A DNA stretch of 46,124 nucleotides from an uncultured Candidatus Saccharibacteria bacterium (GTDB taxonomy: Bacteria; Patescibacteriota; Minisyncoccia; Minisyncoccales; CAYTKG01), in assembly GCA_964501525.1 (NCBI GenBank), contig CAZCSI010000002.1, positions 1 to 46,124 on the forward strand. The letters run 5' to 3'. A model generated the notes under the pieces. That model saw only the letters and a list, made by a program, of their open reading frames with translations, was not told the DNA's origin and did not search any database. The position numbers and the translations under genes were made by a program. Below are positions 1 through 46,124 of the stretch, piece after piece; the first letter of the stretch is position 1, and every line of letters begins with the position of its first letter.

Positions 1-1
1 T

Positions 2-538
2 GAGCTGCCGATGAATTATGCCGGTTTTTCCTCTTGTTTCAGGCGCGAGGCAGGTGCTTATGGAAAGCATAAAAAGGGGATTTATCGGGTTCACCAGTTT
101 GATAAGCTGGAGATTTACAGCTTGACCAAGGGCGGGCTCGAGTTTTCCGAACCGGCCTTTGAACAATTGATCCAATTGGAAGAGGAGATCTGTCAGAAAC
201 TGGAGATTCCATACCGGGTAGTCAAAACTTGCACCGGGGATATGAGCGCTCCCGCTTATCTTAAATACGATTTAGAATACTGGAGTCCGGTGGATGAAAC
301 CTATAGAGAACTGACCTCCTGCTCCAACTGCACCGACTTTCAAGCCCGGCGGCTGAATATCCGCTGGAGAAACGAAAAAGGGGAGCTCGGGTTCGTGCAC
401 ACCCTTAACGGGACAGCTGTTACCTCGACCCGGACCATCATAGCTATTTTGGAAAACCATCAAAGAAAAGACGGGTCTGTCGAGGTGCCGAAAGTTTTAC
501 AAAAATATTTAGGGTTCAAGAAGATTAGAAAGAGCTGA
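2..538 (+). CDS. serS: seryl-tRNA synthetase, C-terminal catalytic core (5' end cut by window edge)
   Basis: The frame is open to the window edge. CFRREAGAYGK..GIYRVHQFDKLE and TLNGTAVTSTRTIIAILENHQ are typical class II SerRS motif 2/3 regions. Confidence 0.9.
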   Translation, partial: ELPMNYAGFSSCFRREAGAYGKHKKGIYRVHQFDKLEIYSLTKGGLEFSEPAFEQLIQLEEEICQKLEIPYRVVKTCTGDMSAPAYLKYDLEYWSPVDETYRELTSCSNCTDFQARRLNIRWRNEKGELGFVHTLNGTAVTSTRTIIAILENHQRKDGSVEVPKVLQKYLGFKKIRKS

Positions 539-585
539 AACCCGGAGCGGAAGTAAAGATTAGAGATGAATTTTAAAGTAGTTTT

Positions 586-1338
586 ATGACGAAGGTCCAA
601 GGTGAAAAATTAAAAGGTAAAGACAGTAAAGACAAAGAGACGGTCTTAATTCTTCACGGTTGGAACAGTTCTAAGGAAAAATGGCAGGCTGTAAAGCGCG
701 AACTTGAAAAAGCTGGAATAAAGGTTTTTGTGCCCGACCTGCCTGGATTTAAGGAGGAGATGAAACTTAAAAAACCCTGGACCCTGGATAATTATGTAAC
801 GTGGGTGAAGAGCTATACAGTGGAAAAGGTGGAGCCGCCTTTTTTTATGATGGGGCACTCTTTTGGGGGAGCGGTAGCCGCTAAGTATGCTTCCGAGTAT
901 GAAGATGACCTTTCCGGTCTTATTTTGATTTCAGCTGCAGTTATCAGGTGGAAAAGCAAGAAGGTGCTTTGCTGGGCTAAGGCGGCTGATTTTTTAAACA
1001 GGCTCTCGTTTTTGCCGGGCTATGAAACCCTTAGAAGGTTCTTTTATTACTATGTTTTAAAAAGACCCGACTATATTATTGCAAAGGGGCCCTTAAGAGA
1101 AACCTTTAAAAATATTGTGGGCAGGGATCTTACTCATCTTTTACCTAAGATTAAAGCCCCTTGTCTTTTAATCTGGGGCAAGGAAGATAAGCTCACCCTC
1201 TTGGAAGAGGGAAAGATCATTAACAGCAAGCTTAAGAATTCAAAGATGGTGGAGGTTGAAGGGGTGGGGCATATTCCCCACAGATTGGCCCCAGAAATAA
1301 TTTCTAAAGAGACAGTAAGGTTTATAAAGAAAAAATGA
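586..1338 (+). CDS. alpha/beta-fold hydrolase
   Basis: LILHGW, the GHSFGG nucleophile elbow (GxSxG) and a C-terminal GVGHIPH histidine are present in a 250-aa protein. The stop overlaps the next start (ATGA at 1335-1338). Confidence 0.8.
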   Translation: MTKVQGEKLKGKDSKDKETVLILHGWNSSKEKWQAVKRELEKAGIKVFVPDLPGFKEEMKLKKPWTLDNYVTWVKSYTVEKVEPPFFMMGHSFGGAVAAKYASEYEDDLSGLILISAAVIRWKSKKVLCWAKAADFLNRLSFLPGYETLRRFFYYYVLKRPDYIIAKGPLRETFKNIVGRDLTHLLPKIKAPCLLIWGKEDKLTLLEEGKIINSKLKNSKMVEVEGVGHIPHRLAPEIISKETVRFIKKK

Positions 1339-2966
1339 ACATTACCTTAATATCAATTGTATTTTTCTGGTTTGTTATTCAGATTAAGAAGCTTCTTTTT
1401 TGGAGTTATCTTTGGCAGCTCAAGGAATATCAGTGGGGCAGGGCAAGGGCCTATTTTCAAACCCGGCAGGGACTTCGAGTCACCCTTCTTTCTCCTCAAA
1501 AATGGATCAAACTGTTGTTTTTGATAGGGCTTCTGTGGCTCCCGATGCCGGAGATTCTTTCTCTACTCTTAGGTTTTGTTTTAGCCTTTGAAGCTTTGAT
1601 TTTCTCTTTTAAATGGGCTGGAAAAAGAACCATTAAACCGGTTCTTACCAAAAGAATCTTAGCCACCTTGGGGCTGGGGTTGTTTTTGATTTGTCTCTGG
1701 ACGGGCGTTCACTTTTATTTTCGGCTGACTTATATGTTTGTCGCTTCTCTTTTGTTCTTTGATATTATGGGTTTCTTTTTCTTTTCTCTGGTTGTCTTGA
1801 CCTTTCAACCATTTGTCCACATTTGGTATCGAAAGCTTGTTAAAAAAGCCGCGGCCAGAAGAAGAGAGCTCCAAGGATTAAGAGTGGTGGGGATAACAGG
1901 AAGCTATGGTAAAAGTTCTGTTAAGGATTTTCTGGCGGTGATGCTTTCTCAAAAGTACAAAACGCTGAAAACAGAAAAAAACCGGAACTCAACCGTTGGT
2001 GTGGCTGACGCCGTTTTGAATAAGCTTAATAAAAAACATGAGATTTTTGTGTGTGAAATAGGTGCTTATAAAAAAGGAGAGGTAAAAGAGATGGCGCAGA
2101 TGGTCCAGCCTCAGATCGGTGTGTTAACCGGCATCAACGAACAGCACCTGTCTACTTTTGGTTCTTTGGACAACATTATTCAGGGTAAATTTGAGATAAT
2201 AGAAACTCTGCCTTCTGGGGGCACGGCGGTGGTCAATGGGGACAACGACCGGATTGTTTCTCGGTTGAAAGAGATTGATTATGAGCTGAATCTTGTAGTG
2301 TGTTCCGCCCGCGGGGTTAAAACCTCCCTTGGCGTTGACACGGATTTACGAGCCGAGGCGGTCGAGAAAAAACAGGATAAGGTTTCTTTTGATATGGTTT
2401 CTAAGACAGGAGACAGGGTCCGGGTGGAGCTGGGGCTGACCGGCAGACACAATGTTATTAATTTTTTAATAGCCGCGGCCGCTGCCAGAGAGCTGGGAAT
2501 AGATTTTAAGCAGATTGTCCAAGCTGCGAAAAGCATTGAATCGGCGCCAAGCGGGATAAGAATCAGAAAGGGAAGAAAAGGAGTGGCTGTTATGGACGAT
2601 ACTTATTCGGCCAATCCTCACGGGGTGAAGGCAGCTGTGAAACATCTTGAATTATGGCCGGGTAAAAGAGTTGTTGTTATGCCTTGTCTTATTGAGCTGG
2701 GGAAAGAAAGTGACAGGATTCATCAGGAGATCGGAAAAATAATAGGCAGGGTCTGCGATTTAGCGATTGTAACCAGTCCTGATTTTTTGAGTGCGATTAA
2801 AAAAGGCGCTCAAGATGTTGGTATGCAAACAGGCAAAGTCCTGTTTTTAGATAAAACAAAAACTATCTTGAAAAAGCTGGGCCCCTTTTTGAAAGAAGAA
2901 AACGTAATACTTTTGGAAAGCAGGGTGCCAGAAGGGTTGTTGGAAGCATTAATTAAAGATTTATGA
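1335..2966 (+). CDS. murF: MurF-type Mur ligase (UDP-MurNAc-tripeptide--D-Ala-D-Ala ligase-like) with an N-terminal polytopic membrane domain
   Basis: The P-loop GITGSYGKSS is at residues 186-194. NRNSTVGVADAVL, EIGAYKKGEV...INEQHLSTFGS and DDTYSANPHG match MurF central and C-terminal domains. Residues 1-165 are 4-5 hydrophobic helices. Confidence 0.8.
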   Translation: MNITLISIVFFWFVIQIKKLLFWSYLWQLKEYQWGRARAYFQTRQGLRVTLLSPQKWIKLLFLIGLLWLPMPEILSLLLGFVLAFEALIFSFKWAGKRTIKPVLTKRILATLGLGLFLICLWTGVHFYFRLTYMFVASLLFFDIMGFFFFSLVVLTFQPFVHIWYRKLVKKAAARRRELQGLRVVGITGSYGKSSVKDFLAVMLSQKYKTLKTEKNRNSTVGVADAVLNKLNKKHEIFVCEIGAYKKGEVKEMAQMVQPQIGVLTGINEQHLSTFGSLDNIIQGKFEIIETLPSGGTAVVNGDNDRIVSRLKEIDYELNLVVCSARGVKTSLGVDTDLRAEAVEKKQDKVSFDMVSKTGDRVRVELGLTGRHNVINFLIAAAAARELGIDFKQIVQAAKSIESAPSGIRIRKGRKGVAVMDDTYSANPHGVKAAVKHLELWPGKRVVVMPCLIELGKESDRIHQEIGKIIGRVCDLAIVTSPDFLSAIKKGAQDVGMQTGKVLFLDKTKTILKKLGPFLKEENVILLESRVPEGLLEALIKDL

Positions 2967-4219
2967 GTTATAAATCGATTTTTCTTTCTCTTTCTCCCAA
3001 TGTGGAAAAAGACGACCTGGCTTTAGACCTCAAACTTCTTTTTGCGCCTTGGCTGTGGAAAAAAGGCGGAAAGGTGAAAGAGCTGGAGGGGAAGACACAA
3101 CAATACCTGGGCCTAAAACATACCTTTGCTTTTAACAGCGGTCGTTCGGCTTTCCTGGCTGTATTAAACGGTTTGAACCTGGAGAAAAACAGCGAGGTTC
3201 TTGTTCAGGGCTTTACCTGTAATGCTTTGATTAACCCTATTATCTGGTTTGGTTTGAAGCCGGTTTATGTGGATATTGAGGAAAAAACCCTAAATATGGA
3301 TCCGGCCGATTTGAGGCGTAAGATTACGGAGAATAGTAGGGCAGTGGTGGTTCAACACACTTTTGGCCAGCCGGCTGACCTAGAGGAGATAAAAAAGATT
3401 TGTGAAAATCGGAACTTGATTCTGGTGGAAGACTGTGCTCACTCATTAGGGGCTGAGTTTCAGGGCCGCAAGGTTGGAGGTTTCGGAAAAGCATCCTTTT
3501 TCAGTTTTGGCAGAGATAAAATTATCTCTTCTGTTTACGGCGGGATGGCTGCTACAAACGATGAGGAGCTTGCCTGGAGGATAAAAGATTATCGGGACAA
3601 GCTTTCTCTTCCTTCTCTTTTCTGGATAAAACAGCAGCTTCTTCATCCTATTTTATGCGAAAAAATAGTTAAGCCGCTTTATCGGTTTTTTGGGTTTGGC
3701 AGATGGGTGCTGGCCGGACTTAACAGAATAGGGGTTCTTTCCAAAGCGGTGCACAAGAGAGAAAAATATAAAGGAGAAAAACCCCCTTATATTCCTCGAA
3801 AAATGCCTAACGGTTTAGCTTTTTTAGCCCTTAATCAGCTTCAAAAAATTGAGAAGCTTTTAAAACATCAGAAACAAATTGCAGGTTTTTATGACCGAGA
3901 GGTTGAAGGAGTTGAGAAGCCGTTAAAAAATGAGGGCCGGGTATATATGCGCTATTCTGTCTTGGTCAATGGTTTTGACACTGATGAAGTTTTAAAAAAG
4001 GCGCGGCTGCAAAGAATATTTCTTGATGACGGGTGGCGCAAAACGCCGGTGGTGCCTTATGATACCGACCATCAAAAGATGCAGTATCACTGGGGTGATT
4101 GTCCGACCGCAGAACGGGTGGCGCGAAAAATAATCAACCTGCCTACGAATATACAGGTCTCGGAAAAAGAAGCACAGAAAGTTGCCAGTTTTTTAAACAA
4201 CATCATCAATGAAAGTTAA
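2963..4219 (+). CDS. DegT/DnrJ/EryC1/StrS-family PLP-dependent aminotransferase
   Basis: FNSGRSAFLAVL, VEDCAHSLGA and SFFSFGRDKIIS (putative PLP lysine) fit the family. It overlaps murF by 4 nt. Confidence 0.8.
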   Translation: MSYKSIFLSLSPNVEKDDLALDLKLLFAPWLWKKGGKVKELEGKTQQYLGLKHTFAFNSGRSAFLAVLNGLNLEKNSEVLVQGFTCNALINPIIWFGLKPVYVDIEEKTLNMDPADLRRKITENSRAVVVQHTFGQPADLEEIKKICENRNLILVEDCAHSLGAEFQGRKVGGFGKASFFSFGRDKIISSVYGGMAATNDEELAWRIKDYRDKLSLPSLFWIKQQLLHPILCEKIVKPLYRFFGFGRWVLAGLNRIGVLSKAVHKREKYKGEKPPYIPRKMPNGLAFLALNQLQKIEKLLKHQKQIAGFYDREVEGVEKPLKNEGRVYMRYSVLVNGFDTDEVLKKARLQRIFLDDGWRKTPVVPYDTDHQKMQYHWGDCPTAERVARKIINLPTNIQVSEKEAQKVASFLNNIINES

Positions 4220-5234
4220 AGAGATAAAAGAACCAAAGGTTTGGGAGGGGTTTTTAGAAAAGATAAAAAACAAAACCTTTCTTCAGAGCTGGAGCTGGGG
4301 CGAGTTTCAAAAAAAGAGAAATAACCAGGTCTGGAGGCTGGGAGTATATGACGGGGAAAACCTTGTTGCCTCCGCTTTGATTGAAAAGGTTGAAGCCAAA
4401 AGAGGCACTTTTCTGCTTGTTCCGCATGGGCCCAACTGTTTACCGAACTACCGGTATAAATCCCGTATTCTGAGAGTTCTGCTGGGGCACCTGGAAAAGA
4501 TCGCTGAAAAGGAAAACGCTAACTTTATAAGATTTTCTCCTATTTGGGAAAGGTCAAAACAAACAAAGAAAGTTTTTCAGAAAACCGGTTTCCGCAGAGC
4601 TCCGATTCACAATCATCCGGAAGCGAGCTGGGTTTTGGATATCACAGCCCCGGAGAAGGAGTTATTGATGAATATGAGAAAATCGACCCGTTACAATATC
4701 AGGAAAAGCCTGAAGAACGATAAAATAAGGGTTTATCCGGGTGGTGATACGGAGATCGGTCTTTTCAGTCAGCTTCATCAAGAAACCGCCCAAAGGCATG
4801 ATTTTGTTCCCTTTTCAGAGGATTACCTGAAAAACGAGCTGGAAACTTTTGCTTTTAACAACGAGATGACGCTTTATGTAGCCGAGTATGAGGAAAAGAT
4901 CGGGGCCATGGCTTTCATTATTTTTTGGTCGGGCATCGGTTTCTATCATCACGCTGTACTTGAGCCGGGTATGAGGGATTATCCGCTTTCTTACAGAATT
5001 TTGTGGGAAGGAATAAAAGAAGCTAAAAAAAGAGGGTTTTACCGCTTTGATTTCTGGGGCTACGCCTCTCCTGAGAGCGATCATCCGTGGGCCGGCCCCA
5101 CCCTCTTTAAAATGGGGTTCGGCGGCTGCAAGAAAGAATATGTTAAAACACAGGATTTTGTTTTGACGCCGCTTTATTGGTTCGATTACTTAGTAGAAAC
5201 CATAAGAAGAAAAAAAAGAGGATTTGATGGCTAG
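4209..5234 (+). CDS. FemABX-family peptidoglycan aminoacyltransferase (interpeptide bridge formation)
   Basis: The N-terminal FLQSWSWGEFQKK signature and the ~340-aa length are typical of FemX/FemA-like transferases. It overlaps both neighbouring genes by 11 nt. Confidence 0.8.
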   Translation: MKVKEIKEPKVWEGFLEKIKNKTFLQSWSWGEFQKKRNNQVWRLGVYDGENLVASALIEKVEAKRGTFLLVPHGPNCLPNYRYKSRILRVLLGHLEKIAEKENANFIRFSPIWERSKQTKKVFQKTGFRRAPIHNHPEASWVLDITAPEKELLMNMRKSTRYNIRKSLKNDKIRVYPGGDTEIGLFSQLHQETAQRHDFVPFSEDYLKNELETFAFNNEMTLYVAEYEEKIGAMAFIIFWSGIGFYHHAVLEPGMRDYPLSYRILWEGIKEAKKRGFYRFDFWGYASPESDHPWAGPTLFKMGFGGCKKEYVKTQDFVLTPLYWFDYLVETIRRKKRGFDG

Positions 5235-6075
5235 AAGACGCAAAAGAAGAAGCAGAAAAAAAAGAATGTTTTTAAGGGTTATGAAGTCTAAAACCTTTTG
5301 GATTATTGTTTTGGTTTTTTTAATGTGCGCCGGTCTGGCTTACTTTTTACTGCTCTCGGATATGTTTCAGGTAGAAGAGATAGAGGTGTTCGGCAACCAA
5401 AAAGTAAACCAAGAAGAAGTTCTGCAGGAGATAGAGCCCCGGATTGAAAAAGAACTGAAGGCGGGTCCTTTTTCTTTGTTCTCTTCCAGAAGCATCTTTC
5501 TGGTGGGAGCCCGTCCTTTAGAGCGGCACATAAAGCATATTTTTCCTCGAGTAGGGGAGGTGGTGGTAAAAAGAAAGCTGCCCAGTGTTCTCAGTTTGGA
5601 GATAAAGGAAAGAGATTCTTTTGTTGAACTCTGTCTTTTGTCGGGTGAGTGCTATAAAGCGGACGAGCAGGGGGTCGTGTTTGAAAAAAGCGCAGACGTA
5701 AAGGAAGAGACAGAGGGAGAGGTTCAGGTTTTTCAGGTAAAGAGAGAAGAGTTGATGGTGATTGTTGTCAAGGGTTTTACAAAGCCTGACCTGGGGTCTG
5801 AAGCAATTCCTCCTCTTTACCTGGCAGGCGCATCCGAGATAGAGAATAAAATTAAAAACTCCATGCAGATGGAGCCAAGAGAGCTTTCCCTGGAAGGAGA
5901 GCAGCTGATAGTTGATGTCGGCAAGGGGTTTAAAATATATTTTGACCTGGATAAAAATGTAGAAGAGCAGCTTTTTAATCTAGAGCTGGTTCTAAGAGAA
6001 AAATTATCAGACCAAAACCTGGAGGAGCTGGAATATATAGACCTCCGATTCGGCAACAGGGTCTATTACAAGTAG
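5227..6075 (+). CDS. ftsQ: cell division protein FtsQ/DivIB-like (POTRA domain)
   Basis: It has a polybasic N-terminus, a single TM helix, then the POTRA-like segment FQVEEIEVFGNQKVNQEEV, and it lies in a dcw-type context. ATG at 5227 is preferred over TTG at 5224. Confidence 0.7.
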   Translation: MARRRKRRSRKKRMFLRVMKSKTFWIIVLVFLMCAGLAYFLLLSDMFQVEEIEVFGNQKVNQEEVLQEIEPRIEKELKAGPFSLFSSRSIFLVGARPLERHIKHIFPRVGEVVVKRKLPSVLSLEIKERDSFVELCLLSGECYKADEQGVVFEKSADVKEETEGEVQVFQVKREELMVIVVKGFTKPDLGSEAIPPLYLAGASEIENKIKNSMQMEPRELSLEGEQLIVDVGKGFKIYFDLDKNVEEQLFNLELVLREKLSDQNLEELEYIDLRFGNRVYYK

Positions 6076-6115
6076 CAGTTAGCTGATAAAGGAGGCAGCG
6101 GTCTGTAGTTGATTG

Positions 6116-6137
6116 GTCCGTGTTGCGGACTTTATTG
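6116..6137 (+). terminator. weak hairpin plus T-rich tract after ftsQ
   Basis: GTCCG-tgttg-CGGAC is followed by TTTATT, between convergent genes. Confidence 0.35.
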
Positions 6138-7862
6138 TATATGGTAAACGAAAATTGAATATCCTATTCTCTCGACCAGCTGTTGTTGATAAAGCCAGTT
6201 GTAACAGGTTGTAGGTTCTTTGAAACCCCTGACTGCGGTTGCCCGTCCGCCCTGGAGCTGTGTAGCTGAAACTGCAAGGTAAGCGGGTTTTTCAATTTGT
6301 TCTGGGTTATTTGTACACCGCCAGCGCACAAAATCATCTCCGAAATAGTACTGAAGGTCGCCGCCTCCGAAATAATCGATATATATTGTATCGATTTCTT
6401 TTTGTTTCACCCACTGTTCAAGCTTTCCGATATTCTGCCCCCAGTCAAGGTTTGAATCAACAGCGTAAAGGTGTCCCTTGTCCGGCCCTCCAGCCATCTC
6501 GTTGTAATAGGCGATAAAATCAGGGTAGACCTTGCTGACTGAAAAGGCCTGCCAAAGCAAAAGCCCGATAATGATTCCGTATTTTATCTTTTCCTTTCTT
6601 GGTTCCGGGTCGTCAATCATTACTCCTCTCGATACCAGCAAGATTGTCAGGGGAATAACAGGGAGCATGTGCCTCACCCCTATATTCAGGTTTCCGGACA
6701 ATGTAATGCCCCAGTAAAAAAGGATAAAACAGAAAAGGGAGAAACAAATAAAGTTATTTTTGATGCACAGCAGTGAAGACCGCAAAGGTTTTTTAATCTC
6801 TTCTTTCTTAATGTTGAGTAGAAAACTGAAGAGGACGAAGAAAGTCAGAGCGTGGAAGGAAAGAGGAATTTTCAAAAGATAAAGGACCGGAAAATAGAGA
6901 GGAAATTTTTGGGCTGACATTTGGCCCAGAAAGAAAGTGGTGTTTCCGCCTGTTCCCCGATTGAGGACCATTCCCAGGCCGGTCAGGTATTGAGCAATAG
7001 GCTGCAATATTTTAAAACGGCAGATCTGTTCAAGATAGGAATCAAAACGGGATGAACCGATAATTCTTGAGATGTCTTCGGCCTGCCGGGCGGCCGGATA
7101 CTGCCAAACATGAAAAAGATAAATTCCATAAACGAGAACCGAGGCGATAAGAAAAACAGCGATAAATTTTTTAAACCAAACCCAGGGTTTTCCCTTCATC
7201 AAGACCCAAATAATTCCCAGAAAAGCAAAAACAGGAACCAGAAAAACACCTGTAAACTTAACAATCTGGGCCAGGCCCAAGCCTATTCCGGCTAAAATAA
7301 TGTTTGTATTAGACGGTTTTTCCAAAAAACTGAGAAAGTAGTAAAAAGAAATCAAGGTTGCTGTTGCGATGCCTACATCCGTGTTTATCAGTCGGCCGTG
7401 AGCGATTAAAGTGGGGGACAGGGTATACAGGGCAAGGGCAAGAAGAGCTGTTTTCCGAGACCAAAATTTTTGAGCGAAAAGATAAGTGAAAATACCCCCT
7501 GTGAGAAGAATGCCTATCATGGGAACTCTGGACCAAAAAATCATCTTGTGAGGGTTGTTTCCGGAGCGGTATAAAAGTTCTGTTCCAAAATCGAACTGCT
7601 GCCACCAGATATCGGGCCTGACCCCTTCCCAGCTTTGTTCCGGAAAATTGATGTCTAAGAAAAGCAAAGGCAGGGCCGATAAGTTTTTAAGCAGGGGAGG
7701 GTGCTCCGGATTGACCCGCATATCTCTTTTAACCAGGTATGAATAGCCGGCCGCGATATGTGCTTTTTCGTCAAAAGTAAGCGAGGTCTCTCTAATGCTT
7801 AAAACTGCGATCGTTCCGCAAAGAAGTAAAAGAAAGACAACCAATATTTTTTCCTTTGTCAT
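6132..7862 (-). CDS. GT-C fold glycosyltransferase (family 39 / ArnT-PMT_2-like), polytopic membrane protein
   Basis: The first-loop FDE motif, HPPLLK, more than 10 hydrophobic helices and the C-terminal DSNLDWGQ segment fit the family (576 aa). Confidence 0.7.
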   Translation of the reverse strand: MTKEKILVVFLLLLCGTIAVLSIRETSLTFDEKAHIAAGYSYLVKRDMRVNPEHPPLLKNLSALPLLFLDINFPEQSWEGVRPDIWWQQFDFGTELLYRSGNNPHKMIFWSRVPMIGILLTGGIFTYLFAQKFWSRKTALLALALYTLSPTLIAHGRLINTDVGIATATLISFYYFLSFLEKPSNTNIILAGIGLGLAQIVKFTGVFLVPVFAFLGIIWVLMKGKPWVWFKKFIAVFLIASVLVYGIYLFHVWQYPAARQAEDISRIIGSSRFDSYLEQICRFKILQPIAQYLTGLGMVLNRGTGGNTTFFLGQMSAQKFPLYFPVLYLLKIPLSFHALTFFVLFSFLLNIKKEEIKKPLRSSLLCIKNNFICFSLFCFILFYWGITLSGNLNIGVRHMLPVIPLTILLVSRGVMIDDPEPRKEKIKYGIIIGLLLWQAFSVSKVYPDFIAYYNEMAGGPDKGHLYAVDSNLDWGQNIGKLEQWVKQKEIDTIYIDYFGGGDLQYYFGDDFVRWRCTNNPEQIEKPAYLAVSATQLQGGRATAVRGFKEPTTCYNWLYQQQLVERIGYSIFVYHIQ

Positions 7863-8029
7863 GTTAAGTTTTAAAACTAAACCTTCTTTTTGTAATTTGT
7901 TGAATATTTATTGCTTTAACTTCAGGCTTTTGTGTTTTTGGTACGGATTTTAATATTCTACCAGATTTTTCCGTCTCTTAAAACTTTCTTTCTCCAAATA
8001 ATAGTTTTTAATATCAAGCAAGGCTCCTG

Positions 8030-8056
8030 TTAGCACTCTAACCCCTTGACTGCTAA
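8030..8056 (+). promoter_or_regulatory. CIRCE operator (HrcA binding site)
   Basis: TTAGCACTC-N9-GACTGCTAA differs from the consensus TTAGCACTC-N9-GAGTGCTAA by one mismatch. It lies 24 nt upstream of hrcA. Confidence 0.85.
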
Positions 8057-8073
8057 CCTCTGTTCATTATAAT
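8046..8073 (+). promoter_or_regulatory. sigma70-type promoter of the hrcA operon, overlapping CIRCE
   Basis: TTGACT (8046-8051), a 16-nt spacer, then TATAAT (8068-8073). The ATG follows 6 nt after the -10 hexamer. Confidence 0.55.
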
Positions 8074-8079
8074 AAATTA

Positions 8080-8781
8080 ATGATAGATGTTTCAGAAAGA
8101 CAAACCGATATACTGAAAAAGTTGATTGAAGAATATATCTGGACCGCTGAGCCGGTTTCTTCCGGGCTGCTCGGCAAAAAGTTTGATTTTGGGGTTTCTG
8201 CCGCTACCATCCGTATTGAGCTGGGCCGTTTAAGCGACCAGGGGTATATCACTCAACCTCATATTTCAGCCGGCAGGATACCGACTGACAAGGGGTACAG
8301 GTTTTTTGTAGACCATCTGAGCGATAAAAGTGAGGAAGAGAATAACCTGAAAGAGATGGCGGAGATTCTTGAAAAAGACTTATGGCAGAGAATGTTGTGC
8401 TTGTCTCGATTTATAGCCGAAAATGTTTCTGTTTTCGCCCTCAGCGGAGTTCCGGAAAAAAGTTTTTTCGCCGGCGCCGGATGGGAGCAGATACTGGAGC
8501 AGCCTGAGTTCGAGCAAAAAGAGGTTTCTATTCGTTTTGCTCAGCTGATAAAAGAGATAGAAAAAGGCGCTGAAGGCTGGAACGGAGCGGAGAGTGTGGA
8601 TGTTTTTATAGGCACGGAGAATCCCTTTTGTCCCTTTGAAGAATTCAGCGTTATTATGACCAAGTGTTCTTTCAGGGAGGGGAGAGGGATAATATCTCTG
8701 GCCGGCCCGAAACGGATGCCTTATGAGCGGAATATAAGTGTTCTGAAAAGAATAAAAAATTGGATGGAGAGAAAACGATGA
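8080..8781 (+). CDS. hrcA: heat-inducible transcription repressor HrcA (short, 233 aa)
   Basis: ERQTDILKKLIEEYIWTAEPVSSGLL...SAATIRIELGRLSDQGYITQPHISAGRIPTDKGYRFFV matches the HrcA winged-helix N-terminus. It has an adjacent CIRCE element and sits upstream of grpE-dnaK-dnaJ. Confidence 0.85.
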   Translation: MIDVSERQTDILKKLIEEYIWTAEPVSSGLLGKKFDFGVSAATIRIELGRLSDQGYITQPHISAGRIPTDKGYRFFVDHLSDKSEEENNLKEMAEILEKDLWQRMLCLSRFIAENVSVFALSGVPEKSFFAGAGWEQILEQPEFEQKEVSIRFAQLIKEIEKGAEGWNGAESVDVFIGTENPFCPFEEFSVIMTKCSFREGRGIISLAGPKRMPYERNISVLKRIKNWMERKR

Positions 8782-9341
8782 AAAAAGAAGGCGAAAAACA
8801 AGAAAAACAAAAACAGGAAGAACCGCTTCAAGAGTTAAAAGAGGAGTTGGAAAAATGCAGGCAGGAAAAAGAAGAGTATCTCTCGGGGTGGAAAAGAGCC
8901 AGGGCAGACCTTATCAATTACAAGAAAGAGGAGAAGCAAAGAATGGAGTGGTTTCTGAAAGGCTGTATAGAAGATTTTGTTTTGAAGCTTCTACCCTTGC
9001 TGGATGATCTGGAAAGAGCTGAGGAGCGCCTGCCCCGGTCTCTAAAACAAGATGCAGGGGTGAAAGGGCTGGTTCAGATAAAAAAGAAACTGAAGGATTT
9101 GTTGGAGAAGCAGGGGTTGGAAGAGATCAAGGTGCTTGGAGAAAAGTTTGACCCTCAATATGCAGAAGCTGTAGAGGTTGTTCAGGGCGCAGACTCGGAA
9201 AAAGTGATTGAGGTGGTTGAAAAAGGTTACAGTTTGCACAATAAGGTTGTAAGACCGGCTAAGGTGGTGGTTGCCGCCGGCGGGCAGAAAACAGGCAGGA
9301 ACGATCAAGAAGCATCAGAGGATGAAAAAAGTAAAAGTTAA
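8778..9341 (+). CDS. grpE: nucleotide exchange factor GrpE
   Basis: YLSGWKRARADLINYKKE and the C-terminal FDPQYAEAV...GYSLHNKVVRPAKVVV are GrpE-like. ATG at 8778 with GGAGAG 7 nt upstream is preferred over TTG at 8760. Confidence 0.85.
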   Translation: MKKEGEKQEKQKQEEPLQELKEELEKCRQEKEEYLSGWKRARADLINYKKEEKQRMEWFLKGCIEDFVLKLLPLLDDLERAEERLPRSLKQDAGVKGLVQIKKKLKDLLEKQGLEEIKVLGEKFDPQYAEAVEVVQGADSEKVIEVVEKGYSLHNKVVRPAKVVVAAGGQKTGRNDQEASEDEKSKS

Positions 9342-9430
9342 TAAAGGTTAATAAAAACTAAACGAATAATAACCAACTAAAGTGTTTTGCCGAAACCTAT
9401 GGGAATCATACGGAGGAGGCAAAGAAAAAT

Positions 9431-9868
9431 ATGGCTTTAGTACCAAGAAAACCATTTTGGGAGTTAGAAAAATTCTTTGAGGAGTGGCCGGAGTGGCCCG
9501 GATTGGAGCTGATGAGTACTCCTTCCAGAAGAACTCCGCGCATGGATGTTTACGAAGAAGAAGGAAAGGTGGTGGTTGAGGCGGAGCTTCCCGGACTGAA
9601 AGCGGAGGAGATCGATGTCAATATCAAGGACAACATGCTTACGGTCAAAGCGGAAAGAAAACAAGAAAAAGAGGAAAAGAAGAAAGGATATTACCGCAGG
9701 GAGATGAGCCGCGGGTTCTACTCTCGAGCCGTTGCTTTGCCGGCCGAGGTGGAGGAGGAGAAAGCTGAAGCAAAATGCAAAGACGGGGTGTTGACGGTCA
9801 GAGTTCCCAAGAAAAAAGAAGCAAAGAAGAAGAGCGAAGGTAAGAAGATTAAAGTAAAAAAAGAGTAA
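9431..9868 (+). CDS. Hsp20/alpha-crystallin family small heat shock protein
   Basis: MDVYEEEGKVVVEAELPGLKAEEIDVNIKDNMLTVKAER...FYSRAVALPAEV...DGVLTVRVPK fits the family. A strong SD (GGAGGAGG) lies upstream. Confidence 0.9.
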   Translation: MALVPRKPFWELEKFFEEWPEWPGLELMSTPSRRTPRMDVYEEEGKVVVEAELPGLKAEEIDVNIKDNMLTVKAERKQEKEEKKKGYYRREMSRGFYSRAVALPAEVEEEKAEAKCKDGVLTVRVPKKKEAKKKSEGKKIKVKKE

Positions 9869-9869
9869 T

Positions 9870-11762
9870 ATGGCTAAGATTATAGGTATTGACCTGGGTA
9901 CTACTTTTTCCGCAGCAGCAGCTGTTGAAACCGGAGAACCCAGGATTATAGAAAGCAGTGAAGGAGAAAGGACGACTCCTTCGGTTGTAGCTATCTCCAA
10001 ATCGGGAGAAAGATTGGTGGGCCGCTTGGCTCGGAGGCAGCAGATTACCAACCCTGAAAACACCATTTTTGCGGTTAAGCGTTTGATGGGAAGGCGTTTT
10101 GACGACCCTGTGGTTCAGGAAAACAAAGATAAGCTTGCTTACGATATTAGAAAAGCAGACAACGGAGGGATAGAGGTGAAGATGGGCGATAAGTGGTTCA
10201 AGCCGCCTGAGATCTCGGCCATGATACTTCAGAAGATTAAAAAAGACGTGGAGAGCAAGCTCGGTCAGAAGGTGGAGGAAGCGGTTATTACCTGCCCCGC
10301 CTATTTTGACAACTCTCAGCGTAAAGCGACCAAGGTGGCCGGAGAGATTGCCGGATTCAAGGTTAAAAGGGTTTTTAACGAGCCCACTGCTGCCGCTCTG
10401 GCTTACGGATTAACCCGGAAAAAAGACGAAAAGATCGTAGTTTACGATTTGGGAGGAGGAACTTTTGACATCTCTGTACTGGAAACAGGCGAGGATACCG
10501 TGGAGGTGGTGGCTACCGGAGGAGATATGTGGCTCGGAGGGGAGGATTTTGACAATGAGGTTATGAACTGGGTCATTGATAAGTTCAAGAAAGGCGAAGG
10601 CATAGATTTAAGTCAAGACAAGTTGGCCAAGCAGAGGATAAAAGAAGCCTCTGAAAAAGCCAAGATAGAGCTTTCCACGAGGCAGAAAACAGATATCAAC
10701 CTTCCCTTTATCACCTCGGACGACCAAGGGCCGAAGCATCTGGATTACACTTTAAGCCGCGCCAAACTGGAAGAGTTGGTGGATGAACATGTTGACCGCT
10801 CCTTTAATCTGGTTGAAAAAACCCTTAAAGAAGCCAACATTAAGCCGGAGGAGATAGACGATGTTATTTTGGTCGGCGGGCAGAGCAGAATGCCTAAAAT
10901 TAAAGAAAGAGTGAGAGAGATTTTCGGCCAGGAGCCGAATCAAGAGATTAATCCGGATGAGGTGGTAGCGATAGGCGCAGCGGTGCAGGCCGGTATTTTT
11001 GGAGGAGAGATGAAGGATGTTCTACTCTTGGATGTAACACCTCTTTCTCTGGGTATTGAAACCTTGGGCGGGGTGAACATCGTTCTGATTCCCAAAAACA
11101 CCACTATACCGACCTCTAAGAAAAAGGTTTTCTCTACAGCAGCGGACAATCAGACCTCGGTGGAGATACATGTGGTTCAGGGGGAAAGGGCTATGGCCAG
11201 GGACAACAAAACACTGGGCCGCTTTATTCTGGAAGGGATCCCTCCCGCTCCCCGCGGTGTTCCCCAGGTAGAGGTGGAGTTCGATATTGACGCCAACGGA
11301 ATACTTAATGTTTCCGCCAAGGACAAAGCAACAAGCAAGTCGCAATCAATCAGAATTGAAGGCTCTTCGGGGCTGGCAAAAGAGGAGGTGGAAAAAATGA
11401 AAAGAGAAGCGGATAAACACGCTAAAGAAGACGAGAGAAAGAGAAAATTGGCCGAAGCTCAGAATAAAGCGGATACTCTGATTTACAGTTCAGAAAAATC
11501 ATTAAGAGAAATGGGGGATAAGATAGACCGAGAGCTCAAGAACAAAATAGAACAGAGAATAAAAGAGGTAAAGAAGGTCAGAGAGAGCGAGGACCCGGAG
11601 GAGATAGAAAAAGCGGTAAGCTCTTTGTCAGATCTGGTTCAAAAGATAGGGGCGCAGATGTATCAGCAAAAGTCTCAAAAGGAGAACCCCGGAAAAGGGT
11701 CGCAAGAGCAAGCTTCGGAGGCCGAAGAAGGAGAGTACGAAGAGAAAAAAGATGATGAATAA
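9870..11762 (+). CDS. dnaK: molecular chaperone DnaK (Hsp70)
   Basis: IGIDLGTTFS, DLGGGTFDIS and VILVGGQSRMPKI are present over a full-length 630 aa. Confidence 0.97.
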   Translation: MAKIIGIDLGTTFSAAAAVETGEPRIIESSEGERTTPSVVAISKSGERLVGRLARRQQITNPENTIFAVKRLMGRRFDDPVVQENKDKLAYDIRKADNGGIEVKMGDKWFKPPEISAMILQKIKKDVESKLGQKVEEAVITCPAYFDNSQRKATKVAGEIAGFKVKRVFNEPTAAALAYGLTRKKDEKIVVYDLGGGTFDISVLETGEDTVEVVATGGDMWLGGEDFDNEVMNWVIDKFKKGEGIDLSQDKLAKQRIKEASEKAKIELSTRQKTDINLPFITSDDQGPKHLDYTLSRAKLEELVDEHVDRSFNLVEKTLKEANIKPEEIDDVILVGGQSRMPKIKERVREIFGQEPNQEINPDEVVAIGAAVQAGIFGGEMKDVLLLDVTPLSLGIETLGGVNIVLIPKNTTIPTSKKKVFSTAADNQTSVEIHVVQGERAMARDNKTLGRFILEGIPPAPRGVPQVEVEFDIDANGILNVSAKDKATSKSQSIRIEGSSGLAKEEVEKMKREADKHAKEDERKRKLAEAQNKADTLIYSSEKSLREMGDKIDRELKNKIEQRIKEVKKVRESEDPEEIEKAVSSLSDLVQKIGAQMYQQKSQKENPGKGSQEQASEAEEGEYEEKKDDE

Positions 11763-11790
11763 CCAGTGCTTAACAAGGAGCAGCGGATAA

Positions 11791-12870
11791 ATGGCTAAGG
11801 ATTATTACAATGTTTTAGGGGTGGACAAACGCGCTTCCAGAGATGAGATAAAAAAAGCCTATTACAAGCTGGCTCACAAGCATCATCCGGACAAGGGCGG
11901 AGACGAAAAGAAATTCAAGGAGATAAACGAGGCTTATCAGGTTCTTTCTGATGCTGATAAAAGGAAGCAGTATGATCAGTTCGGCCGGACTTTTGAAAGA
12001 GACGGGCCTGGATTTGGTGACAGGCCCTTTACCGGTTTTTCTGATTTTTCCGATTTTTCCGAATGGGGCGGTATGGGGTTTGACTTGGGTGACATATTCG
12101 GCGATTTTTACAGCAGAGGCAGAAGCAGAAAAGAGGCGGGAAAAGGGGAAGACATAAGAATTGATATAGAGCTCGAGTTGGAAGAAACTCTGGACGAAAC
12201 TGTTAAGCAAATCATTCTGCAGAAGTATGTTGTCTGCCAACGCTGCGAGGGCAGCGGAGCAGAACCGGGTACAGAGATAAAAGAGTGTCCTACCTGCGAA
12301 GGACAAGGAACCGTGCAGGAGGTCAGAAAAACCTTTTTAGGCACTATTGCCCACACTACCCTTTGCCCTCAGTGCCAAGGCCAGGGACAAAAACCGAAAG
12401 AACCGTGTAATGTGTGCGGCGGCGAAGGGCGGATAAAAGAAAAAGATGAAATAAGGGTCGGCATTCCGGCCGGTGTGGACCACAACCAAATGTTAAAACT
12501 TCAGGGCCAAGGTAACGCAGGAAAAAGAAAGGCCCGGGCCGGCGATCTTTATGTCAGAGTTTTTATCAAAAAACATCCTCGTTTCGAGAGAAGAGGCGAT
12601 GACTTGTACGCGAATAAAAAAATACCTTTTTCTTTAGCCGCGCTGGGCGGGAAAGTTGACATTAAAACCTTGGGAGACGGAACCATTGAACTTAAGGTGC
12701 CCCGGGGCACTGCTTCAGGCAAGGTTTTCCGTATCTCAGGCAAAGGCATCCCTCATTTCAAAAGAGGAGGCCGAGGCAACCTTTACCTTAAACTGAAGGT
12801 TGATATCCCCAAGCGTCTTTCCCGCAAGCAAAAAGAACTTGTCAAAAAAATGAATCAAGAAGGGTTGTAA
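11791..12870 (+). CDS. dnaJ: co-chaperone DnaJ
   Basis: The J domain carries HPD (KHHPDKGG). A G/F region follows, then four CxxCxGxG repeats ([32 protein letters not shown]). Confidence 0.95.
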
Positions 12871-12914
12871 TGGACACAGGTTATGGCTATAATAGTGAAG
12901 GTTCGTCAAAAAAG

Positions 12915-12930
12915 TTTCGTTTAAACGAAA
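12915..12930. repeat. perfect 16-bp palindrome TTTCGTTTAAACGAAA
   Basis: The sequence is self-complementary as read directly. It lies between the dnaJ stop and tRNA-Lys. Confidence 0.9.
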
Positions 12931-12945
12931 ACGTATCCCTTTATC

Positions 12946-12968
12946 AGCCCTGATAATGTATCAGGGCT
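12946..12968 (+). repeat. perfect 10-bp stem hairpin (AGCCCTGATA-atg-TATCAGGGCT)
   Basis: This inverted repeat was read directly. No T-tract follows it, and it ends 8 nt before the tRNA 5' end. Confidence 0.85.
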
Positions 12969-12976
12969 TAGGGAGC

Positions 12977-13050
12977 GCGCCCGTAGCTCAGCTTGGTAGA
13001 GCAACAGCCTTTTAAGCTGATGGCCGCAGGTTCAAATCCTGCCGGGCGCA
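12977..13050 (+). tRNA. tRNA-Lys (anticodon UUU)
   Basis: A manual cloverleaf fits: acceptor GCGCCCG/CGGGCGC, D arm GCTC/GAGC, anticodon loop CTTTTAA, T arm GCAGG-TTCAAAT-CCTGC and discriminator A. No CCA is encoded. Confidence 0.85.
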
Positions 13051-13072
13051 CAATCAATTTTGGATGAACACA

Positions 13073-13100
13073 AGGGGACCGGCCCCTGTATTTTGTTTTT
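13073..13100 (+). terminator. putative rho-independent terminator after tRNA-Lys
   Basis: AGGGG-accgg-CCCCT is followed by GTATTTTGTTTTT. Confidence 0.45.
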
Positions 13101-13149
13101 ACACCTTTTATTTTTAAGAATATTTTGTGTATAATGATGCCAAGAAGGT

Positions 13150-14355
13150 ATGAGAAAAAGCATTAAAAAGAGGTTGCTCTTTGTTTTTGGAGGGGCCATT
13201 ACGGCCACCGCTATTTTTTTAACCGGCCTTTATATCGGACAAGCAAGAATAAGCTGCGAAGTGTGCCCACCTCAAGATATCGATTTTTCTCTTTTTTGGG
13301 AGAGTTATCAAGTTTTGAAAAACAAGTACGTGGCTCCCGGAGAAATAAAAGAAGAAGATATCCTTTACGGCGCCATTTCGGGTATGATTGAAGCCGTGGG
13401 CGACCCTCACACCGTATTTATGAGACCGGACGATACCAATCGTTTTCTGGAAGACATCTCCGGCAAGTTCGAAGGGGTGGGGATGGAGATCGGTATAAGG
13501 GAGGAGCAGCTGCAGGTTGTAGCTCCTTTGGAAGGAACCCCGGCTCAGAAAGCAGGGTTGAGGGCCGGCGACAGAATACTGGCTGTGGACGGAGAGTCAA
13601 CCGCAAATTTTAACTTGGAAGAAGCGGTTTCAAAAATAAGGGGGCCCAGAGGAAGCGAGGTGGTGTTGACCATAGGCCGGGAGGCTTGGGAAAAACCGCA
13701 GGAGATTTCAGTGATCAGAGATGTGATCAATGTTCCTTCTTTGCGCTGGGAGCTTGTTAACCAAGAAGGAGAACCGGATAATGAAGGAACCATTGCTTAT
13801 GTTAAGTTTTATAACTTTACGGAAAAAGTAGGTGTTGATTGGGCTGCGGCTGCGGTCCGGATTTTTAACTCTCCAGCCGATAGAATTATTCTGGATCTGA
13901 GAAACAACCCGGGCGGTTACTTGGAGATGGCGCGCAATTTAGCCGGCTATTTTATAAAAAGGGGAGAGGTGGTGGTGATTGAGGATACGGGAGAAGAGCA
14001 AAAAGAATTCAGGGCGCAGGGCCAGCCTTTATTCTTGGACTATCCGATAGTGGTTTTAATTAATCAGGGCAGCGCTTCGGCATCAGAGATTTTAGCCGGG
14101 GCCCTGCGGGACAACAGGGGGGTGCAGCTGACAGGTGAAACCTCTTTTGGTAAGGGTTCGGTTCAGTCCTTGGAAACTTTGAGCAAGGGGGCTTCTTTAA
14201 AAGTGACTATAGCCCGCTGGCTGACTCCAAAAGGGGAGACTATAGAGGACAGCGGCTTGGAGCCGGATGTCGAGGTTGAGTTTACGGAAGAGGCCTATTC
14301 ATCTGAACGCGACCCTCAGTTGGAAAAGGCGGTGGAGATGGTAAAAGAACTTTAG
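13150..14355 (+). CDS. S41-family C-terminal processing peptidase with PDZ domain
   Basis: It has an N-terminal TM anchor, the PDZ-like segment GTPAQKAGLRAGDRILAVDG, and S41 core motifs LRNNPGGY and NQGSASASEI. Confidence 0.85.
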   Translation: MRKSIKKRLLFVFGGAITATAIFLTGLYIGQARISCEVCPPQDIDFSLFWESYQVLKNKYVAPGEIKEEDILYGAISGMIEAVGDPHTVFMRPDDTNRFLEDISGKFEGVGMEIGIREEQLQVVAPLEGTPAQKAGLRAGDRILAVDGESTANFNLEEAVSKIRGPRGSEVVLTIGREAWEKPQEISVIRDVINVPSLRWELVNQEGEPDNEGTIAYVKFYNFTEKVGVDWAAAAVRIFNSPADRIILDLRNNPGGYLEMARNLAGYFIKRGEVVVIEDTGEEQKEFRAQGQPLFLDYPIVVLINQGSASASEILAGALRDNRGVQLTGETSFGKGSVQSLETLSKGASLKVTIARWLTPKGETIEDSGLEPDVEVEFTEEAYSSERDPQLEKAVEMVKEL

Positions 14356-14386
14356 GATTACAAGAAGTTGTCATGAAGAAACTATT

Positions 14387-14842
14387 ATGAGAGTGATACT
14401 GTTGGAAAACGTGAAAAATGTAGGAGAGAAGTACGACATAGTGGAGGTGGCTCCCGGCTATGCACATAATTTTCTTTTTCCTAAAAAACTGGCTAAACTG
14501 GCTAATTCCGCCAATCTTAAAGAACTGGAGAGCAAAAGAAAAGATTGGCAGAAAAAGAGCCGTAAAGAATTGAAAGGACTGGAAAAAGAAATAAATAAAA
14601 TTAAAGGAACAGAGATCGTTATCAAAAAAAGAGTTAATGAAGAAGGACGTCTTTTCGGCTCCGTAGACGCCAAACAAATAAAAGAAAGCCTGGAGGAAAA
14701 AGGATTTGATATCAAAAAAGGAGAAATTGTTTTAAAGGAGCCGATCAAGGAAACAGGGGAGTGGACAATAACGATTTCCTTTCCTCACAACCTTGAAGTC
14801 GAGATTAAGCTGGTTGTAGAAAAAGTAGAAGAAGATGAGTGA
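14387..14842 (+). CDS. rplI: 50S ribosomal protein L9
   Basis: MRVILLENVKNVGEKYDIVEVAPGYAHNFLFPKKLA is the canonical L9 N-terminus. Confidence 0.9.
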   Translation: MRVILLENVKNVGEKYDIVEVAPGYAHNFLFPKKLAKLANSANLKELESKRKDWQKKSRKELKGLEKEINKIKGTEIVIKKRVNEEGRLFGSVDAKQIKESLEEKGFDIKKGEIVLKEPIKETGEWTITISFPHNLEVEIKLVVEKVEEDE

Positions 14843-16457
14843 TAAAACAAAATATATTTTCGTGGTCGGAGGTGTAATGTCAGGTATTGGAAAGGGGATC
14901 GCCACCGCCTCGATGGGCAGGATACTTCAGGACAAAGGCTACAAGGTGAGCGCCATAAAGATCGACCCTTATGTGAATGTTGACGCCGGGACAATGAATC
15001 CTGTAGAACACGGCGAGGTTTTTGTCACCGAAGACGGAATAGAATGTGATCAGGACGGCGGAAATTATGAAAGATTTTTGGATATCAATTTCTGCGATGA
15101 GAACTACATCACTACGGGCCGAGTTTATAAAACAGTCATTGAAAGAGAAAGAAGTCTGGGTTACGGGGGTAGGTGTGTGGAGGTGGTGCCCGATATACCG
15201 GACGAGGTTATTTCCCGGATAGAAAAAGTAGGGGAGAGCAATAAAGCGGATTTTGTCCTTATTGAGATCGGCGGCACTGTAGGGGAGTACCAAAATATGC
15301 TCTTTTTGGAAGCGGCCCGGATGATGAAGTTGAAAAATCCCGGAAGGGTAATTTTTGTTTTAATAAGTTACCTGCCTCTTCCGGCCACGATAGGCGAGAT
15401 GAAAACCAAGCCCACTCAGCAGGCAGCCAAATGGCTCAATATGGCTGGCATACAACCGGATATCATTTTAGCCAGGGCTTCCGTTCCCTTGGATGAACCC
15501 AGAAAGAATAAAATATCCACTTTTTGCAGCGTAGAAAGCGAAGATGTTGTTTCCGCCCCTAACGTGAAGATGGTGTATGAGGTTCCCTTGAATTTTGAAG
15601 AGGATAAGTTGGGACAAAGAATCTTGGCTAAATTTGATATGAAGCCCAAGAAAAAAGGCGGGATGGAGCAATGGAAAGGTTTTTTAGAAAAAGCAAAAAA
15701 AGCTGAGCAGACCGTGAAAGTAGGTCTGGTCGGCAAGTACTTTAAAACAGGCGATTTCGTATTAAAAGACTCTTATATCTCTGTTATTGAGGCAGTAAAG
15801 CATGCGGCGTGGCATTTGGATAAAAAACCGGAGATAAAATGGTTCTCAGCTGAGAACTATGAAAAAGACTCTTCTCTTTTAAAAGAACTTGAAGAGTGTG
15901 ATGCGGTAATTATTTTAGGCGGTTTCGGAAACCGGGGAATAGAAGGTAAAATCAAAGCTATCAATTTCTGCAGAAAAGGCAATATTCCCTGCCTCGGTCT
16001 TTGTCTGGGGCTTCAGTTGATGGTGGTAGAGTGGGCTCGTAATGTCTGCGGACTAAAAGAAGCGAACTCGGTAGAGTTCAACCCTGATACTCCTCATCCG
16101 GTTATTGACACTATGGTTGAGCAGAAGAAGCTGATCAAGAAAAACCGGTACGGCGCCACTATGAGATTGGGAAGCTACAAGTGTGAGCTTAAAAAAGGCA
16201 CCAAAGCCAGAAAAGCCTACGGCCAAAAAGAGATTTTTGAACGACACAGACACCGTTATGAAGTTAACAATAAGTACAGGGAAGTTTTAAAAGAAAAAGG
16301 TATGATAATGGCCGGCGTCAACCTCAAAAGAGACCTGGTAGAGATCGTGGAAATAAAAAAGCATCCCTTTATGGTAGGGACGCAGTTTCATCCGGAGTTT
16401 AAGTCAAGGCCTTTTCGGCCCCATCCTCTATTTTTAGCTCTGCTCAAGCAAAATTAA
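14835..16457 (+). CDS. pyrG: CTP synthase
   Basis: KYIFVVGGVMSGIGKGIATAS, the glutaminase CLGLQ cysteine and QFHPEF are present in a 540-aa protein. Confidence 0.95.
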   Translation: MSDKTKYIFVVGGVMSGIGKGIATASMGRILQDKGYKVSAIKIDPYVNVDAGTMNPVEHGEVFVTEDGIECDQDGGNYERFLDINFCDENYITTGRVYKTVIERERSLGYGGRCVEVVPDIPDEVISRIEKVGESNKADFVLIEIGGTVGEYQNMLFLEAARMMKLKNPGRVIFVLISYLPLPATIGEMKTKPTQQAAKWLNMAGIQPDIILARASVPLDEPRKNKISTFCSVESEDVVSAPNVKMVYEVPLNFEEDKLGQRILAKFDMKPKKKGGMEQWKGFLEKAKKAEQTVKVGLVGKYFKTGDFVLKDSYISVIEAVKHAAWHLDKKPEIKWFSAENYEKDSSLLKELEECDAVIILGGFGNRGIEGKIKAINFCRKGNIPCLGLCLGLQLMVVEWARNVCGLKEANSVEFNPDTPHPVIDTMVEQKKLIKKNRYGATMRLGSYKCELKKGTKARKAYGQKEIFERHRHRYEVNNKYREVLKEKGMIMAGVNLKRDLVEIVEIKKHPFMVGTQFHPEFKSRPFRPHPLFLALLKQN

Positions 16458-16489
16458 ACTTTGCTCAACCAAACAGAACCCAATACGAG

Positions 16490-16768
16490 TTACGCTGTCA
16501 CTACATTGACAATTTTAACTTTTCGTGGGCTTTTATCAAATCCCCGGATTTTTTTAGATTGGAACTTAATAACCCCGTCCGATAGGGCATAGAGGGTGTC
16601 ATCCCGGCCTCTTTTAACGTTTTTGCCAGGCATGATTTTAGTCCCGCGCTGGCGCACGATAATCTGTCCGGTCTTAACTTTTTGCCCGCCGTACAGTTTT
16701 ACACCGAGATACTTTGGTTTGGAGTCGCGGTGGCCTCCTGATGCTTTTTTAGTTTTTGTCTTTGCCAT
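16490..16768 (-). CDS. rpmA: 50S ribosomal protein L27
   Basis: [34 protein letters not shown] is canonical L27. No rplU gene is adjacent. Confidence 0.95.
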
Positions 16769-16800
16769 ATGATTTTTTATAACTATACGAACCTCATTAT

Positions 16801-17007
16801 ATGATTAATCTATCAGAAATAAAAGATTTTTTCAAGGAAAAAGAAAAAGAGTTGGTATTGGCCCTGATTGTCTTCCTGCTCTGTCTTTTATGTTTTGGAT
16901 TCGGCTATATCTGGGGAGTGCGCAGCCAAAAACAACCCCTGAAGTTTGAGACGACTAAGCAAGTGGACGAAACAAGATACTATTCTTTTAAGGGGTGGAA
17001 CTTGTAG
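16801..17007 (+). CDS. hypothetical small membrane protein (68 aa)
   Basis: It has a single hydrophobic helix, no recognisable family and no clear SD. It overlaps the 3' end of the recombinase gene convergently. Confidence 0.3.
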
Positions 17008-17921
17008 TGGCTTTTTCTAGCATGGCGGTCAGATATCTTTACGTACCGAGTAGTAGTATCTAAAGACTCGTGGCCAAGGAGTCGTTGGATATCAGCTGGG
17101 TTGGCACCACTTTCTGCCAGATAGGTTGCATAGGCTCTTCGAAGACCATGAGGAGTAAGAGAGACATTTAATCCTAAAAGTTCTCTATATTGTTTTGATT
17201 TTTCCTGGATGTAGTTTGCAGAAAGACTTTTGTCCTTTTTTGAAACATCGGGGCCCCGGAAAGGAATAAAGACATAGGGAGTTTCTTGTTCTCCTCGGAT
17301 TTCAAAGTAATTTTCTAGATGTTCTATTGCTCTTGGAGTAAGATAGACAAAACGTTCCTTTTGACCTTTTCCGTGAACCAAAACTCTACCGTTTTTTTCA
17401 ATATCACTCATTTTCATTTTAATAAGTTCTGAGATACGCATTCCTGTAGAGAAAAAGACTTCTAGAATGGCCCTGTTTCTTAAGGCTATTTTTTCATTTT
17501 TTTCAAACTTACTCGGGGACTCTATGAAGTCAATAACTTTTTCTAATTCAGCCACTCTGGGACTTTTAGTTGCTGTTTTGATTAATTTAACGCTTTCAGG
17601 AGAGACCGGTGTTTCATAATCCATATCTAGTAAGAATTTGAGATAAGAGCGGAGAGCAGAGATCATTCTGTTGATTGAATGACCGCTTAACTTTTTTTGA
17701 GCCGCCTCTCCTTTTGGCGTTTTTCTGTCTCGGGAAGACAAATAAGCCTTGTAATTCAGTATCGTCTTTTTATTGATGTTTTCGAAGTTGAGCTCCATCT
17801 CTTTCAGGAAGATCTTAAAAACCTCTAAATCCCTCTCATAATTATATAGAGTTTCGTCGGAGTAATTATTTGCCTTTAAATTTAGAAGAAAGTCTTCTAT
17901 AAAGGGAAGTTCTATGCTCAT
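16980..17921 (-). CDS. tyrosine recombinase (XerC/XerD/integrase family), catalytic residues intact
   Basis: It has a SAM-like N-domain. Catalytic elements are present: TGMRISEL (Arg I), HGKGQKER (Lys), TPHGLRRAYAT (His-x-x-Arg) and LLGHESLDTTTRYV (His II, Tyr). Confidence 0.9.
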   Translation of the reverse strand: MSIELPFIEDFLLNLKANNYSDETLYNYERDLEVFKIFLKEMELNFENINKKTILNYKAYLSSRDRKTPKGEAAQKKLSGHSINRMISALRSYLKFLLDMDYETPVSPESVKLIKTATKSPRVAELEKVIDFIESPSKFEKNEKIALRNRAILEVFFSTGMRISELIKMKMSDIEKNGRVLVHGKGQKERFVYLTPRAIEHLENYFEIRGEQETPYVFIPFRGPDVSKKDKSLSANYIQEKSKQYRELLGLNVSLTPHGLRRAYATYLAESGANPADIQRLLGHESLDTTTRYVKISDRHARKSHYKFHPLKE

Positions 17922-19339
17922 GTTTTAAATTCGATTAGATAATGTTTAGTTGGAATAATAAGAAAAATAGTATCTTTCGCGGTTAAGAGATTATACCAGA
18001 GCTTGAATAAAGAAACTGTACCTATTTCTATATAAACCTGTGTTGTCTCCGAGCTAACGCCTAAATCAGCTCTCCCATGTGGTAGAGACGGTTCTATGCT
18101 GACCTTATACCCCTTGTTTTTAAAATGATTTGTCGTAACATTCATTAATCTTCTATGCCATTGCTTACCGTGCGTGGTCACTTTTTCAACATCTTTATAA
18201 TTTACTTGGTTCCATAAGCTTTTATTCTCTAACTTGAGTTTGGTAGCTTTAACGTTGCCGCTTAATATTAAAACAGCGATTCTTCTTCTAAGACAGAGGT
18301 TGCAATTAATTAAGTAAGATTCTGGTTGGTAATCCGGGGAGATCGTATCAATGTTTTCTTTAAGCCACAGCGTTTCCTTTCTGATTGCTTTTTCTGTTTT
18401 ATGCCAAGAAACAGTTCTTGACCCATCTTTGTGATCTTTTCTGCTTTCGGGTGCGTAGTCCTTAATGTATTTCTCTTTGTGGGTTAAAAACGGATAAGGA
18501 ATTTTCAGTTGTGAACTCTTGCGCAATAATCTTATCTTATGAATATTTCTTAGTGCCTCGGGAGTCAATAGGGGAGAGAGGTCGTTTTGAGAAACATATC
18601 TTTTAATTCTTCTTTCTATGCTTCGACCAGTCAACCTAGACCTTGGTGATCTGCCCCTGTAGTTTATAAATAAAGCTTTTCGTTTGTCTGTTCTTTTATT
18701 TAAATATTCCTTCATTAGATTACTTGTGCTTCTAGGCAGAACAACGTAAGAAGTTGGTTCTTCCTGAATCTCCACCTGAACTCTTTCTGCCTTTCTTTTA
18801 ATTACCTGACTTCGATTTAGGAGTACTAATTTGTTTAATTTAAGCCCCGTTTCTATCAGTACTTCGATTATAATTCTGTCTCTTAGTCCTGTTTTTGTCG
18901 AGGTATCAGGAGCTTGGATTAGTTCTTTGAGAGCCTCTTGCTCTATGTAGCTTTCTAATTTAGTGGAACGTGATTTCCCTGTCATCACGCTTTTTTCTAA
19001 CCGTACGCTCTGAGGTGATAAAGAGCTTAGGCCTTGCTCACTAAAGTATGAAAGAAGAATACGCAGGCCGGTTAGATAAGCATTTTGGGTGTTTTTGGCT
19101 AACGATCCATTTAATAAGGATTCTTTATAATTTTCAATATGGGTCAGTGTTAAGTCGTGAGGAGGTAGATGTTCTATTTTCTTCTGTTTGAGCCAATCTA
19201 AAAACTTATTGATAAAATTTTCATAATTTTCAACACTTTTATCAGTTAGCTTTCTTTCTTTTCTGCAATACTCAAGGAAGGAGGGGATATGTTCAACTAT
19301 TGAGGTGGTTGAGTCTTTCACCGTTGTTTTATCGAGCAT
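17918..19339 (-). CDS. tyrosine-recombinase-like protein with degenerate active site and ~180-aa C-terminal extension (possible PD-(D/E)xK-like segment)
   Basis: The N-terminal core-binding-like region is VENYENFINKFLDWL. The catalytic-domain homologue reads TGLKLNKL (Arg I to Lys) and TPEALRN (His to Glu), and the beta-hairpin Lys is absent. The C-terminus contains HGRADLGV...VYIEIG. An ATGA overlap links it to the downstream recombinase. Confidence 0.7.
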   Translation of the reverse strand: MLDKTTVKDSTTSIVEHIPSFLEYCRKERKLTDKSVENYENFINKFLDWLKQKKIEHLPPHDLTLTHIENYKESLLNGSLAKNTQNAYLTGLRILLSYFSEQGLSSLSPQSVRLEKSVMTGKSRSTKLESYIEQEALKELIQAPDTSTKTGLRDRIIIEVLIETGLKLNKLVLLNRSQVIKRKAERVQVEIQEEPTSYVVLPRSTSNLMKEYLNKRTDKRKALFINYRGRSPRSRLTGRSIERRIKRYVSQNDLSPLLTPEALRNIHKIRLLRKSSQLKIPYPFLTHKEKYIKDYAPESRKDHKDGSRTVSWHKTEKAIRKETLWLKENIDTISPDYQPESYLINCNLCLRRRIAVLILSGNVKATKLKLENKSLWNQVNYKDVEKVTTHGKQWHRRLMNVTTNHFKNKGYKVSIEPSLPHGRADLGVSSETTQVYIEIGTVSLFKLWYNLLTAKDTIFLIIPTKHYLIEFKT

Positions 19340-19420
19340 TAGAAGAATTATACTCAGTTCCTATGATAATAAATATAGGGAGAAAAGTCAACTCCCCTGA
19401 CTTGCTTCACCTCTTGTCCA

Positions 19421-19801
19421 TTAAAGGTTGACCTCTTGTTCTTCTTTCTCTCCGTTTATCCATCCCATCATCTCTTTAAAGCTCTGCCACAACTCCTGTC
19501 TCTCTTTACGCCACTCTTCTCTAAAAATACTTTTTCTATAATAAAACTGTTCTTTGAAAAAAGTAAAACATCTCTCCCCCAGCTGTTCTATCTTATTTAA
19601 AGAGAAACTTGTCCATATCGGCCTTATATCTTCGATGATAGAGCCTCCTGCCCCTATACAGGCCTTAAAAGCCTTTTTAAGCGTTTCTCCAACTCCTAGT
19701 AGTATATTACTACTTGTTTCCCGTACATTTGCTTGTACTTGAAGACAAACAAGAAATAAAAAAATAAGAATAAAAAGAGTTAAATAAAGATTTCTTTTCA
19801 T
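19421..19801 (-). CDS. hypothetical secreted protein (signal peptide, 126 aa)
   Basis: The N-terminus MKRNLYLTLFILIFLFLVCLQVQA looks like a signal peptide. Its start overlaps the gltX stop (ATGA). No family was recognised. Confidence 0.55.
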   Translation of the reverse strand: MKRNLYLTLFILIFLFLVCLQVQANVRETSSNILLGVGETLKKAFKACIGAGGSIIEDIRPIWTSFSLNKIEQLGERCFTFFKEQFYYRKSIFREEWRKERQELWQSFKEMMGWINGEKEEQEVNL

Positions 19802-21348
19802 TTTTCAAGCATCTGCTTAGCTCTTTTAATTCTTTTGAGAGTCATCTCTTTACCTAAAATGGCGGCTACCTCAAATGGTCCGGCTGAGGCCTTTTGTCCG
19901 GTTAAAGCTACCCGCAGGGGCCACAAAAGGTATCCTCTATTGTCTTTGTCTCTCAGCTCACGGCCCCACTCTTTGGCTGCCGGAAGAAGCACATTTTGAA
20001 GCTCACTTTCACTCCACTTTTCTTCACTTATATCAGACAATAGATTATATAATCTGTCAAGAGAAAGGACAGCCTCTGAAAAATTTTGGTCTTTCCAAAG
20101 CAATAACTCCGGAGAATAATCAATCTTGTCTTTTAAAAAGAATCCGGCCAGCTCTGATATCTCAGACAGTTTTTTGAGCCGATCCTGATAAAGGACAACT
20201 ATGTTTTCCATCTTTCTTTTTCCAATCTTTTGTCCTGTTTCGGAGACAATATAGCCCTGGTCTGTCTCTTGAATTAAGTCGTCTTTGATTAAATAAGGAA
20301 GACATTCCGGCATCAGTTTTTCCGCTGACAAATTTCTGATATGAACCCCGTTGATATAATTGAGCCGTTTTCTGTTGAAAACAGCGCCCGCGCTCCTTAC
20401 CCTGTCCAGGGAAAAATCTTTTATCAGTCCTTTCATGCCGTAAATTTCTTTGGGAGTGCCGGGGTTCCACCCTAAAAAAGAAATAAAGTTCACCAGCGCC
20501 TGGGGCAGGTAGCCGTCTTTTTTAAACTCTTCGACAGAAACCGAGCCGTGTCTTTTGGAAAGCTTGCTTTTGTCCGGAGCCAGGATAAGGGGCAGGTGGG
20601 CAAAACGGGGTGCGTCCCAGCCAAAGGCTTCATAGAGAAGTATTTGTTTAGGTGTGTTGGGAACATGGTCCTCGCCTCGTATAACATGACTGATCTTCAT
20701 CATGTGGTCGTCCACAACGCAGGCTAAATTATAAAGAGGCTGGGTAAGTTTTTTAGCTAATGAGAAGTCGCCGAAAAGAGAGGCGTCGAACTTCACCTCC
20801 TCTCTGACTAAATCTTCAAAAACAACTTTTTTTCTCGGAGTCTTGAACCGGATAACGTAACTTTCTTCTTTCTCTATTCTTTTTCGGATCTCCTCTTGGC
20901 TTAAATCCCGGCAATGGCCGTTGTAAACCGGAGGCTGTCCGATACTCATAAAATATTGGCGTTGAGCCTCTAAGTCTTCCTCCGAGCAAAAACAGTAATA
21001 CGCTTTTTTTTCCTCTAACAATTTTTTCAGATGCAGCTTGTATACCTCTCCCCTCTCGCTTTGCCTGTAAGGTCCGTATCGTCCACCCTTATTGGGTCCT
21101 TCGTCCCACTCCATACCCAGCCAGGATAGGTTATCGTAAATAACCTCTTCGTATTTTTGTTTTGATCTCTGCTTATCCGTATCTTCTATTCTGAGTATGA
21201 AACGGCCTTCATTTTTTCTGGTAAAAAGGTAATTAAAAAGAGCGGTGCGCGCACTGCCGATATGAAGATAGCCGGTAGGAGAAGGTGCGAACCGGGTCCT
21301 GATCTCCCCTGCCCTCTTTAACTTAAATTCTTGTTTTTTAGGGTTCAT
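19798..21348 (-). CDS. gltX: glutamyl-tRNA synthetase
   Basis: RTRFAPSPTGYLHIGSARTALFNY (HIGH region) and KLSKRHG (KMSKS) are present in a 516-aa protein. Confidence 0.95.
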   Translation of the reverse strand: MNPKKQEFKLKRAGEIRTRFAPSPTGYLHIGSARTALFNYLFTRKNEGRFILRIEDTDKQRSKQKYEEVIYDNLSWLGMEWDEGPNKGGRYGPYRQSERGEVYKLHLKKLLEEKKAYYCFCSEEDLEAQRQYFMSIGQPPVYNGHCRDLSQEEIRKRIEKEESYVIRFKTPRKKVVFEDLVREEVKFDASLFGDFSLAKKLTQPLYNLACVVDDHMMKISHVIRGEDHVPNTPKQILLYEAFGWDAPRFAHLPLILAPDKSKLSKRHGSVSVEEFKKDGYLPQALVNFISFLGWNPGTPKEIYGMKGLIKDFSLDRVRSAGAVFNRKRLNYINGVHIRNLSAEKLMPECLPYLIKDDLIQETDQGYIVSETGQKIGKRKMENIVVLYQDRLKKLSEISELAGFFLKDKIDYSPELLLWKDQNFSEAVLSLDRLYNLLSDISEEKWSESELQNVLLPAAKEWGRELRDKDNRGYLLWPLRVALTGQKASAGPFEVAAILGKEMTLKRIKRAKQMLEK

Positions 21349-21355
21349 TACCTAT

Positions 21356-21384
21356 ATTTTGATACAATTAACTGTTTTAGTCAA
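21356..21384 (-). promoter_or_regulatory. putative gltX promoter (leaderless geometry)
   Basis: On the minus strand: TTGACT (21384-21379), a 17-nt spacer, CAAAAT (21361-21356), then 7 nt and ATG at 21348. There is no SD in between. Confidence 0.5.
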
Positions 21385-21392
21385 ATCTAAAC

Positions 21393-21420
21393 TTGACAGG
21401 CTACCAAAGGTACTTATAAT
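21393..21420 (+). promoter_or_regulatory. consensus sigma70 promoter of the GC-rich orphan gene
   Basis: TTGACA (21393-21398), a 16-nt spacer, then TATAAT (21415-21420). It is divergent from, and 8 bp away from, the gltX -35 element. Confidence 0.6.
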
Positions 21421-21459
21421 AAAGTCAGTTTCCGCTCTTAATTACCAAGGAGGTTAAAG

Positions 21460-21825
21460 ATGCGCAAGTTTATTGGTTGGGCCGGCTGGTTCGTGCTTGT
21501 TGTGCTCTGGATATGGGTGGTCTTCCTTTTCGTCCTCCCCGCGATTCTTGGGATTGCTCCGCCTTGGATTAAGGAGGGCGAGGGTCTGGGCGCGCCGAGT
21601 CATGATTGTGGTTCCTTTCAAGGGATCACATATTATGATGGAGCTATCATTATCTACCTTCTCCAGGACGGAAAGATGGAGATAGTGCGTCTCAACCGCG
21701 ATTACCATCCCATAGGGATGGAGGAAGGGTTGGAGCTCCGTCCGGGGGCGCTCATCTGCGTGCACAAGTACCACAAGGTGTCGGGTGGAGCAGATTATGC
21801 CCGCATCGAGGGTTGGGGGCAGTGA
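21460..21825 (+). CDS. hypothetical membrane-anchored protein (121 aa), compositionally atypical (~58-63% GC in sampled 60-mers)
   Basis: AGGAGG lies 7 nt upstream of the ATG, with a consensus promoter upstream and a hairpin terminator downstream. It has an N-terminal TM helix. No family was recognised. Confidence 0.6.
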   Translation: MRKFIGWAGWFVLVVLWIWVVFLFVLPAILGIAPPWIKEGEGLGAPSHDCGSFQGITYYDGAIIIYLLQDGKMEIVRLNRDYHPIGMEEGLELRPGALICVHKYHKVSGGADYARIEGWGQ

Positions 21826-21860
21826 CGAGACCACCAGTGACGAGGCCACCATAGAAAGCG

Positions 21861-21890
21861 AAGAGAGCCAACTTTGGCTCTCTTTTACTT
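21861..21890. terminator. rho-independent terminator, probably bidirectional (orphan gene and murG converge on it)
   Basis: AGAGAGCCA-actt-TGGCTCTCT forms a perfect 9-10 bp stem, followed by TTTACTTTC on the + strand. Confidence 0.65.
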
Positions 21891-21956
21891 TCTGAGTGTG
21901 TTAGATGGGTATATCAACACGGTTGTCAGGCGAAGTGCAACTTCAGGGCGGGGACG

Positions 21957-23090
21957 CTAAATCATCAGGTATTCAAGCAGATAGTGGGCAATGTTTTTGG
22001 CTGCTTTGGGTTTGGAAAAATTTTTAACTGCTTGTTTCATTTTCTCCAGCTCGCCTTCATGGGTTAAAAGAAAGACTATTCTGTCTACAAAGAATTGAGG
22101 AGTCAGGTTTCTTTCCTCCAAAACTACTGCTGCTCCTACCTCTTTTAAGCGATAGGCGTTTTGAAACTGATGGTTTTGAGCCGATTCCGGCAGAGGGATA
22201 ATGATAAGCGGTTTGCCCAACGCCGCCGCCTCGAAAATAATTCCTGAACCGGCTCTGCCGATAACCAGGTCTGCTGCAAAAAGGGCCTCCCTTAAAGTTT
22301 TTTCGTTTAAAAAAGGCAGGAGATGATAGTATCTTTTTTGTTCAGGCCCGGTAACCACCTCTGCCTCCTTTTTAACCTGTTCGTAGTTTTGTCTTCCGCA
22401 CTGGTGTATTACCTCGAACAACTCTAACAAGGTGGGAAGAATCAGCAGAATAAGCTCATTTATTCGTTGTGAACCTTGAGAGCCGGGAAGCACGAGAAGA
22501 ACAGGCCTTTCTCCGGTAAGATTAAACAGCTTCTTGCTCTCTTCCCAGCTTCCTCCGAATATTTCTCTGCGAATAGGATTACCGGTTAAGATCAGTTTTT
22601 TCTGGTCCAGGTATTCTGTTTCAGGGAAAGAAGTGAAGGTGCGCAGGGCTAGACGAGAAGTAAAACGATTGCCGAGGCCGGGCACGCTGTCCGATTCATG
22701 ATTAAAAATAGGAACCTGCATTATTTTTCCTGCAATGACTATCGGTATGGACCCGTACCCGCCTTTACTGAATATTAAATCGGGGTTGAGAAAAAATAAT
22801 TTCCAAAAAGCCTGTATTGTTCCCAGAAATATTTTTACGATATCGACCAAATTCAAAATCAATGACTGGGGAGTTACATATCTCCTTATTTTTCCGGAGA
22901 CAACGGGTTTGATCTCTATCTCTTCCTGCGAAAGATACAACCTGACCCACTCATCTCTGGGCCCCAGGTAAAAAAGTTTTGTTTGTTCGGGCATTATCCT
23001 TTTTATCTCCCTGGCTACAGCTATCAAGGGAAAAACATGGCCTCCCGTTCCCCCTCCGGTCAATACAATTTTAAACTTCTCTTCTTCCAT
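21957..23090 (-). CDS. murG: undecaprenyl-PP-MurNAc-pentapeptide GlcNAc transferase MurG
   Basis: KIVLTGGGTGGHVFPLIAVA is the G-loop, and the C-terminal half GRAGSGIIFEAAALGKP fits the family. It lies in dcw context. Confidence 0.9.
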   Translation of the reverse strand: MEEEKFKIVLTGGGTGGHVFPLIAVAREIKRIMPEQTKLFYLGPRDEWVRLYLSQEEIEIKPVVSGKIRRYVTPQSLILNLVDIVKIFLGTIQAFWKLFFLNPDLIFSKGGYGSIPIVIAGKIMQVPIFNHESDSVPGLGNRFTSRLALRTFTSFPETEYLDQKKLILTGNPIRREIFGGSWEESKKLFNLTGERPVLLVLPGSQGSQRINELILLILPTLLELFEVIHQCGRQNYEQVKKEAEVVTGPEQKRYYHLLPFLNEKTLREALFAADLVIGRAGSGIIFEAAALGKPLIIIPLPESAQNHQFQNAYRLKEVGAAVVLEERNLTPQFFVDRIVFLLTHEGELEKMKQAVKNFSKPKAAKNIAHYLLEYLMI

Positions 23091-23107
23091 TTATCTTTTG
23101 GTTAGTT

Positions 23108-24190
23108 TTATTTTTTAGTTAATTTCAATATTAATCCGCAGCTGGCCATTTCTACAAGAAGATGGGTGCCTCCGTAGCTGAAAAAAGGAAGAGGTATCCC
23201 GCTTAAAGGTATCAGTCCGGTCATGGCTCCTATGTTGAGAAAAGCCTGCAGTGCGATTCCAAGGCCCAGGGTGATCGATAGTGTCTTGGCAAACTGGTCT
23301 TTGACTTGAACGGCAGAGGTGACAACTCTTGTTAAAAACAATAAAAAGAGAAATATCAAAAGAAAAGCGCCCACCAGCCCCGCTTCTTCGCATAGAGCCG
23401 GGAAAATAGTGTCGGAGATAACATTGGAAAGATAGCCAAATTTGTGTTTGGACAACCCGAACCCTTTTCCCCATATACCTCCGGAGCCGATTGCGATTTT
23501 GGATTGCCTTATCTGATACCCTATGCCTAGCGGGTCAATTTTAGGGTTTAGAAAAACCAGCAGGCGGCTGAGCCGGTAAGAAGAAAAGTGAATTAGAGCT
23601 AAAAACCCGGCTGTACATATTCCGGACAAGGCCGCGAGGTGTAAGATAGGCGCCTCGCTGAGAAAATAAACGAAGAGAGCCAGGCAGAGAAGAATAGCTA
23701 AGCTGCTTATATCCGGCTGGGCGATCAAGGTTAAGGTGACCGGGGCTAGAATCAGCACCATACAGGCGGGGACGATAAAATCTTTCTTTTTTTGTTTTTC
23801 AAGCCAGACAGCCAAATACAGGGGCAGGGTTATTTTCAAGAACTCGGCCGGCTGGAAAGAAAAAGACCCGACTTTTATCCATCTTTTAGCCCCTCCGATC
23901 TCAATACCCGCTTGAGGGAGAAAAACAGCGGCGGCCAGAAGTATGTTGCCTACGAAAAAGACTAAAGAGAATTTTTTTAATTTTTCGGAGCTGATGAAGT
24001 AGAGAAATACTCCCAGGGCCGTTCCCGGTATGATTCCGAAAAGAAACTGGTATTTGAGATAATGAAAACTGTCCCCGAATTTTTGTTTTCCCACCGGGGC
24101 GGAAACACTGAAAAGAACCATAGTGCCCATCAAAAGCAAGGTAGCCACGATCGCGGTTAATATAAAATCAATTCTTTTTTTCTTGACCAT
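23108..24190 (-). CDS. ftsW: SEDS-family peptidoglycan polymerase FtsW/RodA
   Basis: It has about 10 TM helices, FQPAEFLKI and the C-terminal GIPLPFFSYGGT. It lies between murD and murG. Confidence 0.85.
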   Translation of the reverse strand: MVKKKRIDFILTAIVATLLLMGTMVLFSVSAPVGKQKFGDSFHYLKYQFLFGIIPGTALGVFLYFISSEKLKKFSLVFFVGNILLAAAVFLPQAGIEIGGAKRWIKVGSFSFQPAEFLKITLPLYLAVWLEKQKKKDFIVPACMVLILAPVTLTLIAQPDISSLAILLCLALFVYFLSEAPILHLAALSGICTAGFLALIHFSSYRLSRLLVFLNPKIDPLGIGYQIRQSKIAIGSGGIWGKGFGLSKHKFGYLSNVISDTIFPALCEEAGLVGAFLLIFLFLLFLTRVVTSAVQVKDQFAKTLSITLGLGIALQAFLNIGAMTGLIPLSGIPLPFFSYGGTHLLVEMASCGLILKLTKK

Positions 24191-25520
24191 AATGTTCTAC
24201 CCATTTTTTAAACTGTTTTCCCCTGTCTTTGTAATCTTTGAAAACTCCAAAACTTGGAGCGGCGGGTGAAAGAAGAACTATTTTCCCCTTTTCCGTGTTG
24301 TCAAAAGAAAAATGTACAGCTTCTCTCATCTCTTCCGTTTCTAAAAAATTAATGCTTTGAGTGCCGACAGCTGTTTCGATATTCTTTTTTATCCTTTCTC
24401 CGGTTGGCGGAAAAAGAACAATGTTTTTAATCTCTGACCGGACTATTGTTTCAGCCAGCCTTTGGAATTTCTGCCGGGCCTCGTATCCTCCTAAAATCAA
24501 GGTCTGTACTTTGCGGCCCAGGGCGTTGAGAGCGGCTATAACCGGCTCCGGCAGAGTAGCCAGAGAGTCATTGTAAAAAACTATTCCTTTGTACTCCCCT
24601 ATCCTCTCCAAGCGGTGAGGCAGAGGGTCAAATTCTTCTATCCCCTTTTTGATAACGGAGTCTGATATTCCCAATAATTTTCCTATACTGACAGCGGCCA
24701 TAACATTATACAGGTTGAATTTTCCGGTCAAAGGGACCAGTTCGGTTTTTATTATCTTTTTGTCTCTCCAGACAAGTGTTTTGTTTGAAACCCGGCAGTC
24801 CGTCTTGTCGTTCAAGCTGAAACTTATTTTTTTAGCTTTAGTTTTTTTAGCCGTATCTTCAACCTCTTTTTGATCCTTATTGTAAATAAAATAGTCATTC
24901 TTTGTCTGAAAAAGGGTTATTCTTTCTTTTGCCTCTTTGTATTCCCGGAGGTTTTGATAATAATCCAGGTGGGCCGGATAAAAATTAAGAAAGACAGCTA
25001 TGTGAGGGCTTTTTTCAACTAACTGAAGTTGGCGGGCTGAAAATTCCTGAATAAAAATATCCTCAGCTCCAGCCTTTTCCAGATAAGTGAGCCGGGGTTC
25101 TCCGATGTTCCCGACCAGATAACCGGTCTTTCCACTTTTTTTAACTATATTGTAGGTTAAAGAAGCAGCGGTTCCCTTTCCTTTTGTTCCGGTTATACCT
25201 ACGATTGTTCCCGGACAGTTTTCCAAGAATAATTTGTCCTGGGAGGTGAGAAGTTGTTTGTCGTTTGTCAGGTGTTGCATCTTTTTTAAGGGTATGCCCG
25301 GTGTTTTAAAAATAACATCGGAGCGCTGTATCGATTCCAAGTAATCATCCCCCCAGAACAACTCCAGGTTTTTTTGGTCTTGAATCTCTTTTTTATTCTG
25401 ATCCGCCACCATGATTTTTTTGTCCGGAAACTTTTTTCTAAGGAAAGACAAAGTATTTTTTCCTTCTTTTCCAAAACCGAGAATCAACACCTTTTTATTT
25501 TCCAGCTCTTTGATTTTCAT
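24168..25520 (-). CDS. murD: UDP-N-acetylmuramoylalanine--D-glutamate ligase
   Basis: The N-terminal Rossmann-like segment is VLILGFGKEGKN, with P-loop GITGTKGKGT. It lies in dcw position between mraY/murI and ftsW. Confidence 0.9.
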   Translation of the reverse strand: MKIKELENKKVLILGFGKEGKNTLSFLRKKFPDKKIMVADQNKKEIQDQKNLELFWGDDYLESIQRSDVIFKTPGIPLKKMQHLTNDKQLLTSQDKLFLENCPGTIVGITGTKGKGTAASLTYNIVKKSGKTGYLVGNIGEPRLTYLEKAGAEDIFIQEFSARQLQLVEKSPHIAVFLNFYPAHLDYYQNLREYKEAKERITLFQTKNDYFIYNKDQKEVEDTAKKTKAKKISFSLNDKTDCRVSNKTLVWRDKKIIKTELVPLTGKFNLYNVMAAVSIGKLLGISDSVIKKGIEEFDPLPHRLERIGEYKGIVFYNDSLATLPEPVIAALNALGRKVQTLILGGYEARQKFQRLAETIVRSEIKNIVLFPPTGERIKKNIETAVGTQSINFLETEEMREAVHFSFDNTEKGKIVLLSPAAPSFGVFKDYKDRGKQFKKWVEHYGQEKKN

Positions 25521-26311
25521 AACTCTATTTTTTCCGCTTTTATCTTTTTCCCAAAAAATTTACTTCCGAGGCGTACGAATTTTGAGGTAAGGTCAGTGGT
25601 GTAGAACCGTACTCTCCCCTGCTTGTTCAACCGTCTCTCCAGACAAGGATTTTTTTCCAACAGTTTTTTCAACTTTTCAGCCATAAGCGGTCCCTGCTTT
25701 ATTATCTTAATTTGCCCCGCTTCTTTTTTTATTGTTTTTTCCAAAATTCCGAAATGCGTGCAGCCCAAAATCAAAAGTTCAATTTTTTTCTCGAGAAGAG
25801 GGGTGAGATATTTTTTAACGGCCAGCTCCGCTATTTTTGAATTCTCTTCGCCCTCCTCAACAATAGGAACTAAAAGTGGAGCCGGGTTTTGAAAGATCTC
25901 CAATCCGGGGTTTATTTTTTTCAGTTCTTTTTTAAAAGCATTGGAGCGCACGGTGGCCTCGGTGGCGATGACTCCTATTCGCTGAGCCCTTGTTTGTGAT
26001 GCCGCCTCGGCAGTGGCCCGGATCGCTCCTATCATCCGCTCTTTGTCCTTCATCAACGGGAGGGCCTGGCTCGAAGCGGTGTTGCAGGCAAGGACTACTA
26101 TGGGGCATCCTTTATTGAGGAGAAAATCGATACTCTGCCGGGTGAAACTGTAAATTGTCTTCTGGGTGCGGGTTCCGTAAGGTGTACGAGCGGTGTCTCC
26201 CAAGTATAGAAAATCATATTCCGGAAGAAGCGAAACCATCTCCCTTAAGATGTCTATTCCCCCGAACCCGGAATCAAAAACCCCTATAGCGCCCTTTTTT
26301 TTATCGACCAT
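25517..26311 (-). CDS. murI: glutamate racemase
   Basis: IGVFDSGFGGIDILRE is present, along with the two catalytic Cys motifs ACNTAS and GCTHF. Confidence 0.9.
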   Translation of the reverse strand: MVDKKKGAIGVFDSGFGGIDILREMVSLLPEYDFLYLGDTARTPYGTRTQKTIYSFTRQSIDFLLNKGCPIVVLACNTASSQALPLMKDKERMIGAIRATAEAASQTRAQRIGVIATEATVRSNAFKKELKKINPGLEIFQNPAPLLVPIVEEGEENSKIAELAVKKYLTPLLEKKIELLILGCTHFGILEKTIKKEAGQIKIIKQGPLMAEKLKKLLEKNPCLERRLNKQGRVRFYTTDLTSKFVRLGSKFFGKKIKAEKIEL

Positions 26312-26330
26312 ATCATTTTGTGTAATCTTG

Positions 26331-27419
26331 TTACCCCAACAGCCTTACGGCGACTCCGATGAGGGCTGCTACCACTCCGATGATCCAAAAGCGCATAGTT
26401 ACTTTGTAGGACGGCCATTTTTTACCTTCAAAATGGTGATGGATGGGTGCGGCCAAGAGCACCTTTTTCTTGAAAAACTTTTTGGACACAAGCTGGACGA
26501 TAACAGAGGCCGATTCAACCACCAGTAAAAGGGCGATGATGGGCAGAACAAGAACGGAGTCGGTTAAAAAGGCGACTACGGTCAGAGTGGTGCCCAGGCC
26601 TAAAATACCGGTTTCGCCCATATAAAAGCGGGCGGGCGGAATATTAAACCATAAAAAAGACAAAAGCGCTCCCAGAATAGTTGCGCAAAAAGTTGCCAGA
26701 TTAACTTGACCCTGCCAAAGAGCAATAATACCGTAAGCGGCAAAAATAGAAGCAAAAGCGCCTCCGGATAATCCGTCCAGTCCGTCAATCACGCCTCCCG
26801 AATAAACAGCCATGTTGACAACGACAAAAAGAAGGAGATAAAGAGGCCCGATATAGATCTCTCCGTTGCCCGGTATATGAATGGTTCTCCATCCCAGTTT
26901 AAAATAAAACCAATAAGCGCCTACAGCTCCTATGAGAAAAACAAGGCCCAGCCGCCAGGCTAACCGCAATCCACCGCCTATGTATTTTCCTTTTTTTATT
27001 CTTTTTCCCAAGACTCTAAAAGGAAGACCGACCACCAGAAAATCGTCTATCAAACCCAGCAGGGAACCGGCTGCCAGAGCGAAAAGCGGAAGCCAGGTTT
27101 GGTCCCGGGACAAGAAGTTAAATTTTCCGAAGATAAAGATGTCCGTCTGAGAAAGAACCCAGAAGGCAAGAGCTAAACCCAGAGTGCTGACCCAGACCAG
27201 CGCTCCTCCGCTTCGAGGCGTATTAACCTCTTTTTGTTCGTGGTACTGCGTGAAAACAGGAATCTCCTTCCCGTCTATGGACTTGTCCCTCGGTTTCTTT
27301 TTCCAAAACTCGTATTTGTAAAGAAAGTGAGTAAGAAGAGGAGTCAATAAAAAGGAGGTTAAAAAACCTAAAGCCCCGAGCGTGAATATTTTGAGAACAT
27401 CTAATGTTAAATCAGGCAT
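26331..27419 (-). CDS. mraY: phospho-N-acetylmuramoyl-pentapeptide transferase
   Basis: GLIDDF, IDGLDGLSGG and APIHHHFE are present in a polytopic membrane protein. Confidence 0.9.
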   Translation of the reverse strand: MPDLTLDVLKIFTLGALGFLTSFLLTPLLTHFLYKYEFWKKKPRDKSIDGKEIPVFTQYHEQKEVNTPRSGGALVWVSTLGLALAFWVLSQTDIFIFGKFNFLSRDQTWLPLFALAAGSLLGLIDDFLVVGLPFRVLGKRIKKGKYIGGGLRLAWRLGLVFLIGAVGAYWFYFKLGWRTIHIPGNGEIYIGPLYLLLFVVVNMAVYSGGVIDGLDGLSGGAFASIFAAYGIIALWQGQVNLATFCATILGALLSFLWFNIPPARFYMGETGILGLGTTLTVVAFLTDSVLVLPIIALLLVVESASVIVQLVSKKFFKKKVLLAAPIHHHFEGKKWPSYKVTMRFWIIGVVAALIGVAVRLLG

Positions 27420-27422
27420 ACT

Positions 27423-28445
27423 TTACCATTTATAGGCTTTATTAATCCAATCTATCAGTTTTTCCATCTCCTTGAAGTTATCCTCTGCTCCGAGCACCAC
27501 TCCTATTACCAGATTATTGTCGTGCTGGTTTCTGAAACTAAGCAGTAAACACTGGCCCGCAATCGGTGTTCTTCCCGTCTTAGCGATAACCATCCCGGGC
27601 AGGTCATCCAACAGCTTGTTGGTCGTATCCATTTGATGGTGAAACCAGCCTGAGGAGGTATATATTCCTCTTGTTTTTGTTCTGCCAATATCACTTATCA
27701 GGGTGCTGGCTGACATTTTTTTGGCCAGCTTGACAAGGTCGCTCGCTGTTGAATAGTTGGGTATTTCGTAGGGAAGCTCCGGGTCCAATCCGGTAGGATT
27801 GAAAAATTGAGTGTCATACATCTCCAACTCGCGAGCTTTTTTATTCATCTCACGTATGAACTCCTGTTCTCCTTTTGCTTCAGCCAGCGTAAAAACCGCC
27901 CGATTGCTGGACTCTACCAGAGAAGAATACAATAAATCTTTTATATAAAACTCCTCTCCTTCTCTGAAGAAGTTGGGTTCTCCCGGCTGACCGGCTGCTT
28001 TTTCGGATAAAACCAAGGTTTGATTAAGGTCGTACTGCTCCACAACCACCAGGCCGCTCATTAATTTGGTCAGGCTGGCGATAGGCAGGGGTTTGTTCGG
28101 TTCCTTTTCAAAAAGTATCCTTTGTTCTCCGTCTTTGATAAGAACCACAAGAGCGCTTCTGGCTTCAATCTCCGGTTCTTCAACCTGTCGGAAACGGATA
28201 GGCTTGGCTTTGGCGTATCTCAAGGCTAACACTTTGTTTCTGGCCTCTCTTGTTTGTTCGTATTCTCTGAACTGAATGCATTCCAGGGAAATTTTTTCTA
28301 CCTCGGCCCGTATAGGTCCATAAAGGGCGACAACCCCGGCTAAGAAAACGATTAAAACAAGGAGGCGTGTTTTATTAACTCCTTTTTCATTGAGATAGCG
28401 TGCTATTTTATTTTTCACCTCCGGTGTCTTATTTTTCTGAATCAT
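27423..28445 (-). CDS. D-alanyl-D-alanine carboxypeptidase (S11, low-MW PBP)
   Basis: SxxK (ASLTK), SxN (SSN) and KTG (AKTGRT) occur in the canonical order, after an N-terminal membrane anchor. Confidence 0.8.
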   Translation of the reverse strand: MIQKNKTPEVKNKIARYLNEKGVNKTRLLVLIVFLAGVVALYGPIRAEVEKISLECIQFREYEQTREARNKVLALRYAKAKPIRFRQVEEPEIEARSALVVLIKDGEQRILFEKEPNKPLPIASLTKLMSGLVVVEQYDLNQTLVLSEKAAGQPGEPNFFREGEEFYIKDLLYSSLVESSNRAVFTLAEAKGEQEFIREMNKKARELEMYDTQFFNPTGLDPELPYEIPNYSTASDLVKLAKKMSASTLISDIGRTKTRGIYTSSGWFHHQMDTTNKLLDDLPGMVIAKTGRTPIAGQCLLLSFRNQHDNNLVIGVVLGAEDNFKEMEKLIDWINKAYKW

Positions 28446-28995
28446 TTTTCTCTTTGTAATTCCGGGCTGACTGTTCTATAAACTTTTTTGCTTTCTTAGC
28501 GCCCTGCCAGCTGTCTATCTTGACCCATTTATTCTCTTCCAGGTCTTTATAGTGTTCAAAAAAGTTTTTAATCTCAGCCAGGAGGTAGGGCGATACATCT
28601 TCGACGTCTCTTATGTTTTTGAAAAAAGGGTCAACCTTGTCCGCCGGTACGCACAACACCTTGTCGTCCTTTCCTTTTTCGTCCTCCATCTCCATCAGCC
28701 CTATGGGCCGGCAGGGAATCACTATCCCCGGATGATGAGGCTGAGAAACAAGGACAAGGGCGTCAACCGGGTCCCCGTCGTCACACAGTGTTTTGGGAAT
28801 CATTCCGTAGTCGCCCGGGTAGATCATAGAGCCGAAAAGGTCGCGGTCCAGAAACAGAATACCTCTTTCTTTGTCGAGTTCGTATTTTTCCTTACTGCCT
28901 TTTGAAACCTCTATTACAACATAAACGGTTTCCGGAAAGCTGTTTTCCGGCCCCGGTTCTAAGTTGTTCCAGGCAGTTTTTATTTTTTCATGCAT
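28429..28995 (-). CDS. ppa: inorganic pyrophosphatase, family I
   Basis: YVVIEVSKGSKEKYE, YPGDYGMIP, DGDPVDALVL and DDKVLCV are present. Confidence 0.9.
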   Translation of the reverse strand: MHEKIKTAWNNLEPGPENSFPETVYVVIEVSKGSKEKYELDKERGILFLDRDLFGSMIYPGDYGMIPKTLCDDGDPVDALVLVSQPHHPGIVIPCRPIGLMEMEDEKGKDDKVLCVPADKVDPFFKNIRDVEDVSPYLLAEIKNFFEHYKDLEENKWVKIDSWQGAKKAKKFIEQSARNYKEKNDSEK

Positions 28996-29043
28996 AATAT
29001 AAAGCTGTTATTGCTGTTATTGGTTTGTAATTTTTTTACTTTT

Positions 29044-30441
29044 CTATTTTTTCTTCTTTTTAATCTCAAGGTGAAGCTCCTCGAGCTGCTCCTCGTCTAT
29101 TTCACTGGGTGCGTTCATAACCGCTGTTTTGCCGCCTGCAGTGGAAGGGAAGGCCATCACCTCTCTTACGCTCGGTTCTCCGAGAAGAACCATAAGAAAG
29201 CGGTCGAATCCGAGAGCAATGCCTCCATGGGGCGGTACGCCGTATTGAAACGCCTCAAGCAGATGGCCGAATTTTGTTTTGATCTCCTGGTTTGAGTGCC
29301 CCAATATTTCAAATATTTTTTGCTGAACCTCGGGGTCGGTTATCCTGATGCTTCCTCCTCCTACCTCATAGCCGTTGAGTACAAAATCGTGCTGCCACGA
29401 CTTTGCTTTCATCGGGTCTTTTTCTAAAAGAGCCAGGTCTTGTTCTTTGGGAGCGGTAAAGGGGTGGTGGGCAGGAGTTATCTTTTTCTCTTTCGTTTTT
29501 TGAAAAAGCGGCCAGTCCACGATAAAACAAAAAGCCAGTTCATGAGGGTTGTTTTTGTTTTTCCTAAGGTCCGGCTTGTCCGTTCCGTACTTTTTAAAGG
29601 CTTGTTCGTAAGTTATGCGGGGAAAAGGTTTTTGTTTTATTTCTTTTTCAGGAAACACCTTGTGTACGATTTTTGTAAAAAGCTCTTCAGTCAGCTTCAA
29701 GATCTCTTCTTGGTCGGTAAAGGAAAGCTCGATATCGATTTGTGTAAATTCTCCATAAGCTCTGTCAGCTCTCGGGTCCTCATCCCTGAAACAGCGGGCT
29801 ATCTGGAAATACTTTTCAAACCCGGCCACCATTAAAAGTTGCTTGTACTGCTGCGGGCTTTGAGGCAGGGCGTAAAAGCAGCCCGGCTGGAGCCGGGACG
29901 GGACTACGAAATCTCTCGCCCCCTCCGGGGTTGATTTGGTGAGGATCGGCGTTTCAATCTCGACAAACCCTTTTTTGATAAGAAACTCCCGGGTGGTGTG
30001 AGCCGTTTTCTGGCGGAAAACAATATTTCTTTTCATTCTTTCCCTTCGGAGGTCCAGATATCTGTAATCTAACCGTTTTTGTTCATTGATTTCATATCCG
30101 TCCGTGTTTAAAGGCAAGGGCGGAGTCTGCGCGGTTGATAAGATTTCAAGTTTGTGCGCCTCTATCTCTATGCTTCCTGTAGCCACCTCCTTGTTTATCA
30201 TACTGGCCGGCCTCTGCTTTATTTTTCCTTCGACCTCTATTACCGACTCCGGTTTAAGGGACTGGGCTTTTTGGAAAACATCTTTTTGCTTGGGGCTGAA
30301 CACGAGCTGAGCTATTCCGGAGCGGTCCCTGAGGTCTACAAAAATGATCTTGCCATGAGATCTAATCGAATCGACCCACCCTTTGAGCAGCGCCCTCTCC
30401 CCTACTTTTTTAGTTGTTTCTTGAGTTAAAATTCTTTTCAT
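29044..30441 (-). CDS. aspS: aspartyl-tRNA synthetase, bacterial type but lacking the GAD insertion domain (465 aa)
   Basis: LPQSPQQYKQLLM, CFRDEDPRADR..EFTQIDIE, GGGSIRI and GFDRFLM are present. YGTDKPDLR runs almost directly into FIVDWPLF. Confidence 0.9.
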   Translation of the reverse strand: MKRILTQETTKKVGERALLKGWVDSIRSHGKIIFVDLRDRSGIAQLVFSPKQKDVFQKAQSLKPESVIEVEGKIKQRPASMINKEVATGSIEIEAHKLEILSTAQTPPLPLNTDGYEINEQKRLDYRYLDLRRERMKRNIVFRQKTAHTTREFLIKKGFVEIETPILTKSTPEGARDFVVPSRLQPGCFYALPQSPQQYKQLLMVAGFEKYFQIARCFRDEDPRADRAYGEFTQIDIELSFTDQEEILKLTEELFTKIVHKVFPEKEIKQKPFPRITYEQAFKKYGTDKPDLRKNKNNPHELAFCFIVDWPLFQKTKEKKITPAHHPFTAPKEQDLALLEKDPMKAKSWQHDFVLNGYEVGGGSIRITDPEVQQKIFEILGHSNQEIKTKFGHLLEAFQYGVPPHGGIALGFDRFLMVLLGEPSVREVMAFPSTAGGKTAVMNAPSEIDEEQLEELHLEIKKKKK

Positions 30442-30547
30442 ATTAGTGAATAAAACAGGAATAAAAAACTTTAAAATTATTTAAATATTGATCAGCGGCC
30501 TAACGGCTGCAGGCAGACAGGGTCTTTTCAAAAAAAAGAGTTTTTTA

Positions 30548-30946
30548 TCAATCTCTGATTTTTTCTGCTACTTTCTCTAACTCTTCAGGGCTCTTTTTTT
30601 CACTTCTGCGGGTCAGAATCATACCCAGCGGCTGTTCTTGAACAACAGGATAAAGCTTGAGGTGGGCGTGGCCGATATCAAGCCCTTCTATTACCATAAA
30701 CACCCTTTCAGCGTCCAGTCCGGATTTGAGTTTGTGCGCCACCTCGTATCCCGCCCGCATAAAGTTTTTGTAAACCTCAGGCTTCATCTCAAAAACTTTG
30801 GAGGAATAATGCTTCTTGGGAAGCACTACTGTCATACCCTGAACAATGGGCTGAATATCCAAAATGGCCAGGAAACCTTCATTTTCCCAAACCCTGGTTC
30901 CGGGCATCTCTCTCTTTACAATTTGACAGAAAATGCACTCTTTCAT
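30548..30946 (-). CDS. HIT-family (histidine triad) protein, motif variant H-x-H-x-K
   Basis: It has the N-terminal CIFCQIV and the triad region GHAHLKLYP. The protein is 132 aa. Confidence 0.8.
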   Translation of the reverse strand: MKECIFCQIVKREMPGTRVWENEGFLAILDIQPIVQGMTVVLPKKHYSSKVFEMKPEVYKNFMRAGYEVAHKLKSGLDAERVFMVIEGLDIGHAHLKLYPVVQEQPLGMILTRRSEKKSPEELEKVAEKIRD

Positions 30947-30948
30947 CT

Positions 30949-31329
30949 TTATTTTTTCTCTTTCTTACTTTTTAACATGGAGATACCGACCCCGGCTATT
31001 TTACTGCCTCCGAAAGTGGATATCCCGGCGAAAATAGACCAGGAGACAAGATTAAGCATTTTGGCTATCGCTTGGGGCGGGATCATCTCCTTAAACTGGC
31101 CGCCAAGCTGTTCTCTTAACATACGTTCTATCTCTTGTTCGCTAAAACCGGTTTGGCTGTCTTCAGTATCTTGTTGTTTTGGTTCAGTTGAAAAATCTTG
31201 TTCAGAAAAAACCTGGGGAACCGGCAGTTGGCCTGTAAATATTTTGTAAGAATGCCACAAAACAACGACCACGATGCTCACCCCCAGAAAAAGCAGCAAA
31301 ACCCCTATAATTTTAAGCCCTTGATTCAT
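30949..31329 (-). CDS. hypothetical membrane protein (126 aa)
   Basis: Two hydrophobic segments flank an acidic linker. It is tightly packed between murC and the HIT gene. No family was recognised. Confidence 0.5.
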   Translation of the reverse strand: MNQGLKIIGVLLLFLGVSIVVVVLWHSYKIFTGQLPVPQVFSEQDFSTEPKQQDTEDSQTGFSEQEIERMLREQLGGQFKEMIPPQAIAKMLNLVSWSIFAGISTFGGSKIAGVGISMLKSKKEKK

Positions 31330-31360
31330 TTAAATTTTTGCTTATTTTATTATCCTTGGT

Positions 31361-32665
31361 TCATTCTATCAAACTTTGCACTATCTTGTAAATATTACCC
31401 GCCCCCATAACAAGAACAACATCTTTTTTTGTTGTTTTTTTATTTAAAAACTCTGGTATTTCAAGGTAATTTTTAATAAAAGTTACCTTTCGACCCTGGC
31501 TTTTGATCTCGTCGGCCAGCTTTTTCCCGCTTACTTTTTCTTTTATCTCTTTTTTCTCCCGGCCGGGTACACTGTATATTTCAGTTAAAACTATCTCGTC
31601 CGCCTGCTTAAAAGCGGGCGGAAATCTTTGATAAAGATAGTGGGTTCTCTGGTATTGGTGGGGCTGAAAAACCGCCCATATCTTTTTGTCCGGGTATCTT
31701 TCTCTGGCTGCCTGGAGCGTGGCTTTGATCTCGGTGGGATGGTGAGCGTAATCGGAGATGACAACAAAGGGGGCCTGTTGTACAACCTGGAATCTGCGCC
31801 ACCCTCCTTTGTACTCGGAAACTGCTTTCAACGACACCGTGTCTTGAATCCCTATCTCCCGGGCCAGAGTCAAAGCGGCTAAAGCGTTAGAAACATTGTG
31901 CCGGCCCGGAATGCTTATCACCTTCCTTATTTTTTGAACCGAGTTCTTGTCCTGCAGGGAATAGCGGATTATTTTTGTTTTTAAATTCGAGATTCGAGGC
32001 TCCAGAGTTGAGATCTGCGGATTATCCTTGTTAACGATCAGGGTTTCCTGTTCGGAAAGTTTTTTCCAGAATTTGACGAACGTGTCTTTGATCTCGTCCA
32101 GGTTTTCATAACAGTCAAGATGTTCTTTGTCTATATTGGTGGTTATAATTATCTCGGGGTCGTAACTTAGGAACGCTTTTTGATACTCATCCGCTTCTAA
32201 AAGCAGATACCGAGATTTTCCCGGCCGATAGTTGCTGTTGTCAAACTGCGGCAAGTTGGTTCCAATGATGACCGTTGGATCCAGCCCCGCTTTTATCAGG
32301 ATCAAAGCTGCAAAGGCGGTGGTAGTCCCCTTGCCATGGGCTCCGCTGACAGCGATTGTCCGGTATTTTCGGGTCAGTTCGCCTACGGCCTGAGGATAAG
32401 TCAGGCTTTTAATTTCTCTTTTTTCTGTTTCCTCTATCTCGGGATTGTCTTTCGGAACAGCTGCGCTGCGGATTACCAGTTGAGTGTCCGGAGCAAGGTT
32501 TTCTTTTTTGTGCTTGTAAAAAATCCGGGCCCCCTTTTTTTCCAGATCCCGGGTGATCTCCGAAGCGACCAGGTCTGAACCGGTTACCGTCCACTTTTGA
32601 GAGAGATAATGGCGGGCCAGAGCGGACACTCCTATGCCTCCTATGCCTACGAAATGAACCTTCAT
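31361..32665 (-). CDS. murC: UDP-N-acetylmuramate--L-alanine ligase
   Basis: VHFVGIGGIGVSALA, the P-loop SGAHGKGTTTA and DYAHHPTEI are present. Confidence 0.9.
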   Translation of the reverse strand: MKVHFVGIGGIGVSALARHYLSQKWTVTGSDLVASEITRDLEKKGARIFYKHKKENLAPDTQLVIRSAAVPKDNPEIEETEKREIKSLTYPQAVGELTRKYRTIAVSGAHGKGTTTAFAALILIKAGLDPTVIIGTNLPQFDNSNYRPGKSRYLLLEADEYQKAFLSYDPEIIITTNIDKEHLDCYENLDEIKDTFVKFWKKLSEQETLIVNKDNPQISTLEPRISNLKTKIIRYSLQDKNSVQKIRKVISIPGRHNVSNALAALTLAREIGIQDTVSLKAVSEYKGGWRRFQVVQQAPFVVISDYAHHPTEIKATLQAARERYPDKKIWAVFQPHQYQRTHYLYQRFPPAFKQADEIVLTEIYSVPGREKKEIKEKVSGKKLADEIKSQGRKVTFIKNYLEIPEFLNKKTTKKDVVLVMGAGNIYKIVQSLIE

Positions 32666-32696
32666 AATTTATCTTGCCTTAAAGGGGGTTATAAGA

Positions 32697-33266
32697 TTAA
32701 AAATCACCCAGCTTTATTGACTGTATCATGGTGTATTCAGGACCTGACCGCTTAAGTTCGCTTTCCATTATATCTATGGATTCTACTTTAAAAGTATGAT
32801 CAACCGTCAACGCAACCTTCGGCCTCTGTCCGGGATTCAACCGTCTCCATTCAAACTTTTTTATTCTGCCCAGGGTGATGTGGGGTATATATCTTCTTCT
32901 CTCCGGTCGGTATCCTGTGTTTTGAGCCAGATTTTTATCCAGCTCTTTTTTTAACTGAACAAGTTTCCCGCTCCTGCCTTTTATCCAGACCAGAGACGGC
33001 GGCATTTTTTTAGGCGGCCCATAGCATACTTTTTCCAACTCAACAGAAAAGGGCTTGTATTCTTTGACAGCGGTTTTTACCGCTTTTTCTATCTCTTGAA
33101 CCTCGTTTTTTCCCGTATTGCCTAAAAAAGCGAGGGTGAGATGAAGATTTTCCTCTTTAACCCACCGGCAAGGCAGCCCGGGCCATCTATCTTGTATTTG
33201 GGCCAGCTCTTGGGCTGATTCCTGAGGCAGGTTGACGGCTATAAAGATTCTTTTAGGCTTAGGCAT
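32697..33266 (-). CDS. thpR: RNA 2',3'-cyclic phosphodiesterase (2H phosphoesterase, ThpR/LigT-like)
   Basis: Two H-x-T-x motifs are present (HLTLAF and HITLGR) in a 189-aa protein. Confidence 0.8.
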   Translation of the reverse strand: MPKPKRIFIAVNLPQESAQELAQIQDRWPGLPCRWVKEENLHLTLAFLGNTGKNEVQEIEKAVKTAVKEYKPFSVELEKVCYGPPKKMPPSLVWIKGRSGKLVQLKKELDKNLAQNTGYRPERRRYIPHITLGRIKKFEWRRLNPGQRPKVALTVDHTFKVESIDIMESELKRSGPEYTMIQSIKLGDF

Positions 33267-33289
33267 TAATTAACTATAACAGATATCTG

Positions 33290-33298
33290 TGTTAAAAT
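33290..33298 (+). promoter_or_regulatory. extended -10 element (TGtTAAAAT) 7 nt upstream of the radical SAM gene ATG
   Basis: TG at 33290-33291 is followed by TAAAAT at 33293-33298, and the ATG is at 33306. There is no SD in the 7-nt gap. Confidence 0.45.
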
Positions 33299-33305
33299 AT
33301 AGCTG

Positions 33306-34325
33306 ATGAAAGAGTCGTATTTATACAGAAAACTGAAACAAGAAAGAGTTCAGTGTTCCACCTGTGCTCATTACTGCGTTTTAGACCGGGGCGAGTATGG
33401 CAGATGCGGGGTGCGGAAGAATAAACAAGGTGAGTTATACGCTCTGAACTACGAAAACTGCGTTGCCTTAAGCAGCGATCCGGTTGAGAAAAAACCTTTA
33501 TTTCATTTTTTGCCCGGCACCTCTACTCTTTCTATGGCTACAGTCGGCTGCAACTTCAGGTGCGACAACTGTCAAAACTGGCACATATCGCAGGGTCCGA
33601 AGATAAACAAAGGGTCGGTTCCGGGTCAGAAAATAACTTCTCTGGAGATAGTGGAAAAAGCACTGGAAAAAGATGTTCCTTCCCTTTCCTACACCTATAC
33701 TGAACCCACTATTTTTCTGGAGTATGCTCTGGATACCATGAAGCTGGCCCATGAGCGGGGCCTTAAAAATATTTGGGTGACCAATGGTTTTTTATCAAAA
33801 GAGAGCTTTGATCTTGTTGCTCCTTTTTTAGATGCAGTTAACGTGGATCTTAAAAGTTTTGACAATGATTTTTATGTTGACCACTGCGGGGCCCGGCTTC
33901 AACCGGTGCTGGAGACTCTAAAAAGGATAAAAACTGCGGATATTTGGCTTGAAGTGACCACTCTTGTTATTCCCACCCTGAGCGACGACCTTGAAATGCT
34001 GTCTCAAATAGCCCGTTTTATAAATCAAAAATTAGGTTCGGAAACACCCTGGCATCTCAGCCGTTTCTCAGGCGTCATATCCTGGAAACTCAAGAATTTA
34101 CCGGATACTTCGGTTCAAACTCTTAAAAAAGCCCACGAGATTGGAAAAAGTCAAGGGTTAAAGTATGTTTACACCGGCAACCTTCCCGGGATGGAAACCG
34201 AGGATACTTTTTGCCCTCGGTGCGGGGAAAAAATTATAGACCGCTCCGGTTACCGGGTGCAAAGAAAAGATAAATCGGGAAAATGTGCTCAATGCGGACA
34301 AAAAATCAAAATTATTATCAATTGA
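33306..34325 (+). CDS. AmmeMemoRadiSam-type radical SAM enzyme (PFL-activase-like)
   Basis: CNFRCDNC (CX3CX2C) is present. Extra cysteines include the N-terminal CSTCAHYC..C and the C-terminal CPRC..CAQC ribbon. It lies in an operon with Memo/LigB-like and AMMECR1 genes. Confidence 0.85.
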   Translation: MKESYLYRKLKQERVQCSTCAHYCVLDRGEYGRCGVRKNKQGELYALNYENCVALSSDPVEKKPLFHFLPGTSTLSMATVGCNFRCDNCQNWHISQGPKINKGSVPGQKITSLEIVEKALEKDVPSLSYTYTEPTIFLEYALDTMKLAHERGLKNIWVTNGFLSKESFDLVAPFLDAVNVDLKSFDNDFYVDHCGARLQPVLETLKRIKTADIWLEVTTLVIPTLSDDLEMLSQIARFINQKLGSETPWHLSRFSGVISWKLKNLPDTSVQTLKKAHEIGKSQGLKYVYTGNLPGMETEDTFCPRCGEKIIDRSGYRVQRKDKSGKCAQCGQKIKIIIN

Positions 34326-34326
34326 T

Positions 34327-34950
34327 ATGCTGACCTTTGCTTCAATCTGCCCCCACCCGCCCCTTTTACTGCCCTGGGTCGGCGAGCCAAAGGACAGAAA
34401 CAGGGTAAAGGATACTCTGCGCGCCCTTGAGCGCCTAAGGGGTAGTTTTCAGAAAAAAAAGATAGAAAAAATTATCATCTCCTCTCCTCATCGCGACTGG
34501 GGATTCAATGTTCCCCTTTACTTTTTGGCTCCGGAGTTTGAAAAAGAAAAAAAGAAAATTCTGGTCGGGGTTGAACCTCCTGAGTTTTATTTTAAAAAAG
34601 GAAAAGAGCTGTATGCCGGTGAGATCAAAAACTCACGCTCAAGAATCGGCTTTATTGCCTCGGGAGATCTTTCCCACCGCTTAAAAGACGAAGGTCCTTA
34701 TGAGTTCCATACGGACGGCCCTGAGTTTGATAAAACCCTTGTTCGTTGTTTAAAGCAAAAAGAGGTTAAAAGAATACTGCGTCTTGGCCAAGAGTTTCCT
34801 CAGACCGGAGAGTGCGGCCTGCGCTCCATATCTTTTCTCCTGGGAGTGGTTGACGGTCTTGAGTGGGAGCCGGAGATTCTCAGTTACGAAGGCCCGTTCG
34901 GTGTAGGATATTTAACAGCAGAACTAAAAATCAACTCCGATGAGCTTTAA
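34327..34950 (+). CDS. class III extradiol dioxygenase / Memo-superfamily protein (short, ~208 aa)
   Basis: ICPHPPLLLP, ASGDLSHRL and GECGLRSISFLLG are present. ATG at 34327 is preferred because the 34285 start would lie inside the upstream gene. Confidence 0.65.
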   Translation: MLTFASICPHPPLLLPWVGEPKDRNRVKDTLRALERLRGSFQKKKIEKIIISSPHRDWGFNVPLYFLAPEFEKEKKKILVGVEPPEFYFKKGKELYAGEIKNSRSRIGFIASGDLSHRLKDEGPYEFHTDGPEFDKTLVRCLKQKEVKRILRLGQEFPQTGECGLRSISFLLGVVDGLEWEPEILSYEGPFGVGYLTAELKINSDEL

Positions 34951-35680
34951 AGTAATGTCCTGGAATATAAAGGGAGGGTGCAGACTGAAAAGGGTGGTAG
35001 AGCTGATCAGAAAACAAGAACCAACAGTGGTGGCTCTTCAAGAAGTGGATAAGAATTTGGAAAAAACCGGCGGTCTGGATATAGCAAAAGAAATTGCAGA
35101 AACTCTTGGCTTTAATTTTTTGTTTGCTCCGGGGTACAGAATACCCCAAAAAACAGGGGTTGGAGAGATGGGTAATGCTCTGCTATTTAAACATCCGCTT
35201 CAACGCAGAGAGACCTGTTTTTTAAGCCCTGAGATTGAATATGAAGGGTCGGGCGAAACAGAACCAAGAAATGTTTTAAAAGCCGAGTTAAAGATAGGAG
35301 GTAAAACCTGGAGTTTTCTGACCACCCACCTTGCGGTCTCAACCGGATTCGAGTTTAATAAAACAAAACAGGTTCAACTCAATACTCTTTTGAAGGTTGT
35401 CAACCGCAGTTCTCCGCCTTTAGTTCTTATGGGCGACCTCAACTCTCCTCCTCAAAGCCGGGTGGTGAAAAAAATAGAAAAGGTTTTGTTTAACGCTGAC
35501 CGCCAAGGCAGCAAAACCTGGCCTGTAGGCGGAGCAGAAAGAAAAGGATGGAGCGTGCCCGAGCTTGAATATACTATCGATTATATTTTTCTTTCCAAGG
35601 AAATCAAAAGCCGTGCTTTCAAGGTCTTAAAATCCGAGGCCTCCGACCATCTCCCCTTAATTGTAACCATACTGGATTAA
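34940..35680 (+). CDS. endonuclease/exonuclease/phosphatase (EEP) family protein
   Basis: SWNIKGG, ALQEV, GNALL, TTHL, MGDLNS, IDYIF and SDHLPL form a complete EEP catalytic motif set. An alternative start exists at 34955. Confidence 0.85.
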   Translation: MSFKVMSWNIKGGCRLKRVVELIRKQEPTVVALQEVDKNLEKTGGLDIAKEIAETLGFNFLFAPGYRIPQKTGVGEMGNALLFKHPLQRRETCFLSPEIEYEGSGETEPRNVLKAELKIGGKTWSFLTTHLAVSTGFEFNKTKQVQLNTLLKVVNRSSPPLVLMGDLNSPPQSRVVKKIEKVLFNADRQGSKTWPVGGAERKGWSVPELEYTIDYIFLSKEIKSRAFKVLKSEASDHLPLIVTILD

Positions 35681-36205
35681 ATGTCTTACTCTTTATTAAA
35701 ATTAGCTAGAGAAGCGGTTGAAACTTATGTTAAAAAAGGGAGCATTATGGACCCGCCCCATAGCCTGCCTCAGGGATTGGAAGAAAAAAGAGGTGTTTTT
35801 GTAACCATCAAAAAAAAAGACGAACTGAAAGGGTGTATCGGTACCTACCTGCCTACGAAAGAAAATATCGCTCACGAGACGATATATAATGCCGTAGCCG
35901 CCTGTTCCAAGGATTACCGTTTCCCGCCCGTAACCGAACCGGAGCTTCCCTTTCTGAGTTACGAGGTTTATATTATAGGAAAACCGGAAAAAGTTAGTGA
36001 TTTTTCCGAACTGGACTCTAAAAAGTTTGGTTTGCTGGTCAAGAAGGGGTTGCGTTCGGGGCTTCTTTTACCGGGCCTTGAAGGGATTGACAGCCCTGAA
36101 AAGCAGTTCAAGATTGCCTGCCGTAAAGCCGGTATCTCCGGTTCTTTACAAAGCGATGATGTTGAAATTTTCAAATTTAAGGTTCAAAAATATGGAGAAA
36201 AATAA
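35681..36205 (+). CDS. AMMECR1 domain protein (AmmeMemoRadiSam system protein A-like)
   Basis: LLKLAREAVETYV, RGVFVTIKK and LKGCIGTY (the conserved GCIG) are present in a 174-aa protein. Confidence 0.85.
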   Translation: MSYSLLKLAREAVETYVKKGSIMDPPHSLPQGLEEKRGVFVTIKKKDELKGCIGTYLPTKENIAHETIYNAVAACSKDYRFPPVTEPELPFLSYEVYIIGKPEKVSDFSELDSKKFGLLVKKGLRSGLLLPGLEGIDSPEKQFKIACRKAGISGSLQSDDVEIFKFKVQKYGEK

Positions 36206-36863
36206 AGAGGTAAGCAAAATCTTATATGAGATCGGAGAACTGCACCGTATCAAGGGCACCCGGTATAAGCCTCGCGCTTATCGAAAAGCAGCCGAGACCA
36301 TTAAAAATCTGGACCGGGATGTAGCCGAGATTTATAAAAAGCAGGGGCTGAAAGGACTCCAGCAGATTCCGGGAGTAGGCAAAAGGATTGCTCAGAAAAT
36401 TAAAGAATATCTGGAAAAAGGGAGCATTAAGTATTTAAAAGAGTTGAAGCAGGAAACAGCTATCCGTCAAATCGTAACTCATTATTTTAAGACTAAGGGA
36501 GTCGGTTTGGAAGAGCTGAAAAAGGATGCCAAAAAAAGAAAAATTGTTTATTCTCGCTACACAAAACCGGCCAAACAGCTTTTAGAACTGGCCGGCTCCG
36601 TGGAAAAAGCTAAAGAGGCCGTCACCATAGTGGCCAAATGGGCCAAATCCAGAGACCTGGATTATGCTATAGAAACTGTTTTTAAAAAATGGCTGGAGCT
36701 TGACCGCCTGAAACCCAAAGAGATTGTTAAAAAACCTTATTTCCGGGGAGACCCCATGGTTTGGTCCAAGTCGCACCGCAAATGGTATGTTATCTCTCCC
36801 AGCGGAGAGTGGCTGGAGTTTGCGGGTAAAGAGTCTGAGGTCGAATGGAGGCTCGAAAAATAA
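36192..36863 (+). CDS. stand-alone DNA polymerase X N-terminal (8-kDa, HhH, dRP-lyase-like) domain protein with unassigned C-terminal half
   Basis: NKEVSKILYEIGELHRIKGTRYKPRAYRKAAETIKNL...IPGVGKRIAQKIKEYLEKGSIKYLKEL aligns by eye to the Pol beta/PolX 8-kDa domain. No palm or thumb domain follows. The start was set at the internal ATG 36192 of ORF 35997-36863. Confidence 0.6.
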   Translation: MEKNKEVSKILYEIGELHRIKGTRYKPRAYRKAAETIKNLDRDVAEIYKKQGLKGLQQIPGVGKRIAQKIKEYLEKGSIKYLKELKQETAIRQIVTHYFKTKGVGLEELKKDAKKRKIVYSRYTKPAKQLLELAGSVEKAKEAVTIVAKWAKSRDLDYAIETVFKKWLELDRLKPKEIVKKPYFRGDPMVWSKSHRKWYVISPSGEWLEFAGKESEVEWRLEK

Positions 36864-36971
36864 AAACCGGTTCGTAAAAACCGGCTTTAACTCCTTTTTT
36901 AAGAATTTTAACTGTTCTTATCTCTTTTTCAGAAATTACCTAAGGATTCCGGAGGACCACTTAGGAACCGC

Positions 36972-37526
36972 TTAAAGCCCCAGCTCTTCCGAAATTTCCT
37001 GCATTGAGCGGAGAACAATAGAAATAAATTCTTCTAATGTCAGGCCCAAGTAAGGCTGGCATTTTTTTATTATTTCTCTGTTTACTCCGGCTGCAAACCT
37101 CGGTTCACTGAATCGGTTAAGAACGTTTTCTGTTTCCAGCTCTTCTATCTTTTTAGAAGGAAGAACAAGGGTCGCGGCCACGATCAGTCCTGTTAAAGGG
37201 TCAACGCAGTAAACCGCTCGGGCCATTAAACTTTCCGGCTCCCGGCCGTGTGCATCGTTATGAGTCAGTACGGCTCGGCAGATCTCCTGCCCTATCCCCT
37301 CTTGCTCCAGCATTTCGGCTCCCAGTTTGGAGTGAGCCTCAGGGTTGTTCTTGGTTTTTTCATAGTCGATATCGTGAAGCAGCCCGCACAACGCCCATTT
37401 TTTCTGATCCTCCTTCAGGTGCCTGGCCAGAGCTTTCATGGCCGCCTCTACAGCCAGACAGTGTTTAACCAGGTTTTCATTTTTTACCTTTTCTTTTAAT
37501 AAATCTGAAGCTTTTTCCCTGTTCAT
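36972..37526 (-). CDS. HD-domain metal-dependent phosphohydrolase
   Basis: H..L (VKHCLAVE) and LLHDIDY are present in a 184-aa protein. Confidence 0.8.
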   Translation of the reverse strand: MNREKASDLLKEKVKNENLVKHCLAVEAAMKALARHLKEDQKKWALCGLLHDIDYEKTKNNPEAHSKLGAEMLEQEGIGQEICRAVLTHNDAHGREPESLMARAVYCVDPLTGLIVAATLVLPSKKIEELETENVLNRFSEPRFAAGVNREIIKKCQPYLGLTLEEFISIVLRSMQEISEELGL

Positions 37527-37604
37527 AAGTTATATTATTCGATAAATTATAATTATTTGGAACTCTTCTGCGTTAATGGCTGTACGTTGTTCAGTGCTGT
37601 ATTG

Positions 37605-38333
37605 TCAGACCAGAGTAATAAAGCTGCCTGTTTCTGGAAACAGTCCCCATTTTTTGTAAAAATCAGGGTTTTCCCCGCGTTTTCTGTATGAAAAAAAGCG
37701 ATCCGCAGTACAAAAGGTGCAGAACTCTGAAACCTCGATATTCTCTCTTTTTACACCTGTTTTTTCAAGCTGGTTTAAAGCGGCCTGAGTGAGGTCCAGA
37801 AAAAATCGGCCTTTGTTTTCCTCGTAATAATCAAACCAGTATGATTCTCGAAAACCATTTTTGGTTTTACTGTCAAACGAATAGCAGCACTTTTTGATAT
37901 GAGGGCCGATTCCAATTTTCAGCGCCTCAGGGTTTTGTATTTCGGTGACCGCTTCTTGGATAATCAGTTTTTCCAACCCCCTGCGTCCGGCGTGGATAGC
38001 CGCCACTCTTTTTTTAACGGGATTATATATCAATACAGGCAGACAGTCAGCTGTTTTTACGGCTAAAACCTGGCCCGGTGTTTCTGAAATCAATCCGTCT
38101 GCGTCCAGCTTGACATATCCGCCCAATTGAGAGTCTGTTTTGTGAATTTTTTTACCGTGCACCTGCTCGGCCAATATTATATCCTCACGGCCTGCCTTTA
38201 CTCCGGCTCGCTTTACTATTTCAAGCAGGTTCAAAACAGCATCCGGGCTGGTGTAAAAGTTAAAAGACCCCTCTTTTATTTCACTTATGCCGTGTGTCAC
38301 TCCCTCTTTTCCGAGGTTGTCGAAAAATATCAT
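37605..38333 (-). CDS. YfiH/PgeF (DUF152, laccase-domain) family protein
   Basis: AEQVHGKKIH, KTADCLPVLI and AAIHAGRRG are present in a 242-aa protein. Confidence 0.85.
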   Translation of the reverse strand: MIFFDNLGKEGVTHGISEIKEGSFNFYTSPDAVLNLLEIVKRAGVKAGREDIILAEQVHGKKIHKTDSQLGGYVKLDADGLISETPGQVLAVKTADCLPVLIYNPVKKRVAAIHAGRRGLEKLIIQEAVTEIQNPEALKIGIGPHIKKCCYSFDSKTKNGFRESYWFDYYEENKGRFFLDLTQAALNQLEKTGVKRENIEVSEFCTFCTADRFFSYRKRGENPDFYKKWGLFPETGSFITLV

Positions 38334-38364
38334 TTTTAACAGTTATATTATTGTTTAAACCTTT

Positions 38365-38955
38365 TCAAGAGTTAAACTCTTGAAGAACCTTGAAATCTTG
38401 TTCTAAAACCGTTTTCATGTTGGGGTTGTAAGTGGCTACGGCCGGGTGATAGAGAGGAATAAGAGTTATTCTGCCGAACAGAGTGCCGGCTTGGAATTTT
38501 TGTCCGTGGATCTTGCTTATGGCTTTGATTCTGTTCTCCAGCCCGTATCTTTTCATAAGAAAATACATGGCGTGTCTGCCCAGCGGACAAATCACTTTCG
38601 GCTTTATAATCTTTATTTGTTTTTCCAGATAAGAAACACAATTTTCCACCTCCTCTTTTTGCGGGTCTCTGTTTCCCGGAGGCCTGCACTTTATAATATT
38701 GGTAATGTATACTTCTTTTCTGGGAAGGTCGATCGACTCCAAAAGCTCATTGAGTATGTCGCCCGCTCTGCCGCAGAAGGGCCGGCCCGTTTTATCCTCG
38801 TTGGCCCCGGGGCCTTCTCCTACAAACATTATCTTCGCTTCATGGCTGCCCTCGCCGATTACCGGCAGGTTTCTGTTTTTATAAAGACGGCATTTCTGGC
38901 AGGCGACCACCTCGTCCTTTATTTTTTTCATCTGTTCGTATTTAGACATCACCAA
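38365..38955 (-). CDS. uracil-DNA glycosylase, family 4 (Fe-S type)
   Basis: CQKCRLY..RN, MFVGEGPGANED, PFCGRAGDIL and LYHPAV are present. Confidence 0.85.
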   Translation of the reverse strand: MVMSKYEQMKKIKDEVVACQKCRLYKNRNLPVIGEGSHEAKIMFVGEGPGANEDKTGRPFCGRAGDILNELLESIDLPRKEVYITNIIKCRPPGNRDPQKEEVENCVSYLEKQIKIIKPKVICPLGRHAMYFLMKRYGLENRIKAISKIHGQKFQAGTLFGRITLIPLYHPAVATYNPNMKTVLEQDFKVLQEFNS

Positions 38956-38958
38956 ATA

Positions 38959-40236
38959 TTAATTTTCTAATCCGGTTGAGACATAGATGGGAACAGAAAG
39001 CTGATCCGCGTTCTCCGGCAGGCTGGAGGGGTTGGCCTTTTCCAAAACCAGATAATGAAGCGCTGTTTCCCCTATTGTTTGGTTTGAGCTGATTTCCGCT
39101 TCAAATTCAACGAAATCTTGAGTCATCCATTCCTGGTTTGTCATAGCATAGCTTGAGACCAGAATATTGCCCGCTCTGTCAACTAACTTCAAGGGGAAGC
39201 TGGCCTCAAAAAACCATGTTCCTCTCGCCTGCCCCCTTATGGTTAAAGGCATCTTTACCTTCTGATAAGGCGCAGGAGAGGTCAGATTTATCTCTTCTTT
39301 TTCTTCGATTTCAATTTGTTCGGGGAAAATCCTCCAGTCCAGCAGGTCTATGCTTTCCGTGGTTCGGTCTCGCTCCACATTAATCTTTATGGGTTTGTGG
39401 GACGAGCAATCTTGTTCCATTCCGCATCGGACATACTCCGTGTAATAACCCTTGAACCCGCCGGCTTCCGGCCGGGAAGCGGATACGTAATAATCTCCAG
39501 CCGGCACCTCCAGCCGGTAACCCGTACCGTAAACATATTTGTCATCCTCTATTTTTTCTTGGGTGCAGTACTTTTCTCTTATGCCCGGTTTTTGGGCGCA
39601 GACCTCTACGTCTTCAGGTATCATCTCGCTCGGGTAGCCCAAGGATCCTTCAATTGTTCCCTGCCCCACAAAAGGTGTCGGGTCGCAGTAATCGGTGTCG
39701 CCCGGCGCTGCGCAGCCGATCTGTATCCATTCGTAAAAAGTACGCGGACTGCCGTCAATGGCGTAGATAACCTTATCTACCGTAGGAAACTGCTTTAATG
39801 TCTGTTCTATTTGCCCCCTGAACTGTCCGCTGCCGCATGTTGAGTTGGCTCCGGGTACCATAGGCCTCAGGTCTTCAAGGTTCAGATAAGCGGTTCCGTC
39901 TTCAATATGTACACTCTTGAGAACGTCTCTTGTTTCCCAGGAGAAAAAAGAAACATGTCCCTGCTCTTTTTCCTGCTCGGTCGGCCCCCGAAAAAGCTCG
40001 TTTAAGGCTGCTGTGGCCACTGCTTTTGTTTCCGGTATTTCTCTTTCAACCGGAAACACCTTGCTGCAGTCCTCCATATTAGGATTCAGCTCTGTATTGC
40101 CGAAATAAACCTTAACAGTCATTTTAGGTTCCGGGGTTTCAGACGGAGCAATGTCTTCGGATTGAAAAACAAAGTAGCCTATTCCGGCCATAATAACTAT
40201 TATTATTGTCCATAAAATTATTTTTTTGGCAGACAT
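38959..40236 (-). CDS. membrane-anchored GerMN plus Gmad2 (Ig-like) domain protein
   Basis: It has an N-terminal anchor. The GerMN-like part is VKVYFGN...AALNELFRGPTEQEKEQG and the C-terminal Gmad2-like part is LTIRGQARGTWFFEASFPLKLVD. A Cys-rich middle segment lies between them. Confidence 0.65.
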   Translation of the reverse strand: MSAKKIILWTIIIVIMAGIGYFVFQSEDIAPSETPEPKMTVKVYFGNTELNPNMEDCSKVFPVEREIPETKAVATAALNELFRGPTEQEKEQGHVSFFSWETRDVLKSVHIEDGTAYLNLEDLRPMVPGANSTCGSGQFRGQIEQTLKQFPTVDKVIYAIDGSPRTFYEWIQIGCAAPGDTDYCDPTPFVGQGTIEGSLGYPSEMIPEDVEVCAQKPGIREKYCTQEKIEDDKYVYGTGYRLEVPAGDYYVSASRPEAGGFKGYYTEYVRCGMEQDCSSHKPIKINVERDRTTESIDLLDWRIFPEQIEIEEKEEINLTSPAPYQKVKMPLTIRGQARGTWFFEASFPLKLVDRAGNILVSSYAMTNQEWMTQDFVEFEAEISSNQTIGETALHYLVLEKANPSSLPENADQLSVPIYVSTGLEN

Positions 40237-40261
40237 GGTTTAATAGTGTTTTAATATTGTT

Positions 40262-41245
40262 TTAATTTTTAATAATACCTGCTCCGAGGCAAACCTTTTC
40301 TTGATAAAAAACGCAGAACTGGCCCGGGGTGGGTGCAAATTGAGGTTTTTCAAACACAACTGTTGTTTTTTCCTTTTCTTTTTTTATTACAGCCCGAGCT
40401 TCTTTATGCCGGTAGCGTATTTTGGCCGTTATTCTCAAGGCTTTCTCGGGTTCTGACCCCGAGATCCAATTTATTTTTTCAATTTCTATTTTTCTCTTTT
40501 CCAGCTGGGAACGGTTTTTGGTAACAATCAGTTTGTTGTCCTTTATTACTTTATTTTTAACATAATAAGGTCCTCCGGACAAACCCAGTCCTTTTCTCTG
40601 CCCGATAGTATAAAAATGAATGCCCTGGTGTTCTCCCAGAACATTTCCTTTTTCATCAACAATCCTGCCCCGGCTCTTCCCTATTCTTTGTTCTATGAAA
40701 TTTCTGAAAGAACTATCTTTCAGAGCGCAGAAGTTTTGGCTTTCCTTTACTACAATATCTTTTATTCCTAATTTTTTTGCCAACCCTTGAACCTCTGTTT
40801 TTTTGTATCCGCCCACGGGAAAAACAATCCGGGAAAGCTCTTTTTCAGTTAAAAAAGACAAATAATAGGTTTGGTCCTTATCCCCGTCCTTGGCTTTAAG
40901 CAGGCGGTATCGGTCTGCTTTTTTTTCTATTCGGGCGTAATGGCCGGTGGCTATTTTTTCAATCCCCTTTTGGTCGGCAAAACTCAATATGTTCTTAAAC
41001 TTAAACCGAGGGTTGCACAGAACACAGGGGTTGGGGGTTCTTCCTTGTTTTATCTCTTTTAAAAAATAAGACACAATCTCAGCTTCAAACTCCCCTCTTT
41101 TGTTTAGGATAAAATGAGGAACCCCGGCCCGCTTTGCTACCAGACCTGCCTGCCTGGTCGGTGTTCGGTCCGTGTTTCTCAAAGTTAAAGCCAGAGGTTC
41201 GAACCCCTGGTTTTTGAGAAGAAACAAAGAAACAGCCGAGTCCAC
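40262..41245 (-). CDS. mnmA: tRNA 2-thiouridine(34) synthase MnmA (true 5' end probably upstream of the listed GTG)
   Basis: NPCVLCN, IATGHYAR, KDQTYYL and the C-terminal GQFCVFY are present. The listed start cuts through the PP-loop SGGVDS, which continues in frame upstream. Confidence 0.85.
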   Translation of the reverse strand: MDSAVSLFLLKNQGFEPLALTLRNTDRTPTRQAGLVAKRAGVPHFILNKRGEFEAEIVSYFLKEIKQGRTPNPCVLCNPRFKFKNILSFADQKGIEKIATGHYARIEKKADRYRLLKAKDGDKDQTYYLSFLTEKELSRIVFPVGGYKKTEVQGLAKKLGIKDIVVKESQNFCALKDSSFRNFIEQRIGKSRGRIVDEKGNVLGEHQGIHFYTIGQRKGLGLSGGPYYVKNKVIKDNKLIVTKNRSQLEKRKIEIEKINWISGSEPEKALRITAKIRYRHKEARAVIKKEKEKTTVVFEKPQFAPTPGQFCVFYQEKVCLGAGIIKN

Positions 41246-41300
41246 TCCGCCTGAAATACCGACCGCAATTTTCTTGTTTTGAGAGTTCAGAATAGAGTGT

Positions 41301-41801
41301 TTATTCTTCCAATGCTTTTTCTTCCGCTTTGACCCACTTGCCGTATCTTTTTCTCACTTCTTCTTTTGCTTTTGCAATCTTTTGATGTCTTTTTTTCAGC
41401 TCATCGGGAATCTTTTTACCTTTGCCCTGAAGATAATCATATATCGCTTCGGATAGGGCGTCTACAGCCAGCACCGAACAGTGTATTTTAATGGGCGGCA
41501 GCCCCCCGAGCTGGTCTATAACCTCTCCTTTTTCCAGCTCTACTGCCTCTTTTATCGTTTTGCCTTTAACAAGCTCGGTGATGATGCTGCTTGAAGATAT
41601 AGCGGCTGCGCATCCAAAGGTTTCAAACCTTATATCTTCAATAGTCTCCTCTCCGTTTTTATTCCGGCCCACTTTAATATAAAGGTGCATAACATCTCCG
41701 CAGGCAAGGTTTCCTACCTTGCCTGTTCCGTCCGGGTCTTTCATTTTGCCCAGGTTTTTCGGGTTTCTGAAATGTTCTAAAACTTTTTCACTGTAATCCA
41801 T
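41301..41801 (-). CDS. iscU: Fe-S cluster scaffold, NifU N-terminal/IscU type
   Basis: EHFRNPKNLG, NLACGDVM, FGCAAAISSSS and IHCSVLA carry the three conserved Cys residues. Confidence 0.9.
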   Translation of the reverse strand: MDYSEKVLEHFRNPKNLGKMKDPDGTGKVGNLACGDVMHLYIKVGRNKNGEETIEDIRFETFGCAAAISSSSIITELVKGKTIKEAVELEKGEVIDQLGGLPPIKIHCSVLAVDALSEAIYDYLQGKGKKIPDELKKRHQKIAKAKEEVRKRYGKWVKAEEKALEE

Positions 41802-41807
41802 ATATCT

Positions 41808-42974
41808 TTACTTAAAAGGTGATATTTTTCTTAATTTTTTAATAATGAAAGGAAGAGCCTCGATTACTTTTTCTACCTCTTTTTCAGTTGTCCATCTTCC
41901 TATAGAGAGCCTTAATGAACCGTGAGCCTGCTCCGGCTTTAATCCCAGGGCAAGCAGCACATGAGACGGTGCCAGTTTTTCCGAAGCGCAGGCGGAACCG
42001 GTTGAACCGGCTATGTTTTGAGCGTCAAGCTCTAGAACAATAGCCTCTCCTTCTATGAAATCGAACCTGAAATTGATATTGTTGCTTAACCTTTGCTGCC
42101 GGTCTCCGTTGAGGTAGGAAGAAGGTACAGCCTCAAGAATGCCTTCAATCAGTTTGTCTCGGAGCGAGGTTAGTTTTTCATTTTCCTTTTTTCTTTCCTT
42201 TCCATATATTTCGACCGCCCGGCCGAACCCCGCTATCCCGGCCACATTGGGGGTTGAAGAACGGATTCCTCTTTCATGCCCTCCTCCGTGTAAAAGAGGT
42301 TCGATTCTCGTTCCTTTTCGAACAAAGAGGCATCCCACTCCCTTGGGTCCGTATATTTTATGAGAAGATGCGGTCAATAAGTCAATACCATTGGCCTGAA
42401 CATCAATCTTCATTTTACCGAAGGTCTGGGCTGCGTCGGTGTGAAAAAGAACTTCTTTTTCCCGGCATATTTTTCCTATCTCTTTAACGGGTTGAATGGT
42501 TCCAATTTCATTGTTGGCGTGCATTACGGAAACAAGAATGGTGTTTTTCTTAATCATCGCTTTTACTCTTTCCGGGTCCACCTTTCCGTATTGGTCCACC
42601 GGCACCTTTTCTACTTCAAATCCTTGTTTTTTCAGCCATTGGCCGGCGCCGAGTACGCAGTCATGTTCAACAGCAGAGATAAGAATATGTTTTCCTCGGT
42701 TCTTGTTGGCCCAGGCTACCCCTTTGAGGGCCAGGTTGTTGCTTTCCGTGGCAGAGCTGGTAAAGATTATCTCTTTCGGGTCGGCATTCAGTTCTTGAGC
42801 TATAATTTTTCTGTTTTGCTTGAGAGCCTGCTGAGCTTTTCGGCCGAAAAAATGAAGAGAGTTCGGGTTTCCGAACTTTTCGGAAAAAAACGGCTCCATT
42901 GTCTTTCGAACGCGTGGGTCTACCGGTGTAGTAGCCGCATAGTCCATATATATTTTGTCTTTTAAAATCTTCAT
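41808..42974 (-). CDS. nifS: cysteine desulfurase (NifS/IscS class)
   Basis: YMDYAATTPVDPRV, SSHKIYGPKGVG (PLP Lys) and GSACAS (catalytic Cys loop) are present. Confidence 0.9.
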   Translation of the reverse strand: MKILKDKIYMDYAATTPVDPRVRKTMEPFFSEKFGNPNSLHFFGRKAQQALKQNRKIIAQELNADPKEIIFTSSATESNNLALKGVAWANKNRGKHILISAVEHDCVLGAGQWLKKQGFEVEKVPVDQYGKVDPERVKAMIKKNTILVSVMHANNEIGTIQPVKEIGKICREKEVLFHTDAAQTFGKMKIDVQANGIDLLTASSHKIYGPKGVGCLFVRKGTRIEPLLHGGGHERGIRSSTPNVAGIAGFGRAVEIYGKERKKENEKLTSLRDKLIEGILEAVPSSYLNGDRQQRLSNNINFRFDFIEGEAIVLELDAQNIAGSTGSACASEKLAPSHVLLALGLKPEQAHGSLRLSIGRWTTEKEVEKVIEALPFIIKKLRKISPFK

Positions 42975-43357
42975 AAAAGGTCTTTAAGGGTTCTTTTTTT
43001 AAAATATTTTTCTATCTCCAACCTCAAGCCCTGCCACAATTTTTTTTGACCGCAGTTGTCGCTCATTGAACAAGGCGGACACCTCCCTATTTTTACAGGT
43101 CCCTCCAGAGCGGTGATTACATCAGCTAAAATTATCTGGTCCGGCTTTTTATCTAAAAAATATCCCCCGCCTCTTCCCTCTTTGGAAGATATTACCTCTT
43201 TTTTAGAGAGCTGGGTTGCGATTTTTTCCAAAAACTTACGGGACAGATTTTTCTTCTTGGCTATTTTTTCCAGAGAAACCGGCTCCCGGTCAAAATTTTC
43301 CGCCAGAAAAATTAAAAGTTCTATTCCGTAGTTTGTCTTTTTATTGATTTTGAACAT
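42971..43357 (-). CDS. Rrf2-family transcriptional regulator (IscR-like)
   Basis: It has an N-terminal wHTH (YGIELLIFLA...VSLEKIAKKKNLSRKFLEKI) and a Cys cluster CPPCSMSDNC. It is the first gene of the nifS-nifU-mnmA operon. Confidence 0.85.
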   Translation of the reverse strand: MFKINKKTNYGIELLIFLAENFDREPVSLEKIAKKKNLSRKFLEKIATQLSKKEVISSKEGRGGGYFLDKKPDQIILADVITALEGPVKIGRCPPCSMSDNCGQKKLWQGLRLEIEKYFKKRTLKDLL

Positions 43358-43370
43358 AAAATAAAAACTC

Positions 43371-43415
43371 CTACTTCCTAAGTAGAAGTTTATGACAAAA
43401 AACCGTATTTGTCAA
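43371..43415 (-). promoter_or_regulatory. putative promoter plus palindromic operator of the rrf2 operon
   Basis: On the minus strand: TTGACA (43415-43410), a 17-nt spacer, then TAAACT (43392-43387). The palindrome CTACTT-agg-AAGTAG (43385-43371) follows and overlaps the SD. Confidence 0.5.
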
Positions 43416-43475
43416 TCGAAATTAGATTCTTTTTCTTTGATCTTTTTGCTCTCCTTCTTTTTCCAAAAAAAACTA

Positions 43476-43955
43476 TCAGGCGTTGAGAAGGAAAATTGAA
43501 AGATTGAGTGACAAGGCATACCCGGTCCACAGCAGATAAGGCAGTAAAAGACAGGCCGCTTTTTTGGAGATCTTGTAAAAACTGATCATCGTAGCCAGAA
43601 TTGCTCCCCAAAGAAAAGTTATCTCTATCAGGCCGTAAAGAGGAGACCGAAGTGCGAAAAACAGCCAAGACCAGGCAATGTTCAAGCCGAGCTGAACAAA
43701 GAATAAAATCAGAGCTTTTTTAACTTTCTTCCCTTCCAGCCCTTTTTCCCACATCAACCAAAAGGAAATCCCCATCAAAACAAAAAGGATTGTCCAGGCC
43801 GGGGCAAAAACCCAGGAAGGAGGGGTGCAAACCGGTTTTCTTATCTCTGTGTACCAGGTTGCAACCGACTGCCTGGTAAAAAGAGAACCGATAAGCCCTG
43901 CGCTTTGGCACAGAACAATTGAGATGCCCAGCCTTAGAATTTTTTTGAGGTTCAT
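43476..43955 (-). CDS. tspO: TspO/MBR family tryptophan-rich sensory protein
   Basis: It has five TM helices, WYTEIRKPVCTPPSWVFAPAWTILFVLMG and a Trp-rich pattern. Confidence 0.85.
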   Translation of the reverse strand: MNLKKILRLGISIVLCQSAGLIGSLFTRQSVATWYTEIRKPVCTPPSWVFAPAWTILFVLMGISFWLMWEKGLEGKKVKKALILFFVQLGLNIAWSWLFFALRSPLYGLIEITFLWGAILATMISFYKISKKAACLLLPYLLWTGYALSLNLSIFLLNA

Positions 43956-44020
43956 AATGTTAAAATAAATGATTTTATTATCTTACCCGGTTTTTTAATT
44001 GGGTTTGAATTCCAAAGAAA

Positions 44021-44986
44021 TTACAATCCTTGTTCGAACACTATTGACTTCGGCTCTGCGCCCAGTTCCCGCAGGTGTTTTTTAATATCTCTTTCAAACC
44101 CGGGCGGCCCGCAGATATAAAAGCTTTGGGAAAAATCCTGGATATAATCTTTTAGAAAATCTTTGTCAATCAACCTGTTTTCATACCCTTTTTTCTGCTC
44201 TTCGGTTAAAGTTAGGACCAGATTCTCGCCCAGCATCTCTCTGAACTCTTTTTCCAGAATCACATCCTTTTGCTGTCTATTGGAAAAGATTAACTTACTG
44301 CCTTCCACTTTGTTTTTTTGCTTTAAGCTTCTGAAGATGGCTATAAAAGGAGTTACTCCGGCTCCGCCCGCCAGAAACACTCCCCTGTTTTTAAACTTTA
44401 TAGTGCCGAACGGCTGGTGCATAATAATTTTTTGTCCGGATTTTATTTTGTGCAGCTCTTGGGTTACTCCATTATGCTCCGGGTACTCTTTAATGATAAA
44501 CTCCAACACTTTGTCATGATTCAGGGAGGTAAAGGTAAAGGGTCTTTTTTCTTTCCGCCATCCTTTCCGGTCAAGGGCCAGATAGGTTGCCTGGCCCGGT
44601 GTGTACCGGAACCCTTCTGGCTTCTCGACGATGAATCTCTGAACATTGTGAGTCACGAACTCTCTCATTAAAACCTTTACTTTCCACTGTCTTTCGTTCT
44701 TGGGTTCCAGGTCTTTTTTAGCCGGTCCCTTTATCACTTTTCCTTCAGGGGAAAAAAAAGAGCCGTGACAAGGGCAGCTCCATCCTTTTTGTTCTTTATC
44801 CCAACTCAACTGACAACCGAGGTGGGTGCACTGGGGAGAAAGTTTGACCAGGGTTCCGTCTTCTTTTTTGTAAACCGCCGTTTTCTTTTTCTTAATTTCA
44901 ATAACCGCCCCCTGCCCTCTTTTTATCTCCTGGAGCGGTATTTTATCCGCCTTTTCTTTTCCCAGTAGATGTTTCAAATACTTCAT
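44021..44986 (-). CDS. Rieske [2Fe-2S] domain fused to FNR-type FAD/NAD(P)-binding reductase
   Basis: CTHLGC...CPCHGS is the Rieske motif. RPFTFTS (FAD), GGAGVTPF (NAD(P)) and YICGPP follow. Confidence 0.8.
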   Translation of the reverse strand: MKYLKHLLGKEKADKIPLQEIKRGQGAVIEIKKKKTAVYKKEDGTLVKLSPQCTHLGCQLSWDKEQKGWSCPCHGSFFSPEGKVIKGPAKKDLEPKNERQWKVKVLMREFVTHNVQRFIVEKPEGFRYTPGQATYLALDRKGWRKEKRPFTFTSLNHDKVLEFIIKEYPEHNGVTQELHKIKSGQKIIMHQPFGTIKFKNRGVFLAGGAGVTPFIAIFRSLKQKNKVEGSKLIFSNRQQKDVILEKEFREMLGENLVLTLTEEQKKGYENRLIDKDFLKDYIQDFSQSFYICGPPGFERDIKKHLRELGAEPKSIVFEQGL

Positions 44987-45051
44987 TTATTTTTTCTTAA
45001 TGTTTTTTTAGCTAAAAAAGTTTAAGAAAAATGAAAAGAAAAAAGTACAAA

Positions 45052-45660
45052 TCAAAAATCGATGACATATTCGTGAAACTTGTCTCCTTCAAAGGTGCAT
45101 TTTTTTTCTTTACAGACCGCTTTATCGCCACCGACCACCAGGTTTACCAGAGCGACAGAGTATCCCTCGAGGCATCGACAAAAAACAGGATGAAGTGCAA
45201 AGTCTTCAATTCTAATTACCACGCGCCTTTTTTCTTCATCATATTCCTTAACAACGGCTTTCCCTTTTGTCCAATATCTTCCCCACAACTTCGGAGCGTT
45301 TTTTAAAGCGCTCGGGGTGGAATAAAAGTACTTGGTGAAAAGTTTTGTAATCAAACTTTGTTTAAGGTGGAATTCACATATTCCTCTTATGCCGTCATCA
45401 TCCAAATTAAAAGCTTTTTTAATGGCCAACAGAGAAATGGCCCTTAACCCCGCCGGACAAAAGGACATCGCTTTCAAATCGTTGTAATGAAGAGGATAAC
45501 CGGCCTTTTCTGCCTCCTTTTCCACCTTCTCCAACCCTTCTTGGCCTTTATTCTTGAGAATCCATTTTCGATCAGCTAAAAGATTAAAGCCTCTCGTTTC
45601 TCCCTCGATATTCATCAGCTTTTTAACCACCTCTTTATTCAGTTCGTTTTCTTTTTTCAT
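45052..45660 (-). CDS. hypothetical protein, tentative V4R/DUF2378-like ligand-binding fold
   Basis: The C-terminal pattern FCRCLEGY...VCKEKKCTFEGDKFHEYVI resembles V4R-type ends. This is recognition by eye only. Confidence 0.45.
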   Translation of the reverse strand: MKKENELNKEVVKKLMNIEGETRGFNLLADRKWILKNKGQEGLEKVEKEAEKAGYPLHYNDLKAMSFCPAGLRAISLLAIKKAFNLDDDGIRGICEFHLKQSLITKLFTKYFYSTPSALKNAPKLWGRYWTKGKAVVKEYDEEKRRVVIRIEDFALHPVFCRCLEGYSVALVNLVVGGDKAVCKEKKCTFEGDKFHEYVIDF

Positions 45661-45880
45661 CTTTTTTCAAATAAAATTTAAACAAAATTAACCCGGCAAC
45701 GATAATAACAACAGCTGTGCCGACTCCGACCGCGATGTAATGTCCTATTCGGTCCTGTTTTAACTGTTCGTAAGAGGACAGAATCTTTATCTTGCTCCGG
45801 GTGGACAAGGTGGACAAAACGAACAAAGAAAGTGTTAAAACAGCTCCTGTTGTAAAAATGAAAATGTTTTTAAGCTTCAC
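45635..45880 (-). CDS. hypothetical small membrane protein (81 aa, GTG start)
   Basis: It has two hydrophobic helices and overlaps the downstream gene by 26 nt. No family was recognised. Confidence 0.4.
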   Translation of the reverse strand: MKLKNIFIFTTGAVLTLSLFVLSTLSTRSKIKILSSYEQLKQDRIGHYIAVGVGTAVVIIVAGLILFKFYLKKDEKRKRTE

Positions 45881-45969
45881 GAAAAATATTTTATGATATT
45901 AACTTAATCATATCACGAAAATGAACCAAAATTACCTTCGCCACTTAATTTTTAGGCACCTGATTTTTA

Positions 45970-45998
45970 ACTGTCTGACTGTCTGATAGTTACTGTCT
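45970..45998. repeat. three copies of heptamer ACTGTCT (two as the tandem 8-mer ACTGTCTG)
   Basis: Copies at 45970-45976, 45978-45984 and 45992-45998 were read directly. They lie about 90-120 nt upstream of the minus-strand cluster start. Confidence 0.8.
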
Positions 45999-46124
45999 TA
46001 CTGATGGAAGGCATAAAAAATTAATACCGTTTCTTTTATACTCGCTCAAGTTATAGTTATGCCTGAATCGTCAAAGCATTAATCTTATCCCGGCTGCCAG
46101 GACAAAAAGGTAGATAAGAGTTTT

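What the first reader, a model, noticed from the sequence alone, without database searches (positions are those of the whole stretch)
16980..19339. AT-rich two-gene module: intact tyrosine recombinase coupled to a catalytically degraded recombinase-like paralogue
Seen: two minus-strand genes share an ATGA stop/start overlap (17918-17921). The downstream 313-aa protein keeps the full R-K-H-R-H-Y set. The upstream 473-aa protein has the same two-domain layout, but Arg I is Lys (ETGLKLNKL, K167), the beta-hairpin Lys region reads EIQEEPT, and His I is Glu (TPEALRN, E261). Arg II, a His (FLTH) and nearby Tyr residues remain. Sampled 60-mers are about 30-43% GC, against about 45-57% in neighbouring housekeeping genes. 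A TATAAT (19352-19347) sits 7 nt upstream of the 19339 ATG with no SD, so the pair may be its own transcription unit. The module lies directly upstream of a solitary rpmA with no rplU partner. No flanking direct or inverted repeats were found by eye. Inference: this may be a heteromeric recombinase with one non-catalytic or regulatory subunit, possibly of foreign origin, rather than a standard XerC/XerD pair.
Basis: partly seen in the sequence, partly recalled or inferred. Interest (0 to 1): 0.65.

Follow-up and report, generated by a model that had tools for sequence, protein, structure and literature searches.

The report
Xer recombinase with dead nuclease-fused partner
In an uncultured Patescibacteria genome, the usual chromosome-unlinking recombinase slot holds one intact tyrosine recombinase, a sister recombinase that lost its DNA-cutting residues and is fused to a small, undescribed nuclease-like domain, and a dif-like DNA site just upstream; it is an unreported variant of a well-known system.

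Summary
Two overlapping minus-strand genes encode a canonical 313-aa tyrosine recombinase (RKHRHY) and a 473-aa paralogue with Arg I→Lys, no β-hairpin Lys and His I→Glu.

These substitutions are conserved, not decay: K in 78/83 relatives, E in 82/83. That domain occurs only fused to, or encoded next to, Xer genes of Patescibacteria.

About 170 related loci show that the module occupies the ancestral xer slot (murD-ftsW-murG-gltX-[xer]-rpmA-pyrG). It is not an island.

- The slot holds either a single "S-clade" Xer or modules built around a "P-clade" Xer, the clade of the window's 313-aa protein.
- P can stand alone with a near-invariant 28-bp dif-like palindrome just upstream.
- The window has a diverged copy at 19333-19356.

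Best reading: P is the working Xer, as in the XerS/XerH single-recombinase type. The long protein is a non-cleaving S-derived accessory subunit that carries the nuclease-like domain, whose role is unknown.

The low GC is real and is systematic for modules with this domain. No publication describing it was found. New variant of a known kind.

The parts
17918..19339 (-). Long gene (473 aa): an S-clade Xer paralogue with altered catalytic residues, fused to a C-terminal nuclease-like domain. Altered or retained sites are K167 (nt 18839-18841), no beta-hairpin Lys, E261 (18557-18559), R264, H287 and Y295.
   Evidence: The ORF is. Pfam Phage_integrase scores 56 bits and the SAM-like N-terminal domains are also found. 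The AF2 model has pLDDT 87.7, and its fold matches XerA, XerH and Cre over ~270-300 columns.
18452..18949 (-). Recombinase catalytic-fold region of the long protein (residues ~131-296), with the signature K / no Lys-beta / E / R / H / Y.
   Evidence: Among 83 relatives, Arg I is K in 78, His I is E in 82, Arg II is R in 83, His II is H in 78 and Tyr is Y in 73. The beta-hairpin is deleted in about half of them.
17921..18421 (-). C-terminal domain (residues 307-473): a PD-(D/E)XK-like fold. Conserved residues are W312, E316, H390, G391, W394, H395, E416-P417, G422-R-A-D425, E438-x-G-T-x-S-x-x-K446.
   Evidence: The AF2 domain model has pLDDT 87.3 and an alpha-beta-beta-beta-alpha-beta(beta) core. 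Foldseek hits are all weak: Hje 1ob8 E 8e-3, then Bax1, R2 RLE, Hjc and NucS in the PDB, and a PD-(D/E)XK nuclease plus HJ resolvases in BFVD. Pfam PDDEXK_9 is sub-threshold in 8/18 members. The same residues are >=90% conserved in 36 fused and 32 standalone copies. There are only 116 representative clusters among 1.84 billion proteins.
16980..17921 (-). Partner gene (313 aa): a canonical P-clade Xer-type tyrosine recombinase (RKHRHY). It is the likely catalytic enzyme of the module.
   Evidence: Mean identity within the P clade is 70%. At least 120 clusters are 63-70% identical to it. P occurs alone in the same slot in L166.
19333..19356 (.). Diverged copy of the family's dif-like imperfect palindrome. 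The minus strand reads TGAGTATAAT-TCTT-CTAATGCTCG. The left arm is perfect, the right arm matches 6/10, and the right arm overlaps the ATG at 19337-19339.
   Evidence: It is the only match in the window, with 3 mismatches to the degenerate family pattern and 0.01 expected by chance. The family consensus is aGTGAGTATAA|TATCCC|TTACACTCATa. It lies 8-37 bp upstream of the first module gene in most loci. It is full-length in 24 of 35 unique fused loci, and most of the rest carry variants.
19363..19391 (-). Likely promoter of the two-gene operon: TTGACT, 17 nt, TATCAT.
   Evidence: It is the best sigma-70-like match in 16400-19900 at 10/12. It is the positional equivalent of the TTGACA-17-TATTAT seen upstream of the site in relatives. 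It is a consensus match only, not evidence of function.
19421..19801 (-). 126-aa ORF with a signal-peptide-like N-terminus. It is the lowest-GC gene in the window. Positional counterparts of 115-141 aa lie between gltX and the module in related loci. Whether it belongs to the module is unknown.
   Evidence: See (GC 0.346, z -3.1). Counterparts were seen, and similar sequences in L001 and L166. It has no Pfam hit.

Best explanation
This is the Xer/dif-type chromosome-dimer-resolution module of a Patescibacteria (Paceibacterota/Parcubacteria-like) genome. It sits in the lineage's ancestral xer slot at the end of the cell-division (dcw) gene cluster: murD-ftsW-murG-gltX-[module]-rpmA-pyrG.

**The 313-aa protein.** It belongs to a well-conserved 'P' clade and is the only catalytically complete recombinase here. 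It most likely acts like a single-recombinase Xer (XerS/XerH style) on a 28-bp, 11-6-11 dif-like site that lies between the operon's promoter and its first start codon.

**The 473-aa protein.** It derives from the other, 'S' clade, which is the usual single Xer of this slot. In this branch the S-clade Xer became fused to a small Xer-associated PD-(D/E)XK-like protein. In related genomes that protein is a separate gene immediately downstream of xer. After a P-clade enzyme was present, the S part lost its cleavage chemistry (Arg I to Lys, beta-hairpin Lys lost, His I to Glu). It kept the fold, Arg II, His II and usually the Tyr.

**Proposed role.** The long protein is therefore a non-cleaving accessory subunit. 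It tethers the nuclease-like domain to the recombinase or to its DNA.

**Shown versus inferred.**
- Shown: the residue pattern, the domain, the synteny, the module variants, the conserved site and the composition.
- Inferred: that the site is the recombination site, that P acts on both of its arms, and what the nuclease-like domain does. It may process junctions or nicks, or it may control the reaction.
For: **Residue pattern.** It is conserved family-wide, so it is selected rather than decaying.

**Synteny.** The long form lies in the same slot in distant genomes. About 70 related genomes have one canonical Xer in that slot.

**The C-domain.**
- It exists as a separate 160-200-aa gene directly after xer, in arrangements [S][C], [S][C][S'/P] and [P][C].
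- The same residues are conserved in fused and free copies.
- It has a PD-(D/E)XK-like fold.

**Two clades.** Clustering puts the long form with S and the partner in P. Mean identities are F-S 0.44, F-P 0.27 and P-P 0.70.

**The site.**
- Site type A is found where P is the only intact recombinase, in [F][P], [P][C] and P-alone loci.
- Site type B is found where S is intact.
- Site A is nearly invariant in DNA although the proteins are ~40-70% identical.
- The window has one diverged copy.

**P can manage without the long protein.**
- P alone with site A occupies the slot in L166.
- In L169/L170 only a 95-aa remnant precedes P: the first ~30 aa of the long protein joined to the PD-(D/E)XK core.

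**Precedent.** difSL lies immediately upstream of xerS in all streptococci and lactococci analysed (PMC1914069).

**No mobility or defence signal**.
Against: - The window's copy of the site has a poorly matching right arm (6/10) that overlaps the start codon. It may not be functional, and the real site could lie outside the 46 kb.
- No experiment or whole-genome analysis shows that site A is unique per genome or sits at the replication terminus. Its position between promoter and ATG would also fit a simple operator.
- The long protein's recombinase part is under clear constraint (R264 invariant, E261 99%, K167 94%, Y295 88%). That is more than a passive tether needs and would fit a DNA-bound subunit of a heterotetramer.
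- All fold matches of the C-domain are weak (E >= 1.6e-3). The canonical Lys of the (D/E)xK motif is replaced by Gly440.
- The systematic low GC of the module is not explained by this model.
Confidence: 0.62

Rival explanations
1. Obligate hybrid machine. The long protein occupies one arm of the site and the 313-aa enzyme the other, in an XerC/XerD-like heterotetramer. The active partner exchanges one pair of strands to make a Holliday junction. The PD-(D/E)XK domain of the long protein, whose nearest structural relatives are Hjc/Hje/RecU-type resolvases, then cuts the other pair, and ligase seals the nicks.
For: - The long protein keeps the whole recombinase fold, the N-terminal DNA-binding domain, Arg II, His II and mostly Tyr.
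- Translational coupling through the ATGA overlap suggests a stoichiometric complex.
- The acidic residues E416, D425 and E438, plus K446, are invariant in fused and free copies.
- The best fold matches are junction resolvases.
- Loss of catalytic residues is seen only where a canonical partner is adjacent.
- The two arms of site A differ at two conserved positions.
Against: - The same asymmetric site A occurs in loci without any long protein: [P][C] in L137/L146/L151 and P alone in L166. The arm difference therefore does not require two different DNA-binding subunits, and P can evidently work alone.
- The free C-domain also accompanies single, fully canonical Xers that need no nuclease.
- Fold similarity to resolvases is weak and is typical of any minimal PD-(D/E)XK core.
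- The (D/E)xK lysine is missing at its usual place.
Confidence: 0.18
2. Selfish or horizontally exchanged cassette. Modules that carry the nuclease-like gene are mobile xer-dif cassettes, or a free-standing homing-type nuclease. They replace the resident xer-dif module in situ, and the long protein is a by-product of that history.
For: - All C-domain modules are lower in GC than their flanks whatever the host GC (0.32-0.47). The C-domain is the most AT-rich part, with dGC -0.054 to -0.058. Single-Xer loci show no dip.
- The distribution is patchy. Related genomes carry S alone, P alone, or various combinations in one slot.
- The site type switches together with the module type.
- The authors of PMC1914069 noted that a dif-next-to-xer organisation resembles integration modules.
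Against: - There are no relatives in 2.9 million viral contigs and no PHROGs or PADLOC hits.
- No flanking repeats or mobility genes were seen, and the flanks are housekeeping genes in conserved order.
- Long-term purifying selection on the C-domain and on the K/E pattern, across proteins only ~40% identical, is unlike the rapid decay expected of homing nucleases.
- AT-richness could reflect low expression or local mutation bias.
Confidence: 0.12
3. Functionless remnant. The long gene is an inactivated duplicate on its way to being lost.
For: - The recombinase part evolves faster than the partner (within-class identity 0.46 against 0.70).
- The beta-hairpin is deleted in about half of the members.
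- Some lineages have lost it (L166) or reduced it to 95 aa (L169/L170).
Against: - The reading frame is intact in >80 divergent members, with 29 invariant and ~60 nearly invariant columns.
- The substitutions are to the same residues family-wide.
- The structure is predicted with confidence.
- The promoter and translational coupling are conserved.
Confidence: 0.05

Closest known systems
Single-recombinase Xer/dif modules: XerS/difSL of streptococci and lactococci, XerH/difH of Helicobacter and Campylobacter
   Same: - One catalytically complete tyrosine recombinase is encoded directly beside an asymmetric, imperfectly palindromic site of about 28-31 bp.
- The site lies immediately upstream of the gene (PMC1914069).
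- XerH and XerA are among the best fold matches of the recombinase part.
- The P clade can occur alone with its site.
   Different: - The window's module adds a second, non-cleaving recombinase paralogue fused to a PD-(D/E)XK-like domain. Neither has a counterpart in XerS or XerH systems, to my knowledge.
- The site sequence differs (GTGAGTATAA|TATCCC|TTACACTCAT).
- Terminus location and FtsK dependence are untested.
XerC/XerD-dif of most bacteria
   Same: - Two paralogous Xer-type recombinases are present.
- The site has 11-6-11 geometry with inner TAA/TTA, as in dif.
- The presumed role is chromosome dimer resolution.
   Different: - Both XerC and XerD are catalytically active, and their genes are usually unlinked from each other and from dif. 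Here one paralogue lacks Arg I, Lys-beta and His I.
- Here the genes overlap and lie beside the site.
- NCBIfam equivalog scores are far below the cut-offs.
'Cand' subgroup of simple tyrosine recombinases (Smyshlyaev et al., bioRxiv 10.1101/542381)
   Same: It is a Xer-related subgroup found only in candidate phyla. The S and/or P clades described here very probably belong to it.
   Different: The text of that paper does not contain the terms 'inactive' or 'nuclease'. Whether S or P equals 'Cand' was not tested.
Archaeal Hjc/Hje and bacterial RecU Holliday-junction resolvases (minimal PD-(D/E)XK nucleases)
   Same: - The C-domain core has alpha-beta-beta-beta-alpha-beta topology.
- An Asp precedes strand 2 and a Glu lies in strand 3.
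- These enzymes are the best fold matches in two libraries.
   Different: - The matches are weak (E 1.6e-3 to 0.1, TM 0.3-0.5).
- There is no sequence-level match.
- Lys at +2 of the ExK motif is Gly, and a conserved Lys lies 8 residues on.
- The domain has an extra N-terminal helical part with conserved W312, E316 and H390-G-x-x-W-H395.
- Activity is untested.
TnsA-TnsB of Tn7 (functional analogy only)
   Same: A restriction-enzyme-like PD-(D/E)XK nuclease works in a complex with a recombinase of a different chemistry, so that each handles different strands. This rests on my own knowledge.
   Different: The proteins and chemistry are unrelated (a DDE transposase, not a tyrosine recombinase). 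There is no evidence here that the nuclease-like domain cuts DNA.

Membership tests
Tyrosine recombinase superfamily (Pfam PF00589 fold), 473-aa protein | Two-domain fold: an N-terminal SAM-like core-binding domain plus the C-terminal catalytic fold | tested here: met
   PF00589 scores 56.2 bits against a cut-off of 27.1, and PF13495/PF02899 are also found. The AF2 model matches XerA, XerH and Cre.
Tyrosine recombinase superfamily, 473-aa protein | Catalytic hexad Arg I, Lys-beta, His I, Arg II, His/Trp II, Tyr | tested here: not met
   The protein has K167, no Lys-beta, E261, R264, H287 and Y295. The same pattern holds in 78-83 of 83 relatives.
Tyrosine recombinase superfamily, 313-aa protein | Catalytic hexad | tested here: met
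   It reads RKHRHY by hmmalign. PF00589 scores 117 bits.
XerC / XerD equivalogs (TIGR02224, TIGR02225) | Score above NCBIfam's curated cut-off | tested here: not met
   The 313-aa protein scores 198/187 bits and the 473-aa protein 84/84 bits, against cut-offs of 335/330. Both are Xer-like, but neither qualifies as an equivalog.
Single-recombinase Xer/dif module (XerS/XerH type) | Recombinase gene directly adjacent to a conserved asymmetric ~28-31-bp site | tested here: met
   The site is conserved upstream of the module in relatives. The window holds a diverged copy at 19333-19356. That it is the recombination site is inferred, not shown.
Single-recombinase Xer/dif module | Site unique in the genome and located at the replication terminus | tested here: inconclusive
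   There is one copy in the 46-kb window. Genes converge at 16458-16489, and cumulative GC skew peaks at ~17-18 kb. However, skew follows gene strand here, and no whole genome could be read.
Single-recombinase Xer/dif module | One recombinase suffices | tested here: inconclusive
   P occurs alone with site A in L166. That is comparative evidence only.
PD-(D/E)XK nuclease superfamily, C-domain | alpha-beta-beta-beta-alpha-beta core fold | tested here: met
   The AF2 secondary structure shows it. The Foldseek top hits are all PD-(D/E)XK proteins, with probabilities of 0.9-1.0 but weak E-values.
PD-(D/E)XK nuclease superfamily, C-domain | Catalytic motif D ... (D/E)-x-K | tested here: inconclusive
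   D425 and E438 are invariant and lie in the right strands. The +2 position is G440, not Lys. K446, E416, T441 and S443 are invariant.
PD-(D/E)XK nuclease superfamily, C-domain | Significant match to a curated sequence family | tested here: not met
   PDDEXK_9 scores 16-19 bits against a cut-off of 25.5, in 8 of 18 members. There is nothing in the PDB sequences, PHROGs or PADLOC.
Holliday-junction resolvase (Hjc/RecU) | Dimeric, junction-specific cleavage | not testable with these tools
   Only a weak fold resemblance is available.
Integrative mobile element, prophage or genomic island | Flanking att repeats, mobility or phage genes, presence/absence at a variable locus | tested here: not met
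   The housekeeping flanks are conserved. No viral relatives were found. No structural variants appear in the source metagenome contigs. Low GC is the only island-like trait.

The most novel reading that the evidence does not exclude
The Xer-associated PD-(D/E)XK-like domain is an active, structure-specific nuclease recruited to the synapse by a catalytically dead recombinase. Chromosome unlinking in these reduced genomes would then be completed, or made irreversible, by hydrolytic cutting of the Holliday junction rather than by a second round of tyrosine-recombinase strand exchange. That would be a natural hybrid recombinase-nuclease resolution system.
Probability: 0.18. Interest if true: 0.85.

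Novelty: new variant of a known kind. Interest (0 to 1): 0.6.

Why it matters
- **A gap in Xer biology.** Xer/dif recombination is one of the best-understood site-specific recombination systems. I found no published description of it in Patescibacteria (CPR), a large share of bacterial diversity.
- **A natural series in one slot.** The same chromosomal slot holds a single Xer, a Xer plus a free nuclease-like protein, two Xers plus that protein, and finally a fused 'pseudo-recombinase' beside one active enzyme. Each arrangement has a matching dif-like site next to the genes.
- **Testable material.** This gives a candidate dif site for these uncultured organisms. It also gives a new small protein family (116 clusters, no curated family) that is strictly tied to Xer. 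And it gives a rare natural example of a tyrosine recombinase kept under selection after losing its cleavage residues.
- **If the domain is active.** The system would join recombinase and nuclease chemistry in one reaction.
- **If it is regulatory.** It may stand in for known Xer activation factors.

Tried and rejected
1. **Classical dif consensus** (RTAA-N6-TTATG). A search across 1.4 Mb of related loci gave 52 scattered hits with no positional consistency. The idea of a classical dif beside the module was rejected.
2. **Ancestral 'type B' site** (ATT[A/G]TGCGA...). It is absent from the window.
3. **Shared right arm of the type B site.** The right arm also occurs in a widespread motif, TAATATT[G/A]TGCGACATTTA. 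I first suspected extra recombination sites or terminal inverted repeats around xer. The motif in fact lies between stop codons and intrinsic terminators in many places. It is therefore a separate, unexplained element, and the window has no analogous repeated intergenic motif.
4. **Short inverted repeats** in 16400-19900 found with the repeat finder were only two coding-region palindromes.
5. **C-domain profile against PDB sequences** gave nothing meaningful. PHROGs and PADLOC also gave nothing.
6. **Viral contigs** held no relatives of the C-domain.
7. **Source reads.** Only low-depth contigs from a microbial-mat metagenome were available, and no joints or inversions appear at the module.
8. 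**'Heteromeric XerC/D-like pair'** was my working model until the clade analysis showed that P occurs alone and as [P][C] with the same site.
9. **GC skew as evidence for the terminus** was judged not separable from gene-strand bias in 46 kb.


Full report
**1. The observation**

The two minus-strand ORFs are as described: 17918-19339 (473 aa) and 16980-17921 (313 aa), overlapping in ATGA. Both match the tyrosine-recombinase catalytic domain and the SAM-like N-terminal domains. The long protein matches more weakly, at 56 against 117 bits.

A phmmer alignment to E. coli XerD (1a0p) gives these pairings:
- ETGLKLNKL with ATGLRVSEL, so Arg I is K167.
- TPEALRN with SPHVLRH, so His I is E261 and Arg II R264 is kept.
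- FLTH with LLGH, so His II H287 is kept.

The beta-hairpin carries no GKG lysine, and a Tyr (Y295) follows H287 at +8 instead of +9. The 313-aa protein reads RKHRHY.

The composition claim is also correct. The long gene, its partner and the neighbouring 126-aa ORF are the three lowest-GC genes of 48 in the window, with GC3 of 0.31-0.35 against 0.46+-0.05.

**2.

A database search found about 85 full-length relatives of 425-500 aa at 34-44% identity, from Patescibacteria/Parcubacteria assemblies. It also found many ~315-aa proteins that cover only the first 60% of the query.

In 83 long relatives the catalytic columns read as follows:

| Position | Residue | Count |
|---|---|---|
| Arg I | K | 78 |
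| His I | E | 82 |
| Arg II | R | 83 |
| His II | H | 78 |
| Tyr | Y | 73 |

The beta-hairpin is deleted outright in about half of them. The 35 short relatives keep the canonical residues. The pattern is therefore a selected state, not random decay.

Residues ~307-473 are a separate conserved domain. Its invariant residues are W312, E316, G391, W394, H395, E416, P417, G422, R423, D425, E438, T441, S443 and K446.

- AlphaFold models are confident: full length pLDDT 87.7, domain alone 87.3.
- The N-terminal two-thirds match XerA, XerH and Cre.
- The C-domain has an alpha-beta-beta-beta-alpha-beta(beta) core.
- Its best matches in the PDB are the junction resolvases Hje/Hjc, Bax1, the R2 restriction-like endonuclease and NucS.
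- In the viral structure library they are a PD-(D/E)XK nuclease and putative junction resolvases.
- All these matches are weak, with E from 1.6e-3 upward.
- Pfam PDDEXK_9 hits 8 of 18 members below threshold. PDB sequences, PHROGs and PADLOC give nothing.

D425 precedes strand 2 and E438 lies in strand 3, as in the PD-(D/E)XK motif. The +2 lysine is Gly440, and a conserved Lys (K446) sits on the next helix.

An exhaustive HMMER search of 1.84 billion representatives finds only 116 clusters. Apart from fragments, all are either fused (~430-500 aa) or standalone (~160-195 aa).

**3. The locus is the ancestral xer slot, and it holds a series of module types**

Contexts of three distant long-form proteins show the same order: murD-ftsW-murG-gltX-small ORF-[module]-rpmA-pyrG(convergent)-rplI-ctpB. 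The window has exactly this order.

I surveyed 80 loci from species-representative genomes, 80 metagenome loci found with the C-domain and five more. Each recombinase ORF was classified by its catalytic hexad after hmmalign. The arrangements found were:

- About 70-80 loci with one canonical Xer.
- [canonical Xer][free C-domain gene] (for example L128, L137, L143, L151).
- [Xer][C][second canonical recombinase] (L067, L110, L119-L125, L132-L134, L150, L152, L163).
- [fused K-ER form][canonical partner] in about 35 unique loci, including the window.
- Intermediates: fused forms reading R-HRHV (L010/L155) or R-ER (L099, L100, L109).
- [canonical Xer][fused form] (L001).

The same C-domain residues are >=90% conserved in 36 fused and 32 free copies. 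Loss of catalytic residues is seen only in the fused form, and only with a canonical recombinase next door.

**4. Two recombinase clades**

Average-linkage clustering of the recombinase domains gives two clades.

- Clade S holds the single Xers of the slot, the Xers upstream of free C-domains, and the degenerate fused forms. F-S identity is 0.44 and F-F is 0.46.
- Clade P holds the window's 313-aa protein, 29 other partners, the third gene of six [S][C][P] loci, and the first gene of the [P][C] loci. P-P identity is 0.70, P-S is 0.37 and P-F is 0.27.

P is large and conserved, with at least 120 clusters at 63-70% identity to the window protein.

P also occurs alone in the same slot (L166). In L169/L170 it is preceded only by a 95-aa ORF. 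That ORF consists of the first ~30 residues of the long protein joined in frame to the PD-(D/E)XK core.

**5. A conserved dif-like site beside the genes**

K-mer enrichment in the flanks revealed two site types.

*Type A.* Fused-type, [P][C] and P-alone loci carry aGTGAGTATAA|TATCCC|TTACACTCATa.
- It is an 11-6-11 imperfect palindrome with inner TAA/TTA, as in dif.
- It lies 8-37 bp upstream of the first module gene and downstream of a TTGACA-17-TATTAT promoter.
- It is full-length in 24 of 35 unique fused loci, and most others have close variants.
- Its DNA is nearly invariant although the proteins are 40-70% identical.

*Type B.* Loci with an intact S-clade Xer carry a different site...TTCGCTTAAg-tata-ATTATGCGAAC or ATGTCGCTTAA|CCTACA|TTGTGCGACAT, 26-190 bp upstream.

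Site type thus follows whichever recombinase clade is catalytically intact.

This gene-site adjacency parallels XerS/difSL, where difSL lies immediately upstream of xerS in all species analysed (PMC1914069).

*In the window.* The degenerate type A pattern matches once, at 19333-19356, with 3 mismatches and 0.01 expected by chance. The right arm matches 6/10 and overlaps the ATG. The best promoter-like element is TTGACT-17-TATCAT at 19391-19363. Whether the window's diverged copy works is open.

**6. Composition and origin**

The low GC is not peculiar to this window.
- All 18 fused loci and 17 of 18 free-C loci are lower in GC than their flanks, by -0.036 and -0.043 on average.
- The 64 single-Xer loci show no dip (+0.009).
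- The C-domain is the most AT-rich part, at -0.054 to -0.058.

This fits exchange of whole xer-dif cassettes between lineages, or a local bias. It does not fit a phage, plasmid or defence island:
- No viral relatives were found.
- The flanks are housekeeping genes.
- No structural variants appear in the microbial-mat metagenome contigs that hold the sequence.

**7. Interpretation**

*Best supported (0.62).* The 313-aa P-clade enzyme is the working Xer and acts on the adjacent dif-like site in the manner of single-recombinase systems. The 473-aa protein is an S-clade paralogue that became fused to its Xer-associated nuclease-like partner and then lost its cleavage chemistry. It now serves as a non-cleaving accessory subunit.

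*Main rival (0.18).* The pair forms an obligate heterotetramer in which the nuclease-like domain resolves the junction made by the one active subunit. In its favour are the strong constraint on the dead recombinase fold and the invariant acidic residues. Against it, the same asymmetric site serves loci with no long protein.

*Other rivals.* A selfish or transferred cassette (0.12) and a functionless remnant (0.05).

**8. Novelty**

Literature searches found no description of Xer/dif in CPR bacteria. They also found no tyrosine recombinase paired with or fused to a PD-(D/E)XK domain. A 'Cand' subgroup of Xer-like recombinases from candidate phyla is known (10.1101/542381), but the terms 'inactive' and 'nuclease' do not occur in that paper's text.

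I rate this a new variant of a known kind, of moderate-to-good interest.

Noticed in passing
window 16801-17007 (+): A 68-aa ORF with a transmembrane-like segment converges on the 313-aa gene and overlaps its 3' end by 28 nt. Homologues lie at the same position, between xer and rpmA on the opposite strand, in at least eight related loci. It is probably a real small gene.
   Followed up: partly
related loci (e.g. L004 ~10393, L026, L028, L032, L037); absent from the window: A ~20-nt motif, TAATATT[G/A]TGCGACATTTA, recurs about once per 12 kb in related genomes. It often sits between a stop codon and an intrinsic terminator hairpin. Its core equals the right arm of the type B site upstream of xer, and the two vary together (G or A) between genomes. 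Its function is unknown.
   Followed up: partly
L169 3709-3996 and L170 3706-3993: A 95-aa ORF sits directly upstream of a P-clade xer. It joins the first ~30 residues of the long protein in frame to the PD-(D/E)XK core (EP..GRAD..E.GT.S..K). This is a natural internal deletion that removes the whole recombinase fold, and it was seen in two independent assemblies.
   Followed up: partly
window 17919 (metagenome contigs of runs X1 and X2): One contig in each of two runs matches the 5' end of the 313-aa gene and then diverges exactly at the gene boundary. It continues into unrelated sequence with a GAGG-like ribosome-binding site. A related population in the same mat seems to carry a P-like gene without this long gene upstream.
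   Followed up: no
window 16458-16489 and the whole-window skew: Genes converge between pyrG (+) and rpmA (-), with only 32 bp between them. Cumulative GC skew peaks at about 17-18 kb, right at the module. This is terminus-like, but skew in this window largely follows gene strand.
   Followed up: partly
window 21349-21956: A 600-bp gap between gltX and murG holds a plus-strand 121-aa ORF (21460-21825) with an N-terminal transmembrane segment and no Pfam match. It lies opposite to all its neighbours, and local GC is higher (0.475).
   Followed up: partly
window 19421-19801 (-): A 126-aa ORF with a signal-peptide-like start is the lowest-GC gene of the window (0.346). Its start overlaps the gltX stop. 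Fast-evolving positional counterparts of 115-141 aa, with a similar W/F-rich, Lys/Glu-rich C-terminus, occur in related loci (L001, L166).
   Followed up: partly
window 15079-15768 (inside pyrG): One contig in each of runs X1 and X2 skips 688 bases inside pyrG (depth 9-12), with only 20 nt on the shorter side. It is probably a contig from a related organism or an assembly artefact.
   Followed up: no
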